From the human T2T-CHM13v2.0 reference genome, Homo sapiens: DNA of 64,000 nt. A program made the translations under genes and the position numbers. The stretch lies in assembly GCF_009914755.1 (NCBI RefSeq), contig NC_060928.1; one strand, written 5' to 3'. The notes under the pieces were generated by a model. That model worked only from the letters and a program-made list of their open reading frames with translations. It searched no databases and was not told the DNA's origin. Of this stretch, positions 1-64,000 are shown piece after piece; positions within the stretch are counted from its first letter, which is position 1, and each line of letters opens with the position of its first letter.

Positions 1-361
1 ATAAAAATCTCTTTTTAAAAGCACAAAAGAGAAGTATGTCATATACTTTATACACCATCTTAGGTCTTTTTGGAATAATTTGTTTCTGACCTTTGTCTCT
101 TTGTTCAAACCCAGTTGAAAAACAAGGTAAATAAGGTTTTATTTTGTTCCTGGACCAAGTCTGGTTGGGAAGATAGAGGAGTAAATCAATGTTAAGCTAC
201 TATCATTCATTCCACAAATAATTATTAAGTAACTAGTCCTCTTACCCATTCCTGGAAAAAAAAAAAAAAAGAAACAAGGCAAAAATACAAAAATAACGGT
301 TCTTATAAACGTTGTTTTATAATAAGGAAAACAGACCATACAAGAATAACACAATAGGCCA

Positions 362-664
362 GGCCAGATGCAGTGGCTCATACCTGTAATCCCAGCACTT
401 TGGGAGGCCAAGGTGGGCGAATCACGAGGTGAGGAGATCGAGACCATCCTGGCTAACACGGTGAAACCCCGTTTCTACTAAAAATACAAAAACAAAATGT
501 TAGCCGGGCGTGGTGGCAGGTGCCTGTAGTCCCAGCTACTTGGGAGGCTGAGATGGGAAAATGGTGTGAACTCGGGTGGTGGAGCTTGTAGTGAGCCTAG
601 ATCTGCACTCCAGCCCGGGTGACAGAGCGAGACTCTGTCTCAAAAAAGAAAAAAGAAAAAAAAG
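362..664 (+). mobile_element. Alu SINE, AluY-like
   Basis: Full dimer with gagatcgagaccatcctggctaacacggtg, A-tail, and TSD agaataacacaata at 343-356 and 665-678. Confidence 0.93.
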
Positions 665-699
665 AGAATAACACAATAATATAAGATTATTAAATTGCA

Positions 700-1150
700 T
701 GTGAGAAATTGAAAATTACAATAGGGAAAAAATAGAATGGAATAAAGGTGTTCCAGTTTATAAACACTGCAATTTAAACTGTGTTGGTAAGATTTATTTG
801 AAAAGAGATGATTTTAGCAAGACTTGAAAAGCATGAGGTAGTTAGCTACATAGATATCTCAGGAGAGAGTATTCCAGGCAAAGAAAAGGCCAGTGCAAAA
901 TCCCTAAGGCAAGTGTGCACCTAATGAATGTAATCAAAAATGTAGAGGTCAGGGTAATAGGAGCAGAATGAACAAGGGGGAAAAAAGGAGATGAGATCAT
1001 GTAAAAACTAGTGAGCAATTGCGAGGCCTTTGGCATTGCATCTCCTGAGATTAAACTGGAACCCATGATAGAGTTTTAAGTAAAGATGTGGTGCAAACTA
1101 ATGTCTGTTTTTAAATGGCTGCTACGTTGAAAGACAACTGAGCAGTTCAA
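700..1150 (-). mobile_element. L2 LINE fragment
   Basis: attccaggcaaagaaaaggccagtgcaaaatccctaaggc resembles the antisense L2 3' region; boundaries approximate. Confidence 0.65.
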
Positions 1151-2059
1151 GGAGAAGGAGAGGTAAGTGATGTAGGCCCATACAGCTGCAAGAGCTCGGA
1201 GGTCATGATTCTCAGCCTAAGTCAGGAAAGCTTTCTGACAGAAGTTACTCTAGAGTTGTCATGTACTGTTGATTGAATTTTGGTGCCTAACTAGTGGATA
1301 AGGTCAATGAGACATTTGCCTTTAGTGGGTTTACAAAGAGTAAGAGTTTGAGTTATCTCCACCCTAAAAATAATAAAACAGATCAATACTAGGAGCTTGT
1401 AGCTTAATCTCCTCAAAGGCATCAGAAATTATAGACAAGAACTTTTTTATAATTTTTGTGAACATTATAACTTTAAAGTTTACTTTATTTCTTACTATTA
1501 TGTGGAATCCTGGAATCAACTAATATCACCCATGTTTCTTATCTGTAGACAATAAACAAAATTCAGTGGCCGTTCTGTTCTTCTTTCTATATCTTATATA
1601 ATTACTCTTATGCTTTCCATCCAAAATCACCTCAGCATGCATTTTGAAACTCCCTTTCTATTGCAAATAATTTCCTTATAAAAGCTTGTAACAGAAAATA
1701 TCTCTCTGTTCTTTCCTAATTGAGTACTAGAAATCCCCTAAACCCTCTTTGGTGGAGAATACTTGTTCACCATGTCATTTGGAATTCCCAGGTCAGGAGT
1801 TTTATTGAGGAGAAGGAAAGAGTCAGCATTACTTTTGTTACTTTGTGTCACTTCCAAACCTTTGACCTCCATCTTCTTATGTACAAGGCCACAATGTTTT
1901 TGAAGCTCATTCCATCTAGACTAGTTTATTCTATTAATGTCTATTCGAATTATTTTCCATAATAATTGAAGTCATAGACATCTGTCTTACTGTTTTTTTT
2001 TCTTGAATTCTGTTACCCTAATTGTTATAACTCATTAACATTAATCACCAAGTATATCT

Positions 2060-2400
2060 GACTTACCACTTTCTTTTTGACGTGTTAGGATCACATGTGA
2101 GACTCCTCTGTTTTGACAAAAGCATTGTGAGCAGAAATGTTCTATGTTACTTTCTAGCCAGATAGTTTAATTGCTGGTTTGAGATGCTCCAGAGTACTTT
2201 TTTCCTCTGGCATGACAAGAAGTAATACTTGTTGATAGTGTTTACTGCTTCAGCCAAGATCCCTAAATAGGTATGAAAAATAGAATGCTTAAGCAGACTA
2301 GTGAGGGGCTAGCAGCATGAGTGAAATATACACATTTGTTTTAACCCACTGAGATATGGATGTGTTGATAATGTAGCATGAATTAGCCTACTCTGCCACT
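2060..2400 (+). mobile_element. MLT1 (ERVL-MaLR) LTR, 5' LTR of a MaLR remnant
   Basis: MLT1-type motifs gtgagcagaaatgttctatgttactttc and gttttaacccactgagatatggatgtgttg...tagcctactctg. Confidence 0.65.
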
Positions 2401-4148
2401 GAGTAACTTATATGTTGTAATAAAATTGAATTAACATATGTGTTATTGGCTAATGGGTGGGCTGCTTGTGGTTGGAAACTGTTATCATAAAGTGAAAGTA
2501 TGACAATCCTTATTACACAGTGGAAAAATAGTTAAATTCTCACCACTATAAGACAAAATATATTTTATGAACTTAACAGAACTAGTAAAGAGATCGAAGA
2601 ACAAAATTCTAGCAGTGTGTTTTGGCTATAGTTGACAAATTGCTATAAAAAAGGGATGAGCTCAGAAAATATTTGCATGATTGAAAGCAGAAGGAAGAAT
2701 AAAAATAATCCAGAAATTCAGAGACTTGTAGGATTGAAAGATGTAGCTGTTTCTTATCACCAACTTATAAAATACAAAACTAAGAAGGCCTTTAAGTGTA
2801 AGGGCTGATTAGAATACATCCTTGCTGTAAGATTCAAATGAATGTTATGGCTGCCACAACAGCTGGTAAGACATGTGAAAGAATTTAGGTACCATCCGGC
2901 ACACTTCTCCCTTAGACAAAATGGCCAAGTGAAAAGAAATTAGAAGTATAATTTCTTAGGTAACAGAGGCAGATTATGTCAAGAAAGAGACATAGAAGAA
3001 AGGCATGTTTATCAATGGACTGTGAGTATGAGTATCAGCACCTGAAAAAGAATAGCTCTGAGAAATTTGTACTACTAAAAAAAACCATGGTCCTGGATAT
3101 GTGCTCTCCAAGGTGGTAGCCACCAGCCACATGGAGCTATTGAGTGTGACGTGGCTAATGTGATGAAAGAAATTAAATTTTTAAATTTTATTTTGATTAA
3201 TTTAAATTAAAATCCTGAAGCATGTTAAATTTTTTTGTTAAACACAATTTTATTTTTTGGAAAACCTGTTTCCACTGAAAATGTAGCATCATAATTGAGA
3301 TATCTGTACATGTAAAATATACCCTGCACTTTCAGACTTATTAAAAAAAAAAAGTAAAATATCTCATTCATGATCATTTTATATTGACTGTAAAATATAA
3401 CATTTTACACATTTGGGTTAAATAACGTAGATTAGGAAAATGAATTTTACCTGCTTATTTTTTAAAAATTTTTAATGGAATATTTTTAAATGGCTTAAGT
3501 GGTCTGCATTATGTTTTAGCAGATTGTACTGACTGGACTGAAAAACAGTTGTGACAATTTGGGACTTTAAATCATCCTCGCACTCCTATACTTGAGCAGG
3601 CTTGAAACAAGCTGAGACAACCAGATGCCCAACCTCCAGGAAGCCATATTATCTACTTTACCTGTTTAAATATGGCAAAGTAAAAGAATGGGGGGAAAAA
3701 AAAGTCTTCTCCAGAGAGCAGCTTGAGAGCCATGAAAGCAATGGACCATGGAGCTCCTCTCAAGAGGGGATAATCCTCATCCCCAAGGAGTGGGCACTCA
3801 TAATTTCTGCCTAAGGAGACAAATACAGAACATTTGTTGGTTGCTGTGTCTTCCATTACTCTCCTCTCTCAGTGTGTATTACTGATATTCCCTCCCTGCT
3901 CTCTCCCCATATATCAGATGGATGCAGTCAGAATACTTATTTTGGTGTACAGAGCAAAATAAGCTATATTCAGACTCAAGTTAGAGACTGCTGAGCATAA
4001 CCCCTGAGACAGAAACAATCATACATCATAAAACAATCCTGGGCTTTGAGCTAGATGCCCTGACCAGAGAGAGCCGGCTTCTCTCACTTGGAAAGTATCT
4101 CCTTATTTTCTAACTACAGGAAAGAAAGTTAGCTGAATATGTGGGGCA
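2401..4148 (+). mobile_element. MLT1 internal region (degraded)
   Basis: Lies between two MLT1-type LTRs; atccttattacacagtggaaaaatagttaaattctcacc resembles MaLR-int. Confidence 0.5.
3098..3531 (+). mobile_element. hAT-Charlie DNA transposon (Charlie1b/MER33-like) nested in MLT1-int
   Basis: gtagccaccagccacatggagctattgag start and aattgagatatctgtacatgtaaaatatac core. Confidence 0.75.
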
Positions 4149-4149
4149 C

Positions 4150-4510
4150 TGTAGTAGCCATTAAAGCTGTTCACCAAATATTTCCAGCTTTCTTTTTTCT
4201 TTGAAGAATTGTGCTATTGGATCTCTTATGTGGGGTGGGACCGTTTGAAAACCTGTGATTTATAAACTGAAGAGATTTGTATCACTTCTGGGCTGAAACA
4301 ATCCTCTCTTATCCAGTAACCAACAATTATGTTGTTGACTCCTGCTTCGTTAGCCTGTGTACCTGAGTGGACATATGAATGAATGGAGCTTCTCTGCTGA
4401 ACCATAATAGACACAAACCATGGGCAAGAAATAAGCTTCGTTATTTTATGTCACTGAGATACAGGGGCTGTTGGTGACCTTGGTTTATCCTAGGCTATCC
4501 TGACAGACAT
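4150..4510 (+). mobile_element. MLT1 LTR (3' LTR)
   Basis: Starts tgtagtagcc; caagaaataagcttcgttattttatgtcactgagat and ctatcctgacagaca end are typical of the MLT1I/J/K group. Confidence 0.7.
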
Positions 4511-4893
4511 ACTTGACATCTAATTAGAAATCCATTCAACAAACTGGTCTTCATTCAGAAAACCATTCTCATGACTCTACACTGCTCCGTTTTATAAACC
4601 GTATTTGTTTTACTTCTGAAATCTTAAAATTCATCTATACTTTCACTAACCATTTTTTATTTATTTTTGTAGAATCCCATGCTAAAAGTACATTTGTCCT
4701 TTGATTGTGATGAGATATTTATTCTTTTAACACATCCGTTTCTCAGATTCATAGCTTTGGTCTGTCACCTAAACATAGGAGTTTAGGACTTCCTAAGCAT
4801 AGGAATTTTGGCCTTTGTAAAACTCTATTTATATTGTTCACATTTGTCTGTCTTTTTTTTCCCTGAATGACAAATTGAACTTTACTTGAGCCC

Positions 4894-5548
4894 TGTCATT
4901 CTGGAAATCAGTGACATTCAAAAAACTCTCCCCACCTATTTGTATTCCAGAAATGGCTTAAAGCAAGGAACTAGCCTTCTCCATGTTACTTAAGTAAAAC
5001 TCAAGGATGATCCCATTGTTTACCTATGAGATAGCCAAACACAGAACCCCCTGACTCCCCACCGCAAATTACCATTCTTTGCCTCATAAATGATTAATTG
5101 TACTATTTGGGCACACTGAACGATCTGGACAAAATACCTGCTACCTTGACTCAACCAAATTTAATTAAGCTTTTCTCCTTCCTCCAGCTTCCTGAACTTT
5201 GACACCCCTCAGCCCTTAGCCTGAGCTCATATTCAATTCCTCCTTAATAGCCCCTCCAGAGAATGGGCTGACTTCAAGAAAACACATTCCCTGATCAACT
5301 GTCTAATCATAGGACCCTTCCATTCCACTTCCCCTAACCCACTTCCTCTAACCTTGTTCACTCCTCCCTATTTAAAAAACAAAACAAAACAACAACGAAA
5401 AAACCTTTTTGCCTTACCTTTGACATCCTTTCAGATCTCTTGGCCCTTGCATTGTTCCTATTACAACTATACTTCCCTGCTTTGTGAAATAATCTCTTTG
5501 AATAAAGTCTTTCCTTATCTATGTTGAGATTTGTTTTTCAATTAACAA
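4894..5548 (+). mobile_element. Solo ERV1-class LTR, family uncertain (MER34/MER89-like)
   Basis: TG...CA termini, TATA-like ccctatttaaaa, and aataaagtctttcctta polyA signal. Confidence 0.6.
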
Positions 5549-6719
5549 TTTTATTATTGCTATTATTATTTATTATTATTATGTAATTTAACAATTTTAT
5601 TACATTTTTTGACAAACAGAATTTCCACATTCTCCATTGTGTTGTTTCATGTTTCAAGGTAATTTAATCATTATTACTAAAAATAGAATAAAGAAAATTT
5701 TAATGAAAAATTTAAATTCTTACACTTTGTATGCTATATCCCTACAGAGATTACCTGATATTAACCCTGTCACCTCGGCAGCTGCATTATTTTGGGTAGT
5801 GCGTTTTGTAATTCTATGATCCAGCTTTATTTTTCTTACCTTTCCTCGTTTTCACACAGTCTTATAATCACACTTTTGTGTAGAATTTCTATGTTTATTT
5901 CCTCTGCTAGAAATATCACCCACGTGCTTGTGATTCCCCCTCTTTTTTTTTCTAATTAAGCTCTCAGTTTGGAAGTCAGTTTATTTGGGAAAGCTTCCTC
6001 AAACCCCTCATCCTGTTTGCAGTCCCCTCCTATGTGCCGCTTCCTTCCCAAATGCTTCTACCCTCATTGGTCCTGCTTCATTACCAAATGACTCTCCCAT
6101 CAAGCCATCGTAATCCTGAATTGTAAATATCCCTTTTAATTTCTAGGTAAAATAATCATTTCTTTCAGGAAGGGAAAAAAAACACTAAAAGAATGCTGAC
6201 AATAGTGCAATTTGCAAAGCTTGGGTTATTCAATCTGGATTGCTATCATATAAAAAATATGGTAAAAATGTCCAGAATGGTTTGACATTATCAGTCTGGT
6301 CAACTCCACTGTGCCCGTATAATACAAGTTTAAGATAAGCCCTGTTTCCTATGGATCTATTCCTAATCTCCTGGAGACAATACAATTGCTTCCAATAACA
6401 ATTTACACAGGCAGCAAAGTACAAATCTATATAAAGGAGAAAAAGCTCCTGAAGGCAATCACAGTTGAAAGATGTTACCTATTATCAGGCACACAATAAA
6501 GAAATCTTTTTATATTATCGTGCACAGCAGTTAGCACCCTATTGAACATACCTAAATGGGATCTTGATTTTAACTTTGAACAGAGAAGACCCATTGAAAT
6601 ATTTGATTCAAACAAAGGGTCTCTTAACTCTAAAGGTGAATCCAAGCAATACAGAAAAATTTCAGTGCTTTTCTACCAACTTCTCTCTTTTTAAAATGAA
6701 TTTTTTTCCTTCTATCAAA

Positions 6720-7000
6720 CTTCTAGATGTTGACAGGCTTCAAATCTTGGTCCTAGGCTATTTTCACCTTTCTATCTGTTCTAGCTCCTAATGTGATCTA
6801 GTTCAATACCATGCTTTCATAATATTCAGACTCTTAAGTTAAAAAAGTACCTGACATCTTCATTTAAGTGTCTAATACAAGGCTAAATATGAAAATGTCA
6901 AAGTAAAAATTGAAAATTAGGATCTTCAACTTCTTTTCTACCAGTCATTTGCATAAAGATAAATAGCACCAAATGGACCAGTTGCACAAGCCAAAATCTT
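6720..7000 (+). mobile_element. L2 fragment
   Basis: gtgatctagttcaataccatgcttt and ccagttgcacaagccaaaatc match the L2 sense strand. Confidence 0.55.
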
Positions 7001-7001
7001 T

Positions 7002-8516
7002 CAGAAGCAGATCTAAAAATTTGGATTCGAAGCTTTTAAGTCTAGGGATTGGGCTCCTCAAGAAATATAAAATTATGAATACACATTTTAGTTTAAAATG
7101 GTATTTGCAATGAGAAAGTAATCACAATAAATTATAAATTTAAAGAAGTTGACAAACACCACACGCATTCCAAAATGCCAGATGCCATTAGTGCAAGATA
7201 TATAAGATACAGAAGACATATTCTAATATTTTTGGCTCTGCAGAAAAGATGACTTTGTAGTCAGTCATAAACAGTCTTTATAGTACTGAGAGATTAAAAA
7301 TACAAATGAACAATAGCCAGACTATACATATAAAATAGAACTCTAATCTATAATTTGTAGCAACTTGACCAGGAAGACAAACTACTGTCTACTGTAACCA
7401 GTCCAGGGAGTCAGACCCACTATCTCTAGCAGCAGTTCAAGAACAAAACAAGAACCCCTGTATCAGTCAGCCCCAAATGGCTAGGATCTGATTAATAACT
7501 GAGAGATAATTTTTGCCCATTTTTCCAATTTAGAACCAACCAAGGAAACCCAAGCATGCACCCCTAACCATTCATGTAGAATGAATGTCCTGCTTCTATT
7601 TATCCTGCCTACAGCTTCTCCATGCAGACAGACCACAGTCGAGGCATCACTAAGGCCTTTCCTTTTCTTCCCACTCTTTTGTTTGCTTAAAATCTTCCCT
7701 CTTTTCTGTCTGTCTTTGAGCCTGACAAACACAATTGATAATGGCTTATTCCCTTGCTGTAGTAAGGTCTCAATAAAAGCCCATGCTTGTTCTGGGGGCT
7801 GGGTTTATTTCCATAGTATCACTACCAGTTTTTTCCCTAAAACAAAAACTAAAACTAGGATTTCTAAATAATTTAATTTCATGTGATCCTAGTTAAAGAA
7901 AAAGGAAAATAATGTACACTGAATCTTAAATCCCGTCATTGCAATTCCAAGTTTATTCCTGGCAGGTTTGGCTATTCGTCATTAAGAACTATATCCTCTG
8001 ATTTTACATCTTCATATTTTTTTGATGATTGAAATAATTTTCCACTGACTGCCTTCTGACACTGTTCATCTCAAAATCTGCTTCTCCCTTACAAGTTCAA
8101 GTCTCTAAGTACCTTCGTGGCAAAATGGCAGATGGAATATTCCTAGAAATATTTTCTAACTGAGGACAGCCAGTGGTAAATATGCATGTAAGTGACGTTA
8201 GACTATGTCCAAACTAAATACATCTCCTACTCAATTTTGCCCAGGCTGCAGGCTGGATTCCTTCTAAACATACACACACAAGTCTGGTGATTTCAATGGT
8301 GCCAAAAATAAGAGGAGATCTGGTGGAGGGAAAAAAAATACAGAGTGGAAAGTAACAGTGGATTTAACCAATTACTGGTAAAATATTTTATTTTTTTAAT
8401 TTTTACATAAACTTATAGACATGAGCTAGAATTCTTCCCAAAACCTTGGAACATGCATAATAAGGGACGAGCCTAGAGGCCAAACTCTATTACTTTTAGA
8501 GTCAATATATCTCTGA
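7002..8516 (-). mobile_element. hAT-Tip100 Zaphod/MER115-type DNA transposon, interrupted by an LTR
   Basis: Inverted termini cagaagcagat (7002) and atatctctg (8516); subterminal sequences resemble both Zaphod ends. Confidence 0.55.
7287..7815 (+). mobile_element. Solo ERV1 LTR, MER67-like
   Basis: ccagactatacatataaaatagaactct, ttccaatttagaaccaacc, and aataaa at about 7772. Confidence 0.65.
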
Positions 8517-9548
8517 CCAACAGTCATCTTAAATTTTGCTTTTCTTTCCTACACCCATCAAGCCCTTCTGTTAAAGAGGATCCATGTACATATAAAAAAA
8601 TGAAAAGTAAAGATTAATGTACCTATGGGCAGAAAACTGGAGATATTCTGCTGGGAATATTATAAAAAGCAAAACGTGAGGCAGCACAGTACCCTGGAAT
8701 GGACTGGGAAATAGAAGCGAGAGATTGCTGCAGAAGATTTTGCCCCTGAGTTCTGAAGGTTAGTATAATTACCTTCTAGGTTCAAATGTTAAGTTTTCTC
8801 TTTGTGGTGCTCTTCCAGCCTTTTATCACTGAGTGTTAAATAAAGTTTTGTAATAAATATGTAACCTGGGCTTTGGAGAACTAAGGAATGGCTTTCTATC
8901 CTCCCTTGAGACAGGTCTGTGCAAGACATTGTGGTTTTTCTTGACTCGCTTGTATGAAGCATTAAGGTCACTGTCTTCACCTCTCCATGAAGTAGTTAGA
9001 GCCAATGCAAGAGCTGATCTGTTGTGTTGAGACCGAAAAGAACACAGGAGACAGAAAAGAACCAGAAACAGACAGGGGAGACACAGGCAGGGAGAACAAA
9101 CCAAGAGAGGTGAGATAATCTCTTCGCTTATGTAATACTCTGCAGAGTTTTCAGGGGAAAGATGAATCAAAAACCGAGAAAACATGCCTATTCATAAATA
9201 TATAAATAGTTAAGCTTATTATTAACAAAATAAATCCAAGAGCATGTATGCAGGTAGCTCACATGTGACTCCAAAGCTATAGCTGATTTTCAGTATTTTA
9301 ATCTAGAATTAAGTCTAGTATTACTATATACTCTCAGTAAACCATCAACAGCTATTCGATTCGCATCAGTAGGTGTGTTAACCTTACTTTGCTGTTCGTT
9401 TTTATATAATTCTTTATCAGTACCTCCTGTGGTTGCCCCTGACAGTGCATCCACTTGACAGTACATATGAGTAGTCACATTCTTTAATATTTCTTATGAA
9501 AGGGTAGGTTAAGATCAGTTTCTTACAAGTTACTTACTGTATTCTAAG

Positions 9549-9695
9549 ACAGTGACCAGTAGCACTTAGAGACTTATTTAAAATGCAAACTTGAGGATCC
9601 CTCCTTAGACCTATCCAATTAGAATCCAGCAATGGCAGATTTACTAGGTCTTCGGGTGACACTCTTATGCTCAATAGTGTGAGAGCTTCTTGTGG
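9549..9695. mobile_element. MER5 (hAT-Charlie MITE) fragment
   Basis: cttattaaaatgcaaac...agacctatccaattagaatc...ggtgacactcttatgc. Confidence 0.55.
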
Positions 9696-10379
9696 ACTAT
9701 AACTATTTAGCCAGAGGCATTCAACTAATACTGCTATTACTGCATCATTTTCAATTAATGTTACACTGCAGCTGACACGATTTTTCCAACATGACTATTA
9801 AATCATACCACTAAACTAAGGACTCTTAGCATAAAGAACCCTCTATAATCATCAGAGCTGGTACACTCCATTGCTATTATTGCAATAATGCATGGAAACA
9901 CAAATAGGTTTTGGAAATAAAAAGTTAAATTATCCTTTTTTTGTCATCAATTGGAAAACCCTTATATTTAATAGAAGAGTTTGCATATTATAACTTGGTT
10001 TAAATTTGATATTAGAATACAGATATATTTTTATGATAACAACACATACATACTTTAAATTTTTTCAAAACAAGAACATTCTACTCTTGGACCCCGAATA
10101 GACTTGAATATCAAGTTTTGTGGCCTTATGAGCCTAGGGTAAAAATAAGACCAAGTCCAGAGTATACCTAAGAGTAATGGAGAAACCTCCGATCATGTAG
10201 CAGAGAGCACATAGGATACTTTATGGAAAAGAGAAAAAAGCACTTTCTGAGAAGTCTTATTGTGCCTCTTATACAAGTTTGCAGCCTTAATTTATATTAT
10301 CATTACACATGTGAAGAGTTTACTGTAAAGTAGTTACAGAAAACAGTTCTTCCAAATTTCTTAAAAAACTATTATCCCA

Positions 10380-12270
10380 GGTCTCAAAAATTTAAATAGA
10401 AACAGTATTAAGAAAAATGAATAGAAAAACATTTTTTAAAAATCACTAAGTAAGAAACAAAAGTACAACAGGCAAGAATCAGCAGGAACATAGGAAGCAG
10501 AATTATAACTCAAAATAACTAAAATATATTAATTATTAAAGTATCAAACTCCATTGTATATCAAGAAATAAAAGAATATAATAATATATATAATTTAAAA
10601 GCAAACAAATTTACAAAAAATAAGTACCATTTCTAAAAATTAAAAATATAAAAATAAAACAATTAGTATTTAATTTCAAGTTAGACACAATCAAAAAGAA
10701 GAGAGGAACTTAGATGATAGAACTAAAAAATAATAGAATGTAGCAGAGAGAGGCAAGAAGTTGGAAAACATAGAATCTATAACAGACAAAATACAGTTTG
10801 AGGAAAGGAAAAACTATTCGCCCCTGGCAGAATCTCATATTGGCTGAAAAATCTGAGATACAGAAAGAAATGAAGACCAAAGAAGGTTACAAATACAAAG
10901 CTAAATATCTCAAACACTCATTTTATAAAATAATAAAAATGTTTCATGAAATGTAGTAAAAGTCAGATGTTAGGTTAACTAGCTAGTTTATGGTAATTGT
11001 TTCATGATGTATACATATATCAAACCATCACATTGTACAGTACATGTATTACTTTAATTTGTCAATTATACCTAAATATAGCAGAAAGAAAATTTAAATA
11101 TTTGAAAAGAATAGCATCTAATTTTTAAAAGATCTTGTTTTTTGTTAAAATATTCTTAGATCCTTGCATTGAAAGACAACACATAAATTCACCATGATTT
11201 TACGGAGATAAAAAGACAAGTATGAATACTAATATTTTCAGGACCAAAAATTGGTAAATAAGATTTTTAAATAATGTAATAGAAAACATAACAAGTGGAG
11301 CAAATAGGAAATACAGGATAGCATTTTATGGTTAAATCCAAATCTGTGTCATTATGATAGACATAAATGGGATGTTACGGTTAAAAACAGAATTTTTCAA
11401 TGGATAAAATCAAAACAAGCAAACAGAAATAGCTTTATACTATTAAGAAACACATGTAGAATTTGAGGTTTCTGAAAGTGTGAAAGGAAAATTACAGAAA
11501 AAATATGCCATACAAATATTAACCCTAGAAAGGTTAAGGCAACATAATTCCTATAGGTGAGAATTAGTATATAAGAAAAAGGCAAAAGCTTTTACTAACA
11601 TAAAGCTAAGACAATTCCAATCTTGTATGAACTAATAATACAGATTGACATGTATAAAGGAAAATTAACAAATACAGGCATATTTAGACAAAACCACAAT
11701 TCTTGTGAAAAATTCAAGCATACTGTTAAGGTTATTGGTAAAGCAGATTTAAAAAATCAATAAGGATATACATAATTTAAGTAACAGAAATAACAAGCTT
11801 GACCTAACCTACACATGTAACTTGCACACTGAACAGCTGCAGAAGACACTGTTTTCATAAACAGAGCATTCTGAAATATTGACAATATACTGGATCAAAG
11901 GAGACAAAATTATAGCTACAAAGGAAGAATAAGTTCTAGTGTTGTATGCCACTGTAGGATAACTATAGTTAAAAACGTATTTTATAGTGTCAAATAGCTT
12001 TAGAAGGAGGATATTGAATATTCATCCCCAACATAAAAAAGATAAATATTTGAGAAGATGGGTATGCTAATTACTCTGATCTAATCACTAAATATTATAT
12101 GTCTTAAAACATTGCTACATAACCCATGAATGTATGCAATTAGTATTTGTCCATTTTAATAAATTAAGTTAAATTAAATTTTAAGAAACAAGCAACCTCA
12201 ATCAATGTCAAGGGATTGAAATCGTAAAGATGTTATTTTCAACTACAATATGTTTAAGTATAATATCAGT
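10380..12270 (+). mobile_element. Old L1M LINE (ORF1 and ORF2 endonuclease remnants)
   Basis: A-rich; ORF2 start-like ataaatgggatg...tcaatggataaa at about 11360-11410; resumes after the nested insert with aacctcaatcaatgtcaagggattgaaatc. Confidence 0.7.
11900..12185 (+). mobile_element. L1MA 3' end nested in the older L1
   Basis: ggaagaataagttctagtgtt...gatgggtatgctaattactctgatct is characteristic of the L1MA 3' UTR. Confidence 0.8.
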
Positions 12271-13206
12271 CCCACTCACACCCCTGCCCCCAATGAATAC
12301 ACACAATGTTTAGAGATTAGGATCCATCTTGAGAAATTCATTTAAACATGCCCCTTTCTCATTTCGATTTAAAATATATGCACAAGTCAAATAGAAATAA
12401 AAATACAGAATCTGTGTTACTTATTTCTATCATACTTGCTCTTATTTTCTTTGTCTTCATAATATATTTTCCATTTAAACTACCTTGCTCACTCAAAGCC
12501 ATGTATTTATTATACAAACTTGTCTCATTTTACCTTTAAATTAATTTTAATTAATTAAAATATTGCTTTATTATTCAATTTTAAAAATTGAAGCTTTGCC
12601 AACTAAACACAAACTATTTTATTTTTGAAGAGATTTCTATAAAAGTATTTTCAGGACATACAATCAGCAGTTTTCCGAGTTGAAAATGTCACAGTCTTTT
12701 TATACTTTATTTCCCTTTTTGTAAAAACAAAATTTTTCTTGAACGTACTTTTTTTAAAGTAACATTATTTCTTTTTTTTTTCCCCTCTTAAGCTTCAGCC
12801 ATATGCCATTAATTCTCATTGAAGCTAGGTTTTAGCCAGGATCCTATTAAATTATTGATTTTAGATGTTATCTTACTATCTTGCCAGATGGCGTGAGAGA
12901 GGGAAATCTCATCTTGGGATCTTAAGAAATGAAATAACCTATTTTCCAGAAATAGAAGGTTGTTGCATGAGGATGCTCTTTATAGATGCTTAATTTCCAG
13001 TGATGTGAAAGCATGAGAAACAAAATGCAGTTTAACCATACTGAAAATAAAATGTTATAAACATATCCCTGTGAAAAGTTACATGATGTGGTTTAAGTGA
13101 CATCATTGCAACTCATTATAGCATTGGGAGCTTAAAAACACAGGTAATATTATTGTACCACGGGAAAAACAAAATCAACTAAACTACCAGTTTAAAATGG
13201 CATTTG

Positions 13207-13516
13207 GGCTGGGCTGAGTGGTTTGTGCCTATAATCCCAGCACTATGAGAGGCTGAGGCAGGCAGATCACTTAAGGTCAGGAGTTCGAGACCAGCCTGGC
13301 CAACAAGATGAAACCCCGTCTCTACTAAAAATACAAAAAAAAAAAAAAAAAAAAAAGTCAAGTGTGGTGGTGCATGCCTATAGTCCCAGCTACTTGGACA
13401 CAAGAATTGCTTGAACCTGGGAGGCAGAGGTAGCAGTAAGCTGAGATCCCACCACTGCACTCCAGCCTGGGCGACCAAGCAAGACTGTCTCAAAAAAATA
13501 AGTAAATAAAATAAAA
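13207..13516 (+). mobile_element. Alu SINE (AluS)
   Basis: Dimer; TSD taaaatggcatttg at 13193-13206 and 13517-13530. Confidence 0.93.
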
Positions 13517-14044
13517 TAAAATGGCATTTGGCTTGCAGCTCCTTCTGTGATATATATTTATTAAGCTTTTCCCTAAGTATACCAAAACAGACACTAATAT
13601 GACCCAGACTAAGATTGGCGATATGTCAGAATTTTCAAAGAATTTTCATTTACTATAAGGAAGGAGTTGGCCACACACATAAAACAGAAACAAACTAATC
13701 TGTTGGCAGAAGAAGGATTAAAAAAGAGCATTTCTGTTTTGTGTATTTGCAATCACAGATTAATGTACAAGGAGTAACACTAACTGAAAATTAAACTTCT
13801 GTTAAGGGAGTACACAGCTACTTATCTCCATTGTTCCAGTATTTTAAGATCCTGAATGGTAAAGGTCAGGAAGAAGGAATCACACATAATGGGTTCTCAA
13901 GTTCTTTGAATATTTTGTCCCAAAGTAAAATGATAAGGGCTGTTAGCAAAATATGTTTGGGATCATCTTTATTATTAGTTCAAATTATCAGAGAACAAGG
14001 ATATACACTCTGTAAAGTAGAAACACTCTAATAGTTTGTAGTCA

Positions 14045-14225
14045 CCAACGAAGCGCCTATCAGGTGCCAGACCACCAACTCATTGAATTAACATTCACTT
14101 CTCACAACAAATTTAGGAGTTTGATAATACTGTTATCATCAATTTATAGATGGGGAAGCTCACTTAGAGGTGAGCAAGTTGCCCATATTCTCACAACTCA
14201 TATTAATTCTTGTTGAATACTGATA
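14045..14225 (-). mobile_element. MIR SINE
   Basis: tttatagatggggaagct...agaggtgagcaagttgccca is the antisense MIR core. Confidence 0.65.
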
Positions 14226-14454
14226 ATTAAAGGTTTGTGTGTACATGAAAATGTTCTCACACAGTAGCTTTGATGTAGAAATAGAGCCAGCATTTAAGTA
14301 GATGAAGCCTAGCACCACAATGAAACCGAATAGGCTAGCTGTTGGCAAAAATGAGTCTGTATAGAAAAATAAATGTGTACAAAGGGAAAGAAAACTTTAA
14401 TTCAAAATATTCCAAAATTCTGTATCCTTCTGCAAATGTATAAAACAGAATAAT

Positions 14455-15569
<1,115 letters not shown>

Positions 15570-16607
15570 ACACTTAAAAAATTGGCAGCACCCATTTTTT
15601 GGTTCAAGAAGGCAGCTTCTTCAAAACAACACAAAAAGTTATGTTAAAAAAATCAAAAGCCTTAATAAACAGACACATAGTTTTACTAAAAATGCTCTAA
15701 ATTACTAACAATTGAAAATGTATTATTGTATTAAATTATGAATTTTAAGATAATTTCCAATCTGCCATTGCAATAATAGCATTTTTAATTTTTGCTACAG
15801 TTTAATATTATTCATAATACTGATATTTTGGTATGTTTCTCTCTGACATATTAAATACCACACATTTTATTTAAAATAAATCATGTTAATTGTTTCTAAG
15901 TTGATAAATGTTGATACTCTATTTTTAATAATTATTTCAAAAGATTATTATTGAACAATAAAATATTTAAAATTCTAAAAATATCAAAAGAAGAGTGGAT
16001 ATGGATGGCTCACCTTTAATTTTGTTTAATTCTGTATTAAAAATACTTATAGAATGCATTTATCACTTTTTAAATTAAAAAGTAGAAAAGGTCAACAAAT
16101 GGACCAGAAAGATTAATTGAACTTGGAAGGTAGAGTATTTTTTTTTTCTTAATCTTGGCAGTCTCAGGTTTAATGGTTATTTGGAAGCAAAGCTCAGACT
16201 GCAGTGGGTGGAGGAGTGATGGAGTGATAGGCAGTTGAGGAGTGAGAGCTGACTAGTGGAGGGATCCCTCAAAAAGATATGTTAGATGTGAAGAAGGGGA
16301 GAATCCAGGTAGCTCGATATAAATTTCCTAATAGATGAGATATTGGGCTTCTATAATTTGATCTATTTATTCTTATAGATTGTGAACATGAAGAAAAATA
16401 ACTTCATTTTAGAAACACGGTTTCCAAAGATAAGGAGCCTGTATGTATTTATGGGTGTGTATGTATTTGTGTATTTGTCACAAAGAGCATTTTTCTCAGA
16501 AGGAAGAAACTTTTCCTTTTGCTATGTCTAAGAAATGTGCTATTGTGGAAAAATAAGAATCAATGTGTTTTACTTAATATTTGTCACTCTATTTCCATAT
16601 ATCGGAT

Positions 16608-17182
16608 GTTTGGAGAAAAAAAAACTTTTTCTCTACCAACTTAGCTTCAGCCATTGGAAGCTCATGAAATAACGGACAAAAGATAAACAGAAGAAAAGAT
16701 AAAGTTTATTCATATATGGGAGGGTGCAGAAAGAAGTGGCTCCTAATAGAATTAGAATTAGGGGTTTATATATGGTTTTAAAAAGAAAGGTTAGGAATTG
16801 AACAGAGAGCAGGAAATTAACAAGAAACAAGTCGAGAAAATAAGTGGACATTATAGAAGGTTTTGTTTATATGATTTCTTATCCAGGTCAGAGTGGTCTA
16901 TTTCCTTCCTGGCTGTGAACCTCCCAGAGGGGGAATTTATGGTGGCTGTATTTTCTGGAAGCTTTGTTTAAATGAACAAAAGAAGTTCAGATAAGGGTTT
17001 CTCTCCACCTCTCCAGTTCATGTTGGTTCACATATTTTCAGTTTAAAATAATACCATATCTTTCAGCAAACCACTATGGCACATGTAGGCCTATGTAACA
17101 AACCTGCACATTCTGCACATGTATCCCAGATCTTATAGTAAAATAAAAACACCATATCTATGGGTCCAAATGAATCCCATCA
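16608..17182 (-). mobile_element. MER34-family ERV1 solo LTR
   Basis: ttcagtttaaaataat...catat...gaatcccatca resembles the antisense MER34 5' end; tttatt (antisense aataaa) at about 16706. Confidence 0.6.
17062..17150 (+). mobile_element. L1PA 3'-terminal stub (about 90 bp)
   Basis: cagcaaaccactatggcacatg...gtaacaaacctgcacattctgcacatgtatcccaga; TSD accatatct at 17053-17061 and 17151-17159. Confidence 0.88.
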
Positions 17183-17669
17183 CTAAGATGCTCAATTGTT
17201 TTTATATTTCAAATTTGTGCCTTTTTAATTTTTTGGCTTATGCAATATAATAAATATAAAATCATTCGTTTATAAAAAATAAGTATTTAATGGTTTCTTA
17301 TTTTATTTATAATAAACTCCATTCTCTTTTCTATCTATTTTAGCAGAATACAACCAATATTTAATGGCCTTTATTTCTACTTCTACCCTTTTCAAACAGT
17401 ATGTTCTAGTTACAAAAAGCAATTAGCAGTAACATGCCATTCATGTATTAACCTGTTATTTTAAATTATACTTTCTGTTACTATTCATCTTCCTCTCAAA
17501 TCCTTCTCAAGGAAAAGCTTATATGTGACAATCTGCAAGAAAAAAAAACCTACTGTTTTCAATGGTTATTTGATTAAAATATTTTTCAGCTGTGTTCAAA
17601 TTAAGGCTTGGCTTATATTTGCATTCATGTTTGTGGTTATAAGAAAGGCTATATAATCGGTGTACAAAT

Positions 17670-18170
17670 ATTAAAATCCTGGTTCCAGTTTAATAGTGTA
17701 AATTTTGGTAAGTAATTTTTCTTTTTTTTTTTTTTTTTTGAGACAGAGTCTAGCTCTGTCACCCAGGCTTGAGTGCAGTGGCCCAATCTTGGCTCACTGC
17801 AGCTGTCACCTCCCTGCTTCAAGCAATTCTCCCTGCCTCAACCTCCCAAGTAGCTAGGATTACAGGCACCCGCCACTATTACACCTGGCTAATTTTTGTA
17901 TTTTTAGTAGAGACGGGGTTTCGCCATGTTGGCCAGGCTGGTCTCAAGCTCCTGACCTCAAGTGATCCACCCACCTCAGCCTCCCAAAGTGCTGGGATTA
18001 CAGCCATGAACCACTGCGCCGGCCAGTTTTGATAAGTAATTTTAACTATAGTTGCTATGATTTCCTCATCTGTAAAATGATTCACAGAGTTGTTATGAGT
18101 ATTAAATAAAATAATTGATATAAAACTTTTTAAATAGTGCTTGGCAATGGTAAACATTTAATAAAAATTA
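17670..18170 (+). mobile_element. MIR SINE split by an Alu
   Basis: tttcctcatctgtaaaatg...gttgttatgagtattaaata. Confidence 0.7.
17720..18024 (-). mobile_element. Alu SINE (AluS)
   Basis: Antisense dimer; TSD ttttg(g/a)taagtaatttt on both sides. Confidence 0.93.
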
Positions 18171-18771
18171 GACATTTTAATTATATAATTTAAATTGTTA
18201 GCTCTTAAGGACTAACTAAATACCTCATTTTAGTTTCTTTTTATTAATCATCTAGCATATAAAGCCATATAAAGTAACCAGAATTTTTATGTTAATCATA
18301 ATCTAATAAACAGTTTATTGATACAAGAAATTTGCCAAATTGCTAACTTTGAAGAAGTATTGTAATTAGTGCACGTTTTTGAAAATCATAAGAATGTATA
18401 CAATTATATGTTCAAATTTTTATACATTTAGTATTAACAGTTTATAATTCTATGACTTTTTTAAAAGTTTTCTCAAAATTACTATAGAAATAATAAAAAA
18501 ATCAATACCCCAAAGTTTTAAAGTATGAACATGCTATAGTTGAAAGTGAAGAAATACATTCAAATGCAATTACATTTAGATTCTGCTTATTAACATAACC
18601 CCATGAGTTACAGCAGCACTGTAAGAAATGTGTGATAATGTTGATTGAGGGAAATCTTAAAGGTACGTTTTTCCTGTGGATAAAGTGTAAATTTTCAAAT
18701 CAAATTTATACTTTAAAAATATTCTCAACCATACAAATATAGTTAAACAATCTTTAAAAAAAGAAACAAAG

Positions 18772-20497
<1,726 letters not shown>

Positions 20498-20698
20498 AAG
20501 AAAATAGTTTTATACTAAATATATAGCTATATAGGTGTCTGTCTAAAACAATTTGAAAATAAATATTTTTCTAGTATTCAAAGATTGAAATATGTGCTTT
20601 ATTATAGAAAATTGAGAAATTAATTAAAAATTATTCTACTTCTTTGTTTTTCCTAGAACTTTTTGTAGTTTCCATATATATTTTAAAACAATAAAATA

Positions 20699-21142
<444 letters not shown>

Positions 21143-21330
21143 TTAATTATTTCCTAATAATTTTATATTAGATGAGGTTTGAGCTTAAAGGTTTGTTTTT
21201 CTTTTAATTTTTGGTAGCATCAAGAGTATCAGAATATTTGGATATAGAAACAACATTGAAAAAATTCAAAAAGTGGTAAATTATAGTTGAAATTTCCCTT
21301 TTGGTTCTGAAAGAATTAATGACTTAGTAC

Positions 21331-21765
21331 TGTTAAAACAAAAGCTTTGGGAAAATTAAAGTTAACAGATTGTAATTGAGAGAAAAAAAAAGATTCACAA
21401 ATTGGGCGGCTCTCAGAACTGGAACAGATTCAGAGAGACTCTGGAGATACTGCATGGTCAAAGAAGATTTATAAGCAGAGACAGGAAAGTGATATACAGA
21501 AAATTGAAGTGACGTACACAGACAGCCAGGTTGGTTGGAGCTGAGCATTTTTCTTATTTGAACACAATTTGAACAGTTGGTCACCTATGAGTGGTTGAAC
21601 TATGGCTTGTGTGATTGGCTGTGACTCACCTATTCTTATAGAAGCATTTTCCTAAGTTAGGTTTTCAATTTGCTTACCTACTAGGTAAGGTTGCAGTTCA
21701 TAAGCAAGAACTTAAGTATGCAAGTATGGATGTTTTCTCAGGCCTAATTTTAGTTTGACTTAACA
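21331..21765 (-). mobile_element. 3' LTR (MER57 family)
   Basis: tgttaa...ttaaca termini; homologous to 29542-29963; ttatttgaacacaatttgaacagttgg MER57 motif. Confidence 0.88.
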
Positions 21766-21780
21766 ATTCCCCTCTTTTGG
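21766..21780 (-). other. Polypurine tract of provirus
   Basis: Reverse complement ccaaaagaggggaat directly abuts the 3' LTR. Confidence 0.85.
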
Positions 21781-22199
21781 TCAGCCTCTTAATTTTGAGA
21801 GATTCATCAAAACTTTAGACATTTACACTACTCTCTGTCACCATCTTAAATGACTTATTTGGTATCAGCATGGAGTTCAGAAGTCTGTGGTCTTAGTACA
21901 GAACTTAAAAGTCATGGCTTCACACCACTTGAAGAATTCCTTATGTTTTTACTGACCTATTTGAAATGAGACAATTCAACACTTAACACTTAAAGCTCAA
22001 CAGGATACTTACACCAGGGAAACTATGATTGACTATGATGGCTATCCAGAAGATATCAAATGACCAAAATATACTCCATAACAACAGTTCTTATGAAACA
22101 AACCAAATGAAATCAAAGAAGTCAACATTCAGGCAATATAGACAATTAAACATCATTTGAGCCTAATTGGTCATAGTCCTTGTTCAGGGTGTAATGGCA

Positions 22200-23640
22200 G
22201 TTAAGGACTATAGTTTACTGTAAAATTACCTGACCTAAAGAGGTGTTCATTTTTGTAGTTAGCCTCATAACACAAATTATAAAAACCTGGAGAAATATAA
22301 AAATTAGGAAATCCTTGGAAAACCCAAGATTGCTATTCACCATTTAGGATACCTGAAAAATAAGTGGCAAGGTTCTCCTATAAACACATCATGTGTTCCT
22401 TTCTCTTGAGAGATTTCCTTAATGTCTTTGGGGGCAGTGTCTAAGAAAATAGCAGCATCAGCCATCTTTTCAATTAAGATTTTTGCAGTAAGAAAATTGT
22501 GGGAAATAAATGTACAGTATCCAGTTTTGTTCAATACAAAACACAAGCCCCCAACTTAAGCAAAAATGAGATCTAAAGTTGCATGATGGTCCATCAAGAG
22601 TTTTTGTTGAATGTGTATGTTATTATACACCTTTTGAAGAGACGCTTCTACTTGTCTGAAGACCTGGTAGGTCTGATTGGTTACAAAATCCAAGATTTTC
22701 CCCCAATTTACAGATTAACTTTAAACCCCATACAATCAGTATCCCATTACCACCAAGAGTGGGTCTCCAGAAACTCCACTAGAAACTTTCCTCAGTGGAA
22801 ATAGCTTATCTATGTCTACTTCAAATTTGGTGTTAATTTTGGTTATTAACTGTTTTGGCCTTTGATCATAGATGCTATTACGAAAAATTTCAAGGAAAGC
22901 TATTTAAAAGCAGCAATAAGCAAGACCAAATAGAAATATCTGCACCAGCAAGGAGACAGAACAAAATAAGCACATTCTCTGTAAACCTAATATAGGCCTT
23001 TAGGGGTTAAAAAAAAGGTCCATCTAGTTGCATTTGAGCAGGGGTCAGTTAAATTTGTTCATCCATAAATTTTTATAGCTCTTGAAGAAGGTCCTTGGGA
23101 AATTTACTTTTTTGTGTCCCCCTTAAAGCAAGCTGTAAGAGTATATAACCACATTTGTTAAAAAAAAAAAAAGAATGAATTTAATACAGTGACATTGTAC
23201 AAGAAATTTGTGCTCCCATAGGTCATCCCCAGGTCTTGAGTTTATGATGCCTAAAAACACATATGCCTTTTGTAGGATTCATTCAGAAAGGTTTTTCTAT
23301 TTTGATGACAATTAGGCTGTTAATTGGAAAAGTTAGAGTATTCAAGTGAGTGACAGGAAGCAAGTAGCAGTGATATTTAGAATATAAAGTATAACATTCC
23401 ACTCTTCCTTTGGAGATTCAGAGTGACTCTCATTGGGAATGTGAATAGGCCCTGATATCAATAAAATTGTTTTCTAATTTTCGGGCATTAGCCCAGACAA
23501 CAATTACTATGGTTTATGCTAAGAAATAAACTTGAGCAAAAGCCATCCACTTAACATGGTCCCATGGAATGTACTTTAGTGTAAAAGAAAGCATTAGGAC
23601 AGCAGGAAATGAGGACAAAAGGGGAAAAAAAAGGCATAGG
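22200..23640 (-). pseudogene. env: ERV env remnant (gamma-type SU-TM)
   Basis: Hydrophobic leader (ORF 23514-23705), degenerate SNC-x-x-C site about 23490, RPKQ at 22850-22861, LMDHHATLDLIFA*VGGLCFVLNKTGYC, and a hydrophobic anchor at about 22265-22320; stops and frameshifts. Confidence 0.8.
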
Positions 23641-23719
23641 CTTTTTTTTTTTTTTTTTGGTGGCAGAGAAGTCTTCATTTGTGATTTTGGGAAAGCTGAC
23701 CACATCTAGGATACTGTAT

Positions 23720-26700
23720 GCTTCTGGGGAGAAATTTCTCTGGTCAGCTTTACCTTAAAGTCTCCAATAGGTATAAAGTTCTAAGACTCTTTAAAGATTA
23801 TTTTTAACTATGAGATATGAGCTCAAGGTTTGAAGCCCTGAAGCTTTACTGCAGTGTGAGTGGTGAGAAAAGTTTGGTATGGTCCCTTCCAACAGGGTCC
23901 AAGGGCAATCTTTCTCTCACATCATTTTCAGAAGACCCAATCTCCAGATTCTATATCATGAACAGTTTTCTTATCATCATTTGGTGGATCACAAAAAGCT
24001 TCCTTTACCTGGTGAAAGTATATTTTGGTATAACAATTTAGTGTCTTGTAGTATTTAGTCATATCAGTTTAGGAGAACAGGGGATGCATGAGTTTCTTTT
24101 ATTAGGGTAATAGGTCTTCCCATGACTTTCTTGAATTCTTGAGTGTGTAAGGTCTTAAGTGCCAACTGATTGCCATTAAAACCAGCAGCAGAACCTTTGG
24201 CCAAGGCAACCCAATTGATTCAGTGAACTTTGCCAGTTTCAGTTTTAAGATGCCATTTTTTTTCCTTTCAACCCTTTCAGAAGACTGAAGGTTATAGGGA
24301 CAATGGTGGCACCATTGCATCCATAACACCTTATTTAACTGCTGTATAATTTTACTAGTAAAATGAGTTTTCTTATCACTGAGCATTTCTCCAGGAATGA
24401 CAAATGATGGAAATATATTTTCTAATCATTTCTTAACTACTGTCACAGCATTGACTTTCTTGCATGGGAAAGTGTCTACCTAACCAGAAAACATACAGAC
24501 TATTACAAGAACACACTGATATCCCATTGAGCGTGGCAACTGAATGAAGTCCATCTGTAAATGTAATATCACACGAATGACAAATGGTCCATCAGGTGGC
24601 AGAAATACACCACTTAAAGTTTTTATTCTTTCCTAGGATTATGAGTTTGATAAACCATACATCGATTATGAACTCTTAGAAATTTTGGAACAGTCACCCC
24701 ATTAGTAGTTTTTTATAATTTGCATTATTTTCTGTTTCATGATGAGTTTGGAGTACAAAGCTTTTGACAATGGAAGCTTAAAAAACTCAGGGAGGACCAG
24801 GACACCATTTGAGACTTTGAGTCCACACTTAATTTACACTCTTTTAGATAATGTTGCTTTTCTAAATCAGGTGCATTGTACTGTTTATTAAATAGGTCAT
24901 CATAAGGGTGTTGACTTGAACAAATGTTATGGAGTTCATTTAGGTTGTATATCCTAACCATTTCTGCAGTAGCTGATTTAGCAGAAAAATCTACTAAAGC
25001 ATTCCCTTAATAGCCAGGTTTAGTTCTACAGGTATGACAGTCAATCTTAATAATGCCAATCTGTGATGGTAACAGGATTGCACAGAGAAGTTCATCAGCT
25101 TGGAGTCCAATTTTGATGAGGGACGCACTGGAAATGAGAATTCTTTGTTTCCATAGCATGCCAGAGTTGTGTACTCCTGCAAAAGCATATCTACTATCAG
25201 TATAAAATATTTTATTTGTCCTTTGCTGCATAACAAGCTCAGGTGAGAGCAAAAAGGTCCATGGGTTGAGCTGACTTATATTGAGGAAGAGTTCCCTTTT
25301 CTATTAACTCATTTTAGGTGGTAAAAGCGTACCCTGCCTGACATTTTCCTTTTGAGATTTTAGCACAGGACCCATCAAGAAAATGTAGTGACTCAGGATT
25401 ACCCAATAGAATATCTTGTAAGTCAACATGAGGGGTCACTATTTCTGACATTACATTTACACAATTGTGGTTTTCACTATCATTAGGCAGAGGTAATAGA
25501 ATAGTAGTTAAGTAGATTGCAGTATTTTAGATAGAGATTAGAAGAAGACAGGAGAAACATTTTGTAAGATCTTGCTGAAAAAATGCTGAGTTTCATTGGA
25601 ATTTAATAGACTTTCCACAGCATGTGGGACTTGCAAATCAAGTTCATTTCCTAAAACCTGCTCAGATGAAGATTCTACCAACTTTGCTGCTGCTACTGCT
25701 TTTAAATTATTGGGATTATGCCTCAGCTACACGGTCTAGCTGAAGTCTAAAATATGTAATGGCCCTGTTTTTCTCCATATTCTTGCATAAGAACTCCTAA
25801 TGCCTGATTGTTACATTCATAAATGAATAAAATAAAAGGTTTAGTATAATTTGCTAGTCTTAAAGCTAGGGGCTATTGTAAGACCAATTACGTTTGGTTA
25901 AAAACCTGCTCATGACTGTCTTCTTAAGGTAATGGCTCTGGTACAGCATTTCTAGTGGGTTCATACAATGATGAGGTCATTTAGGACAATTTTGGAACCT
26001 ATGATCTGTAATATCCAGTAAGTCCAAGAGAACCTCTTGTTTTTTGGTTGCAGGCTGAGAAATGCTTTAAACAGTTTTTATTCTCTTAGGCGAAAGTGAA
26101 ATACCTTCAGCAGTCAAGTCATGTCTCAATTAGTGGACCTTCTTCTTGAAAACTGAAGTTTTTCTATTGAAGCTTTGTGACCCTTATGTGTGAGTTGCTG
26201 TAAAAGGCAAATGGAGTCAATTTCTGAGTCTTCTTTAGTGGGGGAGCATAACAACAGGTGATCTACATACTGAATAAGAATAGAATTTCAAGAAAACAGT
26301 GGGGCTATTAAGTACTGATGCAATGCCTGAGAAAAATGCAAAGTGGCTTCAGTACACCCCTGTGGCACTACAGTCCAGGTGTGCTGCTGATTTTTCCAAG
26401 TAAAAGCAAACAAGCATTGACTCTGTTTATGAACTGGAATGCTAAGAAGACTTAGCAGAGGTTATTACCATGAACCACTTCGAATCAGTGGATCCATTAG
26501 GTAATAATATATTAGGATTTGGACTACAGGAAACTTTGGTATTACAATTTTATTAATTGTAATTGCCTGTCCATCTTAAAGGAATCTCCAACGTCGACCA
26601 TTTGGTTTTTCAACTGGTAGGATTGAAGTGTTACAAGGATTGCTTCGTGGAATTTTAAGTCCTTATTTAATTAAATCTTCTACATTTGGTGACAGCCTTT

Positions 26701-27290
26701 GAATTGCTTTAGATTTCGTAAATATTAGGTTAACTTAGACAAATGTTTAGAATAATCTATTACGAATTGTATAGGTTCCACACTATTAATTATTTCTGTA
26801 TCAGTTGAGGAAGAAGCCCATAAACATTCAGGTACTTTAGAAGGGTCAGGGGTATTACAGGCTGAGTTTTGGCGATGCCCATTTCTGCCTGTAGAGAGCA
26901 TAACAGTTCCGGTTCAGGAAAATCAGAAAACTCTAAGATTATTTTTCCTTCTGAGGAGAATTTTATATGCCCTTTCAGGCTTGAAAGTCAGTCTTACACT
27001 AGCAAGTTTACTAGAGCAGTATAACATAATAAAAAGAGGTGTTTTCTTGGAAATGGCCCCAAAGTCAATTAGACTGGCTGAGATATAGGAAACTCTTGAA
27101 TTTAATTCAAAACTCTCACCACAGAAATGACCTTTTTACTCTAAGGGATTTGTTGGTTTATTAAAGTGGAGTTCATGGTAAACAAAGTGGCTTGGTATCT
27201 AATATGATTGTACAGGATACCTCATTTATTTTAATCTTTGTTTTGTTATGTTTAGTTAAGGATACTCTGTGGACCAATTTACTGACAAAA
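23720..27290 (-). pseudogene. pol: ERV pro-pol remnant
   Basis: Protease ILDT about 27200; RT LFAFTWKNQQHTWTVVPQG and LIQYVDHLLLC (26258-26269); RNase H YTDSRYAF; integrase HHCPYNLQSSERVERKKNGILKLKL. Confidence 0.92.
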
Positions 27291-27304
27291 CCCTCCAATC
27301 CTCA

Positions 27305-29075
<1,771 letters not shown>

Positions 29076-29094
29076 TATCAAAATGGTACCATAT

Positions 29095-29257
29095 CAGACA
29101 GGGTGGTACATGACTGGAGTCCCAGCTTCTTGGGAGGCTTGAGACAAGAGAGTTTCTGGACCCCAGGAGTTTGAGGCAGTAGTACAATATAATTACACTT
29201 ATGACTAGTCATTGCACTTCAGTCTGGGCAACAGAGCAAGATCCCATACCCAAAAAA
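29095..29257 (+). mobile_element. FAM-like Alu monomer in the proviral leader
   Basis: Single arm containing cttatgactagtcattgcac, equivalent to the FAM cctgtgaatagccactgcac segment absent from most dimeric Alus. Confidence 0.65.
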
Positions 29258-29518
29258 GAGTATTTATCCAAGGTCTGAGCCCTCTAACTTAATTCAATGA
29301 AGTTCATTACAGCATCCAGTGTGATCCTGGACCTAGTCTAGTATAAATATTGCTAAAATAAACTCAGAGAGCTGAGAACAGAAGAGTAAAGCTCTGAATC
29401 TGAGAGAAAATTCACCCAAGACCTCCAGTTACAAGCAAGAGAGGCATAAGCACACTGTCGCCATGGGTATCTTGCCTGGCTGCCTGGTGATCTGGGGATC
29501 ACTGGAGTTTTACTTCTG

Positions 29519-29537
29519 ATCCTTACTTCAGACACCA
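29519..29537 (-). other. Primer binding site, tRNA-Leu type
   Basis: Reverse complement TGGTGTCTGAAGTAAGGAT versus TGGTGTCAGAAGTGGGAT (complement of the tRNA-Leu(CAA) 3' end), 4 nt from the 5' LTR. Confidence 0.8.
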
Positions 29538-29541
29538 GATC

Positions 29542-29963
29542 TGTTAAAGTAAAACTTTAGACAAATGAAACTCAACAGAGTTTGAGAAAAAAAGATGAAC
29601 AAATCAGGCAGCCCTCAGACTCAGAACAGATTTAGAGAGACTCTAGGGGTGCTGCATGGACAGACATTTATGAACCGAAAAAAGAAAGTGATGTACAAAA
29701 AGTGGAAGTGAGGTGCAGAGACAGCTGGGTATGTTACAGCTAAGCATTTCCTTATTCGAACATGGTTTGAACAGCTGGTTGCCTTTGAGTGGTTGAAGTG
29801 TGGCTGCTGTGATTGGCTGAGGCTCAACTATTGCTGCAAAAGCATACTCCTAAGTTAGAATTTTTGTTTGTTAACCTGCTAAGTAAGATTGTAGTTCATA
29901 AGTAAGAACTCGAGTATGAGAGTACAAAGTCTTTCTCAGGCCAGATTATAGTATGATTTAACA
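29542..29963 (-). mobile_element. 5' LTR (MER57 family)
   Basis: tgttaa...ttaaca termini; colinear with 21331-21765. Confidence 0.88.
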
Positions 29964-31389
29964 TTACTAATGAAAAAACTACAAATCCACACAGAACCTA
30001 TATAATGTCTTTCTGACCAATTTTTAATATATAGAAGAAGAAATGATATTAAGATGTGCAGAAAAGTTATGGAAGTGTTTGGAAAATGCTTAAAAAATTG
30101 GGGCTGTCATTCTTACATTAAATTCTAGAAGATAATTAATTGTTTTGTTTGTTTTACTATTTACAAATCTAGGAAATAATAGCTAAATTATTTCTTGCTA
30201 CTTTTTTCTAAAATGTACTCAGGTTTAGCCTGTAGAGATAAGGAGTGGATTATAATAATAGAATGTAATTGTAACCTTATGTCATTTGTACTTTAACAAC
30301 AGCTTTCAATTTTTATTTTTTCCAGGAAAAGTTGCTCTTTGAGGAGATTTGAAAGGACTTTTTAAAAATTCTATTAAAATAATATTGAAAATGGAACTTT
30401 TAACAAGACAAAATAAAACTTCATTAACAAATGAAATCTTAGATTGAGCACATACAGCTGGATAGCTTAGCAGCTTCCAAATAATAAATCATGTAAAAAT
30501 ATAAAAAACATTTCATTTTACAAAATGAAAGATTATATGTTAGATTTCATGCTTCATATATATGGACTGAATTTCTATATTCAATCATCTCAAATAAATT
30601 GTGCTTTTAGAACATATCTTAAAGCAGATAAGCTAAAATGGGGGTTATTTTTACTCTCAAAAAGTAGCACAAAGCTTACAGTATTTTAGAAATCTTTTGG
30701 TTAATTTTCTTAAAAATTAAATAAAATATAATGACTAGATACCGAAAAGCTCTCCAGAGGTGGATATACCCATTTGCTAAAGATTTCCTTGAAAGTGATT
30801 AATGCTTAGACAAAAAACACGACAGAATTTTTCAAAGTCATAAAAGTTTTGATCATTGAGTATCCCAGTGATAGTAATTATCACCAGACACAAAGGCATG
30901 CAGAAGTGCAACCATTTATGAAAGTTTTTATTAATATTTATATTCATAAATTGAGGTGATTTAGAAGTATCCTGAAGTTTTTGAAAGTATACAAGATAGT
31001 TATTTATTTGTGTATTTGTTTTTATTTTATGTATATAAATTTTCTTCACCATTATGCAATAAATCCATGTAACAAAATTATGCAAGCATCATATAATTTC
31101 CACTTTTTTTACTTTCCCACACTTCCACCTTTTTCATTTAATAGTGTGGTTATTTTCAAGCATTTAAGATATTGATATTATTGAAGAAGTTTGGAATATA
31201 ATGCTCTCAGTAAAAAAATCTGTTCAAATAAACAGCAAGAGTCAGGTTTTTCATTCCAAGGTAGGGAAAAAAAATAAGTTACAGTTAAAGGCATATGTTG
31301 TAGAATAATTTCCATTAGTTTCTAGAAGAGGGAAGATGTAGAATAAAAATACACAGCTGTTACATTTATTTAAGATGATTACTATGCCT

Positions 31390-31822
31390 TTTTCTTTTTT
31401 TTTTTTTTTCTTTGAGACAGGGGTCTCCTTCAGTTGTTCAGGCAGAGCAGTTCATTTAAACCTCCGCCTACAGGGCCCAAACCATCCTCCCACCTCAGCC
31501 TCCTGAGTAGCTGGGACCACAGGCATGCACCACCATGCCTGGTTAATTTTTGTATTTTTTGTAGAGATGGACGTTTCTCCATGTTTCCTAGGCTGGTCTT
31601 GAACTTGTGAGCTCAAGCTATCCTCTGGCCTTGGCCTCCCAAATTCTGATCAGGTCGTGGCCACTAGTTTTGTTTATCAGTGATCACCTCATTACTAAAC
31701 CCAACAAGCATTTCTCAATTTCCATCTTGCTTAACATCTCAACACTCTATTTCTTAGAGATACTTCTTTCTCCTATTACATAACCATGAAGACCACCATG
31801 ATGGATTTCAGGTGTGAGCCTG
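31390..31822 (-). mobile_element. AluJ interrupted by a 164-bp local templated insert
   Basis: Alu runs to ggcctcccaaattctg and resumes ggatttcaggtgtgagcc; TSD ctat(g/a)ccttttt at 31382 and 31825. Confidence 0.9.
31644..31807 (+). repeat. Direct dispersed copy of 32964-33131
   Basis: About 90% identical by manual alignment (about 14 substitutions and 2 indels). Confidence 0.95.
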
Positions 31823-32649
31823 ATCTATACCTTTTTTAAAAAGACTCAGAGATGAAAAAAAAAAAATTAGGAAATATAAAATTAAATAATTAAAAAGTAA
31901 ACTCAAACAATGAAATTATTTGTCTGAAGGAAGCGGAACATATGCTTTTAAGGCATTTGAATGCAATAAAAAGCAAAACAACACAAAACAAAGAAAATCT
32001 TGTGCTAGAAACATGCTTAAGATTCTCTGAAAACTAAGAGAAAAGAAAATATGATCTTCAAATTAATTTAAAAATAATATCCTGCAAATACTTGCAGAGA
32101 TAATTTTTTTCTTAACATAACATCAGTGAGGAATATATCACCTAACCTTACATAAAAGACCTTGACAACTATTGTTAACAAAGTATCTTAGAAATGATGG
32201 TTAGTGAAAATGTACTGTACCATTTAATTCTAACCCAGCAACTATGAAAACATTGAGGCAAGTTTGGCCTTTTTAATCACGAAAAAATTTTGCACTCTAT
32301 TACAGACTGTGATCTGAGTTAATTGTGTGACCCTGAAGCCAATATTTGCCCTTTCTGAGACTTTTTGTTTCTTCCTGTTTAAAAAGAATTGTGGAAATCA
32401 GGATTAGCGTAAAGAAATAGTTAACTAAATTATCCTCTAGATCATAACCCTCCCATAGTTTTTCTACACAGATGCAAAATATGAATTAATCTCACATACT
32501 ATATACCACTGTACTTTCAAAGAGTCTTCAAATAGTTATGCCCAGTTGACAAGGAAACTGCTGCTTTGACTCCACCACTCAAAAATAAGATGTCAGTAGC
32601 AGTAACTGTAAGTCCCGTTCCAGCTATTCAAACTAAAAAGGAGTTCATG

Positions 32650-32932
32650 GAACTGAACATGGTTGCTCAGGCCTATAGTCCCAGCTGCTCAGGAGGCTGA
32701 GATGAGAGAATCACTTGAAGCCAGGAGTTTGACACCACCCTGGACAACACAGTGAGACCTCCATCTCTAAAAAATATGAAAAATTAGCTGAGCATGTAGT
32801 CCTAACTACTCAAAAGGCTGAGGCAGGAGAATTGCTTGAGCCGGAGAGTTTGAAGCTGCAGTGAGCTATGATCACACAACTGCACTCCAGGTTGGACAAC
32901 AGAGTGATATTCCATCTCAAAAAAAAAAAAAA
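32650..32932 (+). mobile_element. Alu SINE (AluJo/Jr-like)
   Basis: Diverged dimer with gtgagctatgatcac and polyA. Confidence 0.88.
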
Positions 32933-32959
32933 GTCATTTCTTTGTTTTCTCTTGTTCTT

Positions 32960-33100
32960 CCATTTCTGATCAGGTCATGGCTGCTAGTTTTGTTTATCAG
33001 TGATCACCACATTACTAAACCCAACGGGCATTTCTCAATTCTCATCTTAACTTAATATCTCAACACTCCATTTCTTAAAGCTACTTCTTTCTCCTTCCAT
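32960..33100 (+). mobile_element. L2 fragment (donor of the templated insert)
   Basis: tgatcaccacattactaaacccaacgggcatttctcaattctcatctt resembles the end of L2 ORF2. Confidence 0.55.
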
Positions 33101-33808
33101 TACATAACCATGAAGATCACCATGATGGATTCTTGGAATTCTTACACGCAAAATATTTTTAAATAATGTTTAGAAATATTTATGCAGGATACCGTGGTAA
33201 TTCTTCTTCTCAGTTTGCCACAAACAATACGTTGACTCAGCCTTGTATCTTTGAAGTCTGATTTTCCAGCCTGCGAGAGTAGTTTTTTCTTCACACAAAA
33301 CTCATGTCTGCTGTTTACATGTCTGTACTACATCAATTAGGAAGAGAAATATAACAGCTAAGGAAAAACTTCACTCAAACCCCCTTAATCTTTAGTTTTT
33401 CCTTTCTCAGAATATGAGATTTATTGGAAATTACTTTTAACTAGAATGCTGGGTTTTAATCTAAATAGAGAAAGATATTCGCCAAGACGATTAAGCATCT
33501 ACATCCAGCAATCACCTTATTCTTTCCTGTTCTATTAGCTATCCTCTTCTGGGAACACTATATATACAATGAGGTTTCTCTCTGACGGAGGCAATCAATC
33601 AATCAATCAATCAATAAAACATAAATAACAGTTATACTAAAAAATACACGTTACCGTTTGATTTAACAAATAGCATAGAATTTGTGTTGACAGCTTAGTG
33701 TCAATCTTTCTTGAACTTTTTATTAGCTCCGCTACTTTGCCAGTTCTCTTAAATTGCCAGAGGAGCAATTTAATTACGTGTAGAATAAGGATAAGAATAC
33801 CCAGCCTG

Positions 33809-34111
<303 letters not shown>

Positions 34112-34204
34112 TTATTCGGAGGATTGCCTGTAACAATGTATGGAAAGCACTATACAACCCAAAAATAATATAGAATTATAACTTTTTTTTTTCAAAAGAG
34201 AAAG

Positions 34205-34620
34205 GAATTAGTTTTCTAGGGCTGCTATAGCAAAATCATGTACCACAGACTGAGTTAGCTTTAATGACAGAAATTGATTATGTCACAGTCCTGGACAATA
34301 GAAGTTCCAGTAGAGCATGGCAGAGTTAATTCTTTCTGAGGACTGTAATGGATAATCTGTTCTATGCCTGTCTCCAAGTTTCTGGTGGTTTGTTGGCAAT
34401 CTTTGGCATTCCTTGGCTTGTTAAGCACATTTCTGCCTTGGTGTTCATATGGCCTTCTCCCTGTGTAGGTGTCTGTGTCCAAATTTCCCCTTTTTATAAG
34501 GAATCAGTCATACTGAATTAGGAGTCTACCCTACTCCAGTATGACCTAATCTGAACATTCTAAATTACTGGGATTAGTAATTCAATCTATAAATTTTGGA
34601 GAGGCATAATCTAGCCCAGA
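34205..34620 (-). mobile_element. MLT1C-like MaLR LTR
   Basis: ttagttttctagggctgctatagcaaa...ggcaatctttggcattccttggcttg...ccaaatttcccctttttataagg. Confidence 0.8.
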
Positions 34621-34647
34621 ATGTTACATTATAAAAAAAGTGATCTT

Positions 34648-34690
34648 GGGGAGACAGAGAGAGACTCTGTCTAAAAAAAAAAAAGAAAAA
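34648..34690 (+). mobile_element. Extremely 5'-truncated Alu stub
   Basis: ggggagacagagagagactctgtct plus polyA; flanks aaaaagtgatctt and aaaaaggtctt resemble a TSD. Confidence 0.7.
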
Positions 34691-36339
34691 GGTCTTACAG
34701 CTCACACTTAGTCCTTTAGTCAGTAAATACTTCCTGGCTCTTATTCGCTGGCAATCACAGAGAGATTTTTCTAACTACACTCTTTAGAATATTTTTATTC
34801 ATAGAAAAAAGAAGAAAATGACTCTCTTAATTCCTCATTTGTTGATTACTGCTTATTTAGGCCATTAAACACCTTCAACTATTTTTTTATTTGAAAAATC
34901 ATTTCAGTTAAAAAGCTCTCTGTAAATCTATTCATGCAATAAATTTTGAGAGCTATTCCGTCTATGAAAGACTATTACCATGCCTTCTAAAATAAAATTA
35001 AAGACAGAGTACAAGCAATTATAAGGGTTTTAATGTTTAAATTCTAAGGAAATGAGGAATAATTAAGGTTTTCAACATTTTACAAAAGGACAGAGAGAAA
35101 TAAGAAGCATTACTTCTAATTGAAGGTATTTACAGCTAGATCTCCAATACGTTCATTCAACAAAACAATTGCTATAGCTGTATCTTTTTAATTGAATGTC
35201 ACAAAAAGCCAATAATAAATATTTAGAATATGCAACCTATTTTAAGCTAGAGTTCAGTCAGTATGCTATGGAATAAACTTTTTTTTTTCTTAGAGATGCA
35301 TGTGTTACCATATGAGATCCTAATATCAAATGGATAATTATTTTTAGATTCATTAAACTCCCCAAATATATCTATCAAGTTCAACTTAGATTAGGGAACA
35401 GGACTTGTGTGCTATTTAAGCCTCCCAGCAGGGTTTGATTATTCAACACATGTTCTCATAAAATTGAGCACATACTGATATAAAGGTAGTAATAGAGCAA
35501 GTAGGTATTACATAGCACAACTCCTCAAGGTAAACAAGGATGGGTAATTTAATTTCCAAGGTGACAAATTATGTTATCATGAGTGAGCAGGCAATTTCTT
35601 CCCCAAAATAAACTAAGTAGGCCAGGACAGCTTTAACTAGATGAAATCATTATCCTTTTAAAATACACAAGTGTTGAATAAAGTTAGTTTTCTCTGCTTT
35701 AGTGTCTTGGTAGAAAATGGCATAAGAAAACAGTGCTGCCTTAAGGTAATGTTCACCTGTTTAAATTCTTCAGTAAGGGAATAAAAACAGTATTACTTTA
35801 AAAAAAATACAGGTGTGTATACACACATATATTCTCTCTCCTATATTTTTAATAAATTAGAGTGCAATAATAGATTATTTAAAATAAACATTTCTTTATT
35901 CCCTTACCTTTCTAAAGGGAAAGCATGTAAAAATATTTATTTATATCTTGGATTTTTATAGCAATTATTAAAATTATTTAAGAGGCTACAGCTTTAATTA
36001 TCTTCTGACCACCTTCTACAGCACCATGTGTCAGACAGGTTCTAGGCATATTGAGAACATTTCTCTTCTTGTGTTCGTAATGGTACCAACCAAGATATTC
36101 CTGATAATGACCTCTCAGGCCTTCCTTAGTATTTTTCTATTTGAATTTATGTTTAAAATTATGGCTAATCCTTAGTAACCCCCATAGCGTTGAATAATCT
36201 CTAAAATAGTTTGCATTCTCAATTCCTTAAATTTTCTTAACCTCTTTCATGCTGGTTAAAAGACCTATATGTATCTTGAGTTTCATGGACTATGAAATAT
36301 AAGAATTTGAAGACTTTAAACTTTATTAAAAGCTAATAA

Positions 36340-36820
36340 AAATTACTAAGGAAGGGTTGAGAGAGGCAACTGACATGGACCTTGAGCATTTCTTCATGTT
36401 TTTGCTGACATACGAAGAATTTGAGACCCTGACCACTCTTTACCCATGGTTGTTTTTGCAAAAACTAAACTTGAGAGATGAGGTAAGCTTACATTATCTG
36501 TCACCCTCAGACTAGACAAAGACCAGGCTTGCTTCTGCTTACTGTAAAAGCAAGCTCATATTTCTCCTGTAATAAAATCTACTGCATGGGCATGCATCCT
36601 TGATGGACCTTTTGGATCACCTCTTTGGTACTTGGAAAACATGGGGAACCTAACACATATCATTAGGAAGTTCCAGCTACTGTTTTTGCTGTAATTTATA
36701 AAGTCCTTTATCTCTAATCCAGGAGTCTTATATTGTCTCCTAATATCCATGAAACTATAGCAAACTAGCATATTACCTCGTAAGTAGAATAAATTCTCAG
36801 ATGCTGCTCAGTTCTTAACA
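36340..36820 (+). mobile_element. Solo ERVL-class LTR (MER76-like, family uncertain)
   Basis: ataaagtcctttatctctaatccaggagtct...ctcagatgctgctcagttcttaaca 3' end. Confidence 0.6.
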
Positions 36821-38439
36821 GATAGAAATTAGGTTACTTTCTATTTGTTTCTGCATTTGATCGCACATAAGTTCGTCATGTATTTGTAATTCTTGAGGAA
36901 CTTTTTTTTCTAACTTACTTCCAAGTAATTTTGAAGAGGTGTAGAGACATGAAACAACACTAGCTTCTTGCATACTAGCTTCTTGCAATACTACAAAATA
37001 AGTCCATGTACTCTTAGTACTCAACTTGTATTTACTACTGACAATTGGAGGAAAATACAATTATGTGTCCTTAGAGGAAGAGAAAGACAGATTTTTAATC
37101 CTCTGTCAAAAGAAACTTGGAATGTTTAAAATGGCCATCATAATGGAAAATATTAAATTCAATAAGTAGTTTGGCTGAGTTACAAATATGGAAATAAGTA
37201 AATGGAGCACATTAAAACTAAAATGTTTTGTGGGTATAATGGCTTATAAAATAAATTCAAAAAGCAAATGACATTTTATTCACTTATAAATTCATATAAA
37301 GATCCTCACAATTGTTAGCCATTGCGTATTAGAACTGCAGTATTCAATTAAGGAGCCTGGCACAAATCTGAGAACTCTTATAAATATGCTTTATATTTGG
37401 ACGCTATGGTCTCCTAGTCAAAATGAATCATTTCTTTCAAATTTTGGCCTTTACCCAACTCTACAGGGATTCCTTCAAGGGTGAGTTTAATTCATCTGGG
37501 ATGTTTTTACTTCAACACTCATTTTACCTAAACCTACTAAATGTTGTATATGAGGAAAGGGCAAGATATATAAAATATATTCATCTCAGAGTCCGTTTAG
37601 TTGAAATTTCTCAGGAGAAAAACAAAGCAGAAAAACATCTAGTAATACTGGTCAGGATTTGGTATTTATGTATACGTGAATTGTATATATGTACTTTCCT
37701 ATACAGGTATACACAAATCTGCAGTTAGATATTACAGCAGATAGATGGCTGCATTTTAAATGGATTTGATCTGTAAACACATATACTAGTTAATAAATAG
37801 ACTTTACCTGATAAAAATTGTCATTACTCTTTTTAATCAATACATGTTACTAGCTAACATTATCGGGAAACTTCATATCTATAGAGTCTAGGTCTTCCCT
37901 CCAGTTTCCCAAATGTCTTTGGCAGAATAATAACTAGAATATTGCAGAAACCAGTTTTATTGAAGTTATGCCATAAGAAATTTATCTTCTCCAGCAGTGA
38001 ATTAAATGCCATTTTTATATGGAAAACATCTTCAAAATAATTTTGAATAAAGTATTGGAAATACAACAAAATGATGATATAGCTTTGCTAATCAGATTCC
38101 TTTTCACTTTTAAAAGTGTTTAACACATCTTTTGATATAATTTGGTAGAAGGAAATCTAATTTGCGCTTAAAATTCAGAGATATGTCATGATAGCAAAGA
38201 AAAGATTGAGCATTTTGTTGACAGATTTTCCACATTGGGCTTAAGGTAAAGGGTCTTGGAAGGGCTATCTTTGCCTCCACAAACATCCTCTACTATATGA
38301 TACTTGGCTAACAAACAAGTTTATAGGATATTATGACAAATGTTTATTATGTCGTAATTTGTGCTATGATCTAGGATATGTCATTCAACATCCAGAAGAA
38401 AGTAAAATTACGTTATGAAAAAAAGATCCTGCACTTGCC

Positions 38440-38585
38440 AGAGACCAAGAAAACATGAGTTTCAATTCCAATTCAACCTAATTCACTGTATGACTTTGGG
38501 AAATACACTTCATTTTCAGATCTTTTAAAATACATATAAAATGAACGTGAGATAATTTCTAACACTCTTGCCAACTCTGATGCTT
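38440..38585 (+). mobile_element. MIR-family fragment
   Basis: ctgtatgactttgggaaatacactt...ttgccaactctga. Confidence 0.45.
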
Positions 38586-41500
38586 ATTGATTTAATTAGA
38601 AGACATTGTGAATATATGTGAGACATTGGGAATATAAAGATGAGCTAGACATAAATTTGTAACACTCTATAATTAGTTTGAACATTCTTTATAAAAAATA
38701 TAAGCAAGTATGAGATAAGGTTATATTTAGAATGAGACTTCAGGAATTCTTGAGCCTTGAGCATTCTCCAGGTAGAAGGAAAATCTAATAAAAAGCTGCA
38801 TTCCATAGTGCTGTTATCAAAATTAAGACTTTTCTATGCATTATTTAATAAGACAATCAGGTTATTTCAATAGCTGTTTCATTATATTGCTGTTAATAAG
38901 ATTTAAGTTCAGTCGTTAAACACTTGTATCCTTTTCCTTATCATACTGCTGTATCTCTCTTTATTGTTGCTATTATGTTGGATTTTCAGTTCATTTTTTT
39001 CTCTAACTAGAAAAGAATAGTAAACAAGTTTGTATAAAACAATTTATTCCATAGTGTTTCAACACAAAACTCTTTGATCGACAATTTCCTATGTTAAGTT
39101 CATGTCCTGGTGTTGATAGGTAAGAAAAATGTGTTATCAAGGGATCATGAGAAGATATGAAACACTGCAAAATTACATTGCTACCTACTATTTTGGGCCA
39201 AATCAAGTTCAACAATATCCTAAGTTAGGGCTACATTACTTTGTGCTTTCAGAACTCTGTTACTTGCCTCAAGGTATATTGACTTTGAAGAGCAGGAAGC
39301 TGAATAAAGAGTTATTTCTTTTAGTAGTTTGCTTATCTCACAACCCTGTGTGTGTTTGTTATATATATGACAAATTGTTGTTTTGATAATGTTTTGCATA
39401 AAGGTGGACAGTAATAGTTTTGTAAAGAAAATATTAGGCTATACTTTTTTTTTAGTTTGCTAAGCAGGAATCTATGACATTGATTGATGTATCATTTTGA
39501 AATCTGCAATGGTCTTTAAGGTTTTAGCCTATGAATATGTATGAAAAATCAGTTTTAGTAACTGTGCTGTTAAGGATGGCTTGGAACTATAACTCAATAG
39601 CAATTTCCTTAAAAGAAAAAGGAACTTAAATTACAATAGAATAAGTGTTGATGAATGTCTTCTTGAAAAATAGCCTTCTGTATTCAGACTAATTTTCGAA
39701 TGATGACAAGAAGGAGCGACTAAAGGGGAGCATACTTAGAGATATGTCAACTCCTAGTTGAATTACCAAAGAAGACTTACTGTAACATTTTGTCCACATG
39801 TGTCACATTCTCTGAAGAGTTTTAAATATCATAATCAACACAGTACTATTACATTTTTGCTAAAGGAATATAGTAGCCTATTTCTCCTAAGTATATGTAT
39901 GTGTGTACATACACACTCATGTTTACTTGCATATATATGTTTAAATATGTGTATGCATTCATATATTATAGGTAAACATATGTATGTACATATATAGTGA
40001 TTGGCCAACAGATTAAGTATTAACATTTTTTAAGTTAGATTTAAAATGAGGTATTTTTTGAGTTTTTAATCCTTTTCTTGCTGACTACCGTAGGAAAAAC
40101 AATTAAATATATTCTCTTGCCGAATCAAGTTTGTTTTTTTTTTTTTTACACTTATATGCCTTGCTTTCAAAAGTAATTAAATAAAATGGAGTTCAACTTA
40201 GAGAATACACATGCAGGCATCTTCAAATCAGTTGTCTGAATGTGATTATTTTCATCGTTAAAATGAATTAAAAAAATTAAAAATTGGCTATTTGCTTCCA
40301 TAATGTATTCTTAATGTTGTTGTTGTTTTGTTGATTTTTATTTTGCTTTGGACTAATTAAAAGTCATCTGACACAGACAAAAACACACCTAAACACATAA
40401 GCTTCTAGGTGGTAATCTCTGAGATAATGCTTAGTTAAAATTCTTGTCTAAAACCTTTATTTACTAATGCACTATAGAAAGAAAAGAATATCAATTATGT
40501 TCATAGAATAACTGATCTTTTTATAGCTTTCTATTTAATATGGTAATAATCTTATTTACTGGAATTAATTCACATAAATTGCAATATATGATAATATAGC
40601 AGTAGAATAACTTCTTGTTCACATGCTCAAATAATGATAGAATGAGACAAAAAGGAGTGACCCGTCCAAATATAGGAAATCTAGTCTTCTTCTAAGGCAT
40701 ACGAATGATTAAACAGAAAATACTGAAAGAAAGAAAACATATGAACATATATCAGGTTACTCAAGGTGAGGAACACTATTACACAGCCACTGAGTGATAC
40801 TAGCAGTATTTTTTACCATGACTAGGCTAGCTATACTACATCTATTATTTAGGAAACAACATAAAATGTTAGAGCTACATAATGGAAAACTGTAAATGAG
40901 TCAACCTGCTCGACACTCAGACTTTCAGGCACCAGGTTAATGTCACAGAAGCAAACTGGTCAGCATCCAGGGCAAGGAGCCAGATGTAGTAACTGAACTC
41001 CATTCTCTGAAAGACAATAGCTCAGAGAGAAAATGGAGAAGTTTCAAGAGGCCAGGAGAATGTGATTTATGGTGGAGTTACAATGTGGCAGTTGAGAACT
41101 AGACAAGACTGTGGGACTTCATTTTTTCACCATTTGCAGCAGCTGATGGCAATAAAAATTGCAGAATGCATCATCTGCAAGGTATTTAAAAATACAGTTT
41201 CTCTGTAAAAGCAACTCTAATTAGTTACACAATACTGCTATTACGTTTCTTAGGATATGTATCACTTGTATCACATTTTTGCCTCCTAAACTCATATAAC
41301 CTTTCTTTGGCTTAAATATATTAGTATATGTTGTAATGTACTTACATTTAAAACAAGATTAAATGATTAATTTATGGTTATGTTACAGTCAATCTAATGA
41401 GAAATTACAACTGCATTTTCTTATATTTATGACTGAGTTATTCATTTAAAAAAGTTATTGTTGAGTCTTCATAATTATATATCAAGACTATGATCACACT

Positions 41501-41782
41501 ATGATATAACTTTTATTTAATAAGGGATAAAAATGTTAGCTTTATACCATAAAAATTCTTTTAAATATACAAATTAGGGACGGATTTTTAAATTCAAAAG
41601 TAATGAAAGTAATTCAGATTATTAAATGATTGTCCTCAGATTATACATTACCTTTTTCTGATGTACTTAAATAAAATTCAACTTATGTACATCTGGAAAA
41701 ATTGTAAACCTAAGGAGACATATATTCTTTCTTTAGGTGTTTTATTTATTTCCTTCCGATTTCTATTCCCACAGTGTTTTAT

Positions 41783-42170
41783 AGAGCTGAGATGCTCAAG
41801 AGTTAGCCACCAGCCACAAGTGACTATTGAATACTTGGGATGGGGCTAGTGTAACAAAGGTAATAAATTTTTAATTCTAATTTATTTTAATTAAAAAACT
41901 GAAGTGTTATATACTTTTCTGTTAAATATAAGTTTATTATTTTGGTGGGATTACAGTTCACTTCCACTGTTGACAATGTTCTATCTTACTTGAGATGTAT
42001 TATAATGTACACAGCTGATTTTGAAGACTTAAGAAAAATGGATTTAATATATCTCACTAATAATTTTTATGTTGATTACAAGTGGAAATAAAAATATTTT
42101 GGATATGTTGCAGTAAATAAAATGTTATTAAAATTAATTTCACCTGTTACTTTATAATGTTTTCATTTTT
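41783..42170 (+). mobile_element. hAT-Charlie (Charlie1b-like) DNA transposon
   Basis: tagccaccagccacaagtgactattgaatact; homologous to 3098-3531. Confidence 0.75.
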
Positions 42171-42238
42171 ATTGGTAAAACAATAATCCCTAACACTAAC
42201 TGGTTGAAATGATTTTGTTTTAAAAAAAAAGACACATT

Positions 42239-42776
<538 letters not shown>

Positions 42777-43137
42777 TGTTGCAGCTGCTGGCCAACTGAA
42801 GCAGGATTTTTCTCGGCCACTTTGCCAAACTTGAAGCAGGGGTTCCCCATCTACTCGGCCCGCTGCAGTCAGCCCCTTGCAGGAGGGAGCACATGAGAGG
42901 GTGAATGTGGGATCCCGCCAGACGCTCCAGGCGCCCACACATGAGTCAGCTCTGTGCGGCCCACGACCAGACCAGGCGTGTCACATTGAGAGGAACGCAG
43001 CAACACCCTGGCAGGGCTGCCTGTGACCCCGAAGTCCCAGAGTAGGTGTTTATGTATTAATAGGCTCTTTCAGTTCCACCTTCCGCAGCTCAGGCATGTT
43101 TCCAGATCAGTTGGCCCCAGCCCGGAGGCGTGGGGAG
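42777..43137 (-). mobile_element. MER52-like ERV1 LTR fragment
   Basis: GC-rich; ggagggagcacatgag...ccagaccaggcgtgtcac...gaccccgaagtcccagag. Confidence 0.6.
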
Positions 43138-45490
43138 TTATAAAAATGGTCAACAAGGATATAAGTAACTAATTAGCATCATCACTTAACATTAGCTTAA
43201 CAGCAGTAACAATCAGGGAAATGTAAATTAAAATTGCACATTATTAAAAAAATGGTTTTACTCAGAGATTCTGTAAGCAATAGATTTCAACCTAATTAAG
43301 AGAAAATAACAATCATTTGGGCTACCAGTCACCACCACACTGGCTGGAAAGTAGCTTGGCCATGTTTAAAATAATAATAAGAAGAAGAAGAAGAAAGGGA
43401 AACACTATCACTCTGAAAATCTTCTATAAATAGCTACAGAATAATTTAAAGGAGTAATACTAATTTGACTCTGAAAATTTTGTTTTTAGTCAATTAGGAG
43501 AATTATAAATTGGTGGCTCTAATTAATTTTTTATCTCAATTAACAGTTTTCTCTTTAGCTATTGACTTTCAGTTACATCTTATCACTGGTATAAATTAGA
43601 CTTTGCTTCTTAAGACTAAATTTAATTCAAAATTGGACCAGAATAAAGCATAGTATGGATACTTGGGACCGCTAGAAACAAAGTTAAAAAGCATGGACAT
43701 CTTCCATGGCTTGGCCTGACTCTGAGAAATATGGAGAATACATAATTGAGACTTCTCCTCCAGAAAGTAGAAAGATGTGGAATCTGGCTTCAACATCCCT
43801 GCCTGTTCAGAGTGCCATTTGAGGGGATGGTTTCTGTGTCACCTCACATAGCACACTGAGGGGATGATAATAATCAACATCAAAGGGAGGTCCAAACTTT
43901 AGACTTTTGGGAAAAACAAAAATCCAAAACAAAAGAAAGACTGGACACATGATGCAGCTAGGAACAAGAATCTAGAATCTCTAGCTAGGCTCATTGGTTA
44001 AGACTTATCTCAGTCAAAGTCAGTTTGAAAAATTGGGAAGTGGCTATTATTGCACAGATACCAATGCAAGCTACAAAGAAAAAAAAAAGAATCAGAAAAA
44101 CATAACACAATCAAAAGAGTGAACTGAAACAATGGAGATCTATAAATTGCCTGACAAAGAATTTAAAATAATCATTTTAAAGAATCTCAGAGAGATACAA
44201 GAAACACAGACAATAACAATTACAAATGATAAAAATTATACATGAAATAAAGTAGTAACTCTAAAAAAGTACATAGAAATTCTAGAGCTAAAGAATATAA
44301 GAACTGAAATTAATAATTCACTAGAGGGCCTCAACTTCAGACTTGATCAAGCAGAAGGAAGAATTGGCAAACTCAAAGGTACCTCATTTGAAATTATCTT
44401 GTCAGAGAAGCAAAAAAAGAAAAAAACAAGGAAAGTGCACAGGAACCTTGAGTGGATTATAGAACACTATCAAATGAACAAACATATACATTATGGGAGT
44501 CCCATAAGGAAAAGAGGAAGAGAAAGGAAAAGAAAATGTATTTAAAGAAATAATGGATGAATGCTTTCCAAATCTAAAGAGAGACATGGACATCTAGATT
44601 TATAACACTCAGAAGGCCTCAAGTAATATGAATCTACAGATTTATATGAAGTCTACATAAAGACAAATTATAATCAAATAGTTAAAAGTCAAAGAAAAAG
44701 AATATGAAAGCAGCAAGATAAAAATAGCTTGTCACATACAAGGGAACCTCCATAAGTCTTCAGTGAATTTATCAACAGAAACATTTCAGGTCAATGGAGA
44801 CAGAAATGATATATTCAAAGAGCTGAAAGAAAAAAAAAAAGCTGTAGACTGGAATAGTATACCCAGCAAAACTATTCTTTAGAAACAAAGTAGAAACAAA
44901 ATTCAATAGCACATTAAAGGATTATTCACCATGATCAAATGAAATTTACCCCTGGGATTCAAGGATGGTTTGACATACACAAATCAATTGATTTGATATA
45001 ACACCAATATAATGAAGGAAAAAAATCACATAATCATCTCCATAGATGCAGGAAAAGCATTTGGCAAAATCTGACACTCTTATGATAAAAACTCTTAACA
45101 AACTAAGTATAGAGAGAATTTACCTTCTTCACAAAATGAAGGGCATATATGAAAAAAGCCTGCAGTAACATTATACTCAAAGGTAAAAAAAAAAGAAAAA
45201 CACTTTTTTCCTCTAAGATCAGGAACAATGCAAGAATACCTACTCTGGCCATTTCTATTAAACATAATACTGTATGTTTTAGTCATAGCTAAACTGGCAA
45301 GAAAAGAAATAAAAGCCATCTAAATCAGAAGGCTATATGTTGCTAACCCTAAAGAATTCACATTAAAAGAAATTGCTAGAACTAATAAATTCAATAAAGT
45401 TGCAAGAAACTAAATCAACACACAAAAATCAGTTGTATTTCTATACAATAACAATGAACTATCTGAAAAGGATATTAAGAAAAAAATCTT

Positions 45491-45812
45491 GGCCAGGTGT
45501 GGTGGCTCATGCCTGTAATCCCAGCATTTTGGGAGGCCGAGGCAGGAAGATCACCTGAAGTCGGGAGTTTGAGACCAGCCTGACCAACATGGAGAAACCC
45601 CGTCTCTACTAAAAATACAAAATTAGCTGGGAGTGGTGGCGCATGCCTGTAATCCCAGCTACTCAGGAAGGTGGAGGCAGGAGAATTGCTTGAACCCGGG
45701 AGGCGGAGGTTGCGGTGAGCCAAGATTTCACCACTGCACTCCAGCCTGGGCAATAGGAGCAAAACTCCACCTAAAACAAAACAAAACAAAAAAAACACAT
45801 ACACACACAAAA
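45491..45812 (+). mobile_element. AluSp
   Basis: gtcgggagtttgagaccagcctgaccaacatggagaaacccc; TSD aagaaaaaaatct. Confidence 0.92.
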
Positions 45813-46045
45813 GAAAAAAAATCTCTTTTACAGTAACATCAAGGATCAAATACTTAGAAATAATCTTAACCAAGGAAGTAAAAAACGTGTACACTGAAAA
45901 CTATGAATTCTTGATAAAAGAAATTAAATAGACAAATAAAACATCAGTGCCCATAAGTTGGAACACTTGACATTATTAAAATGCCCTTACTCCCCAAAGC
46001 AATCGACAAATTCAATGCAATCTCTATCAAAATTCGATTGACATT

Positions 46046-46407
46046 TGTCTTATCATGGGCTGCTGTAACAAATTGCCATAGTCTAGGCGGATTAAACAAC
46101 AATATTTATATCTTACAATTCTGGAGGTTAGAAATCTAAGATCAGGGTTAACAATATGACCTGGTTCTGCTGGGGGTACTTTTCTGAGTACCAGTCTCTT
46201 GACTTCTTGTTTTATCCTAACATTGTAGAAATAGAGAAAGAACTAGCTATCTGGCTTCTTCTCACAGGGGCACTAATCCTGGTGATGAAGGCTACACCCT
46301 CATTCCTAATTATCTCCCAAAAGACCCAACTTTACATACCATTACACATTGGGAATTTGATTTCAACATTTAAATTTTGGGGAGACACAAATGTTCAGTC
46401 CCTTGCA
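46046..46407 (-). mobile_element. MLT1A0-like MaLR LTR nested in L1
   Basis: tgtctta...gggctgctgtaacaaa...ggagacacaaatgttcagtcccttgca; 5-bp TSD acatt/gcatt. Confidence 0.85.
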
Positions 46408-46828
46408 GCATTTTTAATAGGTATAGAACAAAAACATTCTGAAGTTCATATGGAACTATGAGAGACCACACATTCAAAGCAAACTTGGAAAAAAAAAAAA
46501 ACCACTTCTTTCAGTAAATAGTGCTGGGAAAAGTGTATATTCACATGCAAAAGAATAATATTGGATCCTTACTTAAACCATGCACTAAAATAAACTAAAA
46601 ATGGATTAAAGATTCATAATGTAATATCTGAAATGGTAAAACTCCTGAAAGAAAACATAGCTTAATAAATCACTGCAATGATTTTTTCAATGTAATACCA
46701 AAAGCACTGGATAAAAGCTGCCTCTTTTTAACAAAGGCTCTAATTGGCAAATTAATTAGTCATTGGGATTTTTTTTTTGCTCAGAAATATTTTAGGGTAT
46801 GAGGTCTCAAAGGTATTAACACTTTTCT

Positions 46829-47134
46829 TTTTTTTATTATTATTATATTTTTTTGGAGACAGAGTCTCACTCTGTCACCCAGGCTGGAGTACAGTGGTGC
46901 AATCTTGGCTCACTGCAACCTCTGCCTGGGGGTTCAAGCGATTCTCCTGCCTCAGTCTCCCAAGTAGCTGGGACTACAGCCACGTGCCACCTCGACCAAC
47001 TAATTTTTGTATTTTTAGTAGAGACAGGGTTTCACCATATTCATCAGGCTAGTCTTGTACTCCTGAAGTTGTGATCTGCCCTCCTCGGCCTCTCAAAGTG
47101 CTGGGATTACAGGTGTGAGCCACCATGCCTGGCT
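46829..47134 (-). mobile_element. Alu SINE (AluS)
   Basis: Antisense dimer; TSD gg(t/a)atta(a/g)cacttttct. Confidence 0.92.
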
Positions 47135-47159
47135 GGAATTAGCACTTTTCTATACGTTG

Positions 47160-48180
47160 CTCTTTCTAGGTGCAGTAGTATAGTCTAGTATTTATAAACA
47201 TTCACAATATGGGCATGTATAACATCAACACCAAACATACATTAATCAGTGGAATTCACAACAATATTACATTTAATCAACCCCAAGGGAGACACACCAG
47301 GTTGTGATAGTTTCCCTTCCCCACTGTGCATCTTGCCTAAACCCACTTGTTGAGTTCAGGCACTCTTTTACTCCTGTTAGCAGGTAGGGTGGTGACCTGG
47401 ATATTTATATACAGCAGATGCCCAAATTTAGATTCTCTTTCTCCCCAGTATACCCCAGGGTATTCAGATGTGTGTCTGTGAGCATGGGTTCCCCTTAGGG
47501 ATTGGAATACTTTGGTGTTATGCCAAAATGTTTTATTCTTAAAATAGCTGAGGTTGGGGAGAGGAGAAATTAGGGATCACAAAACATGGAAAGTAGCAGT
47601 AGCTTCATGCCAGTATATACACATGATTAGGCATTTACTTTGGGGTTTGGGTAGCTATCTGCATAGCTCAACCAAACACAATTCTAATGTTTTCAGTCCG
47701 TCCAAAACTCAGTCTTCTTATTGCTGACAATATTTTTTTCCAGTTTTGGGGAATTATTGACTCAGCAGCAGCAGCTACATTGCCTTTTGGCTGAGACCAC
47801 AAGACTTACTGACCCATTGCCACAATAACATCCCTTCCTCCTCTTACATAGAGGAGAGTAAGCCACATTCAAACATCATTTGAACATATTTTTAAAAATC
47901 CTCTTGTTGCTCAGCCTACAAACAACTGGTAGTATAGTGGGGTTAACTAATTCTCTTTGGGTTAACTAATTCTCTTTGACATTTCAATTAGAGCCTTTAC
48001 TACCAGATCCTGGGGAGTCCTTTCATGTGCTCTAACCTGGCTCATCGGGACCTTCATCCATTCTCTTCCAGAAAGCCATGTCTCTGTCAGCATCCCCTTC
48101 TTATTAACAAAACTATCAAGAGCCATGAAGGGTTTGAAATTTTGTCCCACTTGCTAGCTAATAAATTCGCCCACTACAGT
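47160..48180 (-). mobile_element. Possible ERVL-class internal (gag/pro) fragment
   Basis: Minus-strand HLLYINIQVTTLP resembles a degenerate LLDTGAQVTxLP protease motif; weak. Confidence 0.3.
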
Positions 48181-50298
48181 TTCATAGATACTGATTGATG
48201 ATACAAGATCATAGAGAAGAACAAACCATGCAGAGGGAACAGCCAGTTCAGGAGTATATCAGATAATTTCAATTAATCATAAAAAGAGTGGTATGGCTGG
48301 GATGACATTAGCAAGGGGAGAGTAATAGCATATAAATCTGAAGTTGTTTAGTTAGGAGATATAATTTTTGTGTCATTGGCATATAAATGAAATTGAAAAA
48401 CATTAAAGTAGATCATGTCATCAAGGATGTATGATACTCACGCCCTGATCACTGGAGTACTCTGGCATTTAGAACTTGGGCAAATAGACTATGATGTAAA
48501 TGGCACCCACTACAATTGTGCAGATTATATCTGACACAACCATATCTGGTGACCTTCAGAATAACTATAAAAGAAGACAAGAGTAATTATAGGAGTAAAA
48601 ATAATATCAGAAAGGGATATGCTGTATCATTCAAGAGTCAAGCATAGAAAAGAATATTTAAAAGAGATTAATTTGACACAGCAAGTGGCTATTCAGGTGA
48701 TAAAATTTGTTAAACGGCCATCCAGGAGATGAGATTAGAATCAGAAAGATGCTAAACCAGCCCTAGCCTTGAATGAGAAAGGGAGAGGGCAACATTCTAG
48801 GTAGTTAGAGCTTGGGGTCAGCTGGTGGAATTTGGAATAATGGAGGTCCCATCTATTAGGTGGCTGTTGAGTTTGTAATGTGTCTCTTCATTAATTTTAA
48901 CTTGCATGCAAACATGGAGTGTTCCTGAGCTGAGGCAGATTATCATTATTCACAAACAAAGCAAACAATGACCACATGTTTCTTCACACCGTAAGTCTTA
49001 CCCCTAGAGCAGTGTAATGAATCCAAGCCAAATGTCTTCTTCATATAAACTGTGTATCATAGACAAGAAATGTAAAATAATGTGTTTTTTTCCATTTTTA
49101 TATAGGAGAGAGACAGCTTTCCTCATTCCCTTCTGAAATGAAAGGGGCAAGAAACAACTTTTCTCCCTTGAGACACTATGAAAAATATCCTGAATTCTTA
49201 CCTTAACCTTTTGGAATATAAATGTATTAATATCTTTCCAAGAGTCAGATAAACTCTGGGTGTCTCTGGCACTTATGACCTAGAGATTTCTCCAACCTCT
49301 GGGCTTTATACCATCTGAAATGTAAATACCTCGGGAGAAAATCCTTCAGTATTCTTGGCACCTTAGGGCTTAACCTACGGACCTCATCTGGGCCCCTTTG
49401 GCCCTCTGAAATCAGAGCAATTAGCTAGACTAATGGTTATAAATCTAATTCTCATGGTATAACAAGAGTAAAATGTTTCAGAGAGACATGAAAGCAAGTA
49501 TTACAAGTCTTTATATTCCATTCTTTTCTATGTCTCAGGAATTAAGACTTTCCATAGGAACACTGAAAAATCTAAGTACCTATTATTTCCTACCTACTTG
49601 GAGTCACATAAGTGTTAGAGTCAATGCCAAGTTTAACACCAGAAGGAAAGGGAGATAGGGAATAATATTCTGACTTCTCCTTTGCTCCAACTTCTGGTCT
49701 CAAACCAGGGTCTCCAGCTGGCTGAACTAAGCTGAAAGTCAGGTGCCCGGGAAAGACAACCTATAGAGATTTGGATTTTGTGTAACACAGAAGATAACAG
49801 GAAAAAAAAAAAAAAAAAAAAAAGAAAAAGAAAAACAAGGAAAGATAATTGGGGAAAATAAGCACAGGAGATTAGCACAAGTGTCATTGGAGCAGATAAA
49901 GTAAGTGTTTGAAGGAGGTAAATTGATTATGTCAGCTATTGCTGAAGGGTCAAGCGAGATGTGGACTGAGAGCTGTCATTGGAATAAACAACCCTAACAA
50001 GAACTACTTTACTGGAGTCATGATGGGGAAAATGTGGTTCAAGAAAGAATGGGAGAGATTAGTATCAGAGAATATATGCAATTTTCAAGAAACTTTGTCT
50101 TTTTTTATTTTTTTGAGTCAGATTCTCACTAGTGGTACAATTATGATACACTGTACCCTCAACCTTCTCAGACTACTGAGTAGCTGGGTTTACATTCACA
50201 TACTACCATGGCCCAGCTAGTTAGTAATATTTTTATTTTTATTTTTTTCAGAGACAGGGTCTCATTATGATGCCTAAGCTGTCTTCAGACTCCTGGCC

Positions 50299-50494
50299 AT
50301 GTGTCAAGAGTGAATAATATTAAAAATAATTAAAAAGTTGGTAATTCAGCAAATAGAAGACAGGTTTTGGAGCCATGTTCTCTAACAATATAAAAAGCTC
50401 CCTTGTTTAGGAGCACAGGAATTCATCCTGGCTAATAGGAGAGCAGTGGAGTGTGGGCACTTAGGCTGGTTCTTGGCTATGTCTTTGATCTCTC
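50299..50494 (+). repeat. Direct copy of about 50970-51163
   Basis: Shared cctggctaataggagag...gtggagtgtgggcact...gctatgtctttg; roughly 85% identity by eye. Confidence 0.93.
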
Positions 50495-50759
50495 AAGTAC
50501 ATCTTTAGTTGACCTGAGAAAAATCAACAATATAACAAATGAACATAAAACAAAATGAAAAACAGTAATTTAAGTAAATTTATTTCACTCAGTAAACCCG
50601 TGCTCCAGAGTAAACATGAGATAAAAAATTTGAATGTGTGGTGTCTTTCTACTATCCCTCTCAGAATATGAACATCTAAATGAAATGAACAAGATTTCAG
50701 TGCTTAAATGAATAAGGAGTGATTTCTTTTCCTTTTTTTCTTTTTTAGCAAGCCTTTTA
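50495..50759 (+). repeat. Direct copy of about 52631-52879
   Basis: Shared actcagtaaa...gagtaaacatgagat...acatctaaatg...ttttttagcaag; roughly 80% identity by eye. Confidence 0.93.
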
Positions 50760-51439
50760 CATCGTTTGCACCATCCTCTCTCCTCAGCCTCCCAAATCAT
50801 TGAGATTACAGATGTGAAGTACTGTGCCTGGCTCAAGAAACTTTGTCTTAAAGGGCATAGAAAGGAGGGAATGCTAGAGTGATAACTGATGGTAGAAATG
50901 ACAGCTGGGGTGAGTTGTAGTTGTTGTTTTTGTTGTTGTTTAACATTAAAGACATAAGAGAATGTTTGTATGTAGTGTGAAATATACTAAAAAGAATAAA
51001 AAAGTTGGTGATTCAGAAAAGAAAAGACAGTTTTTGGAACCATGTCCTCTAGTGGAATATAAAAAACTCCCTTATTTGGGAGCAAAGGATGTCCCTCCTG
51101 GCTAATAGGAGAGTGGTGGAGTGTGGGCACTGATGCTGGTTCTTAGCTATGTCTTTGTTCTCTTTACTCATCTTATCTTTTGTGTCTAGAATATATTTCC
51201 TCTCCCTCTACATATCTAAATCCATTGCACTTCTAGCCAGCTGAAATCTCACTTACAGCTAACAAGTCGATACAGTAATATCACCTCACTCCTGAATTTC
51301 ACCAGCTTGAATGACACACATCTAAGTAATGCCATTGAAAAGGGCACGGAAACAAAACATATCCTACACCTATGCTAGTGCGGTGTTTCTTCTTTTATTA
51401 ATGAGAGATACTCTACATTGATAAATCCACCACAGTGCT

Positions 51440-52160
51440 CATTATGACCCATGTTATGGTGAACACTTAAGAAGGACATGATTAAAGTTGAATAAAATGC
51501 TTGTATGTGTTCTCCTATAATTATGATTGCTGATAAGTATTAAGTGTCGGAGTTATATGAAGCAAAGGTATGAGGAAATGCCTAATGAGCTTCTTCTTGT
51601 AGGTAGCTGAGAATTAGGAAACTATCTATCAGGTCGGGAGTGCTGAGTTTCTTTGATCAGAAGAGGATGCATGTAACTCGAGGGAGATGTATTAGGTTTT
51701 ATAATAAATACCTAAGAGATACTTGGTAGAAGAGTTTGCAAAATTATAATTGCACAATTATGTATACTTGGGCATATCCTTTATGGGAGAAGTACAAAGA
51801 AAATTTGTAAAAGGACTGGATTCAAGAATGCGGACTTGGTTATGATATATGTGAAGATACCGATGAAACAAAGATGCTGCAAAATGTTTACTTTCTTGTG
51901 ACCACAGGACTGAGTTGAACCAAGAACCATTAAAATAGAAGGTGGGCTAAAATTTAATTGAATAGAGTGGTCCAAGTTGTCCTGGAGAGGGGTTCTTCAT
52001 GTTCATGATAAAAGTCCTATGTAATTGAAATAAACTATACTTAGGAACATAACACATGGAACACACAGTTCACCTTAGGAAAAGTCAGGGGAGAAATCTG
52101 GTAGAGAGCTTTGCATGAAACAAAATAAGGATCATGGGAGGACAAACTTGAGATATAAAT
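51440..52160 (+). pseudogene. Probable ancient Gypsy/Ty3-type pol relic (end of RNase H and integrase)
   Basis: Frame from 51708: IPKRYLVEEFAKL*LHNYVYLGISFMGEVQRKFVKGLDSRMRTW...EPLK*KVG*NLI...HLRKSQGRNLVESF; spacing resembles the HHCC zinc domain and start of the rve core. Confidence 0.5.
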
Positions 52161-53599
52161 AAAAGGAATCACACTGAGTCTATTTGTTGATCATTTCTTG
52201 GGTACTGAAGATATAATGCCTCTCCTACTCATGCCGCCTACTTTACGGTAAAGAAACTAAATGTTAATGATTCCACATTGCCTACCCATGTGTAGGTAAC
52301 ATAGCTTCTGGAAGGAACTCAGGCCTGAAAAAAATCAGAACTTCATTCTTTGAGATACTCTTTAAGATTGTGAAAACTATGCCGTAACTGCTCTTTTTGC
52401 TGCTATTTTCATCTCCTAACAGAATGCAAGAGGTTTGAGCTCTAAAGAAGTAGTAAAAGAATGAACAACTAATATTTTTGTGCCAATTATTGCTTTCCCA
52501 AGCTGTGTAGGTGTATTTCCTTCTCAATTAAGTGATAAGCTTCTTGAAGACAGTGATTAGGGCCTCATTCTTTATTTTTCTTAATGTCTGGGGTCAACAA
52601 TTTCCTGTCCTAAGTGCATTTGGCTTCAGCAAATACATCTTTATCTGAGAAATCAACCCAATAACAAAGAAAAATAAAACAAAATAATAAATAGTAACTT
52701 AAATAAATTGATTTTACTCAGTAAATTCATTCTCCGGAGTAAACATGAGATCAAAGATTTGAATTTGTGGTTTCTTCTTTCTGACCCTCTCAGTACAAAC
52801 ATCTAAATGGAATGAGCAAAATTCCAGTATTTAAATGAGTAAGGAGTATTTTTTTCTTCCTTTTTTAGCAAGTCTTTTATGCCTAATAGGAAAACAAAAA
52901 GAGTGAAAGAAAGAAAAGAAGGAAGGGAGGGAAAGAAAGAGAAAAAAGAAAAAAGAAGGAGCTCTTTCTTTCAGCACTGGGAAAAAATAATGCAGCATGG
53001 GCTTATGGTGAGAATTTTATTTCCAATATATTGCTTTTACAAGGATTTTTTCAGGAGTAAATGTGAACAATATGTTATGTTTGCATACTTACTTTAAAGC
53101 CAAACTTTCCAAAGGCAGTAACATGAGCATATACACTAGTGATTGAATATTTAGAAATCTTGATCCACAAATACTTGGTTGCTTCAGTTTTTCTTTAGAG
53201 GTCTCTGATATAATCCCTCCCATTTTGCATTATTTAGAAGCAAAAAATCTCATATTTCATTAAATTTATTAAGTCATTAACTCTAAGTAAAACACATCAT
53301 TAATTTAATAACACTTTTGGGGTAAAATGAGGAACACTACATTAAAAATTAAGACATATGTCTTTTTAATGAACTCACATACATCACTGATTTGAAAATT
53401 AATTTTAAGCATGTAAGTATAATTTTTAATTCATGAATTGAATGCTTAAAAATATAGGTCATAACAAAGAATACTAAATTGGGACAAACCTATGTTACTG
53501 TTCTTTGCCTAACTGGCAATTATTACTATTATTTTGATTCATAAATATTTACAAACCCAAGCTTTTAAAAAATATAAAATGTTACATCTACATAAAATG

Positions 53600-55120
53600 C
53601 CTTTGTTTTGCATGATGACATTTTAAAGGAAAATTTAAGTCATGCAGATATAGCGGATATAGTATGCATATAGATTCATGTATATGCTTTTAACTTAATA
53701 TATTTTTAAAATCTCCAAGTTGTGTACAGATCTAGTTTACTCTGTTTCATTGCTATTTATTTACACCACAACTTACATATGTATTTCCTAACTACACATT
53801 GAAAGACTATTTATGTCTTTTTCTGATTTTTGTTTTTGTAAGCAACATTTCCATAGCTGTGTTTTCTTGTGTAACATGACTGTAAGTGCTTTCATGAAGA
53901 GAGTCAGTGGCATCTTCCACTTTTGGTTTTAAGAAATTTTAATTGCCCACGAAACTGGATGCACCAATTTACCCATTCACCTGTTGTAAACGTGAATTCT
54001 CCACAAATCTTGCCAACTCATGCTATTACCATTACTGTTCTTCTTGCTGATAGGACATTTTCCTGAGTACAGGCAAAGATAATCAGATTGTCACACATTT
54101 ACTTATATGTTTAATCAGCATTTTGATTTTCCATTCTGTGGACTGCCTCTCTATACTCATGGACCATTTTTCTGCTAAGTATAAAAACTATTATTATACT
54201 TTGTTTATATAGATACTTGTAGCTAAATATATTTTCGGTTTTATATAGAACTTTGTTAGAAATGTTGCAAATATTTTCTTTTAGTCTGTCATTTGCATTT
54301 TAACTTTGTTACAGTGTATCTTGAAATAAAGAACATTTGAAGAAAATTTTAACTTTGATGCAATAAAACTCAACAGTTTTCTTGATGAATTCTCTTGCCT
54401 TAAACAGATTTTCCCACTACAAGTTTATATATATATATATATACGTATATATATATATATGTATATATATATGTATATATATATATGTATATATATATGT
54501 GTATATATATATATATACTCTTTAATATTTTCTGCAATAATTTTAAGCTTGTTTTAAATATGTGCTTTTGAGCCATCTAGAAATTTTTGCCTGTATGTTT
54601 TGAGATTAGAATTTTATTTTATTTTCACAGCACTGTTTATGGGCAAGTCTATCCTTGGTGTGCCCCTTTTTAAGCTGCCACATCTGCAAAAAGACAAATA
54701 CTCACATGTCCATGAACCTCCTTCTGGATTTTGATCTATATGTCTTTTGCTCTGCCAAATCACACTGTTTAAATTACTAGATATATCAATATGTCTTGAG
54801 ATTTGGTATGATAATTTCCCATCTTTATTTCTATTTTTTCCCTTCTAGAATTGCACATTAAAATTTTATACATGAATTTTATAATCAACATGTTGGCTTC
54901 CATGAATAATCACTTTGAAATTTTGATTGGGCTTACACTAAATTTATACATTAATTTAGAGAGATTTAAAGTATTTACAATATAATAAACATGATATACC
55001 TCTCCAAACTTGCAGCTCTTTTAAAAATCTTAGCAGTAAAGTCATACAGTTTTATTCAAAACAACCTTATATATTTTTGTTTTGTTTGACTGCTAGGCTT
55101 TTTATATTTTTATTTCACTT
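53600..55120 (-). mobile_element. Old L1ME-like fragment
   Basis: T-rich; gcaccaatttacccattcacc and gaaattttgattgggcttacactaaatttatacattaatttagagaga are antisense ORF2. Confidence 0.7.
54426..54517. repeat. (TA)n/(TATG) microsatellite
   Basis: Direct inspection. Confidence 0.95.
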
Positions 55121-55123
55121 TTC

Positions 55124-56005
55124 TATTCATTTATTCAGTTATTAAACAAATATTTGTTGACTGCCTAATATGTGTCAGACATTATCTTAGATATTAAAGC
55201 TATAACCCTAGGAAACAAAACAAAAGAATTCTTAACTCACAGAACTTAGTCTAATGGGAAGACACAGAAAATAAAGAAACAGTCAAGTCAATGCCTAACA
55301 TGTCATATGGTTTTAAGTGTTATAAAGAAAATTACAGCTGGGCAGGGTACATAGAGAATTTCCTGGTTGAAGTTCAGGGTTATGGTTTTCTATAGGGTGT
55401 TGAAAGAAGTCTAATGATATTTGATTTCTCACCTGAAGTGAGAAAGTAATCTATGCATGTATCTGAGGGACGACATTTCTAGAAAGAGGAAATGACAAAT
55501 GTAAAGCCTTTGAAAAAGGAAAATGCTTGACTCATTGGATGAATTACAATATTCTAGTATGCCAGAAGGAATGGGAGAGACATAAAAGATGAAGTTAAAC
55601 CAGAAGTCATCATCCAAATTACATAATAACTTAGAAATTTTAAAGATTTTTGGTTTTGTTTTGAATGAGATGAGATGGTAAAGGCCATTTAAGATAATTA
55701 CTCTGTTTAAAGAATAGCTTGCTGTTTTGTTAGAATAAAATAAAGGAGAGAAAGAGTCAAGAATAGAAACTAATAAAGAGGCTATGGAATAATATTGGTG
55801 ATTAATTACGCTATACTCAGTATATTAATCCAGTATAGTATACTGGATCCAAGTGATAGCAATGAAAATAATAAGTGCTTTGATTATGCATTTGTTAATT
55901 AAATATGGTGGAATATGAAAGGAGGAAATCAAGAATAGCTTCAAGTTTGTTGACCCCAACAATTGGACCATTGTTATTGCCTATACTCTAAAGGTGAAGA
56001 ACACC
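55124..56005 (-). mobile_element. L2a 3' portion
   Basis: attcatttattcag...aacaaatatttgttgactgccta antisense L2 terminus followed by L2 body. Confidence 0.8.
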
Positions 56006-56021
56006 TATCAAAAATTTTTGT

Positions 56022-56910
56022 GTCAATACTGAATTTTACAAAATTATGTTCTACAGCAGATTTCTATAATTTTAATTTGCCTTACCATCCATTTTGAATA
56101 CAGGTTTAACTTTCTAATACCAAGACTTAGTCACCCTTCACACAGTCTCCAGTTCTCTGCCTCCTCCCAGTTTCCCAATGTGCTTAATCCATATATCTGT
56201 CTGACATACAGCTATTTCCTTGTAACCGTTTCCTCCAGGACATGCAGATACAAACTATTTGACTTTTTCCGCTGACCCTGCATCCCACATGGTCTGTGAA
56301 GGTAAGCCACAGTAATCATGATCAGTCACAGCATGACCCAACATGACTTAAAATTTGCCTGCTTCAAACCCACCAGTTAGAATTCTCTGCAGGAAATCTG
56401 CTTGGATAATGCCCCAGCCCCCAATAAAGGCCCAGGTCCATAGGTCCATCGCTCTTTGGCTCCCCACCTGCTGGCTGAGTGCATTGCTCCTGCCATCTTC
56501 CTATTGGCCTTTGCTGGCACTCCTCTTCTCTTGTAGATCTGTGAGTAATAGACTGCTTCTGTTATTTTATGCATTTTTGTTGCGTTGATGCCTCTGTGTC
56601 TCACTGGACTGACACACTTGGATCTAACTTTATCCCTGGTCAAGCCTCTCCTATAGAGTGGTTATCCTGGCAGGAATAAACTGGACACAGGTCATACAGG
56701 AGCCACAAAAGTCTCTGCCAGTATAAACAAGTTTCCTGTGAGAGGGACACCTGGTCATGGGTCAACACTTAAGCATTAGGCAGTTGCCAGGGTAAAAAAG
56801 TATCCCACAAAAGGCACATTGACAAAATCTAGAGTCCAGCCTACGTAGGGCTTGAGTTTATAGCCACCCTCCTGTGAGAGATCTCAAGACCAAATTAGGA
56901 CAATGGAACA
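56022..56910 (+). mobile_element. MER54-family ERVL solo LTR
   Basis: ggaataaactggacacaggtca...gccagtataaacaagtttcctgtgagagggacacctggtca...ctcaagaccaaattag. Confidence 0.75.
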
Positions 56911-57742
56911 GAATCAGAGACATTTTAAGTTAAAAGAGGGATCGGGGTTGAAGTCAGACTGCTCGTCGTGCCTCAAATAAAAATGATTCACAATGTTGAC
57001 AGTTAGGTGAGTTGACCCATTTGAATGGCTAAGTTTGGTCACATACACAGAATGACAACAGTCTGTAATCACAATGTACCCCCCAGCCTAGTAGCTACAG
57101 AATGTCTTTTGACATTAATTACAAGTCACATTGTAATATTAGAATCTCCAAAATGTGAATTTAAAAAAGAAATTTTATGTTTAGACTTATGAACATGTGT
57201 TGGTCTTTTAGAGAGGCCAGGAAACATGACTATTAGACTCAAGTTAAATTAAATACACTTTTTAATAGTTTTGCCCCTATCAAAATTTAGTTATACTTCA
57301 GATTATTCAAAATTAAAATCGTCTGTCTCTTTTTACTTGTCAGTTCATTTTCCTCTTAGGAATTCAGCTAGTTAAGCACATCAAACCAGTAGTCTTTGTT
57401 CTTCAATCAGAATTAATCATTACACATGCTGCAGAGGCGGGTAAGTGGCCAATTGTAAAGCTATATATAGCCCTCACTTTCTTTCTCTCTGGTTCGTTTT
57501 GTTCTCTCTCTCATAACTTTTAATAAGTTCCTCCAGTTTTAGGATTTCTCTGTTTCTCTGCAGTTTTTTCTACAATGTTATTTGATCTACCTTTACACTT
57601 ACTGTGTTTCTAGGAGTACCTCTTTAGGCAGCTAGCATTATGTTTAGGTAATGAGAGAGATGGATAATGCCATAATTGGTTTTACAACACCTTGGGGAAT
57701 TAATAGATTTAATTTACCAAGTAAATTTTAAAAAATAATTTT

Positions 57743-57890
57743 CTTGATTATAATTTACAAACTATTTATTAGGTAAGGCTCATATGTGTGATTATTTTGT
57801 AAAAGAACACTTACATTACTTGATTGTAATTTACACAGTACTTATTAGGTAAGGCTCATGTGTGTGATTGTTTTCTAAAAAAAACACTTA
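57743..57890 (+). repeat. Tandem duplication, 2 x about 76 bp
   Basis: cttgatt(a/g)taatttaca...ttattaggtaaggctcat...acactta at 57743 and 57819. Confidence 0.92.
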
Positions 57891-58914
57891 AATTTAAATA
57901 GCAATATTTAAAATGGAAACTGAATTTGTTGGAGATTTCTTTAAAATTATTATAACATTAGTTATCACCTGAATTCTCAATAAATATATATATGAAATTC
58001 AAAACTTCACATAATTAAACAGAATTTATAAAATAGTATCAGATGAAGAATTTTGTAATTTATTCTGAGCTGTTTTACAATAGTCAAAAGATTCATTTGA
58101 AAACTAAATTGATAATATCAGTTGATCTTTCTCCATGAATTGATAGGGCATTATCTGTTTTTAATATGAATAAATTGTACAGAAGAGATTTAAATAAAAT
58201 TAGGTTTTTTGCCTGAAATTTTATAAATATAAATTTAATAAATATGAAACTTTTATTTTCTAGAGAGTTTTTCTTTTTCCTGACTTAAGTAAAATTCCTG
58301 TGTTATAAATCAAGAGGACAAGCAAATGTTTAATTTAAATTATATTGGATATAGAACATTTATAAGGTAATCGGGATGTGGGTTTTGGATGCTAGAAATC
58401 GCCCTCATTTACCTAGAACACAGTTTACACAAGACTGACATACAAGATAGAATTTGGGGATTATAATGATATTACTATATAGAACATACCTTAGAATCCT
58501 CAGTCTTCCAATTGGTTATTACTTATTATGGGGAGATTTTCTTAGGACATTCTCCCTTAAATTCTGGACTTCTTTCAAAAGAGGTCTTCTTAATCTTTTT
58601 CTCCTTGTTGGTCAGCCTCCAGCCCCTCATTTCTTGATCACTTCATGCATGGCAGTTTAGCACTCCTCCCTATTCCTCTTCCCAAACTGGACCTCAGATA
58701 GGTCTTTCAAAATCTAAATGCTTTTTAAAGTTCTTAACTTTAAAAGTCTATCTGTAGTAGATCTTTACAATCAGTAGGAAATTTCTTTGCCATTTACAGA
58801 CATTGCTAATTTTTTAATGTGATGAGCTTTGGAGGGATTTCTATATCTACCACCCAGATCAATCATAAGAGTTCAGGTTGGGGATGGAGTTTATTGTTAA
58901 AATAATCATTTGAA

Positions 58915-59040
58915 AATTCATTCAAGAAAATTTAACATGTGAACAATACATCAGGCATTGTGTTGGGCATTCAACTGTAAACAAAATCTATATGGCTCCT
59001 GCCCAAATGTAGCTTACAAGCAGGTATTAAAGAAAACAAC
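58915..59040 (-). mobile_element. L2 3' end fragment
   Basis: attcattcaagaaaattt...caggcattgtgttgggcatt. Confidence 0.55.
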
Positions 59041-59481
59041 ATACTAATTCTTCATGAGAAAGAGTCACTGCCCCTGAGTCCACTTGCAAGTAATTTTTAA
59101 ATGCACATTTTGAATAGAGAATTTAGTAAACTTGTTGATCTGCTATGAGATTTAGACTTAGAAGCAGGACAGTTTTTAGAGATCATCAATAAATGCTGGC
59201 TTTCTAACAAGGATGACTAAGAACTTACATTACGATTTGAGGAACAAGAAAAAGGGTTCACAGAGAATGGAACAGATTTAATGTTTATATGCCAGTGTTC
59301 TCTGTATATACAAATGTCCAGTTAGAAAATGGAAAGCTAAATATTCATCTAGATGTAAAATGTAGTGTTAGGAAGGGTTAAAAGGCAACTGCACATAGTT
59401 CTTATACACAGGGATTTAAGCTCAAGGCACAAGATCCCTCTTCAGCGACAAACGTTCCTGGCCTAAATGTTCATTCCTTAA

Positions 59482-59877
<396 letters not shown>

Positions 59878-60020
59878 TAATTGTTGCAGACTCTCTTTTC
59901 CTGTTTCACTTTCCCAAAACATTCAAATAAAAGATATTTTAAAAAGCATCATATAAAATGTTATGGTATCAAAAAAAAAAAAAAAAGAAAGAAAGAAAGA
60001 GAAAAAAGAAAAGAAAGGCA

Positions 60021-60362
60021 GTGCCTGTATCCTAGCACTTTGGGAGGCCTGTAATCCTAGCACTTTGGGAGGCCACAGTGGGTGGATCACCTGAGGTTAG
60101 GAGTTTGAGAGGAGCCTGGCCAAAATGGTGAAACCCTGTCTCTACTAAAAATACAAAAATTAGCTAGGCATGGTAGCACGTGACTGTGGTGCCAGCTACT
60201 TGGGAGGCTGAGGCAGGAGAATCCTTTGAACTTGGGAGGCCAAGGTGCAGTGAGCTGACATCATGCCACTGCACCCTAGCCTGGGCGACAGAGCAAGACT
60301 CTGTCTCAAAAAGTAAATAAATAAATAAATACAATAAAATAAAAAGAAGGAAAAGAAAAAAA
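60021..60362 (+). mobile_element. Alu SINE (AluSx-like) with duplicated head segment
   Basis: gcctgta(a)tcctagcactttgggag present twice; A-rich tail. Confidence 0.9.
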
Positions 60363-61089
60363 GTGCCCTAACATATACAAAGGCCTTAGACTCTTTTACA
60401 AAAATAATTTTTAAAAAAAGCCAGTAAGAAATGTGACTCTGAAAGTAGTAAAAAATAATAATAAAAAAAATCACAGGATAATAGCAAGACATAGGCAAAG
60501 TGGTAGCAAAAGCAGATGAGAACAATTGAACAGACATAGAGAGGCATTAACAGTGCTAGAGAAGATACTTATATTTGAGGTTCTACATGTGCATGCCAGT
60601 TTTCAAAATGAAAAATCTTGAATCTTTTAAAAACTATTTTAAAAATCAAGTGTTCATTCCTGGAGATTATCTTTGATCTAGAATAAGGCATTATACCTAG
60701 AATTCTATTTTTCATTTTATTTAAGTATTTTGCCTCAAACTCTTACCCAGGAGTTATTTCATTTTGTAGTTGAATCTTCTGTTATTTAACTTTTTAAAAG
60801 TATGCTTTTACACATTTTTAAAGACCTCAGAAATGGCTGTTTTATGGCCTTAGTATTTTTTTTCCTTAATATTGGGGGAAGCAAAAAATAATTGAAGACA
60901 AATGTTTTAGCACACCATATGAGGGTGAGAATTAAGAATCATTACATTTTCTAAGCAGAGTGAAATAAAAATGTTAACAATTTCTTATTTTATGGATGCA
61001 CATAAACACTAAAATTATCAAATGAGGGAATAAATTTTAAAATATTTTGAACATTTTAGTATTTAACCAATCAGATAGCATATTTTAAT

Positions 61090-63420
61090 GGAATTTATTT
61101 ATTAGAAAGTTTTTAGTTTTACAAAGCAGTTTCACAGAGTATGAAGAGTTTCCAGCTACCTTCTTTACCACCAACCACACAAAGTCTTATTTTTATTAAC
61201 ATCTTGCATTTGTATAGAACATTTGTATTAAATGATGAATCAATATTAATATATTATTATTAACTATGGAACATAGTTAATATTTGGGTTCAATCTTTGT
61301 CTTGTATACCTCCATGAGCTTTACAAAAGCATCATTATGAATCCAACATTACAGTGTCACACAGAATAGTTTTACCACCCTAAAATCCTCTATGCTTCTC
61401 CTATTTATCCCTTCCCCCAACCCCAAAGCCCTGGACATCACTTATCTTTTTACTCTCTCTACAGATTTTTCTTCCCAAGTTGTCATATAATTGGAATTAT
61501 GCAATATGTAGTATTTTCAGACTGTCTTCTTTCACTTAGCAATATGCATTTAAGATTCCTCCAAGTCTTTTAATAGTTTATTAGGCCATTTCTTTATGTC
61601 AATGCTTCTTTTTCTATTGAATGAATGTACCATAGTTTGTTTTTCTATTTACCTATTAAAGAACACTTTGGCTACTTTTAATTTTTGGCAATTATGAGTA
61701 AAACTACATTTGTGTGTAGGCTTTTTGTATAAACATAAATTTTAATCAAATTGAGTAAATATCTGGTTTCTCTGGCTGGATCATATGGTAAGACTATGGT
61801 TAGCTTTGTAAGAAACCACAAAACTGTCTTTCAAAATGGCTGTTTTATTTTCCACTCCCACCAGCAATGAATGAGAGTTCCCCTTCACTGCTTCACATAC
61901 TTGTCAGCACTTGGTACTGTCAATGTTTTGGATTTTAGCCATTCTAACATATGTGTGGTGGTAACTCATTGTTTCAATTTGCAATTCCTGAATGATAAAT
62001 TATATTGAATATCTTTTATATATATTTATTTGTTATCTGTATGTTTTCTTTGATGAAGTGTCCTGATTTTTACTCATTTTAAAATTCAGTTGTTTATTGT
62101 CTTATTGTTGAGTTTTAAGAGTTATTTGTATATTTTGGATAGTAGTTTTTTATTGGATATGTTTCACAAAGATGTCCCTATCTGTTGCTTGTCTCTTCAT
62201 TATCTTAACAGCATCTTCACAAAGCAGAAGTTTTTAATTTTAGTCAACTCTAACATTTCATTCTTTCTTCCAGGTATTGTGTTTTTGGTGTTATATCCAA
62301 AAAGTAATTGGTAAATCCAAAGTGATCCATATGTACTCCTAAACTATCTTCTAGACCTGCTAGAGTTTGGTATTTTACATTTAGATCTATGATTTACTTT
62401 GTTATTTTGTATAAAAGGTGTAAGTTCTGAGCCTAGATTTATTTTTTTTTTTGCACATGGATTTCTAGTTGTTCCAGAAACATTTGTTGAAAGAGCTGTC
62501 CTTTATCTGTTGAATTAATTTTGCTTCATTGTCAAAGACTAGTTGACAATATATTTGTGGAACTATTTCTGGCCTCTCTATTTTATTCCATTCATCTATT
62601 TGTCTATACTTTCACAAATACTATTTTGTTTGCTAGTAAGTAACTTTATAGTAAGTCCTTAAGTCAGGTAGTAGTGCCAGTCCTCTGACATTTATGTATT
62701 TGGTATTGTGTTGCCAATCTATTTATTTTACTATTTCATATAAACTTTAAAACTTACAAAGTAACTTTTTGGTGTTTTTATTGGGTCTGCATTAAATCTG
62801 TTAATCAATTAGGAAAAACTGACAATATAAAAATATTGACTCTTCCTATCCATGAACATGGAATATCTATTTAGATCATTGATTTTGTATGTATTTCTTT
62901 GTACATATTTTGTTAGATTTATAACTAAGTATTTTCTTTACTTTGGTGCATATGTAAGTGTTGTTGTGTTTTTAACTGCCAAATACATTAACCTTTTATC
63001 CCACAATCTTGCTGTAATCTTTTATTAGTTCTAGACACTTCTCAAATTTGTATATTATTTGAGATTTTCTAGTTAGACAAATCCAGAAAATCTGTCATCT
63101 GTCAGCAAATATATCTGTCATGTGTGAACAAAGACAATTTTATTTCTTCCTCCCTTATCTGCATTCCTTTTGTTTCCTTTTCTTATCCTTTTGCATTAGC
63201 TAGGATTTGTAGAATGATGCTAAACGGTAGTGGTGAGAGGGGACATTTTTGCTTTGCTATTGATCTTCTTGGAATAGCATCAAGTTTCTTATCAATAATT
63301 ATGACTTTATCTCTAGGTTCTTGTTTTTCTCTTTTTCTGCCTTTTGTATAAATTGAGCATTTTTGTATGATTCCATTTTATCATTTCAATAGACTTATTA
63401 TCTATACTTCTTTTTGAATA
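61090..63420 (-). mobile_element. L1MC/L1MD-like LINE (3' UTR and ORF2)
   Basis: cagaatagttttaccaccctaaaatcctctatgct 3' UTR; ccaccagcaatgaatgagagttcc and ggtagtggtgagaggggacatt antisense ORF2. Confidence 0.85.
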
Positions 63421-63799
63421 GAAGTAATTTTTAGGTATTAAAAACATTTTAGTAATATAATAAAAATTATAATTTATTAAAAGATTAAATATTATAGAAA
63501 ACTTATCATATAAAAAGTGACATTCTTTCCACCTTCAAAGAATAAACTTTAATTACCCTGACTCATCACTTGTAAAAACATCCAAGTAAAAGCAATATGA
63601 TACCTGCATGCTTTTCAGATATGCTTCTCTGATATATAAAGAAAATTAGAAACATTGTTAACACATGAAAAGTAGTTAAACTATCAGTATGCAACACTAT
63701 GAATAACTTCTCTTTTCAGATTTCTTGGAGAACCCTGGAAATTATTTGAGGTAACCTGTATTTCCATATATTTGTTGAAACCAAACATATTGTTTACAG

Positions 63800-64000
63800 T
63801 ACAGCTTAACTTGTCTTGACAAAGAATCTCAAAATATACATGGCTCAAATAAGAAAAGACTTATCTTTTTAATTATTAATACTTAGCAGTCCAGAAAAAG
63901 TGAAGCTGTAGCTTCATGAGCTCATTAAGTGTTTCCAACTTTGAAGCCTGTCACTCCACCTTCCTCAGAGTGGTGCCCTTATCTACATAGTCAAAGCTGT
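63800..64000 (-). mobile_element. MLT1-type LTR fragment running off the window
   Basis: caaaatatacatggctcaaataagaaaagacttat resembles the antisense old MLT1 3' end. Confidence 0.45.

What the first reader, a model, noticed from the sequence alone, without database searches (positions are those of the whole stretch)
31382..33131. Second AluJ split by a local templated insert with microhomology at both ends
Seen: in a minus-strand AluJ the consensus cccaaagtgctg|ggattacagg is opened and 31644-31807 is inserted. The insert is an about 90% identical direct copy of 32964-33131, about 1.15 kb beyond the Alu. The left junction shares ttctg and the right junction shares ggatt between Alu and donor, essentially no Alu sequence is lost, and the TSD is preserved. 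Inference: an out-and-back template switch. The roughly 10% divergence seems low for AluJ age, which favours a post-insertion repair event.
Basis: partly seen in the sequence, partly recalled or inferred. Interest (0 to 1): 0.7.

Follow-up and report, generated by a model that had tools for sequence, protein, structure and literature searches.

The report
Old Alu patched with nearby copy
An ancient break inside an Alu repeat was mended by copying 164 bases from about 1.3 kb away, an ordinary example of a repair scar already catalogued by the hundred in the human genome.

Summary
Window 31644-31807 (164 bp) is a direct copy of 32964-33131. The two differ at 14 of 164 aligned bases plus two small indels. 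The copy sits inside an old minus-strand Alu whose two parts are contiguous in Alu coordinates and share one target-site duplication. The T2T genome holds only these two copies. The right junction has an exact 5-nt microhomology, GGATT.

The locus meets every criterion I could test for the 'repair-mediated duplications' of Pace et al. 2009 (PMC2671141). That paper lists 824 proximal cases with mean length 162 bp, donors mostly under 3 kb away, 2-9 nt microhomology, and no poly(A) or target-site duplication.

I did not find this locus in their Table S1. The likely reason is that its right Alu fragment is only 18 nt. By divergence the event is about 40 My old, with a wide error.

A second, older event with two donors lies at 50299-50759 in the same window. 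Interest is low.

The parts
31382..31393 (.). Left target-site duplication of the host Alu
   Evidence: 11 of 12 identical to 31825-31836. Extends to about 15-17 nt if a 2-bp indel is allowed (read).
31394..31643 (-). Host Alu, 3' part (T-run tail to about consensus position 31-37)
   Evidence: Aligns to positions 31-281 of the window-derived Alu consensus. 50 of 233 positions mismatch (21.5%; 19.2% outside CpG). BLAST hit 31459-31643 to positions 37-220. Sub-threshold Rfam SRP and mir-1268 hits on the minus strand.
31644..31807 (+). Acceptor: 164-bp templated insert. The first 5 nt (TTCTG) and last 5 nt (GGATT) are the junction overlaps.
   Evidence: Direct copy of 32964-33131. Only two copies in the genome.
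31803..31820 (-). Host Alu, 5' part (consensus positions 13-30). Overlaps the insert by the GGATT microhomology.
   Evidence: 16 of 18 identical to window-derived consensus positions 13-30. The Alu is therefore 5'-truncated by about 12 nt.
31825..31836 (.). Right target-site duplication of the host Alu
32652..32932 (+). Second old Alu, inverted relative to the host. Its A-tail ends 31 nt before the donor.
   Evidence: 61 of 255 positions mismatch the window consensus (23.9%). Rfam SRP sub-threshold hit from 32652. A-run 32919-32932.
32964..33131 (+). Donor: 168-bp single-copy sequence
   Evidence: A query of the donor plus flanks (32926-33400) matches the acceptor over exactly 32964-33131 and nothing else in the genome at E up to 10.

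Best explanation
After the Alu had integrated, its DNA broke, or synthesis stalled, about 30 nt from its 5' end. A free 3' end primed on a few matching bases 1.2-1.3 kb away on the same chromosome and copied 164-168 nt. It then let go and re-annealed through GGATT at the original site, and repair was completed. The result is a proximal 'repair-mediated duplication': a neutral scar in an intron of the lncRNA gene LINC02462, with no sign of function.

The variant I prefer is inferred, not shown. I put it at about 0.6 given the general reading. A double-strand break is resected, which exposes the donor strand on the other side of the break. The left 3' end anneals there at (T)CTG and is extended. 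The new strand dissociates and anneals to the other end through GGATT. This is synthesis-dependent strand annealing, or synthesis-dependent microhomology-mediated end joining.

By divergence the event is roughly 40 My old. At a pairwise rate of 2.2e-9 per year, as used in PMC2671141, K2P 0.092 gives about 42 My. The 95% interval of the raw difference, 4.7-13.9%, spans about 20-70 My.
For: Shown:
- The copy, its boundaries and its orientation.
- Only two copies in the 3.1-Gb assembly, with a donor-plus-flank query matching the acceptor at exactly the donor boundaries.
- Alu parts contiguous in consensus coordinates and enclosed by one target-site duplication.
- No A/T run and no duplication of Alu bases at the insert ends.
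- Microhomology of 5 nt on the right and 3 nt exact on the left, expected in 0.9% and 7% of random junctions.
- Insert and donor differ by 8.5%, against 21.5% between the host Alu and the consensus.

Match to the described class (PMC2671141, sections 6-8 read): proximal acceptors average 162 bp (maximum 619); 753 donors lie under 3 kb away, with a peak near 1.2 kb; microhomology is 2-9 nt and deletions are 1-15 nt; none of the 39 inspected proximal cases had a poly(A)/T tail.

A second event of the same kind in this window joins two donor copies at a 6-nt CATCTT overlap, as copy-and-switch synthesis predicts.
Against: No empty orthologous site could be examined, because no primate genomes are on hand. 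The pre-insertion sequence is therefore inferred from a consensus built from only 11 local Alus. The left junction does not fit a simple primer-extension picture. If the Alu end had primed through CTG, the Alu bases before it should have survived, yet the observed bases equal the donor's and one base is missing. This needs either later mutations or a 6-nt loss without microhomology. The sequence does not separate break repair from a replication-fork template switch. The genome search skips very common words and scores only the best candidates, so a very diverged third copy cannot be excluded.
Confidence: 0.88

Rival explanations
1. The same copy-and-return event, but made at a stalled or collapsed replication fork (FoSTeS/MMBIR-type template switching, out and back) and not at a two-ended double-strand break.
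For: The structure is identical: microhomology at both switches and almost no loss of target bases. MMBIR is described as making templated insertions through template switching at microhomology (PMC8421209, passages seen). PCAWG describes 'cycles' of templated insertions that return to the departure site (PMC7025897, passages seen).
Against: The MMBIR insertions searched for in PMC8421209 are inverted copies within 100 bp. The PCAWG events are mostly between chromosomes. The germline catalogue that matches this size and distance attributes them to synthesis-dependent strand annealing. The sequence alone cannot decide.
Confidence: 0.3
2. An RNA-templated patch (class 2 templated sequence insertion): a piece of the LINC02462 primary transcript was reverse-transcribed and used to fill a break.
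For: Size fits: experimental insertions were 73-414 bp, median 191. Junctions carry microhomology, with no target-site duplication and no poly(A) (PMC5110952, parts 1-2 read). The donor lies in an intron of a plus-strand lncRNA gene, according to the hub annotation.
Against: Those insertions come from distant regions spread over the chromosomes. A donor only 1156 bases away in cis is what DNA-templated capture predicts. The same holds for the second event in the window, whose two donors lie 0.2 and 1.9 kb away.
Confidence: 0.04
3. Two steps: a tandem duplication of the stretch from the Alu break point to the donor end (about 1.5 kb), followed by deletion of the first copy except for its last 164 bp.
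For: It gives the same end product. Nothing in one genome excludes it formally.
Against: It needs two independent events whose breakpoints restore Alu continuity to within 1-6 nt. There is no trace of further duplicated sequence.
Confidence: 0.03
4. It is not a local copy at all, but an independent insertion of a small mobile element present at both places, a chimeric Alu source gene, or an assembly artefact.
For: None found.
Against: Only two copies exist in the genome. The insert has no terminal inverted repeats, no target-site duplication and no tail. No Rfam family matches the insert or donor beyond a chance-level hit at E 0.85. A difference of 8.5% between the copies is incompatible with a collapsed or duplicated assembly read.
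Confidence: 0.01

Closest known systems
Proximal repair-mediated duplications (RDs) of Pace, Sen, Batzer and Feschotte 2009 (PMC2671141)
   Same: An insert of at least 50 bp interrupts a transposable element at contiguous consensus positions. The insert occurs at only one other genomic place. The donor is on the same chromosome under 5 kb away (here 1156 bases; their peak is about 1.2 kb). Length is 164 bp (their mean is 162). Microhomology is 3-5 nt (theirs 2-9) and loss is 1-6 nt (theirs 1-15). There is no poly(A)/T. Many of their acceptors are Alus.
   Different: I did not find this locus in their Table S1. The right Alu fragment is only 18 nt, and a pipeline that needs both fragments annotated would probably miss it (inference). 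No empty site was checked here.
Class 2 templated sequence insertions and polymorphisms (Onozawa and Aplan, PMC5110952)
   Same: A patch of about 70-400 bp at a break, with microhomology, no target-site duplication and no poly(A). The donor is left intact.
   Different: Their donors are distant, often on other chromosomes. They are enriched for transcribed sequence and sensitive to reverse-transcriptase inhibitors. Here the donor is 1.2 kb away, and at 8.5% divergence the insert is ancient rather than polymorphic.
MMBIR/FoSTeS templated insertions and PCAWG 'cycles of templated insertions' (PMC8421209, PMC7025897)
   Same: A copy-and-return path with microhomology at the switches. A string of templates can be joined, as in the neighbouring two-donor event.
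   Different: These are mostly somatic or disease contexts. The MMBIR signature that was searched for is inverted and within 100 bp. PCAWG segments are usually far larger and lie on other chromosomes.
Short local 'doublets' of Thomas et al. 2004 (seen only as cited in PMC2671141 section 14; the paper itself was not read)
   Same: Short paired local duplications, which their authors suspected arise from imperfect break repair.
   Different: According to that citing passage, the earlier surveys of small duplications covered identical or nearly identical duplicons under 100 bp, and doublets are described as sharing many attributes of RDs. Here the copy is 164 bp and 8.5% diverged.

Membership tests
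Proximal repair-mediated duplication (Pace et al. 2009) | An insert of at least 50 bp splits one transposable element. Both fragments have the same orientation, and their consensus end and start lie within +/-30 bp. | tested here: met
   A 164-bp insert. The fragments end and start at window-consensus positions 30 and 31-37, both on the minus strand.
Proximal repair-mediated duplication (Pace et al. 2009) | [quoted passage not shown] | tested here: met
   Two places only in the T2T assembly, with either copy as the query. Caveat: the search skips very common words.
Proximal repair-mediated duplication (Pace et al. 2009) | The donor is on the same chromosome, more than 50 bp and less than 5 kb from the acceptor. 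| tested here: met
   1156 bases between acceptor end and donor start.
Proximal repair-mediated duplication (Pace et al. 2009) | No poly(A)/T tail of 5 or more at an insert end. Break-repair marks (microhomology, small deletion or filler) at the junctions. | tested here: met
   No tail. GGATT (5 nt) and CTG (3 nt) microhomology, 1-6 nt lost, no filler.
Proximal repair-mediated duplication (Pace et al. 2009) | An empty, uninterrupted orthologous site in a species that diverged before the event. | not testable with these tools
   No primate genomes or multi-species alignments are on hand.
L1-mediated insertion (class 1 templated sequence insertion, or retroposed copy) | A target-site duplication around the insert, a poly(A) tail after a polyadenylation signal, and insertion at a T-rich L1 endonuclease site. 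| tested here: not met
   None of the three is present at 31644-31807. Criteria as given in PMC5110952.
Class 2 templated sequence insertion (Onozawa and Aplan) | [quoted passage not shown] | tested here: not met
   The only donor is 1156 bases away in cis. An RNA origin cannot be tested.
AluJ subfamily (host element) | Subfamily-diagnostic positions against curated consensus sequences. | not testable with these tools
   No Dfam or RepeatMasker library is on hand. Only relative age was measured: 21.5% from a consensus of 11 local Alus, second highest of the 13 Alu copies compared.

The most novel reading that the evidence does not exclude
This stretch of chr4q may be a long-lived germline hotspot for proximal repair-mediated duplication. 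Two Alus 19 kb apart were each patched from downstream DNA at different times (about 16% and 8.5% divergence). One of them is the rare type with two local donors. At least two further genome-unique or nearly unique local duplicate pairs lie in the 250 kb of flanks. None of those I looked up appears in the 2009 catalogue, so such scars may be several-fold more common than the catalogue suggests, or locally clustered.
Probability: 0.12. Interest if true: 0.4.

Novelty: new member of a known kind. Interest (0 to 1): 0.12.

Why it matters
It matters little by itself. This is one more neutral scar of imprecise break repair in an intron of a lncRNA gene, inside a gene desert. Its modest value is as a clean worked example: the donor, acceptor, junctions and relative age can all be read from one genome. 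It also shows that TE-annotation-based catalogues miss cases where one flank fragment is very short. A rescan of T2T genomes that accepts short fragments could revise the rate of this mutational process.

Tried and rejected
1. An Rfam scan of 31200-33400 at E up to 1 gave only sub-threshold Alu-type hits (SRP, mir-1268, mir-1285, mir-3135) on the two Alus, plus one chance-level hit (DdR1, E 0.85) at 32932-33003. That hit overlaps the first 40 nt of the donor. Nothing explains the insert.

2. The local alignment extends 14 columns to the left of the insert. That stretch has 9 matches, 4 mismatches and 1 gap in pyrimidine-rich sequence, for a net score of about +2. I treat it as chance, not as extended homology.

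3. I considered a hairpin between the two inverted Alus (arms 81% and 76% complementary) as the cause of the break. It would not bring the break site near the donor, and it was not tested. I dropped it as speculation.

4. The break lies in the part of Alu that I recall as the 26-bp recombination 'core'. I saw only a secondary mention of that core (PMC7905054 passage), and the original paper (PMC306663) is not held. One event supports no inference.

5. Frequency scan. With my own pipeline (it recovers both events in the window), 0 of 26 Alus in the 200 kb to the left and 0 of 7 in the 50 kb to the right carry a local-copy insert. In the window the figure is 2 of 16. My hand-computed one-sided Fisher p is about 0.10, which is not significant.

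7. Dating against the host Alu's own divergence gave inconsistent ages. The consensus comes from only 11 mixed-subfamily copies, so I used the pairwise rate from PMC2671141 instead.
Full report
**What is there.** Window 31644-31807 (164 bp) is a direct copy of 32964-33131 (168 bp). It was found independently by the repeat finder, by local alignment and by a self-BLAST of the whole window (89.3% over 168 columns, E 1e-56). In a global alignment the copies differ at 14 of 164 aligned positions (8.5%; K2P 0.092; exact 95% interval 4.7-13.9%). Twelve differences are transitions and two are transversions. There is also a 1-bp and a 3-bp indel. By my reading of the sequence contexts printed, four of the 14 differences are of the CpG-decay type; the script itself flagged two. 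Among non-Alu sequence in the window, this is the best-conserved dispersed duplicate.

**The host.** I built a majority consensus in a script from 11 other Alus of this window.
- The sequence to the left of the insert (31394-31643, minus strand) aligns to consensus positions 31-281, with 50 of 233 mismatches (21.5%; 19.2% outside CpG).
- The 18 nt starting at the last five bases of the insert (31803-31820) align to positions 13-30, with 16 of 18 identical.
- The two parts are therefore contiguous in Alu coordinates.
- One 12-nt target-site duplication encloses them: 31382-31393 and 31825-31836 are identical at 11 of 12 positions.

The Alu thus integrated as one piece, 5'-truncated by about 12 nt, and was split later. 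It and the inverted Alu at 32652-32932 (23.9% from the consensus) are the two most diverged of the 13 Alu copies compared. I could not test the label 'AluJ'.

**The junctions.**
- Right junction. GGATT is present in the Alu consensus, at the end of the donor (33127-33131) and in the observed sequence. This is an exact 5-nt microhomology.
- Left junction. The observed TTCTG is the donor's. At that place the Alu consensus reads the complement of CAGCAC. Only CTG is shared exactly (4 of 5 with a mismatch), and one base is missing. The alternative reading is a 6-nt loss without microhomology.
- There is no filler, no A/T tail and no duplication of Alu bases around the insert.
- In 200,000 random junction pairs from 30000-35000, microhomology of 5 nt or more occurs in 0.9% and of 3 nt or more in 7%.

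**No other donor.** Searching the whole 3.1-Gb assembly with the insert finds only the insert itself and the local donor at 89%. Searching with the donor plus flanks (32926-33400) at E up to 10 finds only itself and the insert, and the match covers exactly 32964-33131. The caveat is that the search skips very common words and scores only the best candidates. Rfam finds nothing in the insert or donor beyond a chance-level hit.

**Age.** PMC2671141 treats donor-acceptor divergence as accumulating at 2.2e-9 per year. On that scale K2P 0.092 is about 42 My, and the interval of the raw difference spans roughly 20-70 My.
- In the rows of their Table S1 that I saw, duplications scored 'All primates' mostly show 6-13%.
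- The four rows I saw scored present down to macaque show 4-9%.
- I therefore expect the insert in all catarrhines and perhaps in marmoset.

**Mechanism.** What is shown is a later, DNA-sequence-templated, copy-and-return insertion from 1156 bases downstream, with short overlaps at both switches. What is inferred is the pathway.
- I prefer synthesis-dependent repair of a double-strand break. Resection exposes the donor strand on the far side of the break. The left 3' end anneals at (T)CTG and is extended by 164-168 nt. The new strand dissociates and anneals to the other end through GGATT.
- Kilobase-scale resection would also explain why donors of this class lie mostly within 1-3 kb. That point is my inference.
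- A fork-based template switch (FoSTeS/MMBIR) gives the same product and cannot be excluded.
- An RNA-derived patch is unlikely because the donor is so close in cis.
- A tandem duplication followed by a deletion needs two precisely placed events.
- A mobile element, a chimeric source Alu or a misassembly are each contradicted by copy number, by the lack of element hallmarks and by the 8.5% divergence.

**Comparison with what is known.** Pace, Sen, Batzer and Feschotte 2009 (PMC2671141) scanned the human genome for exactly this pattern: transposable elements interrupted by at least 50 bp of sequence that has one other genomic copy. I read the abstract and sections 6, 7, 8, 11 and 14, and I searched Table S1.
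- They report 1,136 cases, of which 824 have the donor within 5 kb and 753 within 3 kb.
- Donor-acceptor distance peaks near 1.2 kb.
- Proximal acceptors have a mean of 162 bp, a median of 147 and a maximum of 619.
- At inspected junctions they found microhomology of 2-9 nt, deletions of 1-15 nt and filler of 1-68 nt.
- None of the 39 inspected proximal cases had a poly(A)/T tail.
- Many acceptors are Alus.

The present locus has 164 bp, 1156 bases of separation, 3-5 nt of microhomology, 1-6 nt lost and no tail. That makes it an average member of the class. It meets every defining criterion I could test. The one I could not test is the empty orthologous site.

**Is this locus already listed?** Table S1 has no chr4 acceptor between hg18 135.2 and 136.4 Mb. 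I place the locus there using assembly offsets that I recalled and did not compute. No chr4 row has a donor-acceptor distance of 1155-1159 or 1320. Of the 143 chr4 occurrences in the table I saw only the first 30 listed, so the negative rests on the number searches. The probable reason for its absence is that their method needs both fragments annotated, and here one fragment is only 18 nt (inference).

**The neighbourhood.**
- A minus-strand Alu at 50101-50832, with an exact 16-nt target-site duplication (50085-50100 and 50833-50848, read), is split at about 50299-50759.
- The insert is two joined direct copies. 50300-50505 matches 50967-51174 with 34 of 205 mismatches. 50494-50759 matches 52630-52879 with 40 of 250 mismatches.
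- Both donors overlap the junction in a shared CATCTT.
- The genome holds no other full copy. The only extra hit is 52 bp on another chromosome.
- Pace et al. found only five chimeric acceptors whose second donor lay within 3.5 kb of the first. I found no row with the matching inter-donor distance.

With a small pipeline that recovers both events, I scanned 200 kb to the left and 50 kb to the right of the window. None of the 33 Alus there (26 and 7) carries a local-copy insert, against 2 of 16 in the window. My hand-computed Fisher p is about 0.10, so the sample is too small to claim clustering. The flanks do contain local duplicate pairs that do not abut an Alu. One, inverted and 94% identical, is unique in the genome. 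Another, direct and 87% identical, has only weak partial hits elsewhere.

**Limits.** No orthologues, repeat-family library, population data or reads were available. The Alu consensus comes from 11 local copies of mixed age. The assembly-coordinate conversion and the position of the Alu 'core' are recalled. Supplementary files 1, 2 and 4 of PMC2671141 were not opened, so the breakpoint figure and the chromosome-distribution figure that the paper cites as Figures S1 and S2 were not seen.

**Verdict.** The locus is an ordinary member, apparently uncatalogued, of a class described in 2009.

Noticed in passing
window 50085-50848; donors 50967-51174 and 52630-52879: Another old minus-strand Alu, with an exact 16-nt target-site duplication, is split by a roughly 460-bp insert made of two joined direct copies of downstream single-copy DNA. 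The copies are 16.6% and 16.0% diverged from their donors. Both donors share CATCTT at the internal joint. This is a two-local-donor chimera, a rare subtype in PMC2671141 (5 cases). I found no Table S1 row with the matching inter-donor distance.
   Followed up: partly
L009:4242-4475 and L009:4948-5178 (own genome, about 146 kb left of the window): An inverted pair of about 234 bp at 94% identity, roughly 470 bp apart. These are the only two copies in the genome. It may be a younger inverted templated duplication.
   Followed up: partly
L025:5429-5627 and L025:6498-6698 (own genome, about 15 kb right of the window): A direct pair of about 200 bp at 87% identity, 1.07 kb apart. Elsewhere in the genome there are only two weak partial hits, at 74-75%. 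It has the same size and spacing as the finding but does not abut an Alu, so acceptor and donor cannot be told apart.
   Followed up: partly
L026:90-200 and L026:1407-1517: A direct pair of 111 bp at 74.8% identity, 1.3 kb apart.
   Followed up: no
window 21330-21765 and 29541-29963: A direct pair of 436 bp at 74.8% identity, 8.2 kb apart, and not Alu. It could be two copies of an old repeat family or two LTRs.
   Followed up: no
window 3117-3260 and 41804-41945: A 72.8% match between an upstream stretch and sequence inside the annotated LINC02462 exon (41775-41993). This suggests the exon derives from an interspersed repeat.
   Followed up: no
window 57740-57894: Two tandem units of about 77 bp at 86% identity.
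   Followed up: no
window 31395-31416 and 31845-31866: The T-run tail of the host Alu and an A-run just beyond its other end form a 22-nt inverted repeat, 86% complementary, that brackets the whole element (pair I5). It is A/T only and probably incidental.
   Followed up: no

What the first reader, a model, noticed from the sequence alone, without database searches (positions are those of the whole stretch)
50086..52879. AluJ containing a two-piece insert copied serially from nearby DNA
Seen: a minus-strand AluJ with a perfect 15-bp TSD is split at 50298/50771. The about 470-bp filler is piece A (50299-50494, a copy of about 50970-51163, starting about 140 bp past the Alu) followed by piece B (50495-50759, a copy of about 52631-52879, about 1.8 kb away). 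Both pieces are in direct orientation and genomic order. The A/B junction sits at a catctt microhomology present just after donor A and at the start of donor B. The Alu then resumes almost where it left off. Inference: serial template switching (Alu to local A to local B to Alu), either by L1 reverse transcriptase during TPRT or by MMBIR/polymerase-theta repair later. The 15-20% copy-donor divergence is roughly compatible with AluJ age.
Basis: partly seen in the sequence, partly recalled or inferred. Interest (0 to 1): 0.8.

Follow-up and report, generated by a model that had tools for sequence, protein, structure and literature searches.

The report
Old Alu patched with two local copies
An ancient Alu repeat in a gene desert on human chromosome 4 was broken and mended with copies of two nearby stretches of DNA, a tidy fossil of a known kind of copy-and-paste DNA repair, not a new mechanism.

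Summary
The insert is two patches: 50307-50493 copies 50974-51163, and 50494-50759 copies 52630-52879. Both are in direct orientation and genomic order.

A whole-genome search finds no other source. The 1.47 kb between the donors is unique, and a diverged-Alu control shows the search can see old repeats.

Both patches have the same distance from their donors (K2P 0.186 and 0.183), which fits one event. That distance spans two lineages, about 0.09 each. The host Alu lies about 0.21 from a consensus of similar Alus. The insert therefore looks about half the Alu's age, which argues against formation by L1 reverse transcriptase at insertion.

The Alu resuming within 7 consensus positions is what the two ends of one break would give.

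The CATCTT "microhomology" lies 6 nt inside patch B, not at the junction, and is within chance.

Best reading: later break or stalled-fork repair by local templated insertion. This is a known kind and has no functional context. No orthologues were available.

The parts
50085..50101 (.). Left copy of the 17-nt target-site duplication of the host Alu
   Evidence: family D12: 17 of 17 identical to 50833-50849. It is followed directly by the poly-T tail.
50102..50298 (-). 3' part of the host Alu: poly-A tail (read as poly-T at 50102-50115), right monomer with two internal deletions, A-rich linker, and the left monomer down to my consensus position 55
   Evidence: local alignment to the consensus of 13 window Alus, positions 55-281.: alignment to the consensus of 25 genomic Alus, positions 55-286.: this piece finds 463 first-look candidates genome-wide; the 40 scored gave 43 matches at 72-88% identity apart from the 100% self-match.
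50299..50306 (.). Left junction bases of uncertain origin; the uncertainty may run to 50311
   Evidence: 50299-50310 against 50966-50977 is 7 of 12 identical, which is not distinguishable from chance. Read against my recalled Alu sequence, they could also be diverged Alu bases.
50307..50493 (+). Patch A', a copy of donor A
   Evidence: E 1.5e-52, 83.7%.: 163 of 195 sites identical, K2P 0.186 +- 0.034, 2 indel events.: genome-wide E 7.3e-48.
50494..50759 (+). Patch B', a copy of donor B
   Evidence: E 5.5e-58.: 210 of 250 sites identical, K2P 0.183 +- 0.031, 6 indel events.: genome-wide E 2.8e-53.
50760..50772 (.). Right junction, 13 bases of uncertain origin
   Evidence: Not covered by the donor B alignment or by the Alu alignment. 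The best other match in the window is the reverse complement of 51079-51091 inside donor A, 11 of 13. However, 144 of 3000 random 13-mers from the window match the donors as well.
50773..50832 (-). 5' part of the host Alu, full length at its 5' end
   Evidence: 50773-50817 aligns to consensus positions 47-3. 50818-50832 carries the Alu 5' end and abuts the right target-site duplication.
50833..50849 (.). Right copy of the 17-nt target-site duplication
   Evidence: family D12
50974..51163 (+). Donor A; it may begin at 50966. It lies 142 nt past the Alu's 5' end.
51164..52629 (.). Intervening 1466 nt that is not represented in the filler
   Evidence: its only match in the whole genome is itself at E <= 10.: 10 open frames overlapping it (9 lie wholly inside it) have no Pfam family (two hits at E 0.22-0.24, far below cut-off).: no significant match in the window.
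52630..52879 (+). Donor B, followed by a purine-rich simple repeat at about 52890-52960

Best explanation
An old J-type Alu inserted here by ordinary L1-mediated retrotransposition. This gave the 17-nt target-site duplication, the endonuclease-like site and the poly-A tail. Much later, at roughly half the Alu's age, the DNA broke, or a replication fork stalled, inside the left monomer of the Alu. The lesion was mended by copy-and-paste synthesis. The 3' end on the left side was extended on the minus strand of the DNA to its right. It first copied about 190 nt beginning about 200 nt beyond the break (donor A), and then about 250 nt beginning about 1.86 kb beyond the break (donor B). It was then joined to the other side of the break, so the Alu resumes within 7 consensus positions. 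The donors stayed in place.

One simple geometry explains why both donors lie on the same side, within about 2.1 kb, and in direct orientation. Resection of the right-hand end exposes its minus strand over a few kilobases. The left 3' end anneals to it, is extended, is released, and re-anneals. This is in-trans templated synthesis of the alternative end-joining / MMBIR / fork-stalling-and-template-switching family.

Shown: the anatomy, the local and unique origin of both patches, their equal divergence, and the greater divergence of the Alu.

Inferred: a break as the trigger, the order of copying, and synthesis rather than capture of loose fragments. Which enzymes acted is unknown. The element has no visible function.
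For: 1. Structure. One Alu with one pair of target-site duplications is split at a single point, and the two halves abut within 7 consensus positions. That is what the two ends of one break would give.
2. Both patches match neighbouring DNA at E 1.5e-52 and 5.5e-58, plus/plus and in genomic order.
3. No other source exists. The filler has 4 genome-wide matches: itself, the two donors, and a 52-nt stretch (44 of 52) on another chromosome. For the donor region, 11 of 14 matches fall only in its purine-rich tail. The middle piece matches only itself.
4. The search does detect diverged repeats. The host Alu fragment gave 463 first-look candidates; the 40 scored gave 43 matches at 72-88% identity apart from the 100% self-match. 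It also found the donors themselves at 79-84%.
5. One event. K2P is 0.186 +- 0.034 for patch A and 0.183 +- 0.031 for patch B.
6. Later than the Alu. Per-lineage K of the patches is 0.091. The host Alu differs from a consensus of 25 similar genomic Alus at 41 of 227 non-CpG sites (K 0.21-0.22). With CG/TG/CA sites masked it differs at 31 of 155 sites (0.200), above all 25 comparators (0.052-0.170). Equal age gives P 7.7e-6, or 3.3e-3 even if per-lineage K is raised to 0.132.
7. The mechanism class is documented. Forward-oriented templated inserts made by extending one break end on the other end, with primer-template switching, are described in passages of PMC5068794. Strings of 2-7 templates returning to the host locus, and local n-jumps, are described in passages of PMC7025897. 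Local and distant, simple and complex templated insertions with 0-20 nt microhomology are described in passages of PMC11724301.
Against: 1. No orthologue could be examined, so the order 'Alu first, filler later' rests on a molecular clock. That clock compares a GC-rich repeat with AT-rich unique DNA (GC 0.27-0.38), on 155-445 sites.
2. The host Alu is an outlier among its own kind. Part of its excess divergence may therefore not reflect age.
3. The 17 of 17 identical target-site duplication points the other way. Its probability is 0.048 at the filler's pairwise distance and 0.003-0.011 at distances matching the Alu's divergence.
4. Gene conversion between the filler and its donors soon after the event would make the filler look younger.
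5. No microhomology can be shown at any of the three junctions in the present sequence. The A'/B' junction looks blunt.
6. The patches, about 190 and 250-265 nt, are roughly ten times longer than the alternative end-joining inserts quoted in the literature: about 2-35 bp (passages of PMC11724301), or short with the template within 100 bp (passages of PMC8421209).
Confidence: 0.55

Rival explanations
1. One patch, then a deletion. The break in the Alu was filled with a single continuous copy of about 1.9 kb (50966-52879). The copy later lost its middle 1.47 kb, leaving A' next to B'.
For: It needs only two novel junctions at the time of the event. Both patches have equal divergence, as this model also predicts. 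An imperfect short direct repeat (TAC..ATCTT..ATCT) lies at both borders of the middle piece and could have promoted a deletion.
Against: A deletion between those repeats would leave the bases of donor A's side before the repeat. The filler instead carries 6 bases that match donor B (5 of 6) and not donor A. The repeat is within chance: 256 of 4000 random pairs do as well. The model needs a second, independent event confined to the copy. From general knowledge, a 1.9-kb direct repeat only about 0.2 kb from its donor would more probably be lost whole.
Confidence: 0.12
2. Formation during retrotransposition. L1 ORF2p, while copying the Alu RNA from its 3' end, left the RNA after about 230 nt. 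It copied the minus strand of donor A and then of donor B from the target chromosome, then returned to the Alu RNA and finished the last 60 nt.
For: The whole composite lies inside one perfect target-site duplication with an endonuclease-like site and a tail. The cDNA strand is the plus strand and would grow in the direction Alu 3' part, A', B', Alu 5' part, which fits the order seen. Templated insertions and template switching at L1 insertion sites are reported (abstract and a figure legend of PMC11702581). The perfect duplication fits a younger Alu better.
Against: The clock rejects equal age of Alu and filler (P 7.7e-6 to 3.3e-3). The host Alu shows no unusual substitution spectrum that would mark an aberrant, mutagenic insertion (Fisher P 0.65 and 0.32). 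Return to the RNA within 7 positions of the exit point has no homology to guide it. In the passages I read, the known L1 chimeras join sequences end to end inside one duplication and involve RNAs (PMC13174262); none of those is an internal excursion with return.
Confidence: 0.08
3. Capture of two loose DNA fragments. Two pieces of about 200-260 nt, released from the neighbouring DNA (for example flaps or over-replicated pieces), were ligated into a break in the Alu by end joining, without template switching.
For: The A'/B' junction shows no microhomology in the present sequence. Capture of several fragments at one break is documented (passages of PMC11724301).
Against: Both fragments come from within 2.1 kb on the same side, in direct orientation and in genomic order. 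Random ligation would give that arrangement in about 1 of 8 cases (my estimate). The junction sequences are too decayed to tell blunt joins from short microhomology.
Confidence: 0.1
4. Donors once contiguous. A and B were adjacent when copied, giving a single 450-nt patch. The 1.47 kb between them was inserted into the donor site afterwards.
For: Short imperfect direct repeats flank the middle piece and could be read as a target-site duplication.
Against: The middle piece has no other copy in the genome at E <= 10, although the same search detects Alus at 72-88% identity. It has no tail at either end. None of the 10 open frames tested has a protein family. The flanking repeat is within chance.
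Confidence: 0.05
5. Tandem duplication of the segment from the Alu breakpoint to the end of B, followed by two deletions in the first copy. A variant is repair templated by a spliced local transcript.
For: The B'/Alu junction is of the duplication type, and the other two are of the deletion type. An AG lies directly before the first copied base of donor B (52628-52629), as at a splice acceptor.
Against: The first deletion would have to start within a few bases of the duplication breakpoint inside the Alu. I estimate that coincidence at about 6 in 250. Three events would be needed. For the transcript variant, the bases after donor A are TT, not GT, there is no poly-A at either end of the filler, and there is no annotated transcript here (hub table).
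Confidence: 0.05

Closest known systems
Cycles or bridges of templated insertions and local n-jumps, as described for somatic structural variants (PMC7025897, passages read)
   Same: Copies of two templates are strung together and inserted at a host site. The path returns to the host locus, and the donors are retained. All three junctions lie within 2.8 kb, as in a local n-jump.
   Different: This case is germline, fixed and ancient. All three junctions are non-inverted. I did not see the cancer size distributions, which are in extended data.
Polymerase-theta-type templated inserts made in trans on the other break end, with primer-template switching (PMC5068794, passages read; synthesis-dependent MMEJ, PMC2943611, search listing only)
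   Same: The insert has forward orientation relative to the flank. [quoted passage not shown] There are repeated rounds of extension and release, and the break flanks are kept.
   Different: The patches are about 190 and 250-265 nt, and the templates lie 0.2 and 1.9 kb from the break. The figures quoted for such inserts are about 2-35 bp (PMC11724301). Junction microhomology cannot be demonstrated here.
MMBIR / fork stalling and template switching insertions (PMC8421209, passages read)
   Same: Serial template switches give multi-part insertions copied from nearby DNA.
   Different: The events catalogued there are short, inverted, and templated within 100 bp. Here the copies are direct, longer, and further away.
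L1-mediated chimeric insertions such as U6/L1 and Alu/L1 (PMC13174262, passages read)
   Same: One target-site duplication, an endonuclease-like site and a tail bound a composite of unrelated sequences in the same orientation.
   Different: Those chimeras join RNAs end to end and arrive together. Here the foreign DNA sits inside the Alu, comes from adjacent unique genomic DNA, and appears younger than the Alu.
Filler DNA or organelle DNA captured at breaks during primate evolution (PMC2567098; title and abstract from search listings)
   Same: A break in the germline was healed with inserted DNA and fixed during primate evolution.
   Different: The inserted DNA here is a copy of the neighbouring chromosome, not mitochondrial DNA.

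Membership tests
Alu SINE, old (J-type) dimeric element | Body alignable to the dimeric Alu consensus over its full length | tested here: met
   the two pieces cover my consensus positions 3-47 and 55-281.: the same holds against a second consensus. The right monomer carries two internal deletions of 23 and 21 columns.
Alu SINE, old (J-type) dimeric element | A-rich linker, 3' poly-A tail, and flanking target-site duplication at an L1 endonuclease-like site | tested here: met
   poly-T at 50102-50115 and an A-rich linker.: 17 of 17 duplication. The site reads TCTT|AAAG.
Alu SINE, old (J-type) dimeric element | Subfamily-diagnostic positions of AluJ | tested here: inconclusive
   No curated subfamily consensus was available. 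The host is closer to the consensus of 25 old-type genomic Alus (41 of 227 non-CpG sites differ) than to the window consensus (44 of 200). The label J rests on diagnostic positions I recall, not on any call.
Templated insertion at a break or stalled fork (copy-and-paste; alt-EJ / MMBIR / FoSTeS class) | The inserted DNA is a copy of sequence that is still present at its source | tested here: met
   both donors are retained, with genome-wide E 7.3e-48 and 2.8e-53.
Templated insertion at a break or stalled fork (copy-and-paste; alt-EJ / MMBIR / FoSTeS class) | Several templates joined in one event, with the path returning to the host locus | tested here: met
   Two patches have equal K2P, 0.186 and 0.183. 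The host Alu resumes within 7 consensus positions. A single event is inferred from the equal divergence, not shown.
Templated insertion at a break or stalled fork (copy-and-paste; alt-EJ / MMBIR / FoSTeS class) | Short microhomology at the junctions | tested here: inconclusive
   None is visible at 50493/50494. The CATCTT hexamer is 6 nt off the junction and within chance (256 of 4000). About 16% divergence since the event blurs all three junctions.
Templated insertion at a break or stalled fork (copy-and-paste; alt-EJ / MMBIR / FoSTeS class) | Dependence on a particular polymerase or pathway | not testable with these tools
   This needs genetics in cells.
L1 ORF2p template-switch chimera formed during target-primed reverse transcription | The composite is bounded by one target-site duplication with an endonuclease motif and a tail | tested here: met
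L1 ORF2p template-switch chimera formed during target-primed reverse transcription | All parts arrive at the same time | tested here: not met
   By clock only. The host Alu differs at 31 of 155 sites, against an expected 0.086 per site if it were coeval with the filler, P 7.7e-6. The orthologue test was not possible.
L1 ORF2p template-switch chimera formed during target-primed reverse transcription | The partner sequence is an RNA joined end to end with the retroelement | tested here: not met
   The partner is adjacent unique genomic DNA sitting inside the Alu. There is no GT after donor A and no tail on the filler. Known chimeras are as described in PMC13174262.
Nested transposable-element insertion into the Alu | The inserted sequence belongs to a multi-copy family with terminal hallmarks | tested here: not met
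   there are only 4 genome-wide matches. No terminal repeats or tail are visible.

The most novel reading that the evidence does not exclude
The composite was made in a single aberrant retrotransposition. L1 ORF2p left the Alu RNA at the boundary of its 5' domain, used the minus strand of the target chromosome as a DNA template at two successive downstream sites, and then went back to the same RNA. That would be a fossil of DNA-templated excursions by the L1 reverse transcriptase during target-primed reverse transcription. The excess divergence of the Alu body would then need another cause.
Probability: 0.08. Interest if true: 0.6.

Novelty: new member of a known kind. Interest (0 to 1): 0.3.

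Why it matters
The Alu acts as a built-in ruler. Its consensus is known, so the break point, the near absence of sequence loss, and the extent of the foreign DNA can all be read from one genome.

The locus shows that the primate germline fixed a two-template, locally copied repair patch of several hundred bases. Such events are mostly described in tumours and model organisms, usually with much shorter patches.

It is useful as a worked example, and as a seed for a genome-wide search for repeats interrupted by copies of their own neighbourhood. It does not bear on any gene. The nearest annotated exon ends at 41993 (hub table).

Tried and rejected
- A MAFFT alignment of the two Alu pieces with 13 window Alus placed the 5' piece on the homologous right monomer. 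I replaced it with pairwise local alignments.
- An Rfam scan of 49800-53200 gave only two chance-level matches (E 0.63 and 0.77) and no signal-recognition-particle RNA match for this diverged Alu.
- A Pfam scan covered 10 of the 22 open frames of 40 aa or more that the ORF listing returned for 50900-52950. I sent the 10 that overlap the middle piece. No family was found; two hits at E 0.22-0.24 were far below cut-off.
- I tested for an editing-type or otherwise odd mutation spectrum in the host Alu. G>A versus C>T was 12:9 in the host and 264:164 in the comparators, Fisher P 0.65. Transversions versus transitions gave P 0.32. Nothing was found.
- I looked for a third, inverted mini-patch at the right junction. 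50760-50772 matches the reverse complement of 51079-51091 at 11 of 13. However, 144 of 3000 random 13-mers match the donors as well. I keep it only as a weak lead.
- I tested the CATCTT hexamer as priming microhomology. It is off the junction, and as coded the exact-register test saw a run of only 1. With +-3 slop a run of 6 is matched by 256 of 4000 random pairs.
- The 52-nt match on another chromosome does not extend. It is 44 of 52 to patch B' and 38 of 49 to donor B. It is not a source.
- A spliced-transcript origin is not supported: there is an AG before donor B but TT after donor A.
- The age of AluJ printed in PMC3389668 (26 million years) disagrees with the roughly 60 million years given for the main Alu burst in PMC13174262. 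I therefore use only relative ages.

Full report
WHAT IS THERE

A 17-nt direct repeat, TCAAGAAACTTTGTCTT, lies at 50085-50101 and 50833-50849, identical at 17 of 17 positions (D12). The left copy runs straight into a poly-T tract. The right copy is followed by AAAG, so the empty site read TCTT|AAAG, which resembles an L1 endonuclease site.

Between the repeats lies an Alu on the minus strand, in two pieces. Local alignment to a consensus of 13 Alus from the window puts 50102-50298 on my consensus positions 55-281 and 50773-50817 on positions 3-47. A further 15 nt, to 50832, carry the Alu 5' end. Only 7 consensus positions fall between the two pieces. The element is full length, with two internal deletions in the right monomer.

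THE FILLER

blastn of 50050-50900 against the window gives two strong non-Alu matches, both plus/plus:
- 50307-50493 with 50974-51163 (83.7%, E 1.5e-52)
- 50494-50759 with 52630-52879 (78.9% including gaps, E 5.5e-58)

Counting substitutions only, 163 of 195 and 210 of 250 aligned sites are identical, with 2 and 6 indel events.

Eight to thirteen bases at the left junction (50299-50306/50311) and thirteen at the right junction (50760-50772) cannot be assigned.

IS THE SOURCE LOCAL?

- The whole-genome search with the 472-nt filler returned 4 matches. These were the filler itself, the two local donors, and a 52-nt stretch on another chromosome. That stretch does not extend: 44 of 52 to the filler and 38 of 49 to donor B.
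- The 2111-nt donor region returned 14 matches. These were the region itself, the two filler pieces, and 11 that all fall in its purine-rich last 70 nt.
- The 1466 nt between the donors matched only itself at E <= 10.
- The tool warns that very common words are skipped, so I ran a control with the diverged left part of the host Alu. It gave 463 first-look candidates. The 40 that were scored gave 43 matches, at 72-88% identity apart from the 100% self-match.
- The search therefore does see old, diverged families, and it found the donors themselves at 79-84%.
- The filler is not a dispersed repeat. The donor region is unique DNA, and no better source exists in this assembly.
- The middle piece shows no protein-family remnant. 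Ten open frames overlapping it had no family, and it has no tail at either end.

ONE EVENT OR TWO, AND WHEN?

K2P distances are 0.186 +- 0.034 for patch A and 0.183 +- 0.031 for patch B. The equality fits one event.

A copy-donor distance sums two lineages, so the filler lineage has accumulated about 0.09.

To date the Alu fairly I fetched 29 loci with the host Alu as query. I extracted the best Alu in each. I kept the 25 of at least 240 nt, dropping 4 shorter ones, and built a majority consensus.
- The host differs from this consensus at 41 of 227 non-CpG sites (K 0.21-0.22). The 25 comparators have median K 0.154 (range 0.079-0.220).
- With all CG, TG and CA sites masked, the host differs at 31 of 155 sites (0.200). 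That is more than any of the 25 comparators (0.052-0.170).
- If the Alu and filler were coeval, the expected proportion would be 0.086, giving binomial P 7.7e-6. Raising the per-lineage distance to 0.132, to allow for sampling error and the GC-richness of Alu, still gives P 3.3e-3.
- The filler therefore looks about half as old as the Alu.

CAVEATS ON THE CLOCK

- The host Alu is an outlier among its kind, though its substitution spectrum is ordinary.
- Early gene conversion could rejuvenate the filler.
- A 17 of 17 intact duplication is unexpected for so old an element. Its probability is 0.048 at the filler's pairwise distance and 0.003-0.011 at distances matching the Alu's divergence.
- I regard the perfect duplication as partly an ascertainment effect, because it is what made the split Alu noticeable. 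The tension remains unexplained.

JUNCTIONS

The A'/B' junction lies between 50493 and 50494. The six bases after it match donor B at 5 of 6 and do not match the bases that follow donor A.

A strand growing from A could not have used it to prime on B. A strand growing the other way would carry a 6-nt unpaired end.

Runs of 6 or more within the same slop occur in 256 of 4000 random position pairs. In present-day sequence the junction looks blunt.

With about 16% change since the event, none of the three junctions can be read reliably.

MECHANISM

The three junctions are deletion-type (Alu to A), deletion-type (A to B) and duplication-type (B back to the Alu), all non-inverted.

The simplest single event is a break, or a stalled fork, inside the Alu. 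Its left 3' end was extended on the minus strand of the DNA to its right, in two rounds, and then joined to the right end. If the right end was resected over about 2 kb, its exposed minus strand contains both donors. This explains their side, distance and orientation.

This is the in-trans, forward-oriented templated synthesis with primer-template switching described for polymerase-theta repair (passages of PMC5068794). At a larger scale it corresponds to the strings of templated insertions and local n-jumps of PMC7025897 (passages). The general framework of local, complex templated insertions with 0-20 nt microhomology is given in PMC11724301 (passages).

The patches here are about ten times longer than the 2-35 bp quoted for alternative end joining. 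They also lie further from the break than the 100 bp window used for MMBIR inserts in PMC8421209. I therefore do not commit to an enzyme.

RIVALS

- Retrotransposition-coupled switching keeps the attraction of one duplication around everything. It conflicts with the clock. It also needs an unguided return to the RNA within 7 positions of the exit. In the passages I read, L1 chimeras are end-to-end joins of RNAs (PMC13174262).
- One 1.9-kb patch followed by a deletion, capture of two loose fragments, and later insertion of the middle piece at the donor are each possible. Each is less economical or is contradicted in part, as set out under the rival explanations.
- A tandem duplication followed by two deletions needs a breakpoint coincidence, which I estimate at about 6 in 250.

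NOVELTY AND VALUE

This is a clean, ancient germline example of a known class of rearrangement, in a gene desert and without functional context. Its worth is didactic, and it can serve as a template for a genome-wide search.

I searched the paper library for prior descriptions of Alus interrupted by locally templated DNA. None or 36 listed such a case. The library is incomplete, and I claim no priority.

NOT DONE

- The orthologue comparison, which is the decisive test, could not be run because no primate genomes are reachable with these tools.
- There was no curated repeat annotation. The label AluJ rests on recalled diagnostic positions and on the host's closer fit to the old-type consensus.

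Noticed in passing
window 52890-52960: A purine-rich simple repeat (GAAA/GGAA-like) starts about 10 nt after donor B. It accounts for all 11 of the donor region's genome-wide matches other than itself and the two filler pieces. It is not part of the copied segment.
   Followed up: partly
window 50585-50636 and 52716-52764; L004 1501-1552: A 52-nt stretch inside patch B' and donor B resembles a site on another chromosome: 44 of 52 to the filler and 38 of 49 to the donor. In L004 it is followed, about 50 nt later, by a long palindromic stretch (about 1600-1690). It may be a fragment of an ancient repeat.
   Followed up: partly
window 50102-50298 and 50773-50832: The host Alu is more diverged than every one of 25 similar genomic Alus when CG/TG/CA sites are masked (31 of 155 against 0.052-0.170). 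Yet it keeps a perfect 17-nt target-site duplication. Its substitution spectrum is ordinary. This is unexplained.
   Followed up: partly
window 50760-50772 and 51079-51091: The 13 unassigned bases at the right junction match the reverse complement of a site inside donor A at 11 of 13. This could be a third, inverted mini-patch. However, 144 of 3000 random 13-mers do as well.
   Followed up: yes
window 50297-50300 and 50771-50774: The tetranucleotide CCAT stands at both borders between the Alu and the filler, read. It could be a remnant of junction microhomology or of a short duplication of Alu bases. It is too short to test.
   Followed up: no
window 50913-50945: A short TTG-rich microsatellite-like run lies between the right target-site duplication and donor A.
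   Followed up: no
window 49802-49845: An A-rich run lies about 250 nt upstream of the Alu. It matched the A-rich linker of another window Alu over 23 nt. It may be the tail of an unrelated older element.
   Followed up: no
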